Shown one piece after another: positions 1-64,000 of a stretch of DNA of 64,000 nucleotides. Source of the DNA: Pedosphaera sp. Its GTDB lineage: Bacteria > Verrucomicrobiota > Verrucomicrobiia > Limisphaerales > SXQI01. The notes below the pieces were generated by a model that saw only the letters and a program-made list of their open reading frames with translations, did not search any database and was not told the DNA's origin. A program made the translations under genes and the position numbers. The DNA is taken from NCBI GenBank assembly GCA_025359965.1, contig JANYDC010000119.1:41945-105944 (forward strand), written 5' to 3'. The first letter of the stretch is position 1. Each line of letters starts with the position of its first letter.

Positions 1-3000
1 TGACAAAGTCACCCTTAAACACGATGACGTGCTTACCGATGGGGATCATGTGTTCCTCCTCGGCGTTTGTGGCCGGATCCTTGATCACCACAGTGCGTTT
101 ACCACGAACACTCGGCCCGAAGTCAACCACACCGTCGATTTTGGAAATCTCGGAGGCGTCTTTCGGGCGGCGTGCTTCAAACAGCTCGGCCACACGGGGA
201 AGACCGCCGGTGATGTCCTTGGTTTTGGACGATTTACGAGGTGTTTTTGCCATGAGCGTACCCGCCACGATCTTGTCACCTTCGTTGACGACCATGTGGG
301 CGCCGGAAGGAATGGGATAGTTGGCAAGGGGCTCGCCGCGTTCGTCAACAATGATAACGGCAGGATGGAGGTCCTCCTTGTGATCAATGATGACCATGGA
401 GTCCTGACCGGTGGCTTCATCGGTCTCCTGCTTCATCGTCACACCGTCGATGATGTCCTGGAATTGCACGACACCCGCCTTCTCAGAGAGAATGGGAACA
501 TTATAAGGATCCCATTGGACGAAGGTTTCGCCCTTCTTCACGGAAGCGCCATTTTGCAACGCGATGACGGAACCAATAACAATGTTGTGGCTTTCCAACT
601 CGCGGCCTTCAGGGCTCAAAATCGAGATGGAGCCGTTCTTGTTCAGCACAATGTTGTTACCGTCCTCCAACTGCACAAGGCGCAAGTCATTGTAGCGGAG
701 GACACCCTCTGCCTTGGCTTTGATTTGCGGTTGTTTGAAGACCTGCGAGGCCGTACCGCCGATGTGGAACGTACGCATGGTCAGCTGGGTTCCTGGTTCG
801 CCGATGGACTGAGCGGCAATAATGCCAACGGCCTCACCGAGTTTAACCAATCCACCGGTCGCAAGGTTGCGGCCATAACAATTGATGCAAATGCCCTGTT
901 TGCTTTCACAGGTAAGCACCGATCGAATCTTCATCTTCTCCACGAACGAGTTATCGATAGCCTTGGCCTTAATCTCATCGATCTCGGTGTTAGCAGCGAC
1001 CAACTTTTCTTTCGGATTCGTTGGATTATAAATGTCGTCGCAGCTGAAGCGGCCAACCAAGCGTTCGCTCAATTTAACCACCAGGTCCTCACCTTCGTAA
1101 ATGGCCTGAACCAGAATACCGTTGCTCGTGCCGCAATCATTCTCACGAATAATCACGTCCTGAGCCACATCAACCAGTTTGCGGGTCATGTAACCCGAGT
1201 CAGCCGTTTTCAAGGCTGTGTCAGCAAGTCCCTTACGGGCACCGTGCGTCGAGATGAAATACTCCAAAACGGTCAGACCCTCGCGGAAGTTGGACAAAAT
1301 CGGTTTTTCGATAATGTCGCCGCTGGGCTTGGCCATCAAACCGCGCACACCGGCCAACTGACGAACCTGTTGGCGGTTACCGCGGGCACCGGAGTCGACC
1401 ATCAGCCACACAGGGTTGAACTCCCGTTTGTTCTGGTTGAATTCCAATGTCTTGAGCATGACGCTCGCAATCTGATCCGTGCAATGCGTCCAGATGTCGA
1501 TGATTTTGTTGTAGCGTTCGCCAGGAGTAATAACACCCTTGCGGTACTGTTTCTCCACGTCGGCAATCTGTTTCTGGGCGGCCTCGATCTCCTGGGTTTT
1601 CTCCTTGGGGATGATCATGTCGTCGATACCGATTGAGATACCGGCACGAGTGGCTTCGTAGAAACCCATCTCCTTGAGTTTGTCCAGAGTGACAACAGTG
1701 CGTTCGTGACCGCACTTCTTGTAACAATTCCAGATCAAATCACCGATTTGACCTTTGCCGATGACCTTGTTGGGGAAACCAAGCTCCGTGGGCCAGATTT
1801 CACTGAAGATGACGCGGCCTGCCGTCGTATCAATAACCTTTTTCTCCGCATCACCGTAAACTGTAACGACACCGTAATCAGGATTCTTCATCCGGATTTT
1901 GTCGTGAGTGTGCAATGCACCGTCGGCCACAGCAAAAATGACTTCGCTTTTGGAACCGAACAGCATGGGACGGCCGGGAGGCGGCGCGCCGTGCGAACGA
2001 GGGTTTGCCGTCAGGTAGTAGCACCCGAGGGTAATATCCTGCGTGGGCGTCATGATGGGTTTGCCGCTTGAAGGGCTGAAGATGTTGTTCGAGGCCATCA
2101 TCAAAAGACGAGCCTCCAACTGAGCTTCAACCGACAAGGGCACATGGACGGCCATTTGATCGCCGTCGAAGTCCGCGTTGTAGGCGGTACACACGAGCGG
2201 GTGAATACGAATGGCTTCGCCTTCGATGAGCACGGGTTCGAACGCCTGGATCGACAAACGGTGCAGCGTGGGCGCACGATTCAGCAATACGGGGTGACCC
2301 TTGGTGACTTCCTCGAGAATATCCCAGACTTCTGGGGATTGGCGCTCGATCATTTTTTTCGCCGAACGAACGGTATGGACATAGCCCATCTCCTTCAAAC
2401 GACGAATGATGAAAGGCTCGAACAGAACCAAAGCCATTTTCTTGGGCAAACCGCACTGATACAGTTTGAGTTCCGGCCCGATTACGATGACCGAACGGCC
2501 AGAGTAATCGACGCGTTTGCCGAGCAAGTTCTGACGGAAACGACCGCTTTTGCCCTTTAGCATGTCGCTCAGGGATTTCAACGGGCGGTTGCCGGCCCCG
2601 GTAACAGCGCGGCCGTGACGACCGTTGTCGAAAAGTGCGTCCACCGCCTCTTGAAGCATGCGCTTCTCGTTGCGGATGATGACTTCAGGCGTCTTAAGCT
2701 GCAACAGGTTCTTCAACCGGTTGTTGCGGTTGATCACGCGGCGATACAGGTCGTTCAGGTCGGAGGTCGCAAAACGACCGCCTTCGAGAGGAACCAAAGG
2801 ACGCAGATCAGGGGGAATGACAGGCAACACCATCAAGATCATCCACTCGGGACGGGTCTTGGAGGAGGAGAAACCTTGAAACAATTTGATCCGTTTGGCA
2901 ATTTTCTTGCGGATTTGTTTGCTCTTAGTTTCTGTCATCGCGATCTGCAGCTCGTCAATGGACTTGAGCAGATCAGTGTTGGCCAATGCTTCGCGGACAG

Positions 3001-3562
3001 CCTCGGCTCCCATCTTGGCCAAGAACGCGTCATTTCCGTAGGTTTCCTTGGCTTCCCGGTATTCCATCTCGCTCAGCAGCTGGTGCTGTTTGAGCGGGGT
3101 GGATTTCGGGTCGATAACCAAGTAATCCTCATAGTAGATCACACGCTCAAGATTGCGCGCGGTCATGTCCAGCACCAAACCCAACCGGGAGGGCATGCAC
3201 TTGAAAAACCAAATGTGCGTGACCGGCACGGCCAGTTCGATGTGACCCATGCGCTCGCGGCGCACTCTGGACAGAGTGACTTCCACACCGCAACGGTCGC
3301 AGACCACGCCTCGGTGCTTAATCCGTTTGTACTTGCCGCAGGAACATTCCCAGTCCTTGACGGGACCGAAAATGCGCTCGCAGAACAAGCCGCCCTTTTC
3401 CGGTTTGAACGTCCGGTAGTTAATGGTTTCAGGGTTTTTCACCTCACCCTTGGACCAGGACCGGATCGCTTCCGGTGCGGCCACAGTGATAGCAACGAAG
3501 TCGACAAGGTTGACCTTGTCCAAACCGAGCAACTCACGAGCGGATTCTTTGGTATTGATCAT
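1..3562 (-). CDS. rpoC: DNA-directed RNA polymerase beta' subunit (5' part, runs off left edge)
   Basis: Minus-strand ATG at 3562 translates [13 protein letters not shown]...[58 protein letters not shown] (Zn finger). The catalytic NADFDGDQM motif is encoded near 2155-2180. Lies directly downstream of rpoB. Absent from the ORF track because no stop is in the window. Confidence 0.98.
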
Positions 3563-3640
3563 ACTACATCCGGGGGTCCCTAACGGGCACCCCAACTAAA
3601 ATGACACTTTCTTGGTTCGAGAACAGTAAAGGCTATCGCT

Positions 3641-6600
3641 TCAAGTCAAAGACGCCAGACTTGGCGCGTGAGACGCGTTATCCATCGGGTTCGAGTATCC
3701 CACCTTAACATCCAGACCAAGGGATTGCATTTCCTTGACCAGCACGTTGAAGGATTCAGGCACGCCCGCTTCGAGTGAGTTATCACCCTTGACGATGCTC
3801 TCGTAGATTCTCGTGCGTCCCTGCACGTCATCCGATTTCACCGTCAGCAGTTCCTGCAATGTGTAGGCAGCGCCATAGGCTTCCATGGCCCAGACTTCCA
3901 TTTCTCCGAAGCGTTGTCCGCCGTACTGCGCTTTGCCGCCCAGGGGTTGCTGGGTAACGAGGGAGTATGGTCCGACAGCTCGAGCATGGATCTTGTCCGC
4001 CACCAAGTGACCCAGCTTCATCATATAGATGTAGCCGACCACCACTTCCTGGTCGAACCTTTCACCGGTGCGCCCGTCATAGAGATGGATCTTGGCGTGC
4101 TCAGGAAGCTTGGCTTCCTTGAGGTAACCACGAATGTCCTTTTCTTTGATGCCGTCAAACACCGGAGTCGCAAAACGCAGACCCAGAATTTTGGCCGCCC
4201 AACCCAAGTGTGTTTCCAACACTTGTCCGACGTTCATGCGCGAAGGCACACCGAGCGGGTTCAAGACGATGTCAACCGGAGTTCCGTCAGCCAGGAAGGG
4301 GAGGTCCTCTTCCGCGACGATTTTGGCGACAACACCCTTGTTACCGTGGCGACCCGCCATTTTGTCACCGACCGAGAGCTTGCGCTTCGATGCGATGTAC
4401 ACTTTGACGGATTTGATGATGCCAGGATCAACTTCGTCCCCGGCCTCAACACGTTCCATCTCCTCGTCGTGCTGCATCTGGAGGTCATCGAACTTTTTCT
4501 TAAAGGTTCCAATGATCTCGTTGATCTTGTTACGAATGGGCGACGGATCGATTTCGATCCGATCATACACACTGGCCAATTTGCGCAGCAGGGTCTTGGT
4601 AATCTTGCGGTTGGCCGGGATGATGATTTCACCAGTCTCCGAGTTGACCACGTCGAGCGGGATTTTTTCGCCCAACAGGATGTTGCTCAGGGCCTCGGTC
4701 AATTGCTCACGCAATTCTTCGACTCTGGCTTTGTGCTCTTCCTCAACCTGCTTGGCGTGCTTCTTAGGCTCGCCTGTCACGGTGACGCGGGGGACTGGTT
4801 TGTCGCTCTCCTTTTTGGAGGAGACTTTGACATCCATCACAATGCCGTAAGTGCCGGAAGGCACTTTGAGCGAGGTGTCTTTCACATCAGCGGCCTTTTC
4901 GCCGAAAATGGCTCGCAGCAAACGCTCCTCCGGGGCAAGTTCTGTCTCGCTTTTCGGAGTGATTTTGCCGACGAGAATGTCGCCGGGTTTAACCTCAGCG
5001 CCGATACGTATCACGCCGTCGGGGCCGAGGTTTCGTAGTGCTTCTTCGCCGAGGTTGGGGATATCACGTGTGATTTCCTCAGGTCCCAGCTTGGTATCGC
5101 GGGCACCGACTTCAAACTCGTCAATGTGGATGGAGGTGAAAACATCGTCCTTCACGATGCGTTCACTGATTAGGATGGCGTCCTCGAAGTTATAACCGTT
5201 CCAAGGCATGAACGCGCACAGGACATTTCGGCCGAGTGCAAGTTCCCCACCCTGTGTGCAAGGACCATCAGCAATGGCCTGGCCCTTTTTAATGGTGTCA
5301 CCCTTGGTCACCAGAATTTTCTGGTTAATGCAGGTGGCCGCATTTGAGCGCATAAATTTGCGCACGGGATAGACGAATGTCCCCTCACCGAGGTCGGTCT
5401 TGATCTTTTTCTTGCCCTCCGGAAGCTTTCCGTCACGGGTAATAATGATCTGATTTCCGAGGACAGAGGCAACTTTGCCCGCTTCTTCGGCAACAAGCAC
5501 AGCCCTTGAGTCACGCGCGACACGTTCTTCAAGTCCCGTGGCCACCAAAGGCGCTTCTGTGACCAGCAAAGGCACTGCCTGGCGTTGCATGTTTGAACCC
5601 ATCAACGCGCGGTTCGCGTCGTCATGTTCAAGGAAGGGAATCAGACCGGCAGCAACGGAGACCAACTGCTTGGGCGAAACATCCATGTAATCGACCTTGG
5701 AAGGCTCGACGTCCACGAAGTCATTCTTACAGCGGCAAAGGACGCGCTCGGTTTGGAAGACACCCTTGTCATCGATAACAGCGTTAGCCTGAGCGACCGT
5801 GAAGGTTTCTTCGCGATCAGCAGTCAGGTAATCGATCTGATTGGTGACACGACCCTTCTCCACCTTGCGATAGGGAGTTTCGATGAAACCAAAGTCGTTG
5901 ACCCTGGCGAAGGTTGCCAAAGACGCAATCAAACCGATGTTAGGTCCTTCAGGCGTTTCAACAGGACAAATGCGGCCGTAGTGCGATGGATGCACGTCAC
6001 GGACCTCGAAGCCGGCACGATCACGTGACAAACCTCCGGGCCCCAGTGCGGACAACCGGCGTTTGTGCGTTAATTCAGCCAAAGGATTGATCTGGTCCAT
6101 GAACTGGGACAACTGGCTGCGACCAAAGAAATCGCGAACCACTGCCGACAGAGCCTTGGGATTGATCAGCTTTTGAGGCGTCATCGTATCCATGCCCTGA
6201 TCGAACAAGGTCATGCGCTCTTTGACCAATCGCTCGGTGCGAGCCAGGCCCACTCGGCACTGGTTGGCAAGCAACTCGCCCACTGTGCGAATACGGCGGC
6301 TGCCCAAGTGATCGATGTCGTCCAGCGTGCCCTCGCCTTTTTTGAGGCGGAGCAAATACTTCGTCGCAGCAACCAAGTCTTCCTTGGTAAGAATGCGCGA
6401 ATCCTCACCCGCTTTCAGACCAAGTTTTTGGATGATCTTATACCGTCCGACACGACCGAGGTCGTAACGTTTCGGATCAAAGAACAACCGCTTGATCAGA
6501 GCACGGGCGTTGGCGGCGGTGGGTGGATCTCCGGGCCGGAGGCGGCGATAAATATCCTTCAGGGCCTCTTCCTCGTTCTTCGTCGGATCCTTCTTAAGGC

Positions 6601-7465
6601 ACTTTATGACGATTCCTTCGTCAACCGTGGTGTCAACCACACGAATCTTGGATATACCAAGATCAGCAAGCTGTTTCACGACCGCTTTGGAGAGCGGTTC
6701 AAAAGCGCGGGCCACAACGGTACCCTTGTCGTCGTCCAACGCGTCTTCGATCAGAACCTTGTTCTGAATGTCCTCAAGACTCTCAGCAGCCTTCACCGAA
6801 ATTTCCTCGATGTCGTAGAACAACTTAAGGATGTCAGCGTCTGAGCCGTAACCCAAAGCGCGGAAGAAAGTGGTGGTTAAAAATTTGCGGCGGCGTTTTT
6901 TACGATCCAAATAGACGTAAAGAAGGTCACTGGTGTCGAACTGGGCCTCATACCAAGAACCACGATCAGGAATAATCCTGAACGAGTGGAGCATCTTGCC
7001 ATTGGGATGTTGGGTGGCTTCAAAAGCGAGGCCAGGCGAACGATGCAGTTGGCTGACAATCACGCGCTCGGCACCATTGATGACAAAAGTGCCCTGAGGG
7101 GTCATCAAGGGCAGTTCGCCCATGAACACTTTTTCCTCCTTCGTCTCCTTCTCCTCTTTCAAGGTGAAAGTAACGTGGAGCGGGGCTCCATAAGTGACAC
7201 CTTCGCGGAGGCATTCCAGCCAATCCTGCTTGGGTTCACCTATCTCGTAGCTATGATAGTCGAGCACGCATTTGCCGTCGTAGCTCTCAATTGGGAAAAC
7301 TTCGGTAAAAACCGCTTGCAATCCCAAATTTTTACGCTTTGAGGGCGCGATATCCGCCTGCAGAAACTCTCTGTAGGAATTGACCTGGATCTCAATCAGG
7401 TTCGGCGGGGCGATGATCTCTTTGATCTTACCAAAGTTGATTCGTTCAGCAGAGCGCGATGGCAT
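3641..7465 (-). CDS. rpoB: DNA-directed RNA polymerase beta subunit
   Basis: 1274 aa; [41 protein letters not shown] and [12 protein letters not shown] motifs. Confidence 0.99.
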
Positions 7466-7657
7466 TTTTACCTCGGTTTTACACTGGTGGCAGCACCAGA
7501 TTTCACGTATCTCTCAAAACGACAGAAGACCGGCATCCTTGCTACCGCAAGAACTTCGCCGGCTTTCGATATCGATTACTGCTATTTGACGATACAGCAG
7601 ATTAAATTATTCCAACTTAAACAACATGGCAACAACATAAATTGCCGCCCGACTGTC

Positions 7658-7688
7658 AAAAAGGGTGGTGAGACAGGCTCACCACCCT
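7658..7688 (-). terminator. Intrinsic terminator/attenuator after rplL
   Basis: Minus strand AGGGTGGTGAG-CCTGT-CTCACCACCCT followed by a T-run, 17 nt after the rplL stop. Confidence 0.8.
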
Positions 7689-7705
7689 CGAAAGTTACCC
7701 TAAGG

Positions 7706-8089
7706 TTACTTGACTTCAACCTTGGCGCCAGCTTCTTCAAGCTTTTTCTTGGCCGCGTCGGAATCAGCTTTGTTAGCACCTTCCAAAATAGCTTTGGGTG
7801 CTTCTTCAACCAACTTCTTCGCTTCAGCGAGGCCGAGACCGGGCTTCACTTCACGAACGACCTTGATGACGGAGATCTTCTTGTCGGCAGGAACCGAAAC
7901 GAGGATCACGTCGAAGGCAGTCTGGGCTTCAGCAGCAGGAGCAGCTGCGCCAGCACCGGCGGCGGCGGCAACAGCAACAGGTGCTGCGGCACTAACGCCC
8001 CATTTGGTTTCGAGTTGTTTAACGAGGTCAGCGGCTTCGATAACGGTCAGTCCGCTCAGTTGTTCTACGATTGCAGCAATATCAGCCAT
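7706..8089 (-). CDS. rplL: 50S ribosomal protein L7/L12
   Basis: 127 aa; [26 protein letters not shown], Ala-rich hinge, [22 protein letters not shown]. Confidence 0.98.
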
Positions 8090-8103
8090 ATTTACTTTCA
8101 GTC

Positions 8104-8158
8104 TCGTCGTCAGACACAGCCGTGTCCGGTTTTAGCAGGATAGCCACCCTGCCGACGA
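8104..8158 (-). promoter_or_regulatory. Candidate structured cis-regulatory RNA (three-way junction) upstream of rplL
   Basis: P1 TCGTCG/CGACGA encloses GCAGGGT[GGCT]ATCCTGC and CGGACAC[GGCT]GTGTCTG; ends 14 nt before the rplL ATG. Confidence 0.5.
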
Positions 8159-8231
8159 TTTACTCTATTGATTCAGGTTTGTTGATGCCACAGATCGAAA
8201 GACCGGCGGCAAATTGATTTGAGCCACTCGC

Positions 8232-8756
8232 TTAAGCGGCGGCTTTGTTGACTTGGTCCACATGAGCTTGAATGACACTTGCCAATTGAGCTCCAGGCGC
8301 GTTGATGATTTGGACCAGTTTTGCAGCAGGAGCCTGTAAAACACCAAGAAGTTTGGCACGCAAGACCTCGATGGAGGGAAGGTCAGCCAGCACCAAGACA
8401 TCCTTGGCTTCGAGGCGGGTATTGCCCAGATAGCCGTACTGCAGCTTGGGTTTGTCAAACTCGCCTTGGAAAGTCTTGACGACTTTGGCAGCGGATGAGA
8501 CGTCCTTTACGCCGGTAACAACAGCCAATTGGCCCGTCAAACCACCCGCCAAGTCGGCCAAGTTTGCATTTTTCGCAGCGATGCGGAAAATGGAATTCTT
8601 GACGACGTGAACTTCCGCACCGACTCCGCGGAGCCGCTTGCGCAGCTCGGTAAACTGGAGAACAGTCACCGCACGGTAATCAACCACAAGAAAGAAGGGC
8701 GAGCCATTCAACCGCTTGAGGTATTCCTCACTAATAAATTTCTTTTCTTCGCGCAT
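8232..8756 (-). CDS. rplJ: 50S ribosomal protein L10
   Basis: 174 aa; VDYRAVTV..FTELRKRLR..VVKNSIF, LADLPSIEVLRAKLLGVLQAPA; located between rplA and rplL. Confidence 0.97.
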   Translation of the reverse strand: MREEKKFISEEYLKRLNGSPFFLVVDYRAVTVLQFTELRKRLRGVGAEVHVVKNSIFRIAAKNANLADLAGGLTGQLAVVTGVKDVSSAAKVVKTFQGEFDKPKLQYGYLGNTRLEAKDVLVLADLPSIEVLRAKLLGVLQAPAAKLVQIINAPGAQLASVIQAHVDQVNKAAA

Positions 8757-8778
8757 GAAAATTTCTTTCTACTGAAGA

Positions 8779-9474
8779 TTACATCGATGTGAATTCGCGG
8801 ATGTCCACGCGGACAGGCGGGCTCATCGTTGCCGAGAGTGTGCAGCTCAGGAGAAACACACCTTTGGCGCTGGTTGGACGGGCTTTGGACACAGCCTCGA
8901 TGACGGCACGAGCATTGTCAGCCAACTGTTCGGCTGTGAAGCTGAGTTTGCCGACGGGAACGTGAATATTGGCTGCCTTGTCGATTTTGAACTCCACACG
9001 GCCCGCTTTGACTTCTTTCACTGCTTTGCCAGTGTTTTCCGTCACGGTGCCGGTCTTGGGATTGGGCATCAAGCCGCGAGGCCCGAGAACCTTACCCAAT
9101 TTACGAACCTCGACCATCGCTTCAGGAGTGGCGATTGCCACATCGAAATCAGTCCAGCCCTCCGTGCACTTCTTAATCATGTCATCAAAGCCAACGAACT
9201 CAGCACCAGCGGCGATAGCCGACTCAGCGGCTGCACCCGGCTTGGCGAACACGAGGACTTTGACGGTTTTGCCGCTTCCGTGCGGCAGCGGAACGGTCCC
9301 GCGAACCATCTGGTCCGATTGCTTGGGGTCCACACCGAGGCGGAAAGCCAAATCGATGGTTTCGTTGAATTTCGCCTTGGGGAACTTGGCGATTACTTCG
9401 ACAGCCTGAGCGATGGAATAAGTTTTGGTCTTATCCACCAGAGTCAGCGCTTTTTTGTAGCGTTTACTGGGCAT
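8779..9474 (-). CDS. rplA: 50S ribosomal protein L1
   Basis: 231 aa; AKFNETIDLAFRLGVDPKQSDQMVRGTVPLPHGSGK, LGPRGLMPNPKTGTV. Confidence 0.98.
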   Translation of the reverse strand: MPSKRYKKALTLVDKTKTYSIAQAVEVIAKFPKAKFNETIDLAFRLGVDPKQSDQMVRGTVPLPHGSGKTVKVLVFAKPGAAAESAIAAGAEFVGFDDMIKKCTEGWTDFDVAIATPEAMVEVRKLGKVLGPRGLMPNPKTGTVTENTGKAVKEVKAGRVEFKIDKAANIHVPVGKLSFTAEQLADNARAVIEAVSKARPTSAKGVFLLSCTLSATMSPPVRVDIREFTSM

Positions 9475-9482
9475 GGTTTGGT

Positions 9483-9514
9483 GCGGTGCAAACGAACCGG
9501 TTAGGCTCTCCCGC
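9483..9514 (-). promoter_or_regulatory. Putative L1-binding mRNA site between rplK and rplA
   Basis: GCGG-GAG-AGCC[TAACC]GGTT-CGTTTGCA-CCGC: hairpin with an asymmetric internal loop containing GGGAG, resembling L1 autoregulatory sites. Confidence 0.55.
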
Positions 9515-9532
9515 TTTGAGGTTTAGGGAAAT

Positions 9533-9958
9533 TTAACCGACGATATCAATGCCCATGCTGCGCGCTGTTCCCGCGACAATGCGGAAGGCGGCCGCGTCGT
9601 TGGACGCATTCATATCTTTAGCTTTCAGCTTAACAATGTCGTTGACCTGTTTGGCTGTGACTTTGCCCACTTTATCCTTGTTCGGTGTTTTGGAACCGGA
9701 GGCAATGCCCGCTGCTTTTTTAAGCAGTGCGGAAGCCGGTGGTGATTTCGTGATGAAGGTGAACGATTTATCCTGGAACACGGTGATGACCACTGGAATG
9801 ATCATGCCGGCCTGGTCCTTCGTCGCCGCATTAAATTCTTTGCAGAAGGCCATGATGTTCACGCCTTGCTGACCGAGAGCGGGACCCACGGGAGGTGCCG
9901 GGTTGGCTTGACCTGCCGGAATCTGCAATTTGATTTGTCCAACTACTTTCTTCGCCAT
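9533..9958 (-). CDS. rplK: 50S ribosomal protein L11
   Basis: 141 aa; [36 protein letters not shown]. Confidence 0.98.
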
Positions 9959-10023
9959 AAAAATCCGTTTCTAACTTAAAAATTTCCGAACCACGCATCC
10001 ATCGGACAACGTGGCATCCTTCG

Positions 10024-10572
10024 TTACGCTTTTTCGACCTGCCAGTATTCCAACTCCACAGGCGTATTGCGCCCGAAGATATTGACGGTAACTTTCAACT
10101 TACCGCGATCAGGATCGATTTCTTCAATGACACCACCAAAACTGAGGAATGGTCCGTCGTTAATCTTGACGGTTTCACCGACCTCGAAATTGACCTTGGG
10201 CCGCTCCGTGTCTTCTGCGTCAGAGATCTGGGACTTAATGCTGCTGATTTCCTCAGCACTGGCTGGGGAAGGACGCTCGCCTCCGACAAACCCGATAATT
10301 CCCTGAGTATCGCGAATGAAATACCAAGGCTTTTCAATGATGCGCTTGGCATCATCGAGCAATTGCATCTCTACAAAAACATAACCGGGATAAAGCTTCC
10401 GGTTCGTCACGGTTTTTTTACCGCTGCGAACTTCGGCAACCTTCTCCATGGGAACGAGCACCTCACGGATGTACTCGCCCATTTCTTCGATCTTCAGACG
10501 CTTTTCAATGCTATCCTTGACCTTTTGTTCCTGGCCGGAAAGCGTGTGGAGGACAAACCATTGCATGGGCAT
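10024..10572 (-). CDS. nusG: Transcription termination/antitermination factor NusG
   Basis: 182 aa; WFVLHTLSGQEQKV NGN domain, YPGYVFV, KOW domain GETVKINDGPF..IFGRNTPVEL. Confidence 0.98.
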   Translation of the reverse strand: MPMQWFVLHTLSGQEQKVKDSIEKRLKIEEMGEYIREVLVPMEKVAEVRSGKKTVTNRKLYPGYVFVEMQLLDDAKRIIEKPWYFIRDTQGIIGFVGGERPSPASAEEISSIKSQISDAEDTERPKVNFEVGETVKINDGPFLSFGGVIEEIDPDRGKLKVTVNIFGRNTPVELEYWQVEKA

Positions 10573-10590
10573 TGCTGTGCTCGCTTTCGG

Positions 10591-10854
10591 TTAGGAATTG
10601 ACCCACTTCATGACCAAGTTCAACACCCAGTCCACACTGACGGTAAAACCGCCGATAAGTGCGATAGTGAGCATGACAACCAGTGTTGAACCCTTAAGCT
10701 CTTCAATGGTAGGCCAACTGCACTTGCGCAACTCCTCGCGAGTTTCCAGAACATAGTCACGGATGCGCAGGAGGTATCCCTTCTTCCAGAGGAAGAAGAA
10801 CAAACCGCCAACCACGGCAGCCCAGACAAAAATCTTAGTATATTCGTTTTTCAC
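10591..10854 (-). CDS. secE: Preprotein translocase subunit SecE
   Basis: 87 aa; ETREELRKCSWPTIEEL motif followed by a TM helix; upstream of nusG. Confidence 0.93.
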   Translation of the reverse strand: MKNEYTKIFVWAAVVGGLFFFLWKKGYLLRIRDYVLETREELRKCSWPTIEELKGSTLVVMLTIALIGGFTVSVDWVLNLVMKWVNS

Positions 10855-10862
10855 GTTACAAT

Positions 10863-10951
10863 TGGCGGAGGGGGAGGGATTCGAACCCCCGAAGGTGTTA
10901 AGCCTTAGCGGTTTTCAAGACCGCCGCGATAGACCACTCTGCCACCCCTCC
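10863..10951 (-). tRNA. tRNA-Ser (anticodon TGA)
   Basis: GGAGGGGTGGCAGAGTGG..GCGGT-CT-TGA-AA-ACCGC, long variable arm, GGTTCGAATCC T-loop, encoded CCA; 89 nt. Confidence 0.95.
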
Positions 10952-10972
10952 ATCACCTCACACTGTATTTTT

Positions 10973-11048
10973 TGGCAGGGCAGGAGGGAATCGAACCCCC
11001 AACCAACGGTTTTGGAGACCGCTACTCTACCAATTGAGCTACTGCCCT
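10973..11048 (-). tRNA. tRNA-Trp (anticodon CCA)
   Basis: AGGGCAGTAGCTCAATTGGTAGAG..GCGGT-CT-CCA-AA-ACCGT..GGTTCGATTCC..CTGCCCTGCCA; 76 nt. Confidence 0.96.
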
Positions 11049-11113
11049 GTCACCAAAATTTAACAGAGATTTGAGATGTGCAGACTATGGTGTTGTCACC
11101 GGACTGGCTAGAC

Positions 11114-11150
11114 AAAAATGGAGGCGGAAATGATTAATCTCCGCGCTCCA
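11114..11150 (-). terminator. Intrinsic terminator after tuf
   Basis: Minus strand TGGAGCGCGGAGA-TTAATCA-TTTCCGCCTCCA followed by TTTTT. Confidence 0.65.
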
Positions 11151-11168
11151 AGTAAAATCCTGAACGGA

Positions 11169-12365
11169 TCAGGTCATCGGGATGATATCGCTAACGCGAC
11201 CAGCACCAATGGTACGGCCACCTTCGCGAATGGCGAAGCGCAGACCTTTTTCCATGGCGACTGGAGCTTGCAGCTCAATGTCCACAGAAACGTTGTCGCC
11301 AGGCATGACCATCTCAACGCCTTCAGGCAAGGTCACTGTGCCGGTGACATCCGAAGTACGGAAATAGAATTGCGGGCGGTATTTGGTGAAGAACGGGGTG
11401 TGACGGCCACCCTCTTCCTTCGACAAAACGTAAACTTCAGCTTTGAACTTCACGTAAGGCTTGATCGAACCAGGTTTGGCCAAGACCATTCCGCGTTCAA
11501 CTTCTTCCTTCTTGGTACCGCGAAGCAGGACGCCGACGTTGTCACCAGCGCTGGCTTTATCCAACAGCTTGCGGAACATTTCGATGTCGGTTGCGGTGGT
11601 CTTGCGGGTGTCCTTAAGACCGACGATTTCGACTTCGGACATCTTGTTCAACTCACCGCGTTCGACACGACCTGTGACGACTGTGCCGCGACCTTCGATA
11701 TTGAACACGTCCTCAATGCACATGAGGAATGGCTTGTCGATTTCGCGAGGAGGAAGAGGAATGTGGGTGTCGATGGCTTCCATCAAGTCAGCAATCGCCT
11801 TCTCTCCTTCTGGCTTGGCTTCGAGGGCCGCCGTGGCAGAACCGCGCACCAAGGCAGCGGTGTCGCCAGGAAATTGATACTTGTTGAGAAGATCACGAAT
11901 TTCCATCTCGACGAGGTCGAGCAGTTCGGGGTCGTCAACCAAGTCAACCTTGTTAAGGAACACGACGATGGCGGGTACGCCCACCTGGCGAGCCAAAAGA
12001 ATGTGCTCACGTGTCTGAGGCATTGGGCCGTCAGCAGCGCTCACTACCAGAATCGCGCCGTCCATCTGCGCGGCACCGGTGATCATGTTTTTAACATAAT
12101 CCGCGTGTCCAGGGCAGTCGACGTGTGCGTAATGGCGTTGAGGGCTCTCGTATTCCACGTGCGAGACTGCGATGGTCACGGTCTTCGTGGAATCACGGAC
12201 AGTACCACCTTTGGTGATATCCGCGTAAGAGATTGGAGTAGCCATCCCGCGGCGTGATTGTACGGCCACAATCGCTGCAGTTAGGGTTGACTTGCCGTGA
12301 TCGACGTGACCAATGGTCCCGACGTTGACGTGCGGTTTTGTACGTTGAAACGCTTCCTTAGCCAT
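11169..12365 (-). CDS. tuf: Elongation factor Tu
   Basis: 398 aa; [20 protein letters not shown], and C-terminal [13 protein letters not shown]. Confidence 0.99.
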
Positions 12366-12423
12366 TGCGATTCCTGTGTTCTGTTATCTCGTTAAATTGT
12401 CTATCGTGCGGTCAGGTCTGAAC

Positions 12424-12499
12424 TGGAGCCCATGATCGGGTTTGAACCGATGACCTCGTCCTTACCAAGGACGTGCTCTACCAACTGAGCTACATGGGC
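12424..12499 (-). tRNA. tRNA-Thr (anticodon GGT)
   Basis: GCCCATGTAGCTCAGTTGGTAGAGCA-CGTCC-TT-GGT-AA-GGACG..GGTTCAAACCC..CATGGGCTCCA; 76 nt; typical position upstream of tuf. Confidence 0.96.
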
Positions 12500-12613
12500 C
12501 CATTCGTTCGGGGCCAAATCCAACTCCCCTCAAAACGACAAAAATCCACCATCCCACCAAATTTAACACTCAGGGGATGGCGAAACAGTCTGTTCTACCC
12601 GCTGCTTGCGTCG

Positions 12614-12641
12614 AATATAGGGTGGTAATGAGGGGTGTCAA
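12614..12641 (-). promoter_or_regulatory. sigma70-type promoter of the tRNA-Thr-tuf operon
   Basis: TTGACA-16 nt-TATATT on the minus strand, ~115 nt upstream of tRNA-Thr. Confidence 0.7.
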
Positions 12642-12780
12642 TGGTTTTTCTGACAACTTTTACTGCATTCGTCGCGGCCCTGGCTCCGGATTCCAACTTT
12701 GTCTTGAATTCCCCCCAAAATTGACGATCTTCCCATTGCAGCCACTGCATTCGGCTGACAGACGGCCCACGCAAGTTCAA

Positions 12781-13209
12781 ATGCCAAAGAAGAAAACAAC
12801 CAAGTCCGACGCCAAGAAAACGCTCAATCGGCAGCAACAGCGCGATCTTGATGTGGAAATCGGTTTTCTGGAAGGCCTCGTTAAGCGTGATCCGTCTTAT
12901 GTGGATGCCTTACAGTTACTTGGAGACGATTACACTCAAAGGGGCAAATTTCAACAAGGGTTGAAGGTCGACGAAAAGCTGGCTCATATCCGCCCAGAGG
13001 ATCCGATGGTTCAGTACAATCTTGCCTGCAGCTACTCTTTGGTAGGCCAGTACGAGCAATCGGTCAGTGCTTTGCATCTCGCCTTGGACTGCGGATACAA
13101 GGACTTTCGATGGATGGGGGAAGACCCGGACCTAGTTGGCTTGCGTGCCCAGCCTGAGTACAAGCAGATTAAAGCGAAGGTAAAAGCCATCAAAGCCAAA
13201 TTAGCCTGA
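12781..13209 (+). CDS. Tetratricopeptide-repeat protein
   Basis: Likely start MPKKKTTK at 12781; DPSYVDALQLLGDDYT and PEDPMVQYNLACSYSL TPR-like repeats, C-terminal DPDLVGLR. Confidence 0.8.
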   Translation: MPKKKTTKSDAKKTLNRQQQRDLDVEIGFLEGLVKRDPSYVDALQLLGDDYTQRGKFQQGLKVDEKLAHIRPEDPMVQYNLACSYSLVGQYEQSVSALHLALDCGYKDFRWMGEDPDLVGLRAQPEYKQIKAKVKAIKAKLA

Positions 13210-13254
13210 CCCACGGCTGTTTACCTCAGACAAGCCTTGAGGTAAAATCGGGCT

Positions 13255-15312
13255 ATGGACTCAAGCTCACGACCCGCCAATCGTCTGGCTCAGGAAAAAT
13301 CCCCGTACCTGCTTCAACACCAATACAACCCGGTCGATTGGTGGCCCTGGTCCGAAGAGGCTTTTGCCCATGCCAAGAAACTGAATCGACCGGTTATGGT
13401 GAGCATTGGCTACTCGACGTGCCACTGGTGTCATGTGATGGAGCGAGAATCGTTTGAGGATGCCAGTTTGGGCGAATATCTCAACGTTCATTTCGTGTGT
13501 GTCAAAGTTGACCGTGAAGAGCGTCCTGACGTGGATAAGATCTACATGATGGCCGCACAATTCATGGGATCCCAGGGGGGGTGGCCACTGAATGTTTTTG
13601 TCTCCCCTGACCGCAAGCCATTTTTTGCAGGCACCTACTTTCCCCCTGTCCCGAAATACGGCCGCGCAAGCTTTATTCAGGTCCTCAAACAGATTGCCAC
13701 GGTCTGGCAAACACGCCGCGACGAAGTGGATGCCACAGCCCTTGATCTGGTTTCACGCCTCAAAGGCCTGTCAGACAGCGCCAACGAAAGCAATGCCCCA
13801 ACCCCAGACCGCGAGGTACTCGACAACGCCGCCCAAACGTGCAAAACGGAGTACGAGCCCCTGTATGGCGGCTTCGGTGGTGCGCCTAAATTTCCCCGCC
13901 CCTGCCAGCCACGTTTTCTCTTGCGTTACGGGCTGCTGACTCAGGACCGCGAAGCAGTGGAAATGGTCCTCCACACTTGTCGAGCCATGGCGGATGGAGG
14001 CATGCACGATCAGATTGGCGGGGGGTTTGCTCGCTATTCTGTCGACGCAAAATGGCTGGTCCCCCACTTCGAAAAAATGCTTTATGACAATGCCCAATTG
14101 ATAGTGCTCTACACCGAAGCCTATCTGGCCAGCAATGATCCGAGATTCGCCGAAGTGGTGCGTTCAACCGTTCAGTACATTCTGCGGGACATGACCGACA
14201 CTCTCGGCGGTTTTTACTCCGCGGAGGATGCAGACAGCGAAGGAAAGGAAGGAAAATTTTACTGCTGGACTGAGGGCGAACTCAAGTCACTGCTTACGGC
14301 CGATGAAATGGATTTTGCCCGCAATGGACTAGGGGTCACTCAAGATGGAAATTTTGTGGATCACAGCGATCCCAGTCCCCTTCTCCACCAAAATATCCTG
14401 AGCATTATTTTCCCGGCCTTAACTGAAACCAAGGCTGATGTTTTCGCTTCCATTCGGACCAAATTAATGGCCGCGCGGTCGGTGCGTGTTCGGCCACACC
14501 GGGACGATAAAGTCCTCGTTTCGTGGAACGGCATGATGCTTGGTGCTCTCGCCCAAGCAGGCGTTATTTTGAGCGAACCGGGCTGGCTTGAAGCCGCAGA
14601 ACGTAACGCCACTTTTGTTCGCAAAAACCTCTGGAACCCTGACACCAAGCAACTCCACCACAGGTGGCGGGAAGGCCAGCGCGATGACGTTCAACTGCTT
14701 GACGCCTATTGCAACTGGCTGGCTGGACTGATTGATCTCTACGAAGCCACTCTTTCTCCGCAAAGTCTGGAATTTGCTATCGAGGTTGCCGATGCCATGA
14801 TCATCCAATTCCATGACCCAACGAACGGCGGCTTTTATCAAGGGCCCGCCCAAGCGGAGGATCTGATCTTCAGGGTGAAGGACGACTATGACGGAGCCGA
14901 ACCTGCGGGCAATTCAGTGGCCGCGCTGGCGTTGCTACGTCTTGCCGCCATCACAGGGCAAGCCAATTATCGCGAGGTCGCCGTAGGGGTATTCCGGATG
15001 CTCGCCGAACGACTCCACCGACTGCCCCAAGCTGTACCAGTCACTCTGTTGGCCCTGCTTTTTGATGCGGCGCCCTGCACCAAAATTGTTATTGCGTCGG
15101 AGACCCCGAAGAGTGGCGACGACCTGGTGAGAGCGGCCCACTCAGTTTTGCAGCCGCGCCGGGTCATCCTGGGACCCAGTGGCCGCGTTGACTCCATCGC
15201 CAAAGAACTCAAGCCAGTGCAAGGACTGCCAGCCGCCTTTGTCTGCACGGCTACCGAGTGCAGACCACCAGTGACAGCGCCCGCCGAACTGCGCGCCATA
15301 CTCTCAAAGTAA
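13255..15312 (+). CDS. Thioredoxin-domain YyaL/SSP411 (SPATA20-like) protein
   Basis: 685 aa; [56 protein letters not shown]. Confidence 0.93.
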
Positions 15313-15323
15313 TGGTCGCACGA

Positions 15324-15357
15324 AAAAGCGCACCCGGAGATATCCGGATGCGCTTTT
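15324..15357. terminator. Bidirectional intrinsic terminator
   Basis: AAAAGCGCACCCGGA-GATA-TCCGGATGCGCTTTT between convergent genes. Confidence 0.8.
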
Positions 15358-15374
15358 GACTGACTGAAAAAAAA

Positions 15375-16460
15375 TTAACGCTGGATGCGGGCGCTGCCGC
15401 CCTTCATCACGTGCATCACTTCGTCCAGAGTCACCTGCGAGGTGTCGCCGCGGGTGGTTTGCAGCATGGCTCCGTGCGCCGCACCAAAGTCCACCACGTC
15501 CTGAGGTTTCATACCAGTGGCAAAACCATAGGCGATGCCACTGGAGAAGCCGTCGCCGCCGCCCACGCGATCTTCAATTTCCAGATCCTTGAACTGGCGG
15601 GCCTCGTAAAACTGTCCGTCATAGTAAAGGATGCCGCCCCAGTTGTTGATCAACCCGCTTTTCACTTCGCGCAAGGTAGTGCAGACCGCCTTGATGTGGG
15701 GGTAAGCCTTCACCACGCGCTCCACCATCCGCTTGTAATTTTCAACGGGCAATTCTTTCAGGTTCGCATCAGTTCCTTCAACCTCAAAACCAAGCACCTT
15801 TTGAAAATCCTCCTCATTGCCGATCAGCACCTGGACGTCGTTGATGATTTCCTTGGTGGTCGCGATGGCCTTTTCACTGCTCCAAAGTTTCGAGCGAAAG
15901 TTCAGGTCATAACTAGTGATCGTGCCAGCCGCGTTTGCTGCTTTCAGGGCCGTCTTGACCGTGGCGGCGCAATCACTGGACAACGATGTAAAAATACCGC
16001 CGGTATGCAACCAACGGCAGCCGTCTTGGGCGAAAACCTTGTTCCAGTCGACATCCGTCGGTTTCATCTGGCTGGCCGAGGAATTGCCGCGGTCATACAT
16101 GGTCACGCTGCCGCGGACGCCGGTGCCGACTTCGGTGAAATTAAGTCCCACACGATTGGCGCGACCCACGCCATCAAATTTCTCCATCACGACAGTCGAT
16201 GTGTCCACACCCACGGAACGCGCGTGGTTGAGGACGATCCGGGCCACGTAATTATCCGGCAGCTTGCTGATAAAACCAGTGCGCAGCCCCAGGCGGGAGC
16301 AGGCATAAGCCACGTTGAACTCTCCCCCGCCCACATCAACTTCCATGGTTTTGGAAAACTCTATCCGGCCGTGTCCGGGAGGCGAAAGACGGACCATGCA
16401 CTCGCCCAAGGCCATCACGTCGTATTTACACTGAGCAGCATCGCGTACTTTAATTGGCAT
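15375..16460 (-). CDS. kdgK: PfkB-family sugar kinase (2-keto-3-deoxygluconate kinase-like)
   Basis: 361 aa; GGGEFNVA, SYDLNFRSKLW, GNEEDF, and DRVGGGDGF PfkB signature. Confidence 0.8.
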   Translation of the reverse strand: MPIKVRDAAQCKYDVMALGECMVRLSPPGHGRIEFSKTMEVDVGGGEFNVAYACSRLGLRTGFISKLPDNYVARIVLNHARSVGVDTSTVVMEKFDGVGRANRVGLNFTEVGTGVRGSVTMYDRGNSSASQMKPTDVDWNKVFAQDGCRWLHTGGIFTSLSSDCAATVKTALKAANAAGTITSYDLNFRSKLWSSEKAIATTKEIINDVQVLIGNEEDFQKVLGFEVEGTDANLKELPVENYKRMVERVVKAYPHIKAVCTTLREVKSGLINNWGGILYYDGQFYEARQFKDLEIEDRVGGGDGFSSGIAYGFATGMKPQDVVDFGAAHGAMLQTTRGDTSQVTLDEVMHVMKGGSARIQR

Positions 16461-16608
16461 AAATGATCAATTGGTCCGTTTGTTGGATTCTTGGGGAAAA
16501 CACATTCCCGACGCAATCCGTCCGAACACTTGATCGCGTAAAATTGGACAAACCTTCTTTTCTGTCAATCCCAGACCCGCCAATGCCCTCGCTTGGAAAC
16601 GCCAAGTG

Positions 16609-17157
16609 TCACGGCGGGAGTATTTGAAATACAGCCCAATTTGAGTCAAGTCTGCCCGACCAGGTATCCGAAACTTCCTGATAAATGATTCTAAAATAAA
16701 AGCTGCCAGGATTCTCCAAACTGAACAGTGCGAGCAGGTCCTCAGGACCGTCCACAGCAACGGATTCACCCGGTGCCAAGATTACCGGCAGATTTTTGCG
16801 GCGAGGGCCTGCTGGAGCAAACAATGCTGTGGCTTCCTTGCCCCGGGCGGTCATGGTCACTTCTCTCCCCTGCGCATTTTTGAGTTCAAGACGGTGATTC
16901 GGATAAAAACCACACTGCCAAATGGTGATGTTGGTCTTTGTGGTGTTTTGGATTTGATACAAAGGGGAAATGAGTTCGCCTGCCTTGTAGGCGCTTTTGG
17001 GAAAAGACACCACCGCCTTCAAACCATCAACCAAAGAACCCGATGCTGATACTTTAGGTTTTACCCCAGCAGAAGAAATATACACAAAAAAAACAAACAA
17101 TAAGGCAAAACTCCAAACGAAAAACGGCGTTTTCTTAAGAGTGTTGAAAGCATTCAT
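16609..17157 (-). CDS. Hypothetical exported/membrane-anchored protein
   Basis: Likely start MNAFNTLKK (17157); N-terminal hydrophobic helix followed by a beta-rich domain; no family recognised. Confidence 0.6.
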   Translation of the reverse strand: MNAFNTLKKTPFFVWSFALLFVFFVYISSAGVKPKVSASGSLVDGLKAVVSFPKSAYKAGELISPLYQIQNTTKTNITIWQCGFYPNHRLELKNAQGREVTMTARGKEATALFAPAGPRRKNLPVILAPGESVAVDGPEDLLALFSLENPGSFYFRIIYQEVSDTWSGRLDSNWAVFQILPP

Positions 17158-17261
17158 ACCAATCCTGTCGAAGAACCTGAGATGAACCATAAATCGACCG
17201 GCAAATAAGGCGGCGGGATGGAACCTCCGCCCGTAATAGTCGAGGTGCAACAAATACTCAA

Positions 17262-18098
17262 TTATGTTGCAGGAGTAGGCTTCCGCATTCTCGCCGCAAA
17301 GAAAATGAAGGCAACTCCCAGACCTGTCGCGATGAAAGCGTTTCCTTCAGGCACGCAGGCTGTCAAATTACAATCCATCATGGCCACATAATTGGGGAAC
17401 CCCCCTCCGCCCGCGTTTCCCATCGCAGTGTTGATTAGATCAACCATGCCCTTGTCCACCACGCCTGAAACGGTGGCCACAGAAGATTCCCCTTTCGCGG
17501 AGTCGGATTTATTGTCGTACGTCCAATCAAACCAGCCGAGCACACAGAAATCAGTCTTCTTGATTGTTGGGTCGGTGACGTTCTCCAATACGAGAAATGT
17601 CATGAAATCAATCTGGCTGTTCTTCGTTCCGTCACTAGGCCGATCGACAAAGCGTGATGCGACGCCGTCCTCCCTGATCTTAACGCCGTCGAAAACGCCC
17701 GCCTTGTACTCCTTGCCGTTAAAATACCAAGGTATATTGTCCTCTTTAGGGCCGGGTTGGGGATCAATTGCCGGGAGTTTACCAACCACTGGATCGTTGG
17801 CCTGCGCAGCTCCGTTGAGCGTGTATTTGACTTCAACGTTGAGCCACTGGAAATTGTACCAGTCGTCTAAAAAGGCAAAATTTTTGTCGAATAGGAATTC
17901 ACCAGTGACTCGCGCCGGTTTGGTGATGTCAGGAATGGATGCGTCAATCGTGCCAATAGGCTTTGTGACGCCGTTGATTTTCGCCGAAATGGTGACCGCA
18001 CCCACTTGGAGCGGAAGCCACGCTACCAAAAACGCCAGCGCCCAGAGGCGTCGCGACATTGACAGGGTTCTTAATCGGTATGAAGGAGAGAGTTTCAT
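17262..18098 (-). CDS. PEP-CTERM-type sorted surface protein
   Basis: Signal peptide (..PLQVGA); C-terminal VPEG motif, hydrophobic helix and basic tail RMRK. Confidence 0.8.
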   Translation of the reverse strand: MKLSPSYRLRTLSMSRRLWALAFLVAWLPLQVGAVTISAKINGVTKPIGTIDASIPDITKPARVTGEFLFDKNFAFLDDWYNFQWLNVEVKYTLNGAAQANDPVVGKLPAIDPQPGPKEDNIPWYFNGKEYKAGVFDGVKIREDGVASRFVDRPSDGTKNSQIDFMTFLVLENVTDPTIKKTDFCVLGWFDWTYDNKSDSAKGESSVATVSGVVDKGMVDLINTAMGNAGGGGFPNYVAMMDCNLTACVPEGNAFIATGLGVAFIFFAARMRKPTPAT

Positions 18099-18343
18099 GA
18101 TTTTTCTTGGGCTATTATTTTGGTGTTAAACAGGTTACACAACCTCTCCGTTCCCGTATTCGCGCAAACGACGAATCTAATCCAAGCAAACCTCAAATCC
18201 CCCATCAACCGACAGGGCGGCACCGCAACGCCCAATCAGGGGAATCCTCGACACCTTGGAACCGAGGCGGATTGGAAATGCAAATCAGTCGATCTACTAA
18301 TGAAACACTATCGAATGTCAAGCCCGGAAGAATCAATTCCTGT

Positions 18344-19516
18344 TTATTTTCCCATCAGTCTCACCCTCACGCCGCTGACAAGAGAGTCCGCTGGATTGAT
18401 CACCACCGATTCGCTCGCTTCCACCCCCCCAACAATCTCAATGGTCTGCCCAAAATCACGGCCCACTTTGACCAGACGAAGCTCCAATTGATTGCCACCT
18501 TTCACCACAGCCACAGTGGGACCCTCAGGGCGATACATGAGACAATTTGCGGGAAGCGCCAATCGCCCCTCCAGCTGGGCCTGAGGGAACCGCACTTGGG
18601 CAAAGCTGCCCGCCAGCAGCTTTCCATTCTTGTTATCCAATTCCAATTCCACCTGCCTCGTTCTCGAGTCGGCGTCTATGCTGCCCGATTCCCGGCGTAC
18701 CTCGCCCAGAAAAGCACGCCCGGGAAACTCCTGAAAAAACACCTCCGCCCTTGTCCCTATGCCCACATCACGCGCCAGACTTTGTGGCACCGCTATGGAA
18801 ACTCTCAATGTCTTCGTTTGTGCAAGCCGGAAAAGTTCCTTGGGAGTGTCCGGATTTATTAACTCGCCCATCTCCACCCTTCTCATGGTGATTGAACCCG
18901 CGAAAGGAGCCGTCATTTTGGAGAAAGCGGTCAGCTCTTCCAACCGGCGCACGTTGGCCGTGGCGGAAAGCACCGCCGCCTGTCTCAAGGATTCCTCTGC
19001 CACTTTCTCTGACGTCTCCTGCTCGCTGACCGTTGAAGTCTTGAGCAGATCGCGCCAGCGTGCTGCCGTGGCGACCGCCAACCTCAATGTTGCTTCAGTC
19101 TGTCGCAACTGGGCACGGGCTTGGGCCAACTCCTGATCCACCTCGGGAGTCTCAATCTCAAGAAGAACCTGTCCCGCCTCCACCTCCGCACCCAAGTCCA
19201 CGTTGTACCTCTTCACGTAACCCCGGGCTCGCGCATGGAGTGACACCTCCTGAAAAGGGCGAACCTCTGCCGAAAGCATAAGCCCCTCCTGGCCCACGGC
19301 CGGAAACGCGTTGGTGACTTTCACGGTCGGAATCGACAAAGCCACCGTCACTCGGCGCACCTCCGATTGTGCGCGCCAGCGTGGCAGGTAACCTGCCACA
19401 GCCAATATCCCCAATACAAGGCCGGTGAAAACAACAATCAACCACCATTTTTTCCGGCTGACGCCTATCCGCTCATCATCCACCGCAGGCTGCGGTTGGA
19501 CCGCTTCATTATGCAT
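18344..19516 (-). CDS. RND efflux periplasmic adaptor (membrane fusion protein)
   Basis: Start MHNEAVQ at 19516 overlapping the permease stop; N-terminal TM helix, ARARGYV..VDLGAEVEAGQVLLEIETPEVDQ, APFAGSIT. Confidence 0.92.
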   Translation of the reverse strand: MHNEAVQPQPAVDDERIGVSRKKWWLIVVFTGLVLGILAVAGYLPRWRAQSEVRRVTVALSIPTVKVTNAFPAVGQEGLMLSAEVRPFQEVSLHARARGYVKRYNVDLGAEVEAGQVLLEIETPEVDQELAQARAQLRQTEATLRLAVATAARWRDLLKTSTVSEQETSEKVAEESLRQAAVLSATANVRRLEELTAFSKMTAPFAGSITMRRVEMGELINPDTPKELFRLAQTKTLRVSIAVPQSLARDVGIGTRAEVFFQEFPGRAFLGEVRRESGSIDADSRTRQVELELDNKNGKLLAGSFAQVRFPQAQLEGRLALPANCLMYRPEGPTVAVVKGGNQLELRLVKVGRDFGQTIEIVGGVEASESVVINPADSLVSGVRVRLMGK

Positions 19517-22500
19517 GTTCAACTCCTCCCTCAAAATCCTTGGGTTTCGTGTGACGGTGGACCAGACTAAAGACCACCGGCACAAAAAGTAGAGTGGCAA
19601 GGGTGGCAACCGCCAACCCGCCAATCACCGCCCTGCCCAACGGCGCATTCTGTTCACCACCTTCACCGAGTCCCAGACTCATGGGCAACATCCCGATCAC
19701 CATCGCCAGCGCCGTCATGACCACCGGTCGCAATCGGCTTGTTCCCGACGTCCACGCCGCCTTGATCGGATCTAGACCCTCGTTCAAACTCGTCCGGGCA
19801 AAGCTTACCACCAACACAGCATTCGCCGTGGCCACGCCAAGACTCATAATCGCACCCATCAAGGCCGGCACACTCACCGTCGTGCCCGTCAGATGAAGTG
19901 CCCAAACCACCCCTGCCAGCGCTCCCGGCAAAGCCATGATGATCACAAACGGATCAAGCCAGCTTTGAAAATTTATCACCAACAACAAGTAAACCAGCAC
20001 CATAGCCATGGCCAAGCCCCCCAAGAGCCCTACAAAGCTCGAGTTCATCGTCTCGACCTGGCCTCGCACCATAATAGTTGTTCCACGAGGCAGATTTTGT
20101 TTTGTTTCCTCAACTATCGGCATGATTTCATTCATTAGTCCGCCCAAATCACGACCGCTCACCCCGCCAAAAACATCGATTACCGGCTGCACATTATAGT
20201 GCGAAATGACAGGAGCGCCGTTCGTACGCACCATCACGGCCAAATTGGCCAACACTTGGTCGGTAGATCCCGGGTTGTTAACCGGAATTGAATTCAAGGC
20301 CGCCAGGGAATCCATTTCACGTTCGGGCGACCGCACATTGATCAAATACTGGATGCCTACCTTCGGATTGAGCCAGTAACCGGGTTGGACCTGGCCGCTT
20401 CCGCTTAGGCTCAGGAGGACCGAGTTTGCCACATCTCTTTCGGACAAGCCAACCTCGGAGGCCTTGGTGCGATCCACCGAAAAACGCAACCTAGGGAGGT
20501 CCGCCGGTTGTTGCACCCGAACATCCACAGCACCGGGAACATGCCGGATTTTTTCAGCCAACTGATAGGCAATTTGGCGATTCTTCGACTGGTCACGCCC
20601 GACTATTTGAATGTCGAACGGCGCCGGCAACCCAAAGTTCAAAGTCTGGCTGACGATATCCGCCGGCAGAAAATAGAACATCGTCCCCGGAAACTCCTGA
20701 TTCAATCGCGTTCGCAACCTTCGAATATGGTCCTCCGTTGGGCTATGATTCGGGTGCATCGAAACAAGAACGTCGGCGTCACCCACTCCGATCAATCCGC
20801 TGTTGCTATAGCTCAGGCTGATCCCCGAGGTCGGAATCCCTATGTTGTCCAAAATTCCCTCCATTTCCTCCGCTGGAATTTCCTCGCGGATGACTTTCTC
20901 CACCTCATCCACAAGCCGCAACGTTTCCTCAATGCGCGTGCCGCTCTTCGCCCGCAGATGCAGCCGAATTTGGCCCGCGTCCACCGTCGGGAAAAAATCG
21001 CGTCCCAAGCCTGGGATTAAAAGGCAGGTCGCAAGACATGCTCCCAGGAACAGCGCCGCAAACAGCTTCCGGCGGTGCAAAACCGTGGACAGTACCCCCC
21101 CGTACCAGGTTTTCATGCTCGCAAAGCCGTCTTCAAAACGGCCTTGAATTGTCCCAAAAAACCCGCTGCCAGCCAAGGGATGAAGGGTCCCCGATTGCAT
21201 CGTCTTGAGAAATTGGCTTCCCCGATAGAACCACATCACCATGGTTGGAATCAGAGTTCGCGAAAGCACGTAGCTCGCAAGCATGGCAAACACCACGGCC
21301 TCGGCCAGCGGTACAAACAAATATCGCGAAACACCACTCAAAAAGAACATGGGCACAAACACAATGCAGATGCAAAGCGTCGATACAAAAGCCGGCACAG
21401 CAATTTCCTGCGCGCCATCCAAAATCGACTGCTCCAAAGGCTTGCCCAGCGCCATTTGGCGGTGCACATTCTCGATTTCCACCGTGGCGTCATCCACCAG
21501 AATCCCCACCGCCAAGGCCAATCCGCCCAAAGTCATCAAATTAATTGTTTCGCCCAACGCGCTTAGAATGGCAATAGAACTCAAAACAGAAAGGGGAATG
21601 GACAGCGCGATAATCACCGTGCTGCGCCACGAGCCAATAAAAAGCAGGATCATCAAAGCCGTAAGCCCGGCTGCGATTACTCCCTCCTTAACCACTCCGC
21701 CCACAGCCGCCTTCACAAATAGCGATTGGTCTGCAAATTCCGTAAGCTCAAGCTCCGGAGGGAGAGTCTTCAACAAGGGAACCATGGCCTCCTTAATTCG
21801 CGTCACCACGTTGAGTGTCGAAGCCGAGCCGTTCTTAAGGATGGTCAAAAGAGCCCCACGCTGACCATTCTGCCGGACCGCATTCACCTGCGGCTGATAG
21901 CCATCCCGCACGTGGGCCACATCCCGCACAAACACCGTCGCACCATTCGCCGTTCGCACCGGCAGGTCGTTTAATTCCTCAAGCACCCGCGGGCTAGCAT
22001 TCATTTCCACGTCGTATTCCTGCGTCCCAATCTTGGCCGTGCCGCTCGGCAGGATTAGGTTCTGCGCATTGATGGAATTGACCACATCCTGCGCGGTAAG
22101 ATTGTGAGACTGAAGCGCCCGCAAATCCAAATCCACCGATACCAGACGCGTTTTCCCTCCGTACGGCCAGGGAATCGATGCCCCTTGAACGGTCGATAAC
22201 CCCACACGTATTTGATTTTGGCTCAAGTCATACAACTCCTGCTCCTCCAAGGTTTTGCTGCCCACTCCGTACTGCAAAATCGGGACCGTCGAAGCGTTGT
22301 AACGAATGACCAGCGGCGGCGTTTGGCCCGGCGGCATCTGGCGAAGAATTGTTTGGGCGATGGCCGTAATCTGCGCCACACCAGCATCCACCGACGCCCC
22401 CGGCCGCAGGAAAACCTTGATCACCCCCACCCCGTTGTACGCATTGGCCTCGGTATGCTCGATATCGTTGACCGTCGCGCTGAGGGATCGTTCGTGATTG

Positions 22501-22694
22501 TACAAGATGCGCTGCTCGATTTCTTGCGCACTCAAACCCGCATACTGCCAAATAACGCTGATCACCGGGATGTTGATCGCCGGAAAGATATCAATGGGGG
22601 TGCGCTTGATCACCAACGGTGAAAGCAAAAGCAAAGCAATCGCCAGCACCACAAAGGTGTAGGGCCGCTTAAGAGCTAAACGTACAATCCACAT
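19509..22694 (-). CDS. RND efflux permease (AcrB/AcrD/AcrF family, NolG-like)
   Basis: 1061 aa; MWIVRLALKRPYTF, DIFPAINIPV, LAVGILVDDATVEIEN, SRLRPVVMTALAM. Confidence 0.95.
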   Translation of the reverse strand: MWIVRLALKRPYTFVVLAIALLLLSPLVIKRTPIDIFPAINIPVISVIWQYAGLSAQEIEQRILYNHERSLSATVNDIEHTEANAYNGVGVIKVFLRPGASVDAGVAQITAIAQTILRQMPPGQTPPLVIRYNASTVPILQYGVGSKTLEEQELYDLSQNQIRVGLSTVQGASIPWPYGGKTRLVSVDLDLRALQSHNLTAQDVVNSINAQNLILPSGTAKIGTQEYDVEMNASPRVLEELNDLPVRTANGATVFVRDVAHVRDGYQPQVNAVRQNGQRGALLTILKNGSASTLNVVTRIKEAMVPLLKTLPPELELTEFADQSLFVKAAVGGVVKEGVIAAGLTALMILLFIGSWRSTVIIALSIPLSVLSSIAILSALGETINLMTLGGLALAVGILVDDATVEIENVHRQMALGKPLEQSILDGAQEIAVPAFVSTLCICIVFVPMFFLSGVSRYLFVPLAEAVVFAMLASYVLSRTLIPTMVMWFYRGSQFLKTMQSGTLHPLAGSGFFGTIQGRFEDGFASMKTWYGGVLSTVLHRRKLFAALFLGACLATCLLIPGLGRDFFPTVDAGQIRLHLRAKSGTRIEETLRLVDEVEKVIREEIPAEEMEGILDNIGIPTSGISLSYSNSGLIGVGDADVLVSMHPNHSPTEDHIRRLRTRLNQEFPGTMFYFLPADIVSQTLNFGLPAPFDIQIVGRDQSKNRQIAYQLAEKIRHVPGAVDVRVQQPADLPRLRFSVDRTKASEVGLSERDVANSVLLSLSGSGQVQPGYWLNPKVGIQYLINVRSPEREMDSLAALNSIPVNNPGSTDQVLANLAVMVRTNGAPVISHYNVQPVIDVFGGVSGRDLGGLMNEIMPIVEETKQNLPRGTTIMVRGQVETMNSSFVGLLGGLAMAMVLVYLLLVINFQSWLDPFVIIMALPGALAGVVWALHLTGTTVSVPALMGAIMSLGVATANAVLVVSFARTSLNEGLDPIKAAWTSGTSRLRPVVMTALAMVIGMLPMSLGLGEGGEQNAPLGRAVIGGLAVATLATLLFVPVVFSLVHRHTKPKDFEGGVEHA

Positions 22695-22780
22695 ACTGAT
22701 TCAACAACCGCTCATCCACCGGTACCTGAGTATCATTCCTTCATGTTTCACACGGAGGCCAATACTAGTTTGAAGTGCTC

Positions 22781-22803
22781 ATTGATATGATGTAAGTATC
22801 AAT
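22781..22803. promoter_or_regulatory. LysR-type recognition site
   Basis: Perfect inverted repeat ATTGATA-N9-TATCAAT containing T-N11-A, between the divergent RND and LysR genes. Confidence 0.7.
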
Positions 22804-22806
22804 AGC

Positions 22807-23731
22807 ATGGAACTACGTCATTTACGATACTTTATCGCGGTAGCAGAGGAACTGAGTTTTCGTCGTGCCGCAGAAAAGCTCAACCTCGCCCAACCGCCCC
22901 TCAGCGCCCAGATCAAAGCCCTCGAAGCCGAACTCGGAGCCCAACTTTTCCTCCGCAGCACCCGCAAAGTAACCCTAACCTCAGCAGGCAGGGTGTTGTT
23001 GGATGAGGCAAGAGCCGTTCTGGTGGCAAGCGCGCAGGCCGAAAGGCGCGTCCGTGAATCGTCCGAAGGCTTGGTTGGTATTCTTCGACTTGGCGTGCTC
23101 GCGCCGGCCGCCAATTCCAAACTTGCCAGCGTCCTGCGCACTTTCCGTGTGAAATATCCCGGTGTCCAACTCGCCCTGCACGAACTGACCAGCATTGAGC
23201 AGATCCGCCGCTTGCGCGAGGGACAGTTGGATGTCGGCCTCGTGCGCCCACCCGTGCCCGCTTCTGAACTTGCCACCGATTTTGTGGAAAATTGGCGTCA
23301 AGTACTGGCCATCCACACCGACCACCCTTTGGCCCAAAAACGAAAACTCACTTGGAAGGATTTCGACAAGCAAGCCATGGTCATGATGCATCCCTCAGTC
23401 CAGCATCTTTACTACGACAGCTTTCTCGCAGCCTGCGCCAGCGCCGGAGCCACACCCTACCCCGCCCAATACGCCCACGACGTCCAAACCAAACTCTGGC
23501 TCATCTCCGCCGGTTTTGGCCCCAGCCTCCGAAAGCCTCGCCGAAATCCGCCGCCCCGGCCTGATATACCGGGACTTGCCCACCGAACTACCTTCCATGC
23601 CCACTGTCATAGCCTGGCGAAAAAATGACGATTCCTCCGTCATCCAATGCTTCCGAGCCTGCTTCGGCGCCACCCCCTCTCCGCCAAACCCCAAACAACC
23701 AAACTGCGCCCCATCTTCTTCCCCCGGATAG
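22807..23731 (+). pseudogene. LysR-family transcriptional regulator, frameshifted near 23520
   Basis: MELRHLRYF..SFRRAAEKLNLAQPPLSAQI HTH. The frame loses LysR character after LISAGFG; the LysR C-terminus (APASESLAEIRRPGLIYRDL..VIAWRKNDDS) continues in another frame, 23516-23731. Confidence 0.8.
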
Positions 23732-23993
23732 GGGTAGGAACGAGGAATTGAACCTCGATCACTCCAAACCGGACCGGCGGATTTCCCGCATCCGGCTTTC
23801 CAGTCAGTGGGCTGTTTCAGAGGCTGGCGTGCTGACCCCGGATGGAGGCTCAGGAGATCAACCCAAGTGGCGCAAGGAAGAAATGGATCGTCTGCCATCC
23901 TCAATTCCTCTTGCGAGCTTTCCCGGCATGCGATTGATCCGCACTCCTACTTTGTTACCATGCCTTGCTTAGCAAATGGTGCCCGCAGCAGAT
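23728..23993 (-). mobile_element. Degenerate, internally deleted group II intron remnant
   Basis: Domain V AAGCCGGAT-GCGG-GAAAT-CCGC-CG-GTCCGGTTT (AGC triad) at 23765-23800; domain VI-like CGAGG[TTCAATT]CCTCG..CCT-A-CCCCTAT 3' end at 23728; upstream FFLAPLGLIS* resembles an RT-maturase C-terminus; 5' boundary approximate. Confidence 0.8.
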
Positions 23994-24317
23994 TGGTATG
24001 CAGTTTCGGTTCTTTCAATCTCTAGCGGACTAGGGCGAGGCGTCTCACCTGCCGACAAAAGAGTCGTCTCCTTATTCCAAAGAAAATTCAAAAAACAGCC
24101 AATTTCCTTCGACATGGACCAGTGACAAAAGTTGAAATCACGCCGTTACGTGCCGTGAGAAGCAGTAGACCTCGGTACGTTTTTACTGATTCTTGCCAGA
24201 AAATAGCATTGGGCAGGAAAACCCATGCCCTATGTGAAACAAACAAATAAACAACTGAATAAATCAACGATTGCGGACAGAAACCTACGCTGATAGTATC
24301 GTTTCTCGATTTGTTAA

Positions 24318-24980
24318 ATGAAACAATTTTGTATGGGTAATAGATTTCTTGCCTCTTTAGCTGCCGCGCTCGCCATTGTCACTTTGGCCAACGCGCAGAC
24401 ATCCACTAATCCTCCAAGCTTGGTGCCTGCCCCAGCGGAGACCAATCCTCCATTGAGCACCCTGCCGGATGCTTCAGTCTTGCCCAATACCCCTGCCCTT
24501 CTGCCGACAGATACTGGATTGGCCCCGTCCATCTCCACTAATGCGCCATCGGCCAAACCTAAGCCCAAAAAGCCCAAACCCGTCAACGTCATCAGCGGGA
24601 AGATTTCCAGCCTCGACAAAACAAACATGACCGTGACTGTCGAAGGGAAGAAAAAGTCCCACACCTACGCGGTGACTTCCGCCAGCAGATTCACCAAAAC
24701 CGGCAAGCCGGCGACCTTCGCCGAAGTCGCGGTCGGCGAACAGGTTCGCGGCATATTTGCCAAGACCAAGGCCGGAGGCGAACGAATTGCCACTCTCGAA
24801 TTGAATGCCAGCGTTCCCAAAACTGCGGCAGCCACTCACAAACCAGCACATAAGAGGGCAAACACCACCAAGAAAAAGGGATCAAAGCCATTGGACTCCA
24901 GTGCTCTGCCTGATCCAACACCCAGTGCCCCGGCCGCAATAGTTCCTGAACCCGTCGCACCAGTAACGTTGCCCAAGTAA
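24318..24980 (+). CDS. Secreted Pro/Lys-rich hypothetical protein
   Basis: 220 aa; signal peptide (..TLANA), Pro-rich linkers around a small beta domain (GKISSLDKTNMTVTV..FAEVAVGEQVRG). Confidence 0.75.
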   Translation: MKQFCMGNRFLASLAAALAIVTLANAQTSTNPPSLVPAPAETNPPLSTLPDASVLPNTPALLPTDTGLAPSISTNAPSAKPKPKKPKPVNVISGKISSLDKTNMTVTVEGKKKSHTYAVTSASRFTKTGKPATFAEVAVGEQVRGIFAKTKAGGERIATLELNASVPKTAAATHKPAHKRANTTKKKGSKPLDSSALPDPTPSAPAAIVPEPVAPVTLPK

Positions 24981-25000
24981 TTGGGACCCCAGCATTTTGG

Positions 25001-25032
25001 AAGGGCGGCCTCTTTAATGAGTCCGCCCTTTT
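25001..25032. terminator. Intrinsic terminator between convergent genes
   Basis: AAGGGCGG..CTC-TTTAAT-GAG..CCGCCCTTTT hairpin. Confidence 0.65.
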
Positions 25033-25048
25033 CATTGATCCCCCGCCC

Positions 25049-26380
25049 TCATATTTCCCAACCCTGGCGATAGGGGGTTTTGACAAAGTCATTGGCCGGC
25101 CCGTGGTTCGTCACGCGCATTTTTTCCGCATCCCATTCCAGCCTTTGTCCCACTCGGAGCGCCAGTTGACCCAACAAGACGGCTTCACTCACAGGCCCTG
25201 CTGTGTCAAAATTGGAATAAGTCTTTGCGCCACCCTTGCAGGCATCGAACCATTCCTCGTAGTGGGAGTGCTCCCAATTCTCCATTTTGGGCAGTGACTC
25301 ACGGATGCCTTTGAAGTCATTATAGGTGGCACCGCTCTTAAAGGTGCCACCGCCATCGTAGGTCGGGATATACAAGGTGTCCTTGGTCCCGACCATGATA
25401 ACTCCATTCAGAGGGTAGTCGGTGCCACGAAAAAGACTCGGGCTGGGCTTGCGACCGCCATCATACCAGAAGAATTTGAAGGGCCGTTGCTTGCCTGCTG
25501 AGGCGAACTCCCATTTGATGTCGGAAGCGGTGGGACCGGATTGGTCGGTCGCGCCCACGCCGTGAGGTTCGACACTAATGGGACGGCTCATATCCAGGCA
25601 AAGAGCCGCCAAATTTAACAGGTGACAACCCATGTCCCCGATGGCACCCGTGCCAAACTCCCACCAACCACGCCAGGCAAAATGACTGTAGGCAGGGTGG
25701 TAGGGACGAAAGGGAGCCCCACCAATCCAAAGGTCCCAATCAAGAGTCGGGGGTGCGGGAGGAAACTCAGTCGGCATGCTGAGACCCTGCTTCCAATATG
25801 CGCCGGGGCGATCCGTCCAGCAATGCATCTCAATGATGTCGCCGATCACCCCTGCTGTGACCAATTCCGCGTCGCGGCGCAACGTGGGTTTGGAAATGCC
25901 CTGATTTCCCATCTGCGTGGCGATCCCAGCTTTGCGGGCGGCGAGAGTCAGACTTCTAGCCTCTGCAATAGTGTGAGTCAGGGGCTTCTGGCAGTAGACA
26001 TGTTTGCCTTCACGAATCGCGCGCATCGAGACCAAATAGTGCATGTGATCCGGCGTGGAGACGGTGGTCGCGTCGATGGACTTCGACATTTCATCAAACA
26101 TCCTGCGATAGTCACGGAACGTTTTGGCATTGGGGAATTTTGCCGCTGCTTTAGCCAGATTGTTTTGATCGACATCACAAACCGCCACCACGTTCTCAGA
26201 CTCGCAGTTGTTGATATCCACCCAGCCTTTCCCACCCACTCCGACGCCAGCAATATTCAGGCGATTATTCGCACCCAGCACGCTGCGCTTACTGACGAAA
26301 GGGAAGGCAAGCGTGCTGGCGAGAAGAGCGGATGATTTTAGGAAAACACGACGATTCGAGTGAAAGATCGATTTTGGCAT
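25049..26380 (-). CDS. Gfo/Idh/MocA-family oxidoreductase with Tat signal
   Basis: NRRVFLK twin-arginine motif; GVGVGGKG, STPDHMH, HVYCQKPL, GDMGCHL. Confidence 0.93.
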   Translation of the reverse strand: MPKSIFHSNRRVFLKSSALLASTLAFPFVSKRSVLGANNRLNIAGVGVGGKGWVDINNCESENVVAVCDVDQNNLAKAAAKFPNAKTFRDYRRMFDEMSKSIDATTVSTPDHMHYLVSMRAIREGKHVYCQKPLTHTIAEARSLTLAARKAGIATQMGNQGISKPTLRRDAELVTAGVIGDIIEMHCWTDRPGAYWKQGLSMPTEFPPAPPTLDWDLWIGGAPFRPYHPAYSHFAWRGWWEFGTGAIGDMGCHLLNLAALCLDMSRPISVEPHGVGATDQSGPTASDIKWEFASAGKQRPFKFFWYDGGRKPSPSLFRGTDYPLNGVIMVGTKDTLYIPTYDGGGTFKSGATYNDFKGIRESLPKMENWEHSHYEEWFDACKGGAKTYSNFDTAGPVSEAVLLGQLALRVGQRLEWDAEKMRVTNHGPANDFVKTPYRQGWEI

Positions 26381-26431
26381 ACTTCAGTCTTAGCCAGACC
26401 AAGCGGGAACCGCCATCGAAATCTTGTAAAC

Positions 26432-27661
26432 CTATTCCAGGTGGGTTTGCACAACCTGTAGAAACGCTTTCAGAGTGAAGGGTTTCTTCACTAGCACCGG
26501 CTTTGGGCCATCCGAACCCAGAAAGTATTTGTCGTACTCACTTGAGGCATCGCCACTCACCAGGATCACCTTGGTGAGGGGATCGATCTTTACAATTTCA
26601 CGGTAGAGCTCTATTCCACCCATCTTGGGCATGGTGATGTCTGATATGACCAAGGACCACGACTGGGGACTGCGGCGGAACATTTTGAGCCCCTCCTCAC
26701 CATCGTGGGCTAAATGTAAATCTCTCGGGATTTTCATCAGGCATGATCGAATCACCTCACGCACTAGTGGATCATCCTCAACCAACAAAATTTTACCTTG
26801 TGGTGTGGCGGGAGTCCTGACCAACGGCTTTGAGGGGGTGCTTTGTCGACTGGACAACGGTCGAGCATCATCCGGCGGCGAATCCAAGCGTGGGATGACA
26901 ATGGTCACGGTGGTTCCGACATCCTCGACACTTTCAATCACCAATTGCCCCCCGTGAATGTGTGTAATGCTGTGAACCACCGTGAGCCCCAGCCCCAAGG
27001 CCCCGGATGAAATCCGCATCGTGAAAAAGGGTTCACAGGCGCGCGAAAGCGTGAGCGCACTCATGCCAAAGCCTGTATCCCGCACCGTGAGTTTCCAGGC
27101 TGGGCCAACTGGAACATTGAGGCGAAGTGCCTCGTCTGACTCAATGTGAACGAAAGAAAGCCCTACATTCAGAGTGCCCCCCATCGCCATGGCAAAACGG
27201 GCATTCGCCAACAATTGTTGAAGTACGGTGATCCATTGGGATTCGTCCAAATGTGAACTTCCCTGCTGAAGACTGGTCTGGACTTCAATCTGAGAGCCCG
27301 GAGGAAGTGCGTTCTGCCAATCCAACAGAGCTTTTTTGATCAATTCAGAAAATTCCGTAGATTTGGGATTGAAACGGCGGTGGGGGCGTACAGAGAGAAG
27401 AATGGAATCAAGAAAGCCCTCGGTCTTGCGGGCAGCGGATTCCAGCGTTGTGGCGTATTGAGCGGCAGGGGAGGCGGTTGGAACTTCGTCGCGTATGAGG
27501 GTCACGTAACCTAGGATGGGCACGAGTACGTTATTAAAATCGTGGGCCAACCGACCCACTGTGGCCTTCAGTGCCTCAAGTCGTTCATCCCTAAGGCGCA
27601 AAGCATCATCTGCCGCGAAAGCGGAAGGTTGTCGGGCAAAATAGGCGGCCGGTGTGCTCAT
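26432..27661 (-). CDS. Hybrid histidine kinase/response regulator lacking a sensor domain
   Basis: H-box AHDFNNVL at about residue 40, NARFAM, DTGFGM, PFFT..GLGL; C-terminal REC domain (LVEDD, SDITMP, KPF). Confidence 0.88.
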   Translation of the reverse strand: MSTPAAYFARQPSAFAADDALRLRDERLEALKATVGRLAHDFNNVLVPILGYVTLIRDEVPTASPAAQYATTLESAARKTEGFLDSILLSVRPHRRFNPKSTEFSELIKKALLDWQNALPPGSQIEVQTSLQQGSSHLDESQWITVLQQLLANARFAMAMGGTLNVGLSFVHIESDEALRLNVPVGPAWKLTVRDTGFGMSALTLSRACEPFFTMRISSGALGLGLTVVHSITHIHGGQLVIESVEDVGTTVTIVIPRLDSPPDDARPLSSRQSTPSKPLVRTPATPQGKILLVEDDPLVREVIRSCLMKIPRDLHLAHDGEEGLKMFRRSPQSWSLVISDITMPKMGGIELYREIVKIDPLTKVILVSGDASSEYDKYFLGSDGPKPVLVKKPFTLKAFLQVVQTHLE

Positions 27662-27695
27662 GTGGAGGCGCTAGGGCAAATGATAAAGGAAGCGA

Positions 27696-28115
27696 TCAAT
27701 GATCCAAAACACGTTTGATTTCAATTAATAATTGATCAAGAGGAAGAGTCTTGCTGACGTAAGCCGCGGCTCCGTTCAACAAAGCTTGGCTTAGGAGTTT
27801 TTCATCAAAACCAATACCAGTCATGATCACGATTGGTAATTGGGGGTAGGCTTCCTTCAATTCGCTGAGGATCGCAATCCCATCACTTTCAGCGAGCATT
27901 ATGTCGAGGATGACCAGACTGAAGGGAACTTCCTCGACCAACCGCTTGGCTTCAACTCCGGTCCTAGCCGTCACCACCTCAAAACTATGTTTATTGAAGT
28001 AAACGCGCATCAAATCACCGATCGATGCTTCATCGTCGACAACCAAAATGGAATGCTTGGTGGTGTCCCTGTTAATCAATGGGGTGACTATGTCAAAGAA
28101 CCGACTTTGTCTCAA
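27696..28115 (-). CDS. Single-domain response regulator (REC)
   Basis: ILVVDDE, VILDIMLAESDG, IMTG, YVSK; start codon uncertain. Confidence 0.88.
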   Translation of the reverse strand: MRQSRFFDIVTPLINRDTTKHSILVVDDEASIGDLMRVYFNKHSFEVVTARTGVEAKRLVEEVPFSLVILDIMLAESDGIAILSELKEAYPQLPIVIMTGIGFDEKLLSQALLNGAAAYVSKTLPLDQLLIEIKRVLDH

Positions 28116-28162
28116 GAGGCATTCTTGGCATGCCGATATAATGATTGTGATTGGAAGTCAAA

Positions 28163-28666
28163 ATGAACTCCTCCAAAAACATCATTGCGGTGACGATGCT
28201 CTCGGTGATTCTAATGACCAGCCTGGTCTGGCTGTGTTATTTGGACGGACAGACTTGGATTTTCCCGGCCTCAGCATCGGAAAGTCCATCAGCCGAATCG
28301 ATCACGCTTCTTCCCGACTTCATGGTCGCCAGCGCACCTGAGGAAAGAGACACACTCATCCGGCTTGCAAGGAATTCTGTGGAAGATCGTTCACTGCCTC
28401 TCTGGCTGAGGGCTCACTTAGAAAGCTTTGAAAACATTGCCACGAATATTCACGACGGTCTGCGGCAGCAGCCAATTGTGGAGTTTGGACCCGCCATCAA
28501 CGATGGCAGCAGGGCACTTCTGTATATCCGGATTTACCCACCAGCCGCCGACCGCATCAGTGTGCACTTGGAATTTATTACCGACAAATCGGGCTGGAAA
28601 ATCAGCGGCGTGAGCTATGGCCGCCAGTTTGAAGACCAGCGTCTTAACCTCGTGAGTTCCCACTGA
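28163..28666 (+). CDS. Hypothetical membrane-anchored protein
   Basis: ATG at 28163 (MNSSKNII..); one N-terminal TM helix; fills the gap between the REC gene and leuA. Confidence 0.6.
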   Translation: MNSSKNIIAVTMLSVILMTSLVWLCYLDGQTWIFPASASESPSAESITLLPDFMVASAPEERDTLIRLARNSVEDRSLPLWLRAHLESFENIATNIHDGLRQQPIVEFGPAINDGSRALLYIRIYPPAADRISVHLEFITDKSGWKISGVSYGRQFEDQRLNLVSSH

Positions 28667-28711
28667 GATCGGCGTGCCTCAGGATGGAGGCACGCCAATG
28701 AAACTGCCGAA

Positions 28712-30274
28712 TCAAGGCTGTGCGTCGTGCGATTTCTCCCCGCCGGAACCGAAAAACCGGTTGACCGCGTTAAGGTAGGCGCGTGCGCTGGTCTCAACGA
28801 TGTCCGTGCCCGTGCCTTTGCCCGTCACGATATCTCTGGAGCCAAAGTTCACTTTGAGAGTCACTTCGCCGAGGGCGTCCTGTCCCTCGGATACGGAGCG
28901 AAGTGTGTAATCGAGCAACTTTCCAGCGGTACCCGCGAGTCGATCAATTGCTTTGACTGCCGCGTCAACCGGGCCGTCCCCAATGCTGGCATCCTGCACT
29001 GCATCGGCACTGCCGCGTTTCCTCAATCGCACGGTGGCGGTCGGCATGGTTTGGTTGCCACAGGTGACATGGATGTAATCCATGGACCAGGTTTCGGGGA
29101 CCTCGGTGATTTGTCCTTCAACCAATGCGGTGAGATCATCGTCGTAGACGAATTTCTTTTTATCGCCGATCTCCTTGAATCGGGCAAAAATTGCGGCGAC
29201 GTCCGCATCCGTCATCTTGAAGCCGAGATGCTTCAAGCGCACCGCGACTGCGGCTCGGCCGCTGTGTTTGGTAAGAGGCAACTCCGTTAATCCCCAGCCC
29301 ACGTCCTGCGGGTCCATGATTTCGTAAGTCTCACGTTTTTTAAGGATGCCGTCCTGATGGATGCCACTCGAATGAGCAAAGGCATTTTCCCCGACAATGG
29401 CCTTGCTGCGTTGAACAACGAGGCCACTCATGCGGGAAACAAGGCGCGAGGCCTTGACGATTTCCTTTGCATTGACGCCGCATTCGACTCCTCCGAAAAA
29501 GTCCCCGCGTGTCTTCAACGCCATCACGATTTCCTCAAGGGCGGCATTGCCAGCCCGTTCGCCAATGCCGTTCACGGTGCATTCCACCTGACGGGCGCCT
29601 GCCTTGATCGCAGCCAAGGAATTCGCCACGGCCAAGCCGAGGTCGTTATGGCAATGCACGCTGATGATGGCTTTGCCGGACTTGAATTCCGGCACGGCAT
29701 TATACAACTGCGCGATGAGCGCGGCGTATTGTTCCGGCACGGCCCAGCCGACTGTGTCCGGAATATTTACCACAGTAGCACCGGCTGCCACCACGGCCTT
29801 GCAAACATCAATGAGGAATTCCGGCTCGGTGCGCGACCCGTCTTCCGGCGAGAACTCGACACTCGAAACGTGGGTGCGTGCGCGCTTAACGCCCTCAACC
29901 GCAAGACGGATGATTTCGTCCTTGGCCTTGCCAAGCTTGAATTCCCGGTGGATTTTTGAAGTGGCAAGGAAAACGTGAATGCGGCCGCGTTTGCCCGCAG
30001 GTTTGACTGCCGCCCCGGCGGCGTCAATGTCCTTGGCCACACAACGAGCGAGTCCAGTGATGACCGGCCCCTTGATTTCGCGGGCGATGGTTTGAACGGC
30101 CTCAAAATCACCATCGCTTATGACGGGAAAACCGGCCTCGATGACATCGACTTTGAGTCGGGCGAGTTGCCTCCCCACCTCAAGCTTTTCGCGGAGGTTC
30201 ATGGACGCGCCGGGACACTGTTCACCATCGCGGAGCGTGGTGTCGAAGATCATGATTCGATTTTTCTTATTCAT
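28712..30274 (-). CDS. leuA: 2-isopropylmalate synthase
   Basis: 520 aa; FDTTLRDGEQ, SVHCHNDLGLA, GIGERAGNA, HSSGIHQDG, regulatory domain GDGPVDA. Confidence 0.96.
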   Translation of the reverse strand: MNKKNRIMIFDTTLRDGEQCPGASMNLREKLEVGRQLARLKVDVIEAGFPVISDGDFEAVQTIAREIKGPVITGLARCVAKDIDAAGAAVKPAGKRGRIHVFLATSKIHREFKLGKAKDEIIRLAVEGVKRARTHVSSVEFSPEDGSRTEPEFLIDVCKAVVAAGATVVNIPDTVGWAVPEQYAALIAQLYNAVPEFKSGKAIISVHCHNDLGLAVANSLAAIKAGARQVECTVNGIGERAGNAALEEIVMALKTRGDFFGGVECGVNAKEIVKASRLVSRMSGLVVQRSKAIVGENAFAHSSGIHQDGILKKRETYEIMDPQDVGWGLTELPLTKHSGRAAVAVRLKHLGFKMTDADVAAIFARFKEIGDKKKFVYDDDLTALVEGQITEVPETWSMDYIHVTCGNQTMPTATVRLRKRGSADAVQDASIGDGPVDAAVKAIDRLAGTAGKLLDYTLRSVSEGQDALGEVTLKVNFGSRDIVTGKGTGTDIVETSARAYLNAVNRFFGSGGEKSHDAQP

Positions 30275-30356
30275 CTGTTCCGTTTCCTATTGTGGTCATC
30301 CCGCCACCTCCCAGTCAGGACCTAAGCCTGACCTCCAATCGACCCTGCGACAATGC

Positions 30357-30396
30357 AAACAAAAAGCCTCACCGCCGGGTCGGGCGGTGAGGCTTT
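30357..30396 (-). terminator. Attenuator terminator of the leuA leader
   Basis: AAAGCCTCACCGCC-CGACCC-GGCGGTGAGGCTTT followed by TTGTTT. Confidence 0.85.
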
Positions 30397-30416
30397 GGAA
30401 ATCGCTTTTGTTCGCG

Positions 30417-30530
30417 TCAAAACCCTTCCGCCGCCCTGCTTAGCAGCAGGCTGGTGCACAGCGAAATTTGAAGGTTGCAAACGCAAATCACAATCAAGTG
30501 ATCGGCGGAAAAGCTCTTTAAGTCAATCAT
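30417..30530 (-). CDS. Putative leu leader peptide (LeuL-like)
   Basis: MIDLKSFSADHLIVICVCNLQISLCTSLLLSRAAEGF* with tandem CTG CTG CTA; stop 20 nt before the terminator; true start may be an internal TTG/GTG. Confidence 0.65.
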   Translation of the reverse strand: MIDLKSFSADHLIVICVCNLQISLCTSLLLSRAAEGF

Positions 30531-30604
30531 GAATTTGTTTTTACACGACTCAGCCCGGTGTTCATAGATACAAACTGGCAAGTTAAAGGGCGGAATGCGA
30601 TGAT

Positions 30605-32815
30605 TTGCCGAGCATGCGCCGATCACCTTTATTGAGGAGCTGTTTATGTCGTCGTCCCCACATCCCGCTGTGGCTGCATGCCTGTCTGCTTCTGGCGCTC
30701 TCATTCGTTTACCAGGGAAACTTGCTGGCACAAAATGCCGGTACAAACACGATTTCCCGCCCCATGATGGATCTAGGCCCGGCGGTTTCATTTATTTTCA
30801 ATAACGCCGCCACAAACAGTCCACTTTCCGGACCCAGCACCAATCTTGTGACCAAATCACTGAGCATTCGTGTAGGGACGAATGCTGGTGTTTGTTTTGA
30901 TACAACGACTCATTGCTACGCGGCAGGCTGGATCGGCGGTTTTATCGATGTCCGCAAAACCTCGATTGCCACCACTGCACAAGGGAGCAGCCCTATTTTT
31001 CCGATTGGCACCAAGGTTTTTGCATCTGTCACACCTGTGATTGAGGGCCAAAAACTTAAATACAAGGGCCACTTTGTGAGTGGCGAGCAGGTGGTTCTTT
31101 CGTACGCCATCAATGATGTCGTTTTTCTGGATCTTCCCGGCATCGAAGAAGTGAGAGGGCAATCGTTTTTGACCCGAACCCTGCGGGTGGATTTAATGAA
31201 AGCGCCGATTGCACTGGTGATGCCTGACACCAAAGGTATTACACTTCTTGATCCCTCCGGCAGCGCCAGGCTGGAAACGAATGGCGCACTCATCACGCTC
31301 AGGATAGCCAGACACGACGAGCCGATTCTTCTGAAAGTGGCTTTTGGCAGCAGTGAACTTCCGCTAATCCCCCCGGTTAATCCTGCAACACTTACGAATG
31401 GAGGACCGGCAAGATGGACGAGTGAGGTCACGACCCATGGCAAACTCGGTGCCGAGCCCGGAGCCTATGTGGTGGATACTCTAACCCTCCCCGAACCCAA
31501 TCCGTGGAACTCATGGATGAGAATTTCCGGGTTGGATTTTTTCAGGGATGGCCGTTGCGCGATTTCCACCCTGAGTGGTGACGTATGGATTGTTTCCGGG
31601 ATTGATTCGAGTCTGAAAAAATTGCATTGGAAGCGTTATGCGAGCGGGCTTTACGAACCACTGGGACTCCGAATTCTCCATGATAAAATCTTTGTGCTCG
31701 GACGCGATCGCATTACTCGACTGCACGATTTAAACCAGGACGGGGAGGCAGATTACTACGAATCATTCAATAGCGATTGGGACGTTTATCCCACTTATCA
31801 TGCGTTCGTTTTTGATCTTCAGGGCGACAGGGCTGGGAATTTTTATTTTGCAAGCGATGGCAATATGGTTGATCCATTTCTCAACAAACATGGCAGCCTG
31901 CTGAAAGTTTCGGCAGATGGATCAACCCTTAAAGTCTTTGCCCGAGGTTTCAGAACTCCCAACGGCCTTAGTGTGGGGCCCAATGACGAGATTACCTGCT
32001 CCGACAATCAGGGGCATTGGACTCCGGCGAGCAAGATCAGTTGGATTCAGCAAGGCGAATTTTATGGATACGGGGGTGATCCACGGCAGCCGCGATTTGC
32101 GGAATATCAAAAAGCCAACTCAATAACGAATTTTGAACCGCCCATTTGCTGGTTGCCTATGAATCTGGATAACTCCAGCGGAGGACAAATCTGGGTCACC
32201 AGCGACAAATGGGGACTGCCTCGCGGGTCACTGCTCCACACTTCATATGGCAAATGCACCCTACTCCATGTGATGTTCGAGGACATCGATGGGCAGAAGC
32301 AGGGCGGAGCCTGGGCATTTCCGGTGCGATTTAATTCAGGGATGATGCGGGGCAGGTTCAATCCAGAAGATGGACAGCTTTACTTGGGAGGACTGAAAGG
32401 CTGGCAAACGGTGGCCATTCAAGATGGAGGTTTACAACGAGTCCGTTATACGGGCAAAACATTATCCCAACCTGTTTCGCTCCATGTCGAAACCGAGGGG
32501 ATCAAAATTAGTTTTGGCACTCGATTAAATCCTTCCTTCGCCAATGACCCAGCAAACTACAGCATCGCCCGATGGAATTATCGGTGGACCTCTCAATACG
32601 GCTCCGACTCGTGGTCCGTCGCAGATCCTCAGCAGAAAGGCGAAGATTCTGTCGTGGTCAAATCGGCAAGGCTTTCGGCAGACGGACTGTCAGTGTTTTT
32701 GGAAACCGAGCCATTAAAGCCGGTTATGCAAATGCGAATCAAATTCGCCATCGAAACAGCTGACGGACAGACGCTTCGGCAGGAAATTTATAACACAATC
32801 AACCGCGTCAAATAA
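30605..32815 (+). CDS. Secreted DUF6797-like/beta-propeller dehydrogenase-like PVC protein
   Basis: MDLGP..KSLSIRVG..FDT N-domain; [49 protein letters not shown]; start uncertain; family name from memory. Confidence 0.75.
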   Translation: MPSMRRSPLLRSCLCRRPHIPLWLHACLLLALSFVYQGNLLAQNAGTNTISRPMMDLGPAVSFIFNNAATNSPLSGPSTNLVTKSLSIRVGTNAGVCFDTTTHCYAAGWIGGFIDVRKTSIATTAQGSSPIFPIGTKVFASVTPVIEGQKLKYKGHFVSGEQVVLSYAINDVVFLDLPGIEEVRGQSFLTRTLRVDLMKAPIALVMPDTKGITLLDPSGSARLETNGALITLRIARHDEPILLKVAFGSSELPLIPPVNPATLTNGGPARWTSEVTTHGKLGAEPGAYVVDTLTLPEPNPWNSWMRISGLDFFRDGRCAISTLSGDVWIVSGIDSSLKKLHWKRYASGLYEPLGLRILHDKIFVLGRDRITRLHDLNQDGEADYYESFNSDWDVYPTYHAFVFDLQGDRAGNFYFASDGNMVDPFLNKHGSLLKVSADGSTLKVFARGFRTPNGLSVGPNDEITCSDNQGHWTPASKISWIQQGEFYGYGGDPRQPRFAEYQKANSITNFEPPICWLPMNLDNSSGGQIWVTSDKWGLPRGSLLHTSYGKCTLLHVMFEDIDGQKQGGAWAFPVRFNSGMMRGRFNPEDGQLYLGGLKGWQTVAIQDGGLQRVRYTGKTLSQPVSLHVETEGIKISFGTRLNPSFANDPANYSIARWNYRWTSQYGSDSWSVADPQQKGEDSVVVKSARLSADGLSVFLETEPLKPVMQMRIKFAIETADGQTLRQEIYNTINRVK

Positions 32816-32824
32816 CGCGGTTGA
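32799..32824. terminator. Hairpin between the convergent DUF6797-like gene and rpoN
   Basis: TCAACCGCGT-CAAATA-ACGCGGTTGA perfect 10-bp stem overlapping the stop codon; no clear U-tract. Confidence 0.4.
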
Positions 32825-32841
32825 TCCGAACACAGGGAACA

Positions 32842-34341
32842 TCAATATTCCTTGCGCAGATGTGAAGGCAAAATATTGAGTTCCGAACGGTATTTGGCAA
32901 TGGTGCGACGGGCAATTTGGATGCCTTTTTCACCAAGCAATTTAACGATTTCCTCGTCCGAAAGCGGCTTGCCGGAATCCTCATTGGATACCATTTCCGT
33001 AATAATCCCTTTCACGCTGGTGTTGGACATGCCAACACCCGAGGAAGTCATGATACCGGAAGTGAAGAAGTACTTCATCTCGAACACTCCCTGCGGAGTT
33101 TCCATGTATTTTCCAGAGACAGCGCGACTGACCGTGGTTTCATGGACCCCCACCACTTCAGCCACCTGAACCATCGTCATGGGTTTGAGTGCGCCGGCGC
33201 CTTTTTCCAGAAAATCCGTCTGTCGCTTCACGATTTCACGAGCGATATTCAGGATCGTTTGCTGGCGCTGGTGGATGCTTTTGATCAGAAACTTTCCGGC
33301 ACGGATTTTGTCGCGGATATATTCCCTGACTTCCGGCGAGCTGTCAGTCTGCGACATCAGGTCCTTATAGGTATTGCTGATCCGCAGATGTGGCACTTGC
33401 TCGTTATTGCTGGTAACCACCCAATCTTCACCCACTTTTTGGATAAAGACCTCGGGCATGATGTACTGTTGGTTGTCGGGCAGAAAATCGCGGCCCGGGC
33501 GGGGTTCCAGATGGCCGATGTTCTGAACAGCATCCTGCACTTCGTCCACCTCAAGATTCAAACCTCGGGCAATTTCTGGAAGCCTGCGGCGACCCAGTGC
33601 ATCCATGAAACGGTCCACAATCTGGTATTCGAGTGAGTTTTTTCGTCCCGCACGCTCAAGTTGAAGCATGAGGCACTCCCTCAGGTCCCGTGCACCGACT
33701 CCAGGAGGATGGAATGTCTGGACCACCTTCAAAACTTCTTGAATGCGGGCAGGGTCGACGTTCGTTGAGAAAGCAAGCTCCTCAACCGAACTTTGCAGGA
33801 AGCCATGATCATCAATATTGCCAATGATCATCTCGGCCACCTGACGTTGTTCCGCTGAGATATCCGAGGTCCGTACCTGCTCCAAAAGGTTCTCCTGCAG
33901 GGAAGTACCCGCCACCAGAGAATCAAACATGAACTGGCGACGTTCTTCCTCTTCCTGAGAGGGGCGCATGGGCAGGTTGGTCTGGGAAAAATGATCGCGC
34001 CATTCCTGATCCAGTTGCGTCAATTTTTCAAATTCAGCTTGAAAATCGTCAACCGAATCGTTGGTTTCCGGCTTTTCCGTGGCTGGATCAAATTGAACAT
34101 CGGCGGGTGGCTCAGCAGGATCTGGAGAATCCGGCGCGTCATCGCCATCGGACCGGGGCGCCTTCTCATCGATCTCGGAGTCTAGCACCTCTTCCAAGAC
34201 CGGGTTAACGGCCATTTCCTGTTCAACCAGCGCTTTAAGCTCAAGGGTTGGCGCTTGGAGCAAAGCAAGAGATTGCTGGAGCTGGGGAGCCAGCACCTGC
34301 GATAGCGACATCCGTTGAGCGAGTTGCAATCCTTGTCCCAT
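32842..34341 (-). CDS. rpoN: RNA polymerase sigma-54 factor
   Basis: Gln/Leu-rich region I, PPGVGARDLRECL, HETTVSRAV HTH, RpoN box ARRTIAKYR. Confidence 0.98.
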   Translation of the reverse strand: MGQGLQLAQRMSLSQVLAPQLQQSLALLQAPTLELKALVEQEMAVNPVLEEVLDSEIDEKAPRSDGDDAPDSPDPAEPPADVQFDPATEKPETNDSVDDFQAEFEKLTQLDQEWRDHFSQTNLPMRPSQEEEERRQFMFDSLVAGTSLQENLLEQVRTSDISAEQRQVAEMIIGNIDDHGFLQSSVEELAFSTNVDPARIQEVLKVVQTFHPPGVGARDLRECLMLQLERAGRKNSLEYQIVDRFMDALGRRRLPEIARGLNLEVDEVQDAVQNIGHLEPRPGRDFLPDNQQYIMPEVFIQKVGEDWVVTSNNEQVPHLRISNTYKDLMSQTDSSPEVREYIRDKIRAGKFLIKSIHQRQQTILNIAREIVKRQTDFLEKGAGALKPMTMVQVAEVVGVHETTVSRAVSGKYMETPQGVFEMKYFFTSGIMTSSGVGMSNTSVKGIITEMVSNEDSGKPLSDEEIVKLLGEKGIQIARRTIAKYRSELNILPSHLRKEY

Positions 34342-34386
34342 GTTTGGTTCAGCGTATCATCCGCCTGTTATTGCTCAAGATCATTG

Positions 34387-34402
34387 TGGCACGGAGACTG
34401 CT
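34387..34402 (+). promoter_or_regulatory. sigma54 -24/-12 element in the rpoN upstream region (opposite strand to rpoN)
   Basis: TGGCACGGAGACTGCT = TGGCAC-N5-CTGC with exact GG-N10-GC spacing. Confidence 0.7.
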
Positions 34403-34507
34403 TTACTTTCATGTCCATCGGGTGGTTGACTACTATTCTTAATAAAAATCCCGCGCTAAGGTCCCAAAATCGTTGCGGGCACCGCGCACCTCTCCTAACG
34501 TCCGTTT

Positions 34508-35317
34508 GTGCCAGTGCAGTTAACGATCTTGGGAAGCGGGAGTAATGGGAATTGTTCGTATCTTGAGTGCGGGGAAACCCGGCTGCTCATCGATGCGGGC
34601 TTTAGCGGCCGCCAAATTCGTCAGCGTCTGAGTCTCATTGGTCGTGTGGCGGAGTCCTTAACCGGCATTCTCATCACCCATGAACACGGCGACCATATCT
34701 CGGGGTTAGCCGGATTGGCTGGAAAATTACGCATCCCGATTTACTGGAATCGTGCCACGAAGGAGGCGGCCGAACGCCAGTTGGAAACCCAATTTAATAA
34801 CCATATATTCACCACAGGCGGTTCGTTTACGGTGGGAAATTTTGAGATCGAGTCTTTTTCCGTACCCCACGATGCCCAGGATCCAGTCGGTTTCTGCCTT
34901 CGCGCAGAAGGGGTGCAGATTGGTTTTCTGACCGATCTAGGCCATGCGACCAAGCTGGTTCTGGAAAGAGTTCGAGGTTCGAACGCCCTGGTTCTGGAGA
35001 CCAATCACGATATTAAGCTGCTTCAGGATGATCTTCGACGACCTTGGAGTCTCAAGCAGCGGATTCTGAGCCGGCATGGGCATCTTTCAAATGAAGCTGC
35101 CGCTGACACACTCGAAACAGTGCTCACGGATCGGTTGAAAAAATTATTTCTTGGCCACCTGAGCCGCGACTGCAACCGTCCCGAACTGGCTGAGCGTGCC
35201 GTGCGAAAACGGTTGGCTGACATGGGGGCAGCTCATGTTCTGACCGAAGTCACCCAACAGGACAAGCCATGCCAAACCTGGCATGCAGTTACTTTGATGG
35301 AGTCATTTCCGTTCTGA
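34508..35317 (+). CDS. Metallo-beta-lactamase-fold hydrolase (YycJ/WalJ-like)
   Basis: LGSGSNGN, THEHGDH, VPHDAQDP, TDLG, ETNHD, GHLSN, HLSRDCN. Confidence 0.92.
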   Translation: MPVQLTILGSGSNGNCSYLECGETRLLIDAGFSGRQIRQRLSLIGRVAESLTGILITHEHGDHISGLAGLAGKLRIPIYWNRATKEAAERQLETQFNNHIFTTGGSFTVGNFEIESFSVPHDAQDPVGFCLRAEGVQIGFLTDLGHATKLVLERVRGSNALVLETNHDIKLLQDDLRRPWSLKQRILSRHGHLSNEAAADTLETVLTDRLKKLFLGHLSRDCNRPELAERAVRKRLADMGAAHVLTEVTQQDKPCQTWHAVTLMESFPF

Positions 35318-36283
35318 TCAGGGAGCCGATCCTTGGATCGACAAAAGCAAGGAGACCAGTCTTTCCAGCCAAGGCGTGGCAACGCCCAAACCCGCCGCCA
35401 CCTGTAATGATTTAACAAATAAAGCTTCCACCTCGAGTTCCCGCCCGAGCTCAAAATCCAACAAAGTCGAAGGTTGATACGCCCCCATACTCGAGGTGTG
35501 ATCAATCAGGTGGCACACCAAATCCTCGCGCAGCGGAAGTCCGCGTGCTGAGGCGATTGCCATCACTTCGAGCATGAGAGCCTCAACCACTCCACGCCAC
35601 TCCGGATTGGTCAGCAAGGAATCAGTCGAAGCCCCAGATCTCTTTAGTTCTCCTAGAATTCGACCAGCCCTCAAGGAACCGAAACCCGCTGCTGCCGCCA
35701 CGCCCAACCCGTTGAAAGGTATGTTCCACGCCAGTTTTTCCCAACGAGCACGCTCGAGTGTGTCCACAACGCTGGCAGGCACGCCGGAACGCCTGAACAT
35801 GGAGGCAATTTCATGAGTGCGCGGTTCAGGCCACCTTTCAAATTCTCCGAGGTTGATACGTCCGTGGTCAATATGCTGAACGACACCGGCCGCGGTACGA
35901 TTCAAACAAACAAAACAAAGACCGCCCAGCACCCGTTCCGCGCCAAAGTGGGAAGCCAGAAGAGCCTCGTTGCCCAAACCGTTCTGGAGAGTAAGCAAAA
36001 AGGTTTCTTTGCCAATGAGGGGTGCCACCATTTGAGGAATGACTGTATTTGCAGTGGTTTTAAGGGTAATTAGCACGAGGTCCACGGGCCCGATCTCACT
36101 GGCTTCCCGAGCGCACCTCGGACGAAAATTAAAATCTCCCTGGCGGCTGAGGACCTGAACTCCATGGCGGCGAACCTGATCATAGTCGCTGCGCAGAAGA
36201 AAGTTCATGGACTCACCAGCACGCCCCAGCATCGAGCCATAATAGAGCCCCATCGCTCCGCATCCAACCACTGCAATCCTCAT
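35318..36283 (-). CDS. panE: 2-dehydropantoate 2-reductase
   Basis: MRIAVVGCGAMG Rossmann motif, LQNGLGNE, WEKLAWNIPFN, STLLD..ELE. Confidence 0.9.
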   Translation of the reverse strand: MRIAVVGCGAMGLYYGSMLGRAGESMNFLLRSDYDQVRRHGVQVLSRQGDFNFRPRCAREASEIGPVDLVLITLKTTANTVIPQMVAPLIGKETFLLTLQNGLGNEALLASHFGAERVLGGLCFVCLNRTAAGVVQHIDHGRINLGEFERWPEPRTHEIASMFRRSGVPASVVDTLERARWEKLAWNIPFNGLGVAAAAGFGSLRAGRILGELKRSGASTDSLLTNPEWRGVVEALMLEVMAIASARGLPLREDLVCHLIDHTSSMGAYQPSTLLDFELGRELEVEALFVKSLQVAAGLGVATPWLERLVSLLLSIQGSAP

Positions 36284-36319
36284 AAACAAAACGGCACCTG
36301 ACAAAGATCAGGTGCCGTT
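36284..36319 (-). terminator. Intrinsic terminator after the HU gene
   Basis: AACGGCACCTGA-TCTTTG-TCAGGTGCCGTT followed by TTGTTT. Confidence 0.75.
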
Positions 36320-36335
36320 GGTAAAAACGCGATGC

Positions 36336-36623
36336 TTACTTCACGCCGAGGATCGCATCCTTCGCCGCTTTGGCGACACGGAATTTCACGACCTTCTTGG
36401 CAGGAATCTTGATCTGCGCTCCGGTTGAGGGGTTGCGACCAATGCGGGCCTTGCGATTAACTAGGACCAGCTTGCCCAACCCAGGAAGGGTGAAGCTGTT
36501 CTTGGCCTGCTCACAGGCGAGCTTGGCGATGTAATCGAGAACTTCCGCAGCGGTTTTCTTGGTCAGCGAGAATTGCTCGGCGACCTTGGCTGTGATCTGT
36601 GACTTGGTCAGGGCTTTAGCCAT
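36336..36623 (-). CDS. HU-family DNA-binding protein
   Basis: 95 aa; LTKSQI, FTLPGLGKL, RKARIGRNPSTGAQIKIPAKKVVKF. Confidence 0.95.
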   Translation of the reverse strand: MAKALTKSQITAKVAEQFSLTKKTAAEVLDYIAKLACEQAKNSFTLPGLGKLVLVNRKARIGRNPSTGAQIKIPAKKVVKFRVAKAAKDAILGVK

Positions 36624-36749
36624 AGTATGTGTTCTATTGGTTTGTGAGAGTCGTTGGACTTGGGCTGATGTAACGATGGCGTTTCAGTGTTCGCAAGCGG
36701 AAAATGTGGTTTTTATTGAGAAAATTGATCTTTCGCTTCTTTTTGAGTC

Positions 36750-37076
36750 TTAATAGCGGTCCAAAGCAGGGTCAATCACCCTGGACCATTCATCGATTCC
36801 ACCCGTAAGATTTCTTGCATTCTTGAATCCGAGCTGTGAAAGCCATGCCACTGCATGGGCACTTCTCACCCCATGATGACAGTAGACCACGACCTCTTGA
36901 TCGCGCCAGTTTTCTAGCTCACTGCTACGTTCACCGAGCTCGGCCAAAGGAATATGGATGGCTTCAGGGATGTGGCCCATTTCCCATTCAAACAACTCTC
37001 GAACATCGAGCAAACGAATATCCTCCCGCCCGCGCATCTTAAATGAAAGCTCGGACACCGTCACCGGCTCGCTCAT
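36750..37076 (-). CDS. Single-domain rhodanese/sulfurtransferase
   Basis: LLDVRE..GHIPEAIHIP, YCHHGVRS, NLTGGIDEW; overlaps the trxB stop by 4 bp. Confidence 0.9.
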   Translation of the reverse strand: MSEPVTVSELSFKMRGREDIRLLDVRELFEWEMGHIPEAIHIPLAELGERSSELENWRDQEVVVYCHHGVRSAHAVAWLSQLGFKNARNLTGGIDEWSRVIDPALDRY

Positions 37077-38008
37077 GCCTGAGCCGCCTCCGCCGCAAGA
37101 AATCGCTCACAATCGATGGCAGCCGCACACCCCATACCCGCGGCGGTGATAGCCTGACGATAGACCGAGTCGGCACAATCGCCCGCCACGAAAACCCCGG
37201 AAATGTTGGTCTGAGCCCCCTGCCCCCGAATGACGTAACCGCTCTCGTCGAGATCGATTTGCCCTGCGAACAATTGAGTGTTGGGCACGTGGCCGATCGC
37301 GATAAAGACACCCGCGCAATCAATCGTGCGCTCAGTGCCTGTGAGCAAATCCTTGACCTTAACCCCGGTGACCTTGTTTTGCGTCACATCCAAAACATCA
37401 GTCACCACGGTATTCCAGACTGGCTTGATTTTGGGATTGGCCAGGGTCCGTTCAGCCATGATGTTCGAGGCTCTCAGAGAATCACGGCGGTGAACCAACA
37501 GCACTTCAGAAGCAAACCGGGTCAGATACATCGCTTCCTCGCAGGCTGAATCACCACCACCCACAACCACCAAAGTTTTGTTGCGAAACACCGGAAGAGC
37601 GCCATCGCACGTGGCACAGTAGGTGACACCCTTCTTTTCGAGCAGATGCTCATTGTTCAATCCCAGATGGCGGTGCCCGGCGCCGCTGGCAATGATCACA
37701 GTTTGAGCAAGAACCGCCTCTCCATCCACGATGAGGGTGAAGGGACGCTTGCTCAAATCAACCTTTTCAACCGTGGCAAATTGCACTCTTGCGCCGAAAC
37801 GTTCAGCCTGCTTCTGGGTGTTGGCCATCAATTCATATCCATCGATTCCATCTGGAAAACCCGGAAAATTCTCCACAATGCTGGTGGTGGTTAATAATCC
37901 ACCCGGCATTGTTCCAGTGAACACCAGCGGGTTTAAATTGGCACGCGCCGTGTAAAGCGCGGCAGTAAGCCCGGCACAACCCGTCCCAATAATCACAACA
38001 TTTTCCAT
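37073..38008 (-). CDS. trxB: Thioredoxin-disulfide reductase
   Basis: IIGTGCAGLTAALY, CATCDG, GGGDSACEEA, HRRD, GVFVAGD..YRQAITAAG. Confidence 0.96.
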   Translation of the reverse strand: MENVVIIGTGCAGLTAALYTARANLNPLVFTGTMPGGLLTTTSIVENFPGFPDGIDGYELMANTQKQAERFGARVQFATVEKVDLSKRPFTLIVDGEAVLAQTVIIASGAGHRHLGLNNEHLLEKKGVTYCATCDGALPVFRNKTLVVVGGGDSACEEAMYLTRFASEVLLVHRRDSLRASNIMAERTLANPKIKPVWNTVVTDVLDVTQNKVTGVKVKDLLTGTERTIDCAGVFIAIGHVPNTQLFAGQIDLDESGYVIRGQGAQTNISGVFVAGDCADSVYRQAITAAGMGCAAAIDCERFLAAEAAQA

Positions 38009-38135
38009 AGGAGCAGCGAACCTAAACAGGCCTACCCGAAAGTCAACCCAGCTCGCAATCCATTCAACCTAGATAACCCGGCGGAAATATCTCCCGATTA
38101 AACCGCAAAGCGGCAGGCGCCGATATGAAACATGT

Positions 38136-38151
38136 CGGCATAGTCCCTGCT
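38136..38151 (+). promoter_or_regulatory. Putative sigma54 promoter of the downstream hypothetical gene
   Basis: CGGCATAGTCCCTGCT with GG-N10-GC spacing, ~70 nt upstream of ATG 38223. Confidence 0.55.
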
Positions 38152-38222
38152 TATGAAAACTTGGATGGTAAATCAGACCCTACCGGGCTTGGTCCAGGGG
38201 TTGCCCGGGAATTGTATTACTT

Positions 38223-38936
38223 ATGAAAGTGATTCAGCCCAACTGCCGGATTCAATTCACAGCCGAAGACATTGGCTTCATCGTCACGACTCTCCGCAGC
38301 GGTGAGGAACAAACCCAACTGATCCGCGATTTGCTCACCGATTCCGATGCCCGTGATCTGATGCTGGAAGACGAGCGTTTGTACCGTGCGGTGTTGGAGG
38401 ACTGTGCGTGCCTTCGCATTTCTCAGCATCTCTATTTCTACATCCTCACTCGGCACAGCCTTAAGAAGGCCGGGTTGGATGACCGTCAGGTGGCGGATTA
38501 TGTGGCCGAAGTTCTTTCGGAATATTCGCGTTGGGAAAGCACGCGATGCCATCTGCCCGGCGAAGAAACCCCCTTGGATTATTGCTTTGAAATGGTGGGG
38601 GCCCTGCAAAGGGTTGACGAGAGGACACGATTTTGTCTCCGCACCCACATTGGCAACCACACCCTGTTCTTTGCGGGACTGTTCGCCGGAAGAATCAAGG
38701 ATCGGGCTGAACGGCGAGGTTTTCCGGACCTTGGATATTATGAATCCCTCGGGAAATCCAACTACCGCATCGCCAGTGATCACCGCCTCGCCACGCGCTA
38801 CGATCTTTCTCACGTACTGGGAACACTGGGTGAGGGATTCCAACATGCCCGAATCGCCCTCAATGATATGGCTGATCGCCTGCTTCATCTTGGCGATGAA
38901 GGACAGAATGTTCCTGCGTTCAACCGCGCAGCCTGA
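38223..38936 (+). CDS. Conserved-looking hypothetical helical protein
   Basis: 237 aa; IQPNCRIQFTAEDI, ISQHLYFYILTRH, HIGNHTLFFAGLF, YYESLGKSNY; function not recognised. Confidence 0.75.
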   Translation: MKVIQPNCRIQFTAEDIGFIVTTLRSGEEQTQLIRDLLTDSDARDLMLEDERLYRAVLEDCACLRISQHLYFYILTRHSLKKAGLDDRQVADYVAEVLSEYSRWESTRCHLPGEETPLDYCFEMVGALQRVDERTRFCLRTHIGNHTLFFAGLFAGRIKDRAERRGFPDLGYYESLGKSNYRIASDHRLATRYDLSHVLGTLGEGFQHARIALNDMADRLLHLGDEGQNVPAFNRAA

Positions 38937-38961
38937 TCAGGAATCGACATTGGCCAAAATC

Positions 38962-39035
38962 CGCAGATAACGGATTTGCTCAGAAGGAAAAAAATCTTGG
39001 GGTCTGAACATCTGTTCAAATCTGCGTCATCTGCG
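38962..39035. repeat. Imperfect palindromic REP-like element (CGCAGAT...ATCTGCG)
   Basis: Left arm CGCAGATAACGGATTTGCTCAGA versus reverse complement of right arm CGCAGATGACGCAGATTTGAACAGA; between convergent genes. Confidence 0.55.
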
Positions 39036-39062
39036 AATAGCACTTCCCGAGATAATCGACCG

Positions 39063-40289
39063 CTAGTGTGAGACGGCCAAGTTTGACAATCCAGATCCAT
39101 TGTGGCGTTTCGGCATCGACACACGCAAAGCGAAGCAAGCCAGAGCAATGACCAAAGGGGCCAATATCCACAAAGCAGGCGAGTAGGAGCCCGAAATGGC
39201 ATGGCACCGGGCAAAAATGACCGGGCCAATTGCGGACGCAAAAACAGTCAGCATCTGGGCGGCCCCTTGAATACGACCCAAATGTTTTGCCCCGAAAGCC
39301 TGCCCCCAGATGGCGAAAAAAATAACCGTAATCATACCGCCGGACAATCCCATAAGAGCCGCAAAGATCCAAAGCTGGGTCTGGGAAATCAGCAAAGGCA
39401 GAACGGCGATGGCAAGCCCGTAGACAAAAAGCGCCATGCCCAAAATATGCTTCATCGATAGCTTCGAGCTAAGCCAACCGCACAGCACCTGGCCGATCAA
39501 AGCGATCAGAGTGGTTACGGCAAGGAAGGTGTGATAGGTCTTTTGATCGAAACCCCGCTCGGCCAGCACCGCCTCGTTGAATAGTCCCAAGCCAGAGGAC
39601 ACCAAGGCAAAAAGCGCTGCCGCTCCACCGAAGGTCCAAAAAGCCGGAGTTCGAACAGCGGGCCACAAACCAATACTGATGGGGTCTGGTTCCACTTTCA
39701 TGCCAACCGCGGCAGGACGGGGAAGGCGAAGGCCAAGAAGCACCAGCGGCGTCACGAAAAGAATCAGCACCCACCCCACATCCGTCCACGCCCGCCGCCA
39801 TCCGGAGGCACTGACAATGCCGCCTATTGTCACAAACGCCACCGCGAAAAGAACACTCAAAACCAATGCATAAACACCCATAGCGGCACCGCTCGTTCTG
39901 GGGAATGATTTACCAACAGCCGTAATGCTTGCGACCGATAGCGCGCTTTGCCCAAGAGCACGCGTGAGAAGGATAAGCAAAAAGAGCATTGACACCCCCC
40001 CCGTGACTGAACTCAAAGCGAACACCGTCGCCGCGAGGAAAATCAGAATGGCCGCTATGGGCGAGCGCAGGCCAAAGCGGTCAAAAAGGTGCCCCGCTGG
40101 GAGGCAAAGCAAGGCCCCGAGCAGGGTGGCCCAAAGATTAATGTTGGCATAAACCAGACGATCAAGCTTCAGATCAGCCAGCAGCGGTTCTGTGATCAAC
40201 CCCAGCCCCTGCGTGCGCCCCGGCAGAGTCGCCAGCATCACCACTGCGGCAATCACCACATTTAACCATGCCTGACGTTTCTGACTCAT
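39063..40289 (-). CDS. MFS transporter
   Basis: 408 aa, about 12 hydrophobic helices; GHLFDRFGLR motif A; FGAKHLGRIQG. Confidence 0.9.
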   Translation of the reverse strand: MSQKRQAWLNVVIAAVVMLATLPGRTQGLGLITEPLLADLKLDRLVYANINLWATLLGALLCLPAGHLFDRFGLRSPIAAILIFLAATVFALSSVTGGVSMLFLLILLTRALGQSALSVASITAVGKSFPRTSGAAMGVYALVLSVLFAVAFVTIGGIVSASGWRRAWTDVGWVLILFVTPLVLLGLRLPRPAAVGMKVEPDPISIGLWPAVRTPAFWTFGGAAALFALVSSGLGLFNEAVLAERGFDQKTYHTFLAVTTLIALIGQVLCGWLSSKLSMKHILGMALFVYGLAIAVLPLLISQTQLWIFAALMGLSGGMITVIFFAIWGQAFGAKHLGRIQGAAQMLTVFASAIGPVIFARCHAISGSYSPALWILAPLVIALACFALRVSMPKRHNGSGLSNLAVSH

Positions 40290-40360
40290 GGCCTTAGGAT
40301 ATCCAATGATTTAATCAATGTGAAAGCTGATTTGGGCTCGGCTGAAGGCTTTATCCGAAA

Positions 40361-40377
40361 CTGGCCTGCCGTTTGCT
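40361..40377 (+). promoter_or_regulatory. Putative sigma54 promoter upstream of ctpA-tsaD
   Basis: CTGGCCTGCCGTTTGCT (TGGC-N7-TTGC); adjacent to a sigma70-like TTGCCA-17-TAGTTT. Confidence 0.5.
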
Positions 40378-40417
40378 TGCCAAGCGGGTTGACGCGGATT
40401 AGTTTCATCTTACGTTT

Positions 40418-41749
40418 ATGAAGAAACGGCTTTTATACGGCGTGGTGGTTGTTGCGCTGGGGTTCAACCTCTGGATCGGCTCGAACATTTATTTCTCCTC
40501 AGCCCAGGCTGGCGAGAAGGACAATGTCTACGCCCACATCGAATTGTTCATGCGTGTGCTGGAAAGGGTGCGCCAGGAATATGTCGACGGCGGGAAGCTG
40601 ACTTATCAGGACCTCATCTATGCCTCCCTCAAAGGGATGATCAGCACTCTCGACCCACACAGCGAGTTTATGGAACCGGTGAAGTACGTTGATCTCAAAA
40701 GCGACACCGAAGGGGCTTTCGGCGGAGTGGGCATCGTGGTGGGAGTTCGCGATAGTGGGTTGACGGTTGTATCCCCAATCGAGGACACCCCCGCGTTTCG
40801 TGCAGGCATCCTGGCTGGTGATCGGATCGTCAAAATTGATGGGGCAAACAGTGAGCGCATCTCCATGACCGACGCCATCTCCAAATTGCGGGGCAAGCCG
40901 GGCACAGATGTCACCGTCACGGTGGCACGCTCTTCCTGGACCGAGCCTAAAGACATCAAGCTTACCCGGGCGGAAATCAAGGTGGAGACCGTCAAAGACG
41001 TCAACAACCGCCGTGAATTCACAGTCACGGATGCCAAAATTGGATACGTCCGCATCACTCAATTTGGTGAACACACAGCCGAGGAATTGACCGATGCGTT
41101 GAAGAAACTTTCCAAGCAAGGAATGCAGGGACTGGTTATGGATTTGCGAAACAATCCCGGCGGGTTATTGGATCAAGCCGTCAAAGTCTGTGAAATGTTT
41201 CTCCCTCGCAACCAATTAATCGTTTCTACCGAAGGCCGCTCCGGCCGGATGAAAGCCGAGACCTACCGCGCCTCGGGCCGCAACCAATATCCCAAACTCG
41301 ACATCGTTGTTCTGGTCAATGGAGGGAGTGCCTCTGCCTCAGAAATCGTCTCGGGCTGCCTGCAAGACCTCGGCCGCGCTTACATAATGGGGGAACAGAC
41401 TTTCGGCAAGGGCTCGGTTCAAAGCATCATCCCGCTGCAGGATGGATCCGCGTTGCGACTGACCACTGCCAAATATTACACGCCGAGCCACAAGGTCATT
41501 CACGAGAAGGGTATCACCCCTGACAGCATCGTCCCGATGACTCAGGATGATGAAGAAGGTTTGTTCCTGCGGCGAGTGCCCGGAGGAGTCGATAGCTTGG
41601 ACGCAGCGCAGCAGGTCAAAGCGCGCGGTGCTCGCGATTTTCAACTGGAACGTGCCGGCGACTTCCTTAAAGGGATGATTCTCTATCGTGATCGCATGGC
41701 CAAGCTGGGGACCAAGCCGGAAGGTCGGGTTGCCGCTCATAAGGAGTGA
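40418..41749 (+). CDS. ctpA: Carboxy-terminal processing protease (S41A)
   Basis: LDPHS, FGGVG PDZ domain, DLRNNPGGLL, SASASEIV, TFGKGSVQ. Confidence 0.93.
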   Translation: MKKRLLYGVVVVALGFNLWIGSNIYFSSAQAGEKDNVYAHIELFMRVLERVRQEYVDGGKLTYQDLIYASLKGMISTLDPHSEFMEPVKYVDLKSDTEGAFGGVGIVVGVRDSGLTVVSPIEDTPAFRAGILAGDRIVKIDGANSERISMTDAISKLRGKPGTDVTVTVARSSWTEPKDIKLTRAEIKVETVKDVNNRREFTVTDAKIGYVRITQFGEHTAEELTDALKKLSKQGMQGLVMDLRNNPGGLLDQAVKVCEMFLPRNQLIVSTEGRSGRMKAETYRASGRNQYPKLDIVVLVNGGSASASEIVSGCLQDLGRAYIMGEQTFGKGSVQSIIPLQDGSALRLTTAKYYTPSHKVIHEKGITPDSIVPMTQDDEEGLFLRRVPGGVDSLDAAQQVKARGARDFQLERAGDFLKGMILYRDRMAKLGTKPEGRVAAHKE

Positions 41750-42804
41750 TTTCACCGGACAACACTTCAACGACCACAACCAGAGTTGTCGTCGGGATTG
41801 AGACATCGTGCGATGAAACCAGCGTGGCTGTGCTGCTCGACGGCACCCTTGCAAGCAATGTGGTGGCCTCGCAGATTAAGCTCCACGAGGAATACGGCGG
41901 AGTTGTCCCCGAGCTGGCCACACGCGAGCATCTGCGAAATCTAAGCACCGTCTTCCTACAAGCCCTGAAGGAAGCCAAAGTGCAAAGCTCAGATATTGGT
42001 GCGATAGCCGCAACTCAAGGTCCAGGCCTGCCCAACGCCCTTCAAATTGGTTTTCAGGCCGCGCAAGGATTATCGCTTGGCCTGGGCATTCCATTGTTCG
42101 GCATCCATCATCATGAAGCGCATTTGTATTCGCCGTGGATTGATGAAAATTCCGGCCAAGCCGAATACAAAGCTTTTGAACCTCATCTTTCCCTGATCGT
42201 CAGTGGAGGACACACCATGCTGGCCCATGTAACGGGAGAATTTGAACACAAGGTAATCGGCGCGACCGTGGATGATGCGGCGGGCGAATGCTTCGATAAA
42301 ACGGCAAAGTTACTGGGACTACCCTACCCGGGCGGACCGCACCTTGAACGCCTCGCACTGGGCGGAAACCCAAAGGCACACGCGTTTCCGCGGCCGATGC
42401 TCAAAGACGCCAACGATGACTTCAGTTTCAGCGGACTAAAGACTGCCGTGCGATACCATCTGCGTGATCACCCGGAAACAATGGCGGATCCTTCGCTGAT
42501 CAGTGATGTCTGCGCTGGAATTCAATGCGCTATTGTTGAGGTTCTGGTAAACAAGGCCGTCCGCGCGGCGAGGCGGTTGGGCGTAAGGTGCATCACCGCT
42601 TCAGGCGGCGTGACCTGTAACAACCATTTTCGTGAATCGCTACAACTAGCATGCAAGGTTGCGGGTCTGCGTTGCCGCGTGGCCAGCAGACGCCTTTGCA
42701 CTGACAATGCCGCGATGGTGGCCATGGTGGCTCATCGCAAAATCTCCCTCGGCTTCACGCCAACGCCCTTAGCCGAGGAGTGCAAGCCCCAATGGCAGCT
42801 CTAA
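41746..42804 (+). CDS. tsaD: tRNA N6-adenosine threonylcarbamoyltransferase subunit
   Basis: GIETSCDETS, GGVVPELA, HHHEAH, VSGGHT, DDAAGECFDK, FSFSGLKT, CTDNAAM. Confidence 0.96.
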   Translation: MISPDNTSTTTTRVVVGIETSCDETSVAVLLDGTLASNVVASQIKLHEEYGGVVPELATREHLRNLSTVFLQALKEAKVQSSDIGAIAATQGPGLPNALQIGFQAAQGLSLGLGIPLFGIHHHEAHLYSPWIDENSGQAEYKAFEPHLSLIVSGGHTMLAHVTGEFEHKVIGATVDDAAGECFDKTAKLLGLPYPGGPHLERLALGGNPKAHAFPRPMLKDANDDFSFSGLKTAVRYHLRDHPETMADPSLISDVCAGIQCAIVEVLVNKAVRAARRLGVRCITASGGVTCNNHFRESLQLACKVAGLRCRVASRRLCTDNAAMVAMVAHRKISLGFTPTPLAEECKPQWQL

Positions 42805-45734
42805 CCCTGCTTAGTAGACAGCGGCCGGCGTCGCAGTAAATCCTTTAAATAACGACCGGTCCAACTTGCCTCAACCTCGGCCACCTGCTCTGGAGTGCCT
42901 TCGGCGACGACTTGTCCCCCGCCATCGCCACCCTCGGGCCCCAGGTCGATGATATGATCAGCCACTTTGATCACATCAAGGTTGTGTTCGATAATCAAGA
43001 GCGTGTTTCCCGAAGCGCGAAGCTTGAAGAGCACTTCAATTAATTTTGCCACATCGTGAAAATGCAATCCGGTGGTTGGCTCATCCAGAATATAAAGCGT
43101 CCGGCCCGCACTCTTTTTTGCAAGCTCACCGCCCAGCTTCACCCTCTGGGCTTCACCGCCGGACAGCGTGGTGCCTGATTGACCAAGCTGTAAGTAGCCC
43201 AAACCCACTTCAGCGAGCGTCAGACAAAGATCGTGTATGGGCGGAATGGCGCGAAAGAACCCAACTGCCTCGTCAACAGTCATGGCAAGGACGTCGGCAA
43301 TGTTCAGCCCCTTGTAGGCTATCTCCAAGGTTTCGCGGTTATACCGCTTGCCATTGCACGCTTCACATGTGACGTAAACGGGGGGCAAAAAATGCATTTC
43401 AATGGTGATGAGTCCGTCGCCCTGGCATTTTTCGCAGCGTCCGCCCTTTACGTTGAAACTAAATCGGCCGGCACCGTAACCGCGCACCTTGGCGGCAGGC
43501 AGCTTTGCGAACAGATCCCGGATATGATTAAACATGCCGGTGTAGGTGGCAGGGTTGCTGCGCGGCGTCCGGCCAATCGCTGTCTGGTCGATGACGACGG
43601 CCTTCTCAATGAACTCAATGCCATTGATCTCCTTGCACGCGCCAGGGCGTTCCTTGGAGCCGTACCAATCACGAAAGATTTTCCTGCGCAGTACGTCGTC
43701 CACCAAAGTGCTTTTGCCGGAGCCGCTGACTCCAGTCACACAAGTCATGAGCCCAATTGGAATTCTCGCACTGACGTTGCGAAGGTTGTTTTCGGTAGCA
43801 CCGACAATTTCAATGCAACCACGTTCGGGTTTGGTTTTGCGGCGGAGCTTTGGAACGAGCACGGACAACTCGCCGGTTAGATATTTCGCCGTGAGGGATT
43901 TAGGGTTGGCAAGGATTTCCTCCAATGTGCCGCTGGCAACTACCTCACCGCCATGTACTCCGGCGCCTGGCCCCATATCCACAATGTGGTCGGCTCGGCG
44001 AATGGTGTCCTCGTCATGCTCCACGACCAGCACCGAATTGCCCTGATCGCGTAATCTTTCCAACGTTTTCAAAAGACGTTCGTTATCGCGCTGGTGCAAG
44101 CCAATGCTGGGCTCATCAAGAATGTAAAGCACACCCACCAACCCTGCGCCAATCTGCGTGGCAAGACGGATGCGCTGTGCTTCGCCACCGCTGAGTGTGC
44201 CGCTCTCGCGGTTCAAGGTCAGGTAGCCCAAACCGACATTTTTCAGAAAACCAAGCCGAGATTTGACCTCGCGAAGAAGATCGTGGGCGATTTTGGCCTG
44301 AAACACGCTAAATTGCAGCGACTCAAAGAATTCAAGTGCGGCGCTCACGCTCAATCCGCAAACATCCATGATCGAATACCCACTCAGTCCAATGTCCCTC
44401 GCCCATGCAGCCAGCGCGGGCCGATCTCCAATGGTTACGGCCAGAATTTCACGGCGCAACCGCGCTCCGTGGCAGGCATCGCAATCCTGCGGGCTCATAA
44501 AAGCCTTGAGACGGTTGCGGGTGAATTCACTTTCGCTATCGACATGCAGCCGCTCCAGATTGGGAATAACCCCTTCGAAAGGCCGCGTTGTTTTGGTGGG
44601 CTTGCCACCGCGCATGAAATAGAAATCCACCTCATCTGTGCCTGAGCCATGCATCAGCGATTTCTTGAAGACTTCAGGAAGCTCAGCATAGGTGGTTTCC
44701 ATGTTGATCTCATAGTGCTTGGCCACTCCGCGCAGAAGCGCTTTGTAGTAGACAATCATCCGCTTGCCTCCACGACGCCAGGGCAGAACCGCGCCACTCT
44801 CCAGACTTTTGGCGGGGTCGGGCACAATCAAAGCCGGATCAAAAATCAATTTCTGTCCAAGCCCATGACAGACCGGGCATGCACCGAAAGGCGAGTTGAA
44901 GGAGAAATGCTTGGGAGTTAGCGGCTCAAAGCTTTGGCCGGTGGCCGGGCTGTACATGCGGTTTGAATGGACCGATTCCGTCCACTTGTCCCCGCCCGCT
45001 TGCTCTGCAGTCTGATGCAGGGAAATAAGCCGACCATTCCCCCATCTCAGGGCGGTCTCAACGGAATCGCTCAATCGCACGCGTATTTTGTCATCCACGA
45101 CCAACCGATCCACCACTGCCTCGATTTGATGTGCCTCCTTGGGATCAAGTTTTAACCGGGTATTTGAGGCCAACTCATGCAGAACCCCATCGACACGCAC
45201 ACGCACAAATCCCTCACGGCCCAAGCGCTCGATCACGTCACGAAACTCGCCTTTTTCCCCTCGAACAACCGGAGCTAGTACCACAAGGCGGGTTTTGGGA
45301 GGCAAAGCCAGCAAAGTATCGACGATATCGCTAGAGGAATGCTGACGCATGGAATGACCTGAGACGTGGCAGTGTGGCTGTCCCACATTCGAGTACAGCA
45401 CGCGCAAATGGTCGAATATTTCGGTGGTGGTCGCGATGATCGAACGCGGACTTGCTCCAGCCCCCCGTTGCTCGATGGCGATGGCCGGGGAAAGGCCCTC
45501 GATGAAATCAATTTCAGGCTTTTTGAGCTGGTCTAGAAACTGCCTCGCGTAAGCTGAAAGCGATTCGACGTACTTGCGCTGGCCCTCGGCATAGATTGTG
45601 TCGAAAGCGAGCGAAGACTTACCCGAGCCGCTTAAGCCGGTGAACACCACCAGTTTATCCCTGGGGATGGTCAGATGAACATTTTTGAGGTTGTGCTCTT
45701 GCGCCCCTCCAATTCGGATCACGTCTTTCGCCAT
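42801..45734 (-). CDS. uvrA: Excinuclease ABC subunit A
   Basis: GLSGSGKSSLAFDTIYAEGQR, two LSGGEAQR signatures, GVSGSGKS, Zn fingers; start MAKDVI at 45734. Confidence 0.98.
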   Translation of the reverse strand: MAKDVIRIGGAQEHNLKNVHLTIPRDKLVVFTGLSGSGKSSLAFDTIYAEGQRKYVESLSAYARQFLDQLKKPEIDFIEGLSPAIAIEQRGAGASPRSIIATTTEIFDHLRVLYSNVGQPHCHVSGHSMRQHSSSDIVDTLLALPPKTRLVVLAPVVRGEKGEFRDVIERLGREGFVRVRVDGVLHELASNTRLKLDPKEAHQIEAVVDRLVVDDKIRVRLSDSVETALRWGNGRLISLHQTAEQAGGDKWTESVHSNRMYSPATGQSFEPLTPKHFSFNSPFGACPVCHGLGQKLIFDPALIVPDPAKSLESGAVLPWRRGGKRMIVYYKALLRGVAKHYEINMETTYAELPEVFKKSLMHGSGTDEVDFYFMRGGKPTKTTRPFEGVIPNLERLHVDSESEFTRNRLKAFMSPQDCDACHGARLRREILAVTIGDRPALAAWARDIGLSGYSIMDVCGLSVSAALEFFESLQFSVFQAKIAHDLLREVKSRLGFLKNVGLGYLTLNRESGTLSGGEAQRIRLATQIGAGLVGVLYILDEPSIGLHQRDNERLLKTLERLRDQGNSVLVVEHDEDTIRRADHIVDMGPGAGVHGGEVVASGTLEEILANPKSLTAKYLTGELSVLVPKLRRKTKPERGCIEIVGATENNLRNVSARIPIGLMTCVTGVSGSGKSTLVDDVLRRKIFRDWYGSKERPGACKEINGIEFIEKAVVIDQTAIGRTPRSNPATYTGMFNHIRDLFAKLPAAKVRGYGAGRFSFNVKGGRCEKCQGDGLITIEMHFLPPVYVTCEACNGKRYNRETLEIAYKGLNIADVLAMTVDEAVGFFRAIPPIHDLCLTLAEVGLGYLQLGQSGTTLSGGEAQRVKLGGELAKKSAGRTLYILDEPTTGLHFHDVAKLIEVLFKLRASGNTLLIIEHNLDVIKVADHIIDLGPEGGDGGGQVVAEGTPEQVAEVEASWTGRYLKDLLRRRPLSTKQG

Positions 45735-45808
45735 GGTTGTCAAAGCTGCTTAGTCTATCATGCGGAAATAGACTTCGGTCAATTCTTCGCGCGTCGAAAA
45801 GGGTGTGA

Positions 45809-46909
45809 TTATTGCGCCTTCCTGAGGATTTCCTCCGCATTTTCTCGGTAAAGTTTTTTCAATACTTCATCCGGCAACCCGAATGCGTGCAAAGGCCAGT
45901 GGTAATTCCGAAAATACGGGGAATAAAAATGTTCGTCCTCGGTTTCGAGAATGCGGAAGGTCGTGCGATACATCTCCGGCTGCGGACTTAGGTCAGTTCC
46001 GTATACCAACCGGTTCTGGTAACGCAGAAAAAAACGCAAGACGGTTCGAGGTATGGGTGAAAGCTCGCTGAAACGTGCGCCAATGTCCGCGTGAAGATTC
46101 GGATATTTGTCGAGCATCTCCCCGAGTCGATTAAGGTCAGAACAGCAATTAGCCAAGTGGCAGGCAATAAATTGAGTGCGAGGGTGCTTTTTGACGGCGT
46201 TTTCCAGCGTATCCACAACCTCATCGTGTTGAAGCACTTCAGGAACATTCGCCACGCGCCAAGTGTAAGCGTTCATCAAGCCATCGTTGGTCTGGTCCAT
46301 GGGTTCGTACATCCATTTGTCTTCGGCCACATGGATGTTCACCGGCATGCCCAGATCGGCGCATTTCTCAAGGATCGGGTCCATTCGTGGATCATCGATA
46401 TGCATCCCCGGCATATTAGTCGTGCCCCCCAAACCACGTCCTTTGTCGCTGAGTTCGCCGACACCGGTGGCACCCGCCTTATGGCAGCGCTCCAGTTCCG
46501 CCATCGCTGCGGGACCGTAGCCAGGTTGATCCATTCCGCCATAATCGATGCCGCACCAAACCGCGAACCGTTTCGGGTATCGGCCATATTTCGCCAGTAC
46601 TGTGTCGAATTTCCGTCCGGTATTCCCGGAAAGGATTATTGATTTTTCAAGGCCTACTTCATCCATTGTTCGCACCCAGCGATCCACATCGGAGTCGTTA
46701 GGAGCGTAGTCATGCTGGTGCATGTCGATCACGGTAAAACGCGCCGTCTCGACTCGGGTTTCGGGGATCTTGTAAATGGAACGCGGGCGAAAATCCTTAA
46801 GCAGGATCTGGTCTGGCGGAGTCTGAGCCAAGGCCACCCATGAAACGCCCAACGCGGCAAGGACACACAACCAATTTCGACCGCAAATCGTCTGGGGAAA
46901 ACGAGGCAT
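45809..46909 (-). CDS. Secreted amidohydrolase-family (amidohydro_2) protein
   Basis: Signal peptide; IDMHQH, IHVAE, IACH, YGTD; start uncertain (46909 or 46921). Confidence 0.85.
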   Translation of the reverse strand: MPRFPQTICGRNWLCVLAALGVSWVALAQTPPDQILLKDFRPRSIYKIPETRVETARFTVIDMHQHDYAPNDSDVDRWVRTMDEVGLEKSIILSGNTGRKFDTVLAKYGRYPKRFAVWCGIDYGGMDQPGYGPAAMAELERCHKAGATGVGELSDKGRGLGGTTNMPGMHIDDPRMDPILEKCADLGMPVNIHVAEDKWMYEPMDQTNDGLMNAYTWRVANVPEVLQHDEVVDTLENAVKKHPRTQFIACHLANCCSDLNRLGEMLDKYPNLHADIGARFSELSPIPRTVLRFFLRYQNRLVYGTDLSPQPEMYRTTFRILETEDEHFYSPYFRNYHWPLHAFGLPDEVLKKLYRENAEEILRKAQ

Positions 46910-48290
46910 GGACGGCAACATAGGCGAGCGGGCCGAACATCGTCAACACGCCATCCGCCTGAGAATTCCTGTTGCATCAGTCATTCCTTCGGGCTATGTG
47001 GACTGCATTCTGATTGTTAAACATCATCTAAGGTTGGCGCAGTGGTTCCATGGTCTGACATGGGCCGTGATAATACTGTTTGCGCCGCAGGTGTTCGGGC
47101 TGGAGAAAATCATCAGGGAAAAAATTGAGACGTCCTACTCAGTGGAAAACGGACAGTTCTCAAACACAGTCTCCTATTTGCTCGGTGCTCCGTTGGTAGG
47201 TGGCAATAAAATCGAAACCCTCATCAATGGAGATCAGATATTCCCATCGATGCTCAAGGCGATCAGCCAGGCCCGGCGAAGTATCACCTTCGAGAGCTTT
47301 CTGTGGCATTCAGGGAAAATCAGCGATCAATTTATCGAAGCTCTCAGTGAAAGATCCCGCGCGGGCGTGCAGGTCCATTGTCTCGTCGATGGAATGGGCC
47401 GATTGGAATTCAACAGCAAAGACCGCAAGCGCCTGCGCAAGGCCGGCGTCCATCTGGTGACTCACAATCCAGTCAGGTGGTTTAGGCCTTGGCGATGGAA
47501 TGAGCGGACCCACAGGAAAATAATGGTTATTGACGGAACGATCGGCTTCACAGGCGGGGTCTGCATCTCTGACGATTGGATGGGGAACGCCGAGGACAAG
47601 GAACACTGGCGTGACACTCACTTCAGAATAGAAGGTCCCGTGGTGGCGCAAATCCAGGGGGTATTCATGGATAACTGGATTCGGTCGAGGTCGGCGGTGC
47701 TGCACGGTGAAGCTTATTTTCCTTTTATTGCATCCCAAGGCGGTCTGGCTGCCCAATGCTTTAAATCAGGCAGTGACGACAGCGCCGAGAACGCGCGACT
47801 TCTTTACCTTTACAGTATCGCGGCGGCAAAGAAAACAATCCGACTTTCCCACAGCTATTTCATTCCCGATGACCTGGCCGTCAGCATGCTGGTGGATGCG
47901 CGGCTCAGAGGAGTTAAAATTGAGATCATTGTTCCGGGGGTCATCGACCATAACATTGTGCGCATGGCGGCGCGCACCCGCTGGTACAAGCTTTTGGAGT
48001 GCGGCGTTGAAATTTACGAGTACGAGCCATCCAAATATCACTGCAAGGTGATGATCGTTGATGATCTGTGGACGACTTTTGGTTCCATAAACTTTGATGA
48101 TCGCTCCTTCCGTATCAATGACGAATCCAACGTAAACGTTTACGATTCCGGGTTTGCCGCCGAGCAGGTGAGAATCTTCGAGGCAGACAAGGCGAAATCC
48201 CATCTAATCAGCCTTGAGGAACACAAGGCACGTCCGTGGCACACCCGATTGGCGGAGGCTTTGTGCGCCCTGCTCCGCAACCAGCTTTGA
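46908..48290 (+). CDS. cls: Cardiolipin synthase-like phospholipase D
   Basis: Two HKD motifs, RTHRKIMVIDG and YHCKVMIVDD..GSINFD; true start probably downstream (about 46998). Confidence 0.88.
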   Translation: MDGNIGERAEHRQHAIRLRIPVASVIPSGYVDCILIVKHHLRLAQWFHGLTWAVIILFAPQVFGLEKIIREKIETSYSVENGQFSNTVSYLLGAPLVGGNKIETLINGDQIFPSMLKAISQARRSITFESFLWHSGKISDQFIEALSERSRAGVQVHCLVDGMGRLEFNSKDRKRLRKAGVHLVTHNPVRWFRPWRWNERTHRKIMVIDGTIGFTGGVCISDDWMGNAEDKEHWRDTHFRIEGPVVAQIQGVFMDNWIRSRSAVLHGEAYFPFIASQGGLAAQCFKSGSDDSAENARLLYLYSIAAAKKTIRLSHSYFIPDDLAVSMLVDARLRGVKIEIIVPGVIDHNIVRMAARTRWYKLLECGVEIYEYEPSKYHCKVMIVDDLWTTFGSINFDDRSFRINDESNVNVYDSGFAAEQVRIFEADKAKSHLISLEEHKARPWHTRLAEALCALLRNQL

Positions 48291-48343
48291 GCAGAGGCTT
48301 TGCCACTCGACGGTTCAGCCCAATCTGGTAAACTTAAGAAGTT

Positions 48344-49564
48344 ATGTCGAACGAAGAGTTAACGCAAAACCCTCCGCGCAAAATTAATCTGCGCCGCCCT
48401 GATGTCATGGAGGCTGTTCAAGCCCAAGTCCTGTCGCACTATCGCAGCGAACTGGTTGACCGCATCCGGGCGAAAGGTCATGTCCTTTCCGCGGATGGGT
48501 TGCTAACGGTTAAGCTGGCCAAGGAATTCGGCTTTTGCTACGGCGTCGAACGGGCCATCGATCTGGCCTACGCGGCACGCAAAGTTTTCCCCAACCAGCC
48601 CATTTACATCCTCGGTGAGATCATCCACAACCCCGAGGTCAACGACCAGATCAGGGCCATGGGGATCAAATCCCTCTCAGGCAAGGAAAAGAATGCCGAC
48701 ATCAATGACTTGAAAAAGGATGACGTGGTGATCATCCCCGCTTTCGGAACAGAAGTATCGACGCGGGCCATGCTTCAGGAGAAAGGCTGTATATTCGTTG
48801 ATACAACCTGCGGCGACGTGATGTCCGTTTGGAAACGCGTGCGCCAGTATTCCCGCGACACCGTTACCAGCATCATTCACGGCAAGGCTTGGCATGAAGA
48901 AACAAAAGCCACCAGCTCGCAAACCGGCGCAGGCCATTATTTGGTGGTATTCACCCTGGCCGAGACGGATTACGTCTGCAACTACATCGTCAGCGGGGGA
49001 AACAAAACGGATTTCCTTGAAAAATTTAAAGGCGCGTACTCGAATGGTTTTGATCCTGATCTTCACCTGGCCGCCATCGGTGTGGCCAACCAGACCACCA
49101 TGCTTCGCGGGGAGACTGAAGAGGTTCAGCGCCGCCTCAAGAAGGCCATGCTGACCAAGTTTGGCGAAGCAGCCGTGGATCAGCATTTTCGTTTTTTTGA
49201 CACAATCTGCGGAGCAACTCAGGACAGACAGGATGCGTTGGAAAAGCTCCTGGCCGAACCGCTTGATTTGCTGCTTGTCATCGGAGGATACAACTCTTCC
49301 AACACCTCGCACCTCGCTGAAATGGGTGAAGCAAAGCTCCCCACATTCTTCATTAAAAACGCCACCAAAATGGTTTCTGAATCAGAAATCGTCCACTATG
49401 ACCTGCATCGTCAGGAAGAGGTCACTGCCATGAACTGGCTTCCAGGAGGCAAAATCACTGTGGGAATCACCGCAGGAGCCTCCTGCCCGAACAACTTGAT
49501 TGAGGACACAATCCGCCGCCTTTTCCAACTGCGGGGCGTGGCTGTGCAGGAACTCCTCACCTAA
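48344..49564 (+). CDS. ispH: 4-hydroxy-3-methylbut-2-enyl diphosphate reductase
   Basis: FGFCYGVERA, IIHNP, DTTC, HEET, NQTT, DTICGATQDRQ, SSNT, TAGASCP. Confidence 0.95.
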   Translation: MSNEELTQNPPRKINLRRPDVMEAVQAQVLSHYRSELVDRIRAKGHVLSADGLLTVKLAKEFGFCYGVERAIDLAYAARKVFPNQPIYILGEIIHNPEVNDQIRAMGIKSLSGKEKNADINDLKKDDVVIIPAFGTEVSTRAMLQEKGCIFVDTTCGDVMSVWKRVRQYSRDTVTSIIHGKAWHEETKATSSQTGAGHYLVVFTLAETDYVCNYIVSGGNKTDFLEKFKGAYSNGFDPDLHLAAIGVANQTTMLRGETEEVQRRLKKAMLTKFGEAAVDQHFRFFDTICGATQDRQDALEKLLAEPLDLLLVIGGYNSSNTSHLAEMGEAKLPTFFIKNATKMVSESEIVHYDLHRQEEVTAMNWLPGGKITVGITAGASCPNNLIEDTIRRLFQLRGVAVQELLT

Positions 49565-49578
49565 AGGGAGGTTCACTG

Positions 49579-50730
49579 ATGCCTTGCAATCACGAGGATT
49601 TGGAGAAACGTGAACTGGCGTTTCTGGCGCCTTTCGCCCAGTTCAGCATCCAAAGCCGCGGGCGCAAACACACCGAATCCCCGCCTGATTGGCGCACTCA
49701 ATTCCAGAGGGATCGTGATCGCGTCATTCATTCAAGGGCATTCCGTCGGCTAGAATACAAAACCCAGGTATTCCTCAATGGGACGGGTGATCACCTGCGC
49801 ACGCGACTCACCCACACCATGGAAGTCGCAGGAATCGCCCGGAATATTTCCCGCGCTCTCCGGCTCAATGAGGACCTAACTGAGACCATCGCACTGGCTC
49901 ATGATTTGGGCCACTCCCCTTTTGGTCACAAGGGCGAAACCGTGCTGAATAAATTGATGGCAAAGCATGGCGGCTTCGAGCACAACCGCCAAAGCCTGCG
50001 AATTGTTGAGGAGTTGGAGCAGAAATATCCCGGGTTCAACGGGCTGAATCTCACTTGGGAAGTCCGCGAAGGACTGGTCAAGCATTACACCGCTCACGAC
50101 CATCCCAGCCGACTTGAAGGCTTCGAGGCAAAATCATCCTCCCTGGAAGCCCAGGTGGCAAACCTTGCCGATGAGGTCACCTATTACAGCCATGATCTGG
50201 ATGATGGCTTGGAGGAGGGACTGCTGGATGAGCACAAACTCGTCCGTGAAGTGCAAATTTTTGCACAGGCGGATCGGGTTGTAAAAAGGCAATTCGGTAA
50301 TCTTCCTTCGGAGAGCCGGCGCTATTTTATTATCCGCACCCTAATCGATGAGCAGGTTAAGGACGTGGTCCTAACCTCGGAACGTAAAATAAAAAGCGCG
50401 GGGGTGAACTCTGCGGATGAGGTGCGCCTCCATGCCAAACCACTGATTGGACATAGCCCGCGGAGGCGGCAACTAAACCTGGAACTCCGGGAATACCTCT
50501 ACAAAAACCTCTATTACAACCCGAAGGTCCATGTTCCCAATGCCCGTGCAGTTAGAATGCTTGAAAAACTATTTCGCCATTGCATTCGCCATCCGGAAGA
50601 CATGGGGCAGGATGCCCAACGCCGCGCAACCACAGACGGACTCCAAAGAGCCGTCTGCGATTATTTGGCAGGGATGACTGATCTTTACGCCATCAAGGAA
50701 TACGACCGACTGCTCAAGGCAAAGGTCTGA
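49579..50730 (+). CDS. dgt: Deoxyguanosinetriphosphate triphosphohydrolase
   Basis: FQRDRDRVIHSRAFRRLEYKTQV, RTRLTH, AHDLGHSPFGH, DYLAGMTD. Confidence 0.94.
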   Translation: MPCNHEDLEKRELAFLAPFAQFSIQSRGRKHTESPPDWRTQFQRDRDRVIHSRAFRRLEYKTQVFLNGTGDHLRTRLTHTMEVAGIARNISRALRLNEDLTETIALAHDLGHSPFGHKGETVLNKLMAKHGGFEHNRQSLRIVEELEQKYPGFNGLNLTWEVREGLVKHYTAHDHPSRLEGFEAKSSSLEAQVANLADEVTYYSHDLDDGLEEGLLDEHKLVREVQIFAQADRVVKRQFGNLPSESRRYFIIRTLIDEQVKDVVLTSERKIKSAGVNSADEVRLHAKPLIGHSPRRRQLNLELREYLYKNLYYNPKVHVPNARAVRMLEKLFRHCIRHPEDMGQDAQRRATTDGLQRAVCDYLAGMTDLYAIKEYDRLLKAKV

Positions 50731-52039
50731 CCGCTTTGCTCAGCGGGCTTTCCAGACCCGGCGTGTTGATGGTCATAACCGCATAAGCAGGGGGGACCGA
50801 ACCCTCGGGGGGTGTATCGGTGTAGACCATCTTCGGACTGTTGGCGAGAGGCGTATCATGATAGGAAATCCCTTGGAATTGAGGGAACCCCTGCTTCAAA
50901 TCAACATTCGGCGACGGGTAAACCGCGATACGGACTCCATCCCGGTAAATGGCAAACTGCCGGATGCCGCTCTCAAAATCCGCCTCAGCCGTCCATTGAA
51001 TGGTAAACTCCCCTCGCGCCGGGCCGGGTTTGACGCTTACAATTTTTGGCGCGACCAGTGGTGCGGTTGCATCTGTAGTAATGCCAAAACGCACATATTC
51101 TGAAAACGCGCGAGCAGAGGCTGCATCTGGAAGCCATGACAGAGTGCGAGCATCAGTTTCACTCATGGCACCGGGCGGCTTAATGGCCCCGGTGGTCCAT
51201 TCTCCAAGCCATCCCTTTCCTGCGCCGATACTGAGGGGTTGCCCATCGCGCATGGGAAGGCGCTGGCCGAGGCATGCATCAAAAAACGGGATGGCCATCA
51301 GGCGGGAGTTGCGGCAGTCGTGGCCAGAAAACGGGTCGGGCGCGAAAGCAACAGGCGCACCCCGCGAGCGAAAGAAATTGAAGAACTGCGTTGAGGTTGT
51401 CCACGCTCCCTTGAACCGCACATCATCACGCTCTTGGAGTCCCGGATTAATCACCATCGGCACTTGGTAGGCGGCGGGTGGGTATACTGGAGCCTTGACT
51501 TCCCCAGACATCCAAGCGCTGGCCGCTGTGCCGGATCGACAAAAAATCCCAAGAATTCGGTTGGAATATTTCTCCAGCATCAGCGAGGCCCAAAAACCGC
51601 CGCCCGAATGGCCCCAAAGACACCAGGGGGCGTTCTCCATTTCGGGATGTTTCGTGATCAAAGCCAAGTCGTGGATGGCTTGAAGGAAGACTTCGCCGGA
51701 ACCATTGCGCGGATCGCACCAAAGACGGCACTCGGCATCCTGGGCGCTGTAGTGCGGTGAAACGAGCGCCGCATCATGCTTCTTGGCCAACGCCCTCCAG
51801 TGCAGATCCAAAGCTGCCGTTTCCCCTGAATTCTCCGCGCCGTCCCCGCAGCCGTGTTGATGCACAATCACCGCTCGGACCAACTTGGTTTCCGGTGATA
51901 TCCACACATGAAAACTGGATTCAAACGGAAAGGCTCCCACTTGGGATGACGCGGGATAATGCACGGATTCAACATCTTGAGCCCCGGCACGAAACAACGT
52001 GCCAGCGACCACCAAAACAAAGATTAAGCAACTTCGCAT
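50714..52039 (-). CDS. Secreted alpha/beta-hydrolase-like protein with C-terminal beta-sandwich
   Basis: Signal peptide; HQHGCG, nucleophile elbow WGHSGGG, GHDC; FN3-like tail (IQWTAEAD..FAIYRDG). Confidence 0.7.
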   Translation of the reverse strand: MRSCLIFVLVVAGTLFRAGAQDVESVHYPASSQVGAFPFESSFHVWISPETKLVRAVIVHQHGCGDGAENSGETAALDLHWRALAKKHDAALVSPHYSAQDAECRLWCDPRNGSGEVFLQAIHDLALITKHPEMENAPWCLWGHSGGGFWASLMLEKYSNRILGIFCRSGTAASAWMSGEVKAPVYPPAAYQVPMVINPGLQERDDVRFKGAWTTSTQFFNFFRSRGAPVAFAPDPFSGHDCRNSRLMAIPFFDACLGQRLPMRDGQPLSIGAGKGWLGEWTTGAIKPPGAMSETDARTLSWLPDAASARAFSEYVRFGITTDATAPLVAPKIVSVKPGPARGEFTIQWTAEADFESGIRQFAIYRDGVRIAVYPSPNVDLKQGFPQFQGISYHDTPLANSPKMVYTDTPPEGSVPPAYAVMTINTPGLESPLSKAVRPLP

Positions 52040-52167
52040 CCCAGCATGTTGCGCTGGAAACGCCGCAGGTCAAGCGCAGGTCAATGATTGCTGATTGATT
52101 CGTGTCACGCTTCTGACCCGCCAAACTTCACCTTCCATAACCAGGCTTCTTATTCTAACGTGAACCC

Positions 52168-55092
52168 ATGCCCAATTGTCTGAGACTCATCCTAGGCTTG
52201 TTAATTCTCACAAGCGCGGCGCTCAGCATGCGTGCCGAGAATGCTGGCCCTGTGGTGCACATGCTGGTACCGGGCTTCACCGTAGAAGAACTTCCCATCG
52301 AGCTAAGCAATCAGAATAATCTGCGTTTCGACCCGGATGGCAAACTCACCTCACTTGGCTACGATGGGCGCGTGTGGCGATTGCGCGATACTAATGGTGA
52401 TGGTTTGGAAGACACCGCAGAACCAATATGGGATCAATCAACCATTAGCGTTCCTCTGGGAATGATTTGGAGTACAGCAGGATTATTAGTCTCGTCGCAT
52501 GGAAAAGTTTCACTCCTCCGGGACACCAACGGGGACGGGAAGGCTGACAAAGAAGATGTAATCGCAAGTGGCTGGCCGGCCTCGGACGTGGCCAGCGGCG
52601 GAGTCGATGCCACCGCAGTGACCCTCGACAAGGAAGGCAACGTCTACTTCGGCCTCGTTGTCGCGGATTATTCCAATGCATACCGTCTGCGCAAACGCAA
52701 GGAACTCCGCCCCGATGAGGTTAAATGGCTGGCCGATCACCATAAATCGGCCCAAGGCGATCCCGAGGAGTTTGTTTCTCTTTACGATATCACCTCAAAG
52801 CGCGGCACAATCCAAAAATTCGATCCTCGCACGAAACTGCTAACCACCCTCGCCACCGGCATTCGCGTGCCCTGCGGTCTGGCATTCAACGGTGCCGGGG
52901 ACCTCTTTAATACCGATCAAGAAGGCGAAACATGGATGCCCAACGGCAACCCCGTTGATGAACTAAATCATATTATCCCGGGACGAAATTACGGTTTCCC
53001 TCCCGCCAGCGACAAATGGCTCCCCGGTTTGGTCAGTACCGCCCCAGTGGTTGGGTTCGGCCCTCAGCACCAAAGCACCTGTGGTTTTGTTTTTAACGAA
53101 CCGTCCGCGCGAGCAAGCACCAAATCAAAAAGTGATGTCCCACTGCCTGTCTCTTCCGGCCAATCCTTGTTCGGACCTAAAGAATGGACAGGAGATGCCA
53201 TTGTGGCTGGCGAATCGCGCGGTAAAATTTGGAGAGCGAAGCTTACAAAGACACCCGGGGGTTACGTGGGTAAAGAACAGATCATCGCCCGCATCGGCAT
53301 GTTGGTGACCGATGTGACCATCTCTCCAAAGGGCAGCCTCTACGTGAGTTGCCATAGCGGCCCGCCCGATTGGGGCACCGGCCCCAAGGGGCCGGGAAAA
53401 ATCTTTAAAATCACTTACACCAATAGGCAGGCCCCTCAGCCAATTGCCGTCTATCCCACCGGGCCGACCGAGGTGCGCGTTACCTTCAACCAACCGCTTG
53501 ACTCTATCGTCACCAGCACGGTCACCTTGGGAAAAATGCGGATAGAATTCGGGGAATACGCACGGGCTGCGGACCGTTTTGAAAAATTGAAGCCCCCCTA
53601 TGCGGTAGTGCCCCAACAGGACGCCACACCACGCGGCCACCTTTCGGTGCTGAGTGCAAGAATTACTGACAAAGGTCGAACTCTCGTCCTAACCACCACC
53701 CCCCACCCTCTGCCGGTTACTTACGCCCTGACCATCCCAGGCATCAAACGCATTGGCTACAAAGGATCGACTGAAACAGTCGATGTGGACTACGACCTAA
53801 CCCAAGCCAGTCAGCCAAACTCCAAATTATCCACACCAAGCCAGTGGCACCAGCTCGTCTCGTGGGCTCCAGCCCAGCGTGCCTCGTCCGGGACTGACAG
53901 CCGCATGCCAGCCTTCGCAGCAGGTGATTGGGAAGAGGGACGCGGACTTTTCTTCGGCCAAAAACTCCTCTGCTCCACTTGTCACCGCATTCGCGGCGAG
54001 GGTGCCACGGTTGGACCGGACCTCAGCAATCTCGTCCATCGCGATTACGCCAGCGTGTTGCGCGATGTGCGCGATCCCAACGCAACCCTGCATCCTGATT
54101 ACGTTGCATATCGAGCGGATTTGAAAGATGGGGAATCGCTGACCGGCTTCGTCCGTGCCGAGGCTGCTGATACGGTCCGCTTAATTGATGTGGCCGGCCA
54201 TGAGACCATCATCCCGAGGGGCAGCATCCTGAATCTACACCCCACCGGCGAAAGCCTCATGCCGAAAGGCTTGTTGGACACCCTTTCCGAAGGAGAAATC
54301 CGCAACCTAATGACCTTCCTCCTTCGAGAGCCGGTGATCCGCTCACGCGCCGAAATTAATTCCATTCCGAGAATTTTCAAAGCCCCGCCGTCAAACACTC
54401 TCACGCCAATGCGCGTCGTGCTCATCGCCTCCAAACAGGATCACGGCCCGGGTCAGCACGATTACCCGGCCTGGCAAACCAAATGGAGCCGATTGCTGGC
54501 GACTCTGCCTCAGGTAGCCGTCTCAACAGCGTGGGAATGGCCCAGCACAGAACAATTTGCCACCAACGAAGTCTTGGTCTTTTACTATTGGAACCACGAT
54601 TGGTCGGCTGCACGTCTGGCCCAGATTGACCAGTTCCAGCAAAGGGGCGGCGGCATTGTACTCATTCACTCAGCCGTTATTTCAGACAAGGATCCAGAAA
54701 AACTGGCCGAACGCTTCGGCATGGCTGCGCAGCCTGACCGGGTGAAATACCGGCATACGTCCTTCGATCTTCACCTCACACCCAACCATCCCTTAACAGC
54801 TTCGCTGCCTGCCAATCTTGCCTTCCTCGACGAACCGTATTGGCCTCTAATCGGCGACCCAAAACAAGTCACCGTGCTTGCCAGTGCCGAAATGGATGGG
54901 ACCGAACGCCCGCTTGTCTGGACTTTTGAGCACGGCAAAGGTCGTGTTTTTGCCAGTATCCCCGGCCACTATTCATGGACGCTAGACGACCCATTTTGGA
55001 GAATGCTCTGCGTGCGTGGCATGGCATGGGCCGGAAACCGGGATATTTCAACCCTTCACGAAATGACCGTACTGGAACATTTGGTGAAATAG
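52168..55092 (+). CDS. PVC-type heme-c (CxxCH) beta-propeller dehydrogenase-like protein fused to a ThuA-like domain
   Basis: PGFTVEEL, DTNGDG repeats, TDQEG; CSTCH..GPDLS cytochrome c domain; C-terminal DHGPGQHDY..GRVFASIPGH. Confidence 0.85.
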   Translation: MPNCLRLILGLLILTSAALSMRAENAGPVVHMLVPGFTVEELPIELSNQNNLRFDPDGKLTSLGYDGRVWRLRDTNGDGLEDTAEPIWDQSTISVPLGMIWSTAGLLVSSHGKVSLLRDTNGDGKADKEDVIASGWPASDVASGGVDATAVTLDKEGNVYFGLVVADYSNAYRLRKRKELRPDEVKWLADHHKSAQGDPEEFVSLYDITSKRGTIQKFDPRTKLLTTLATGIRVPCGLAFNGAGDLFNTDQEGETWMPNGNPVDELNHIIPGRNYGFPPASDKWLPGLVSTAPVVGFGPQHQSTCGFVFNEPSARASTKSKSDVPLPVSSGQSLFGPKEWTGDAIVAGESRGKIWRAKLTKTPGGYVGKEQIIARIGMLVTDVTISPKGSLYVSCHSGPPDWGTGPKGPGKIFKITYTNRQAPQPIAVYPTGPTEVRVTFNQPLDSIVTSTVTLGKMRIEFGEYARAADRFEKLKPPYAVVPQQDATPRGHLSVLSARITDKGRTLVLTTTPHPLPVTYALTIPGIKRIGYKGSTETVDVDYDLTQASQPNSKLSTPSQWHQLVSWAPAQRASSGTDSRMPAFAAGDWEEGRGLFFGQKLLCSTCHRIRGEGATVGPDLSNLVHRDYASVLRDVRDPNATLHPDYVAYRADLKDGESLTGFVRAEAADTVRLIDVAGHETIIPRGSILNLHPTGESLMPKGLLDTLSEGEIRNLMTFLLREPVIRSRAEINSIPRIFKAPPSNTLTPMRVVLIASKQDHGPGQHDYPAWQTKWSRLLATLPQVAVSTAWEWPSTEQFATNEVLVFYYWNHDWSAARLAQIDQFQQRGGGIVLIHSAVISDKDPEKLAERFGMAAQPDRVKYRHTSFDLHLTPNHPLTASLPANLAFLDEPYWPLIGDPKQVTVLASAEMDGTERPLVWTFEHGKGRVFASIPGHYSWTLDDPFWRMLCVRGMAWAGNRDISTLHEMTVLEHLVK

Positions 55093-55158
55093 ATCAAACG
55101 TTCACGGAGTGATTTTCATTTTTGCTTTCGCAGACGCAGAGCGTTAGCCTGCGGGCAA

Positions 55159-55875
55159 ATGTCGCGGTCCTTATCAATTGTCGTGCCTGTTTTTAACGAG
55201 TCGGGGAATATCGAACCCTTGGCCCGCGAAATGGAGGAGGCATTCTCACCCACCAGTTGGGACTGGGAGCTTGTGTATGTCGATGACGCAAGCACTGACG
55301 ACACCTGGCAAAGGATTTTGGCCCTTAAACAGACCCATCCGCGCGTCCGCGCACTTAGGCACCGTCGCAACGCGGGTCAAAGCGCCGCCCTCTGGACCGG
55401 CATCCAATCCAGCGACAGCGAATACATTACCACTCTGGACGGGGATTTGCAGAACGATCCGGCCGATCTCCCCATGCTTCTGGAAGCCTTGAACGAAGTG
55501 GACTTCGCCTGCGGGGTGCGCGCCAAGCGCAAGGATAGTTGGATACGTCGCACATCCTCCAAGGTAGCGCGTGCGGCAAGGCGTTCCGCGCTGGGTGTGG
55601 ATTTTGCAGATACTGGTTGCGCCGCAAGGGCATTCCGACGCAAAACTTTGCGAGGTATTTTTGCATTCAATGGTTTACACCGTTTCCTGCCGGTGCTGGT
55701 GCATGGTGGCGGGTTTTCCACACGCGAATTACCTATCAACCATCGCCCTCGCGTCTCGGGCGTTTCCAAATACGGAGTATGGAATCGGTTGGGCCGGGGC
55801 ATATTCGATCTTATCGCGGTGGCGTGGTATCAGCGCCGACGCCTTGATCGCGTGGAAGCTGATGAGGCGCCCTAA
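55159..55875 (+). CDS. GT2 polyprenyl-phosphate glycosyltransferase (ArnC/RgtE/DPM1-like)
   Basis: SIVVPVFNE, VDDASTD, NAGQSAA, LDGDLQNDP, DTGC, HRFLP, HRPRVSGVSKYG. Confidence 0.9.
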   Translation: MSRSLSIVVPVFNESGNIEPLAREMEEAFSPTSWDWELVYVDDASTDDTWQRILALKQTHPRVRALRHRRNAGQSAALWTGIQSSDSEYITTLDGDLQNDPADLPMLLEALNEVDFACGVRAKRKDSWIRRTSSKVARAARRSALGVDFADTGCAARAFRRKTLRGIFAFNGLHRFLPVLVHGGGFSTRELPINHRPRVSGVSKYGVWNRLGRGIFDLIAVAWYQRRRLDRVEADEAP

Positions 55876-55887
55876 ACAAGCCAACTG

Positions 55888-58080
55888 ATGTTGCAAAACC
55901 TTGATGCCGCTCTATTTCGTTGGATCAACCACTCCTGGTCGAACTCCGTTCTGGATGTCATTCTTCCGTTCTTCAACGGTAATAAACTTTTCATTCCGCT
56001 GCTTCTCACGGTATTCACAGGCCTTATTTGGTTTCAGCGGCGACGCGGAGCAGTCTACCTGCTCACACTTGTTCTTGGCATCGCCCTTGTCGATGGAGTC
56101 CTTTGCAATACGCTTAAAAAGTCCATCGACCGCCCTCGACCCTTCCTAACGCAGCCGGACGTACACCTCCTAGCTGGGAAAGGCGGCAGCGGCAGCATGC
56201 CATCGGCCCATTCCGCCAATTGCTGGGCTGCGGCGGCGATTACTTTCTTTTTCTACCGGCGCAGTTGGAAATTCATGGTCCCGCTGGCTTCCACCGTCGG
56301 TCTCGCGCGCGTTTATAGCGGTGTTCACTATCCCTCAGACGTGTTGGTCGGGGCATTGGTCGGTTTGGCCGGAGGTGCGGCAACATTCTTCCTCATCAGC
56401 TCAGCCTGGAGACCATTGATTCAAAGATTGCTACCCACAGTGGCCAGCCGTTACCCTACCTTTTCGGCCTTAATTCAGCGCAATCCGCCTGAACTCCCTC
56501 AAAATCCACTCACCAATGCTGAGTGGTACCGCGTAGGGCTCCTGCTTGTTTTTGTTTTTCTTGCCATTCGTCTTGTTTACATTGGCTCTAACCGCATCCT
56601 TCTTGTGGAGGATGAGGCTTACCAATGGATGTGGGGAAAGCACCCAGCCCTTTCCTACTTCAGCAAGCCACCTCTTATAGCTTATTTACACTGGGCAGGT
56701 CGCACGCTTTGGGGTGATCGCGAGTTTGGCATACGCTTTTTTGCTCCAGTATTGGCGGCTGGATTATCATGGATGATGTTGGCCTTTTTCGCACGCACCG
56801 CCAGTGCCCGACTTGGGGCCGCTTTGGTTCTTACCACAGCCGCCGTTCCCCTCATGGCGGTGGGAGCAACCTTGATGTCCATTGATGCGCTGTCTGTTTT
56901 CTTTTGGACAGCAGCCATGGTGACGGGCTGGTTCGCCATAGAACGCGACGCCTTCCGCTGGTGGGCTGCGACAGGATTGATGCTGGGGCTCGGATTTTTG
57001 AGCAAATACACCGCGTTATTCCAATGGATTAGTTTCGCAATCGTGTTTGCTTTTTGGCCGGACCGCCGCAGATGCCTTCGTTCCTACGGCCCCTGGATGG
57101 CTGCGGGCATTGGGCTTTTTGGGCTTATCCCAGTCTGGCTCTGGAACGCCAAAAACGGTTGGATTACTCTGATTCACCTCAACAGCCGAGCTGGCCTTGA
57201 TCATCATTGGGAGCCGACTCTTCGTTTCTTTGGTGAACTGGTGGGCGCAGAAATTGGTTTGCTCAACCCAGTCTTTGCGGTTGGGCTGGTGCTGACTTTC
57301 CTGATCTGGCGGAAGGATCGACTGGGAATTACCCGGCTGGAACAATATCTTTTCTGGATGGGAGCACCGGTGTTCGTTGGTTATATTCTCTTTTCTCTTC
57401 GAGCGCGCGTGCAGCCCAACTGGATTGCCCCATCCCTTGTGCCTCTGTTTGCATGGATGCTTTTAGTGTGGTCACGACAATCGAACCTTAAAATTGCCCT
57501 GCGCTGGTGGGCCGGTGCCATCGTAGGAGGGTTGATTGCCTCAATAGTCATTCACGACACTCAGCTCGTAAAAAAAATCACCGGCATCGCGTTACCCACC
57601 AAAATTGATGCCCTCAACCGTGCACGAGGCTGGCCTCAACTTGCCCAACATGTTGAGACCGAAATTAAGAAGGTGCGCGAGGAGGGAAAAAATGTTTTTG
57701 TGCTGGGAGATCATTATGGCACGACGAGCCTGCTCAATTTTTACATCACTGAAGCGCGCGAAGGCGTACCTGATGAGAGGCTAGTGTTCTTTCCTTGGAC
57801 TGATCACGCGGAAAACCAGTACTTTTTTTGGGCCACGTACACCAACCGCATCGGCAACGATGCAATCTTAGTGAGACAGGCAAAGAAATTGAAAGAGGCT
57901 GATCCTGAGGCAGTCCTGCAAAAAGCTGATTTTGAGGTCTCCCGCCAATTTGAAAGTGTGGAAAGCCTTGGCTTGAGAAGCCTGAGCCATGACGGCCTTG
58001 TCATTCGCCAATTCGAGCTTTACCGCTGCAAAAATCTGCTGCCCATGAACCGGTGGGCAAAAGCTGAGTCAACTCTCTAG
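55888..58080 (+). CDS. Fusion protein: PAP2 phosphatase + ArnT/PMT-like (GT-C) glycosyltransferase
   Basis: N-terminal KKSIDRPRP / PSAH / ARVYSGVHYPSD PAP2 motifs; C-terminal EDEAYQW..YFSKPPL..GIR..LSKYT GT-C signature in one uninterrupted 730-aa frame. Confidence 0.9.
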   Translation: MLQNLDAALFRWINHSWSNSVLDVILPFFNGNKLFIPLLLTVFTGLIWFQRRRGAVYLLTLVLGIALVDGVLCNTLKKSIDRPRPFLTQPDVHLLAGKGGSGSMPSAHSANCWAAAAITFFFYRRSWKFMVPLASTVGLARVYSGVHYPSDVLVGALVGLAGGAATFFLISSAWRPLIQRLLPTVASRYPTFSALIQRNPPELPQNPLTNAEWYRVGLLLVFVFLAIRLVYIGSNRILLVEDEAYQWMWGKHPALSYFSKPPLIAYLHWAGRTLWGDREFGIRFFAPVLAAGLSWMMLAFFARTASARLGAALVLTTAAVPLMAVGATLMSIDALSVFFWTAAMVTGWFAIERDAFRWWAATGLMLGLGFLSKYTALFQWISFAIVFAFWPDRRRCLRSYGPWMAAGIGLFGLIPVWLWNAKNGWITLIHLNSRAGLDHHWEPTLRFFGELVGAEIGLLNPVFAVGLVLTFLIWRKDRLGITRLEQYLFWMGAPVFVGYILFSLRARVQPNWIAPSLVPLFAWMLLVWSRQSNLKIALRWWAGAIVGGLIASIVIHDTQLVKKITGIALPTKIDALNRARGWPQLAQHVETEIKKVREEGKNVFVLGDHYGTTSLLNFYITEAREGVPDERLVFFPWTDHAENQYFFWATYTNRIGNDAILVRQAKKLKEADPEAVLQKADFEVSRQFESVESLGLRSLSHDGLVIRQFELYRCKNLLPMNRWAKAESTL

Positions 58081-58374
58081 GCTTTTCTTGCGCTTGATGT
58101 CCAAGTAAAGATTATAGGAGGCCACAAAGGCTGGAAAGAGATTCGAAAGCACGCCAACCGAGTCGTTCTTGCCAAAGGTGAAGTACGCGAGAAGAAGCAG
58201 GCTGCCCAGGATGCTCATGTACCAAAACATGCGCGGCAAAGTTGGGTGGCCCTTCATCTTGGAGGCAATCATCTGAACAAACCAACGCCCGCTGAAAAGC
58301 GCCACACCTGTGTAGCCCACCAATTTCCACGGCGTGACGCCGATTTTCCCCACGCTAAAAAGTACTTCGTTCAT
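58069..58374 (-). CDS. Lipid A biosynthesis N-terminal (LAB_N, RgtF-like) small membrane protein
   Basis: Start MNEVLF at 58374 (ATGA overlap with the PAP2 stop); WKLVGYTGVALFSGRWFVQMIAS..P..FWYMSILGS..LAYF. Confidence 0.85.
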   Translation of the reverse strand: MNEVLFSVGKIGVTPWKLVGYTGVALFSGRWFVQMIASKMKGHPTLPRMFWYMSILGSLLLLAYFTFGKNDSVGVLSNLFPAFVASYNLYLDIKRKKSLES

Positions 58375-59048
58375 TTGGAATAATAAAAAGGCGGCCACAA
58401 CTTCAGGCAACGCACAGCCAGCCAAGCTCCTACAGTCCCAACCAAAATCGCCGCCATCACATCAGAAAATCGATGGCGGTCCAGATAGATCCGTGAGAAT
58501 CCCACGGCCAATGGCAGAATCAACAAAGCATAGCCCCAACCGGGACGACGCCGAAAAAGAAGGACAGCCGCAAAACCGGCCGCACCACCCGTGTGCCCGG
58601 AGGGGAAGGCATTGTAGTCATAGCTCCCCACGAGCCACTTACCCTCGTGCCGAAGGCCGTACCAACCCTGCTCAACTAAAGCAGAGGGACGTGTGCGCCC
58701 GGTTGTGCAGCGGATGGTCAGGGTCATGACACCACCAATCAGGCACCCCAAAGCAATGGCAATTACCCATCGAGATGATCGAATATCCCGCCGCCACTGG
58801 AAAAAGAGAAAAGGTGGCACCAAACACAGAAGCAAGAAATGTAATTCTGAATACTTGCTCACCGCAGAAAACGCTTTCATGCCGAGGGGGGTCTGCCACT
58901 GCTGGACTTGATGCCTTACCGCCTCATCAAAGAAAAAACTGAGCAAAACCGAGGCGATCAATCCGAACGCCATAGGCCATACGCGATTAGGCGCCGGGGA
59001 ATATGCTTGCCCCGGCAGCGGGGTGGCTGCTTTGCTCAATCCAGTCAT
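58371..59048 (-). CDS. PAP2-family phosphatase (LpxE/LpxF-like)
   Basis: RCTTGRTRP, FPSGH, SRIYLDRHRFSD; several TM helices; start about 59048. Confidence 0.88.
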   Translation of the reverse strand: MTGLSKAATPLPGQAYSPAPNRVWPMAFGLIASVLLSFFFDEAVRHQVQQWQTPLGMKAFSAVSKYSELHFLLLCLVPPFLFFQWRRDIRSSRWVIAIALGCLIGGVMTLTIRCTTGRTRPSALVEQGWYGLRHEGKWLVGSYDYNAFPSGHTGGAAGFAAVLLFRRRPGWGYALLILPLAVGFSRIYLDRHRFSDVMAAILVGTVGAWLAVRCLKLWPPFYYSK

Positions 59049-59167
59049 TAACTCAATAAATTCATACCAAGTGAGGCGAAGAAACAATCTTTCAGCAACT
59101 CAATTGTGTTTCGCATTCTAACCTTGGAGTGCGCGAACACCATCCTGCCTTCCACCTCTGACCAACC

Positions 59168-60631
59168 GTGACACAAACGCCCATACGCAACCGCAACTTG
59201 CTCATCCTTGCTTTCGCCCTGCTTATGCATCTGGCTGGCGGTTGGTGGCTTCCTTTGCTCGATCGCGATGAACCCCGCTTTGCCGAAGCCTCGCGAGAAA
59301 TGCGAGAGCGCAACGACTGGGTCGTCCCGTACTTCAATAACCAATACCGATTCGACAAACCCCCGCTTGTATACTGGCTTCAGATTGCCGCCGCGAAGAC
59401 CATCGGCGAATCCGATGTCAGCGTTAGGTTGCCCTCAGTATTTGCCGCTGCTGCCACAGCCCTGGCCATCTACGGTTTCGGCCGCCGATGGCGCGATGAG
59501 CCGACCGGCTTTCGCGCTGCTCTCATCTTTACCTGCTGCCTCCAAACACTTATTCACGCCAAACTGGCCCTCGCGGACATGCTCATGATTGCATTTTCTA
59601 CCCTTGCACTCTGGGGTGGCTGGGAGCTCCTGCGGAATCCAGAGCCCCGTTTCTGGAGAAATCGCTGGTGGTGGGTTTTCTACATGGCCCTGGGACTGGC
59701 TTTTCTTGCCAAAGGTCCTGTCGGCTGGCTCCCACTCATACTGGTTGCTTGGAGCGCTCGTGATCTTCGCAGGAACGGACGACCGAGCCCTTGTGGTTGG
59801 CTCCCCGGAATTTTAATCATGTTTGGCGTTGTCGCCTTGTGGGGGATTCCAGCTCTTGTTCGCACCGAAGGGGAATACCTCAGGATTGGCATCGGCAAAC
59901 ATGTGGTCGCGCGTTCCATCCAGACCATGGACGGTCACGGTGCGCAAGGTCTGATGACTTATCTGGTGTCCCTGCCCTTTTACCTGCTCACATTTTTCAT
60001 GAGCTTCTTCCCGTGGTGCCTTAAAACGGCGCCTCTCTGGCGCACATGGCGCGCGCCAACTTCCACAGCTTTCAAAACCTGGGACGTGTTCTATCTCTCG
60101 CGAGGAATTCTCATCGTCTTGGTGATCTTTACTTTGGTGAAAACCAAACTGCCTCACTACACCCTGCCTGCCTTCCCGGCCCTCTGCCTGCTTGTCGCGT
60201 CCCTTTGGAGCGCCGCCGGACTAACCGAACGCTTTTTCCGCCGAGCCGTCGTTGCCATGGTACTTCTCAACGTGGCTATTTCTCTCATCGCCGCTCCTAT
60301 TCTCCGCCCCTACTTTCCAACCTTACAAATTCTGCACTTGGTAGAGTCCCACTTAACCCGCGAAACTGAACTGGCAACCAGTCACTACGAAGAACCCAGC
60401 CTTGTCTGGTACTTGCGCGCGCGCACACACAAGTTTCTCCAGACATTGGAGTCCGACCAAGTCCTAAGCTTCATCCGCCAACCCGGCTCCAAAATAGGAA
60501 TCCTTCCCAGCGAGGATTATACAAAGGCCGAATCCGTGACCAATGCCCCTTGGCAAACCCTCCGGATTCAAGGCTGGAATCCAGTGGTAGGAAAGCACAT
60601 GGATCTAACCGTTCTCATCCGCGAAAAGTGA
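59168..60631 (+). CDS. ArnT-family (GT-C) glycosyltransferase
   Basis: LDRDEPRFAEASREM, YRFDKPPLVYW, RLPS, LAKGPVG, TKLPHYTLPAFPA. Confidence 0.92.
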   Translation: MTQTPIRNRNLLILAFALLMHLAGGWWLPLLDRDEPRFAEASREMRERNDWVVPYFNNQYRFDKPPLVYWLQIAAAKTIGESDVSVRLPSVFAAAATALAIYGFGRRWRDEPTGFRAALIFTCCLQTLIHAKLALADMLMIAFSTLALWGGWELLRNPEPRFWRNRWWWVFYMALGLAFLAKGPVGWLPLILVAWSARDLRRNGRPSPCGWLPGILIMFGVVALWGIPALVRTEGEYLRIGIGKHVVARSIQTMDGHGAQGLMTYLVSLPFYLLTFFMSFFPWCLKTAPLWRTWRAPTSTAFKTWDVFYLSRGILIVLVIFTLVKTKLPHYTLPAFPALCLLVASLWSAAGLTERFFRRAVVAMVLLNVAISLIAAPILRPYFPTLQILHLVESHLTRETELATSHYEEPSLVWYLRARTHKFLQTLESDQVLSFIRQPGSKIGILPSEDYTKAESVTNAPWQTLRIQGWNPVVGKHMDLTVLIREK

Positions 60632-60634
60632 TTT

Positions 60635-61141
60635 CTATAGCAGACGGAAAGCATCGGCTCGGTAAGAACTCACAAAGAGAGTGAGCACCCCCGAGTGGAC
60701 ACGCTGTTTCTGCCCATCCCATCGTACCGAGGTCTGAGTGGCTACCATGCTGGAAAGCGCCTCAATGGCTTTCTCCGCCTTCCCCTCTTGAATGAATCCA
60801 GCGATGGCGTTGAGCAGGGTCACACCGAAAATCACAGAAGAATCCGTCCATTCGCCCAACACCGCTGTGACGGCTCCAGCCAACAGGAGGATGTAAACGA
60901 GCGGTTGGTTGAACTGCTGAAGGAAATGGAGCCAGCAGGAAGGGCCTTGCTTGGCCGGGATACAGTTCCTACCCAATTTCTCCTGACGCCTCTTTGCTTC
61001 AAGAGTGGAGAGTCCGGTCTTTATATCCACCTCGAGCAAGCGCAAGACTTCTTCAATTCTGAACGAATGCCAAGGCAAGCTTCCACCAATCTTCTTCGGG
61101 GCAGTTTCAGACGAGTCAGTAATCGTTGGCGGTTTTAGCAC
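60635..61141 (-). pseudogene. Truncated cation-transporting P-type ATPase (N-terminal fragment)
   Basis: WH..EEV..GLS..EAKRR..GRN, FLQQFNQPLVYILL, NAIAGFIQEGKAEKAIEAL, TSVRWDG; stops before the LVPGD/TGES/DKTGT motifs. Confidence 0.8.
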
Positions 61142-61402
61142 TGGGTCGGACTTACGTTACCGTCACCAAGCACCTGAGACCTCAAGAAAAATCAAACCAA
61201 CCCTGCACGGTAAATAATTGTATCGTTAGACCGCGAATTCGCTCAACCACTTTTGCCACAAAGAGTCTCTTATTTGGCAGCGACACCCGATTCGTCAAAT
61301 CCCGGCACCGGGGTACATATTATTGATAGACCGAACCATTTACCCAGTGGGAAACCGTCCCTAATCAAATCGACAGCGTTGCGCAAGGAAGTCTCCAAAA
61401 AA

Positions 61403-63703
61403 TTATTTAAGGGCAGCAGGGATTTGGTTGATGGTGTGATAAATTTCGACCGGGAAATTACCGCCGCCCTCTGCCAGTTTGAGATTGAATTGGGTCATCA
61501 CCTGCATTGCCCGTTGGATGCGGGGAACGTGAAGGAACAGCGTGCGACCGTCCGGCGAAAGGTCAACGGACGTCAGTTCAACCTGCTCCCCTTTCAACTC
61601 CCCTTTCTTGCCCACAATTTTGGCAGGCTCGCGGACGGAATAAAGGTCGGAGCCGTATTTTTCCGACCATTTGTAATTCCATTGTTGGAGGTTGTAATTC
61701 TGCAGATCGAGAGCTGATGATCTCTCGACCGGAGCCGTGAGAGTAATTTCCAATCCGCCTGGCCTTACATGCATGCTTTGCACCGTTGCCAAAACCTTGC
61801 CGGTGTAACGGACGCGATGCAAAGCCCCATCCCTTGCGGCCGTAGTCTGCCATCCTTTGAGTCCCGCCACGTAGAGTTGTCCATCGCGGGGGTTAAATCT
61901 TCCTCGCATGGCGCTTGTTTCAAAAGCCAGCGGAAATTTCACGACCCCCCCCTGCACCTGCCCGTCCACCTCGTCTTTCAAGACGTGGAACAATGCGCAT
62001 TTTCCGTAGGACATATGGAGCAACTCACCCTCAAAAGGCCCCCAGCGTTTGCTAGTCACCCACACCTGCCCTCCTGCGGAATTGTCCACGGCAAAAGGCA
62101 GCCAGCACAGTGGCTTATCGTAATCCGTGGGAACTGGTGTCCGATGGGCCGTGCCCATGCAACCGTAGAATCCCCCTTGCTTAATCCAGTTCAAACGGCA
62201 AACAGGCGTCCATATCCCCTCATTGTCGCTGCACGTCACCTGTCCGTCCGGACCGACTCCGGCCCCGTTCGGCGCACGCAAGCCAGTCGCATAAGTCGTC
62301 AACGTCTGACCATCGGGGGAAACTTGAAGCACGCAGCCATTGTGCGCTGAGATCGGGTCAAAGTAGTCCGTGCCCAACAGAGGTGCGCCTTTGGTGAAGT
62401 AAAAATTGCCCTGTGGATCGGTCTGGAGATCCATGACAAACTCGTGGAAGTTCGGCGTTGCGGTCACTTCGTTGTTGAACGCCTCGTAATAATCCGCCTC
62501 GCCATCCCCATTAAGGTCATGCAAACGGGTGATCTGATCGCGGCCAAGCACGTATATTTGGTCCCGGACGACTTTCAATCCCAGCGGTTGGAACAAGCCG
62601 GTGGCCACGCGCTGCCAGCTAAGGTTTTGCAAGGTTTCATCAATTCCAGAAACCACCCACACATCGCCGCTCCATGTCCCGACCGCCGCCCTGGTGCCAT
62701 CGGCAAAGAAGTCGAATCCGCCAAAACGCATCCATGAATTCCATGGATTGAAATCGGGTGCGTTCAACAAGTCGACTTCGTAGGAGCCGCCTTTGGCACC
62801 CAGAGTGCCGTGAGTCTTGATTCGCTCGGAAAACCTCTGAACAAAATTGCTGGTACACATCGAAGGCCATTCAACCGGCAATCTTGTTTTGGCTTGGTCC
62901 GCAGGAACAAGGCCTGGTTGCTCAAGAAGGCGTGCGGGTTTCAAAGTGGTCAGATCGGATGGCAAATGCGGCCCGACTAGAACGGTGAGAGTTGTAGCTT
63001 GAGAAACGGGCGGCAACTGCAAAGTAACCAGACCCGCTTTCTTCGCCACTAAGGCATCAGTTGGGCCGCCCTGGGTTTTAACTTCAACTGCGTCATCGGC
63101 AGCACAGATAAGCAATTCGACACGATGAGTGCTGGGGCCATAGGTCAGGCTGCGCAGAAAAATGGGACCGCCTGCGTGGTCAGTAAAACCAGGCATATCA
63201 AGCACCGGGCAATCACCCACCGTGTAGGACAACGCCACCCGTTCGCCACGGACATACAACCCTCGATACTTGGCCCAGGACTTGGGAAGCGGGCCGTAGG
63301 GTTCGGGTCGTGGATCTGCCCATTGGGTCGCGGAAGCCGCACCCGGTCCGACTAATGAATGAAAAACAAGTTTGCCCTTCACAGCCGGGCGAGAGCCTTC
63401 GGGTGGACGGTGGGTGCCATCAAAAGGTGTCCCCATCAATTTCAGCCATCCGCCAGTCCATCCGCCAGAGTAACGGCACAAATCGGTGTCAAAACACACC
63501 GACGCATTGGTGCCCAGCTTGATAGTGATTCCTTTGAGTGTGATGCCCTCCGGTTTTTCTCCTCCGACCGACCATGGCATGGTAACGGACGAACTCAGGA
63601 ACGGTCCGTAATCCATCTTGTCCCAACGAGGTTGACCCAATAAAACAGGGCACAGGAAAAGACTGATAAACAATGCACGGATCATTGAGCCATCTGTTAA
63701 CAA
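61403..63703 (-). CDS. Secreted DUF6797-like/beta-propeller dehydrogenase-like PVC protein (paralogue of 30605-32815)
   Basis: [68 protein letters not shown]. Confidence 0.78.
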
Positions 63704-63783
63704 TGCGTCGAGTGTTCCACAAGAAAGAAACGAGGCATTGCCAACAGTGCCGGATACGGCTACACCAACTGAAGTTCCCCGTT

Positions 63784-64000
63784 ATGAGACCAACGCAGTC
63801 ACCAGACTTTCGCTTCCAAGCCTTCACGCTAATCGAGCTTTTGGTGGTGATCGCCATCATCGCCATCCTTGCAAGCATGCTCCTTCCTGCGATGGCTCGC
63901 GCCAAGGCCAAGACGCAGCAAACCCGGTGCGTCAGCAACACCCGCCAAATCGGCATTTCTCTGGCGCTTTATGCAGAGGATTTTAATGACAGCATGCCCC
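63784..64000 (+). CDS. Prepilin-type N-terminal cleavage/methylation domain protein (runs off right edge)
   Basis: [57 protein letters not shown]. Confidence 0.92.

Follow-up and report, generated by a model that had tools for sequence, protein, structure and literature searches.

Five adjacent genes in a 64,000-nucleotide stretch of Pedosphaera sp. DNA (hereafter the window) appear to encode a single polyprenyl-phosphate-sugar relay with two periplasmic branches, each consisting of a PAP2-type lipid phosphatase and a GT-C glycosyltransferase, with lipid A as the most likely acceptor; we hold this reading with moderate confidence. It would probably represent a known kind of envelope remodelling that is assembled in this verrucomicrobium, of a soil or water type, from unstudied components. 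The five genes are all genuine, intact and closely packed (Table 1). Pfam finds the same domains that an earlier note on this DNA had listed, in the same order (GT2 and a PAP2-ArnT fusion on the forward strand, LAB_N and PAP2 on the reverse strand, and ArnT again on the forward strand), and the parts list is borne out. The Pfam scan, which took in 48 of the 49 non-overlapping ORFs of at least 100 aa in the window, found no aminotransferase, formyltransferase, deacetylase or nucleotide-sugar enzyme. The absence of arnA, arnB and arnD from the window, as claimed earlier, holds for these 48 ORFs, and the description of the pathway as self-contained does not stand, as the window has no nucleotide-sugar gene.

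Table 1. Features of the five-gene cluster, with positions counted along the window.
Feature	Position	Strand	Properties
GT2	55159..55875	+	238 aa; Pfam Glycos_transf_2, 97 bits
PAP2-GT-C1 fusion	55888..58080	+	730 aa; Pfam PAP2 and PMT_2 in one frame
LAB_N (PF07578) three-helix membrane protein	58069..58374	-	101 aa; Pfam LAB_N, 69 bits
Stand-alone PAP2 lipid phosphatase	58371..59048	-	225 aa; Pfam PAP2 65 bits, PAP2_3 36 bits
Divergent intergenic region, PAP2/LAB_N versus GT-C2	59049..59167		119 bp; read from sequence
GT-C2, ArnT-side GT-C transferase	59168..60631	+	487 aa, GTG start; Pfam PMT_2 and PMT

The GT2 and fusion genes are separated by 12 nt on the same strand, and the 3' ends of the fusion and LAB_N genes overlap by 12 nt. 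On a reading of the sequence, the likeliest LAB_N start codon is the ATG at 58374 rather than the TTG at 58425; this ATG overlaps the stop codon of the stand-alone PAP2 gene as ATGA, through which LAB_N is predicted to be translationally coupled to its upstream neighbour. The most likely start of the stand-alone PAP2 gene is the ATG at 59048, because its orthologues in the genus open with the same MS.LSK residues. A consensus scan of the divergent region between this gene and GT-C2 found no promoter-like site, promoter and terminator counts over 54900-61300 were at or below shuffled expectation, and a hairpin directly past the LAB_N stop (58060-58039, minus strand) was not above chance. The 5.14-Mb assembly contains only three PMT_2 matches, four PAP2 matches (of which two are strong) and two LAB_N matches. 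Since both strong PMT_2 matches, both strong PAP2 matches and one LAB_N match fall within 5.5 kb, the clustering of the five genes does not appear to be due to chance. The second LAB_N gene, on contig C125, bears a zinc ribbon and has unrelated neighbours.

The GT2 finds its best NCBIfam match in ArnC, with 116 bits against a cut-off of 529. A 219-aa alignment with E. coli ArnC shows 31% identity and stops at ArnC residue 225 of 322, and ArnC structures are matched over their residues 9-226 only. With respect to the ArnC/GtrB/DPM1 plan, the protein has the catalytic domain, continues as far as ArnC residue 225 and lacks the hairpin; no hydrophobic 19-residue window reaches a Kyte-Doolittle value of at least 1.5, and all 13 aligned relatives end at the same point. 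We predict that this protein is an ArnC/GtrB/DPM1-like polyprenyl-phosphate glycosyltransferase from which the C-terminal membrane hairpin is absent.

The LAB_N protein is a member of its Pfam family: residues 36-107 of the long ORF score 69.4 bits, and the genome search gives 70 bits, against a gathering cut-off of 26.7 bits. Its homologues among the matches listed, leaving out near-identical and same-genus sequences, show 64-73% identity; some database homologues are labelled Steroidobacter or Methylomirabilota, and a search of a plasmid collection returned two records only. The predicted structure (mean pLDDT 89) has helices at residues 15-41, 48-69 and 72-100, and an alignment of 31 sequences reveals a nearly invariant signature, ...GKNDSVG.... 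In its length of about 100 aa and its three membrane helices LAB_N resembles the SemiSWEETs, from which it differs in having this signature of its own, and the matches between them are weak: the best Foldseek match of the model is SemiSWEET 4x5n (E 0.94, TM 0.46), and two of the three PDB hits of the LAB_N profile are the SemiSWEETs 4qnc (E 0.18) and 4x5m (E 0.44), all of them below significance. A wide structural search returned only generic helical bundles, complex I/Mrp subunits and designed proteins, with Z of 7-9, values that helical models reach as background. Prediction of a complex between GT2 and LAB_N gave a score of 0.00 against a mark of 0.32, a value that counts neither way on binding. 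Our literature searches found no description of LAB_N (PF07578/IPR011499), yielding unrelated papers and one on Chlamydia tryptophan content, and nothing relevant on a SemiSWEET-type undecaprenyl flippase among the papers listed. Bordetella lgmD, which we considered as a possible analogue of LAB_N, is described in the available text only as not essential (PMC4993483).

The fusion protein combines a lipid phosphatase domain (approximately residues 1-180; Pfam PAP2 at 59-170, 77 bits) with a PMT_2-type GT-C transferase (approximately residues 215-730; Pfam PMT_2 at 259-419, 88 bits). The PAP2 superfamily is recognized by the motifs KX6RP, PSGH and SRX5HX3D, and all three are present in the fusion domain and in the stand-alone PAP2, with R113 in place of the first-motif lysine in the latter. 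In the fusion, the motif residues K77, R84, P85, P105, S106, H108, R141, H147 and D151 are invariant in 24 homologues. The best solved relative of this domain is Aquifex aeolicus LpxE (PDB identifier 6ebu; E 4.5e-11), followed by B. subtilis YodM/PgpB (E 1.9e-8); this likeness is at the superfamily level, where scores do not tell the substrate. The domain scores higher on the undecaprenyl-diphosphatase models NF008813 and NF047884 (53.8 and 48.6 bits, far below cut-offs of 229 and 250) than on the LpxE model NF007159 (20.9 bits, far below a cut-off of 177). In the transferase part, the first external loop carries an acidic DE pair, as in PMT_2/ArnT-type GT-Cs, and D242, E243, K260 and P261 of this loop are invariant in the 24 homologues, D242/E243 being aligned with the DE of ArnT. 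Over 171 aa, the fusion shares 27% of its residues with E. coli ArnT (E 9e-7), and the NCBIfam ArnT model (NF009784) gave no match to it at E <=0.01.

The fusion has 653 homologues at E <=0.001 among 7,998 candidates scored, with relatives from several hundred species-level genomes; both domains are present in all 120 homologues among the matches listed. Outside the present cluster, the PAP2-GT-C fusion is a core Limisphaerales gene that sits among housekeeping genes, its neighbours in most of the order being sigma-70, phosphoribosyltransferase, OGG and ComB genes. In 79 of the 80 fusion loci from other species, many of which are short contigs, the other four genes are all absent from the vicinity. 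Because the conserved neighbours are housekeeping genes, the neighbourhood in these 80 loci says little on function.

In the stand-alone PAP2, residues G117, R118, R120 and P121, P149, S150, G151 and H152, and R186, H192 and D196 are invariant in 10 relatives. Its similarity to LpxE is marginal (E 0.017), and it scores below the cut-offs of the LpxE model NF007159 (21.4 bits, cut-off 177) and of NF008813 and NF047884 (32.0 and 21.2 bits, cut-offs 229 and 250). We dropped the matching of either PAP2 to the 1 or 4' position of lipid A, as the NCBIfam scores cannot separate them. Orthologues of the stand-alone PAP2 with 53-56% identity adjoin GT-C2 in two genomes of the same genus, and a relative with 43% identity adjoins GT-C2 fragments in another family of the order.

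GT-C2 matches PMT_2 with 59 bits and has the features of a PMT_2/ArnT-type GT-C, namely multiple membrane spans and the acidic residues D34/E35 in the first external loop. Its sole solved relative found is ArnT (PDB identifier 5ezm; E 7e-13); a 321-aa alignment with E. coli ArnT shows 26% identity (E 2e-14), and GT-C2 scores 106 bits on the NCBIfam ArnT model NF009784, far below the cut-off of 567. The residues D32, R33, D34, E35, P36, R37 and F38, and R61, F62, D63, K64 and P65, are invariant in 10 relatives, and these stretches align with DE...FEKPP of ArnT. In a quick tree, a branch of 100% SH-aLRT support divides the GT-C1 type from the GT-C2 type and E. coli ArnT, which places the two GT-Cs in two apparently deeply separated clades.

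LAB_N of this type is found in 31 of 401 sampled genomes of the phylum. An orthologous GT2 lies directly upstream of LAB_N on the same strand in 19 of the 29 other loci fetched, and no GT2 occurs within 1.5 kb in the remaining 10; the upstream position is seen also in three genomes of the same order (G011, G022 and G028). Of the 29 loci, 12 have a GT-C2-type gene and six a PAP2-type match <=1.5 kb from LAB_N, and several carry a GT2-LAB_N-GT-C2 trio with no PAP2 within 1.5 kb. A GT2-LAB_N-GT-C trio is also present in records of Aeromonas caviae and Pelagovum pacificum, so the designation of a PVC pathway in the earlier note is too narrow. The two GT-C types recur with phosphatases: the fusion is split into adjoining PAP2 and GT-C1 genes in G023 and G024, GT-C1 is followed by a PAP2 gene in G022 and G276, and GT-C2 adjoins a PAP2 in G001, G002, G025, G201, G294, G066 and G258. 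The last two, class-level relatives with the same parts list, hold GT-C1, GT2, LAB_N, GT-C2 and a pair of PAP2 genes at a single locus, none of them fused. Where an unfused operon has a PAP2 beside GT-C1, this PAP2 has diverged so far that phmmer links it to neither PAP2 of the window. That two GT-C clades each recur beside or fused to a PAP2 backs the earlier proposal of one donor synthase with two phosphatase/transferase pairs, and comparative genomics supports the view that these genes form one system.

The five-gene layout itself is specific to the genus, where just two genomes, G000 and (across contig breaks) G001, show it. Only pieces of the fusion occur in G002, and a search of G003, which is 76% complete, detected neither PAP2 nor GT-C2. 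As to the conservation of the cluster across Verrucomicrobiota, the parts recur together, unfused, and the five-gene layout is confined to the genus. Co-occurrence of the fusion and GT2 is loose: GT2 is present in 14 of 16 genomes that have the fusion (counting G000) and also in 11 of 15 that lack it, related genomes being non-independent samples. Orthologues of the GT2 in 12 other genomes have no conserved neighbour, though the ORF filter dropped the GT2 itself in four of the 12. This restricted layout, together with the scatter of the fusion and GT2 in other genomes, might be taken to mean that rearrangement within one genus brought the five genes side by side by chance and that they do not act jointly. 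We find this highly improbable, as other families of the phylum have independent clusters of these components, unfused and in other orders, the spacing is of the operon type (the 12-nt gap and the ATGA overlap), and a span of 5.5 kb holds the two strong matches that the whole assembly has to PAP2 and the two that it has to PMT_2. We also note, as weak hints, OmpR-type regulator genes adjoining the module in G028 and G243, an LpxA-like gene two genes away from it in G066, and a gene for an NAD-dependent sugar epimerase adjoining the operon in G201 and G300.

In the proposed relay, the anchor-less GT2 would transfer a monosaccharide from a nucleotide sugar to polyprenyl phosphate at the cytoplasmic face, and LAB_N, a SemiSWEET-like three-helix protein, may act as its dedicated membrane partner, either tethering the enzyme or moving the loaded carrier to the periplasmic face. 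The two GT-Cs of different clades would draw on this same donor, each with its own PAP2 (one fused, the other in a divergent gene pair), such that the PAP2 would take a phosphate off the acceptor lipid and the GT-C would set the sugar in its place. The acceptor would most likely be lipid A, with exchange at the 1 and 4' positions yielding a phosphate-poor, glycosylated lipid A. The genome encodes LpxK and LpxB, so a lipid A acceptor exists, and it encodes BacA, so the PAP2s need not serve as the housekeeping undecaprenyl-diphosphatase. We infer the acceptor and the exchange of sugar for phosphate, as well as the order of the steps, the match of each pair to a position, the sugar, and the role of LAB_N, including that of a flippase. 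A bolder and rather doubtful extension is that polyprenyl-phosphate monosaccharides have in LAB_N their missing dedicated flippase, or an obligate membrane subunit, within a GT2-LAB_N-GT-C pathway that is widespread but unstudied. In Verrucomicrobiota, this pathway would feed two PAP2-coupled transferases, one of them a single bifunctional enzyme that removes phosphate and adds sugar, and on this extension the bacteria would constitutively make a phosphate-free, doubly glycosylated lipid A.

The same relay could instead act on an acceptor other than lipid A, such as a phosphoglycolipid, a polysaccharide or a protein (PMT-type O-glycosylation), in which case the PAP2s would trim phosphate either from this molecule or from a lipid-linked donor that is phosphorylated. 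Pfam places both GT-Cs in PMT_2/PMT and not in an ArnT-specific model, the resemblance of GT-C1 to ArnT is marginal (E 9e-7 over 171 aa) and it forms its own clade, and the fusion sits among housekeeping genes in most of the order. Nevertheless, we consider such an acceptor rather unlikely: the number of phosphatase-transferase pairs, two, equals that of the phosphates on lipid A, every solved or curated relative that turned up for GT-C2 is ArnT, and the best solved relative of the fusion PAP2 is a lipid A 1-phosphatase. Apart from lipid A, we know of no acceptor that needs to be dephosphorylated before glycosylation by a GT2-fed GT-C.

It is also conceivable, but quite improbable in our assessment, that the GT-Cs act like ArnT and add sugar onto retained lipid A phosphates, the PAP2s being undecaprenyl-diphosphate phosphatases or LpxT-like phosphotransferases that supply polyprenyl phosphate or that compete with or regulate the transferases. 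The higher scores of the fusion PAP2 on undecaprenyl-diphosphatase models and the loci in which the GT2-LAB_N-GT-C2 trio has no PAP2 nearby speak for this, as does G243, in which a PAP2 is fused to the GT2 instead of to a GT-C; the latter fusion fits a carrier-lipid role for PAP2 as well. Moreover, a study on Pseudomonas aeruginosa reports that the PAP2 protein LpxT binds ArnT and modulates its output, a physical association of a PAP2 with an ArnT-type GT-C (PMC13142001); the association is covalent here. LpxT, as a phosphotransferase, adds phosphate, and it antagonises ArnT. For the fused PAP2, removal of phosphate is a prediction. Carrier recycling is, however, hard to square with two different PAP2s that are each tied to their own GT-C clade, and BacA is present. 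Transfer by a GT-C from a polyprenyl monophosphate sugar releases polyprenyl phosphate, as in ArnT-type chemistry, and therefore no diphosphatase would be needed.

The exchange of sugar for phosphate that we favour is best compared with the rhizobial galacturonosylation of lipid A, in which RgtE is the donor synthase (GT2), LpxE and RgtF act at position 1, and LpxF and RgtD act at position 4'. The two sets are alike in their parts, each comprising a GT2 for the polyprenyl-phosphate sugar (predicted here), PAP2 phosphatases and ArnT-like GT-Cs, with (as proposed here) a phosphatase and a transferase for each of two positions. Unlike the rhizobial set, the present one has one pair fused in a single polypeptide and a GT2 without the membrane hairpin, and it includes LAB_N, none being named among the Rgt genes in the available text (PMC5644692). 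The same text describes rgtE, rgtF and lpxE as clustered in Mesorhizobium loti and RgtF, which the earlier note had mistaken for a small LAB_N protein, as a GT-C, namely an ArnT-like alpha-(1,1)-GalA transferase (PMC5644692).

Likeness to the Arn pathway of Enterobacteria is seen in the identity of the GT2 to ArnC (31%), in that of GT-C2 to ArnT (26%, with a common DE...(F/Y)(E/D)KPP loop) and in the presence of a small membrane protein in each system, ArnE/ArnF being annotated as a flippase. The differences are that arnA, arnB and arnD are missing from the window (48 of 49 ORFs), that the GT2 and GT-C2 score far below the curated ArnC and ArnT cut-offs, and that ArnC has the C-terminal membrane part which the window GT2 lacks. 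ArnE/ArnF belong to the SMR family, from which the Pfam family of LAB_N differs. Unlike the proposed relay, ArnT adds its sugar to the phosphate without a partner phosphatase.

Our literature search, judged by titles and abstracts, found no fused PAP2-ArnT lipid A enzyme, and none of the papers listed dealt with lipid A modification in Verrucomicrobia. The genetics of the exchange of lipid A phosphate for sugar, which alters the charge and stability of the outer membrane and its recognition by innate immunity, have been worked out mainly in Rhizobiales. If our reading is right, the cluster provides a candidate gene set for such chemistry in an abundant but poorly cultured environmental phylum, a natural single-chain phosphatase-transferase that would be of use for structural study of how the two steps are coupled, and a testable role for LAB_N. 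An anchor-less GT2 working with a three-helix protein would be a new solution to making and flipping lipid-linked monosaccharide donors.

A Pfam scan recovered the full parts list of the earlier note, namely a GT2, a PAP2-GT-C fusion, LAB_N (PF07578, a small three-helix membrane protein), a stand-alone PAP2 and a second GT-C (GT-C2), as five intact genes within 55159-60631. The starts of LAB_N and the stand-alone PAP2 were revised on reading the DNA to the probable ones listed in the table. The GT2 and the fusion are separated by 12 nt, the fusion and LAB_N overlap tail-to-tail by 12 nt, the LAB_N start overlaps the PAP2 stop as ATGA, and the divergent PAP2 and GT-C2 genes lie 119 bp apart. 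The entire 5.14-Mb assembly has three PMT_2 matches, four PAP2 matches (two of them strong) and two LAB_N matches. Since both strong PMT_2 matches, both strong PAP2 matches and one LAB_N fall inside 5.5 kb, the clustering is not due to chance. The cluster is genuine, and its parts cohere in function. Ara4N and nucleotide-sugar genes were not found in the window (48 of 49 ORFs scanned), in agreement with the claim that arnA, arnB and arnD are absent.

Genes of the five-gene cluster and the basis of their assignment
Gene	Position	Strand	Basis
GT2	55159-55875	+	Pfam scan
PAP2-GT-C1 fusion, single 730-aa frame	55888-58080	+	Pfam: PAP2 residues 59-170, PMT_2 259-419
LAB_N	start ATG 58374	-	Pfam match; start read from DNA
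Stand-alone PAP2	start ATG 59048	-	Pfam match; start shared with genus orthologues
GT-C2, second PMT_2/PMT protein	59168-60631	+	Pfam scan

Just upstream of the GT2, a 974-aa protein (52168-55092, +) combines DUF7133, GSDH, cytochrome c and ThuA domains. Directly after GT-C2, a 168-aa ORF (60635-61141, -) resembles P-type cation ATPases solely at their N-terminus (Cation_ATPase_N, 69 bits). The match covers roughly the initial 110-130 positions of models with lengths of 755-997, and the ORF looks like a truncated remnant. The window also encodes two large DUF6797 proteins (61403-63703, -; 30605-32815, +).

The main result is that the parts list is conserved. LAB_N of the window type is present in 31 of 401 genomes sampled across the phylum. 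Of 29 other LAB_N loci, taken with 1.5-kb flanks, 19 have a GT2 orthologue immediately upstream in the same orientation, 12 have a GT-C2-type gene nearby (three of these being weak matches) and six have a PAP2-type match. Ten loci were viewed with wider flanks. Among the comparison genomes, G201 and G294 carry an operon GT2 - LAB_N - PAP2 - GT-C2, G102 has the order GT-C1 - GT2 - LAB_N - GT-C2 - PAP2, and G022, from the same order as the window, has GT-C1 - PAP2 - GT2 - LAB_N on one strand. In G066 and G258, GT-C1, GT2, LAB_N, GT-C2 and two PAP2 genes are co-located, which is the content of the window in unfused form, and in G023 and G024 the counterpart of the fusion is a pair of separate, adjoining PAP2 and GT-C1 genes. 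In G243 these components are fused in another way, in a single 535-aa frame (L144:8451-10058, -) with PAP2 at residues 126-253 and GT2 at 302-453; LAB_N comes after this frame and GT-C1 before it. An OmpR-type response regulator adjoins the GT-C/GT2/LAB_N module in G028 (L090:8300-10098, with a histidine kinase) and G243 (L144:11732-12526), which suggests regulated expression there. An LpxA-like gene lies two genes off from the module in G066, and a sugar epimerase gene adjoins the operon in G201 and G300; like the regulators, these neighbours are weak hints to the function. The GT2-LAB_N-GT-C trio also occurs outside the phylum, in an Aeromonas caviae record (L147, NZ_AP026896.1), whose LAB_N is 61% identical to that of the window, and in a Pelagovum pacificum plasmid, whose annotation calls the three genes GT2, 'lipid-A-disaccharide synthase N-terminal domain-containing protein' and hypothetical protein. 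The NZ_AP026896.1 record, which bears a plasmid label, is 4.9 Mb in size and has only 18 annotated features in all.

Conservation across Verrucomicrobiota, which the earlier note had named as a check, holds for the parts list and stops at the genus for the five-gene layout. Among 80 fusion orthologue loci of other species, LAB_N adjoins the fusion in one, that of the closest relative (53% identity), and neither a stand-alone PAP2 nor GT-C2 is found near it in any. The fusion sits instead in a conserved housekeeping row. Sigma-70 is at -2 in 31 of the 80 loci and phosphoribosyltransferase at -1 in 37; behind the fusion come OGG glycosylase, at +1 in 45, and ComB-type phosphatase, at +2 in 29. 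Its relatives number 553 confirmed out of 593 pattern matches in the genome collection, and 653 homologues are present in the protein database, with both domains in all 120 of those listed. The fused PAP2-GT-C enzyme is a Limisphaerales core gene, and one genus has united it with the second branch and with the genes for the donor. Within this genus, G001 has all five genes scattered across contig breaks. G002 has GT2, LAB_N, PAP2 and GT-C2, the fusion being present only as two overlapping, out-of-frame fragments of its PAP2 part after the GT2 (L085:1199-1638). In G003 (76% complete) only GT2 and LAB_N are seen, LAB_N lying directly behind a lactonase/phosphoesterase gene with no PAP2 or GT-C2 between (L092). 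GT2 and LAB_N have thus been retained in close relatives from which one consumer branch, or both, has been lost.

Over 219 residues the GT2 shares 31% identity with E. coli ArnC, the alignment ending at ArnC residue 225 of 322, and it matches the solved ArnC structures over their residues 9-226 only. It scores 116 of 529 bits on the ArnC model and is not an ArnC equivalog. No hydrophobic segment was found in it, and 13 of 13 aligned relatives share its end in an ...AWYQRRR... helix. It therefore lacks a membrane hairpin of its own and appears to be a polyprenyl-phosphate-type GT2. Orthologues 60-75% identical are widespread in the order, where they have no conserved neighbour.

GT-C2 shares 26% identity with E. 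coli ArnT (E 2e-14), whereas GT-C1, the transferase part of the fusion, has marginal similarity only (E 9e-7), and the two are as distant from each other (24%, E 8e-7) as from ArnT. In each of them, the first external loop retains its acidic DE motif and (F/S)(D/K)KPP stretch. In a quick maximum-likelihood tree of 28 sequences (supported by SH-aLRT only and rooted at the midpoint, with long branches flagged and the careful search incomplete), a 100%-support branch parts a GT-C1 group of fused domains and unfused operon members from a group in which E. coli ArnT stands with the GT-C2 clade. Together with the recurrent neighbours, this split gives two lines of transferase, each accompanied by a recurrent phosphatase of its own, that share one GT2-LAB_N pair.

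The predicted structure of LAB_N consists of three long helices (mean pLDDT 89). Its best Foldseek match (SemiSWEET 4x5n, E 0.94, TM 0.46) and two of the three profile matches among PDB sequences (4qnc, E 0.18; 4x5m, E 0.44) agree on SemiSWEETs, all below significance, and a wide structural search was uninformative. The same genome has a second LAB_N paralogue (C125:2352-2732, 87 bits) that bears a zinc-ribbon tail at its C-terminus and has unrelated neighbours. Relatives about 32-42% identical to the LAB_N of the window occur in most sampled genomes of the order.

The reading with the best support is a sugar relay on a lipid carrier, in which the GT2 would load a sugar onto polyprenyl phosphate on the cytoplasmic side, with LAB_N as its membrane partner, either anchor or flippase; the flipped donor would be used in the periplasm by both GT-Cs, each acting once its own PAP2 has taken a phosphate off the acceptor. 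Alternatively, the PAP2s could be carrier-lipid enzymes engaged in carrier recycling. Both have complete sets of the three catalytic motifs, and the closest solved structure to that of the fusion is Aquifex LpxE (E 4.5e-11), yet both score far under all curated cut-offs, for LpxE and undecaprenyl-diphosphatases alike, and carrier-lipid phosphatase models fit them no worse than LpxE. Recycling would also suit the joining of PAP2 to GT2 rather than GT-C in G243, the frequent lack of a PAP2 close to the trio and the binding of ArnT by the PAP2 phosphotransferase LpxT in Pseudomonas (PMC13142001). The loose co-occurrence of fusion and GT2 across 31 genomes (that of the window included) also speaks against the relay. 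Against recycling, ArnT-type transfer releases a monophosphate carrier, BacA in the genome makes the PAP2s unneeded for bulk recycling, and recycling would not need two distinct PAP2s, each bound to its own GT-C lineage.

For the sugar relay, lipid A is a candidate acceptor, as it has precisely two phosphates of suitable kind, LpxB and LpxK are encoded in the genome, and a published rhizobial system has the same three enzyme families in clustered genes (PMC5644692). UDP-sugar 6-dehydrogenase-family genes in the genome make a uronic acid donor possible; one of them shares a contig with lpxK and is sited some 5.5 kb upstream of it (C42:10168-10704, C42:16278-17336). PMC5644692 describes RgtF as a GT-C alpha-(1,1)-GalA transferase, and its earlier equation with a small LAB_N protein was mistaken. 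Titles, abstracts and some passages of the literature yielded no published role for LAB_N, no covalent PAP2-GT-C enzyme and no lipid A modification genes of Verrucomicrobiota. The system is proposed to work like the RgtE / LpxE-RgtF / LpxF-RgtD scheme, with enzyme families drawn from the Arn pathway; the proteins of the cluster fall outside the curated memberships of ArnT, ArnC and LpxE. The cluster is a variant form of an already known type of envelope remodelling, with lipid A as its putative acceptor and LAB_N as a putative anchor or flippase.
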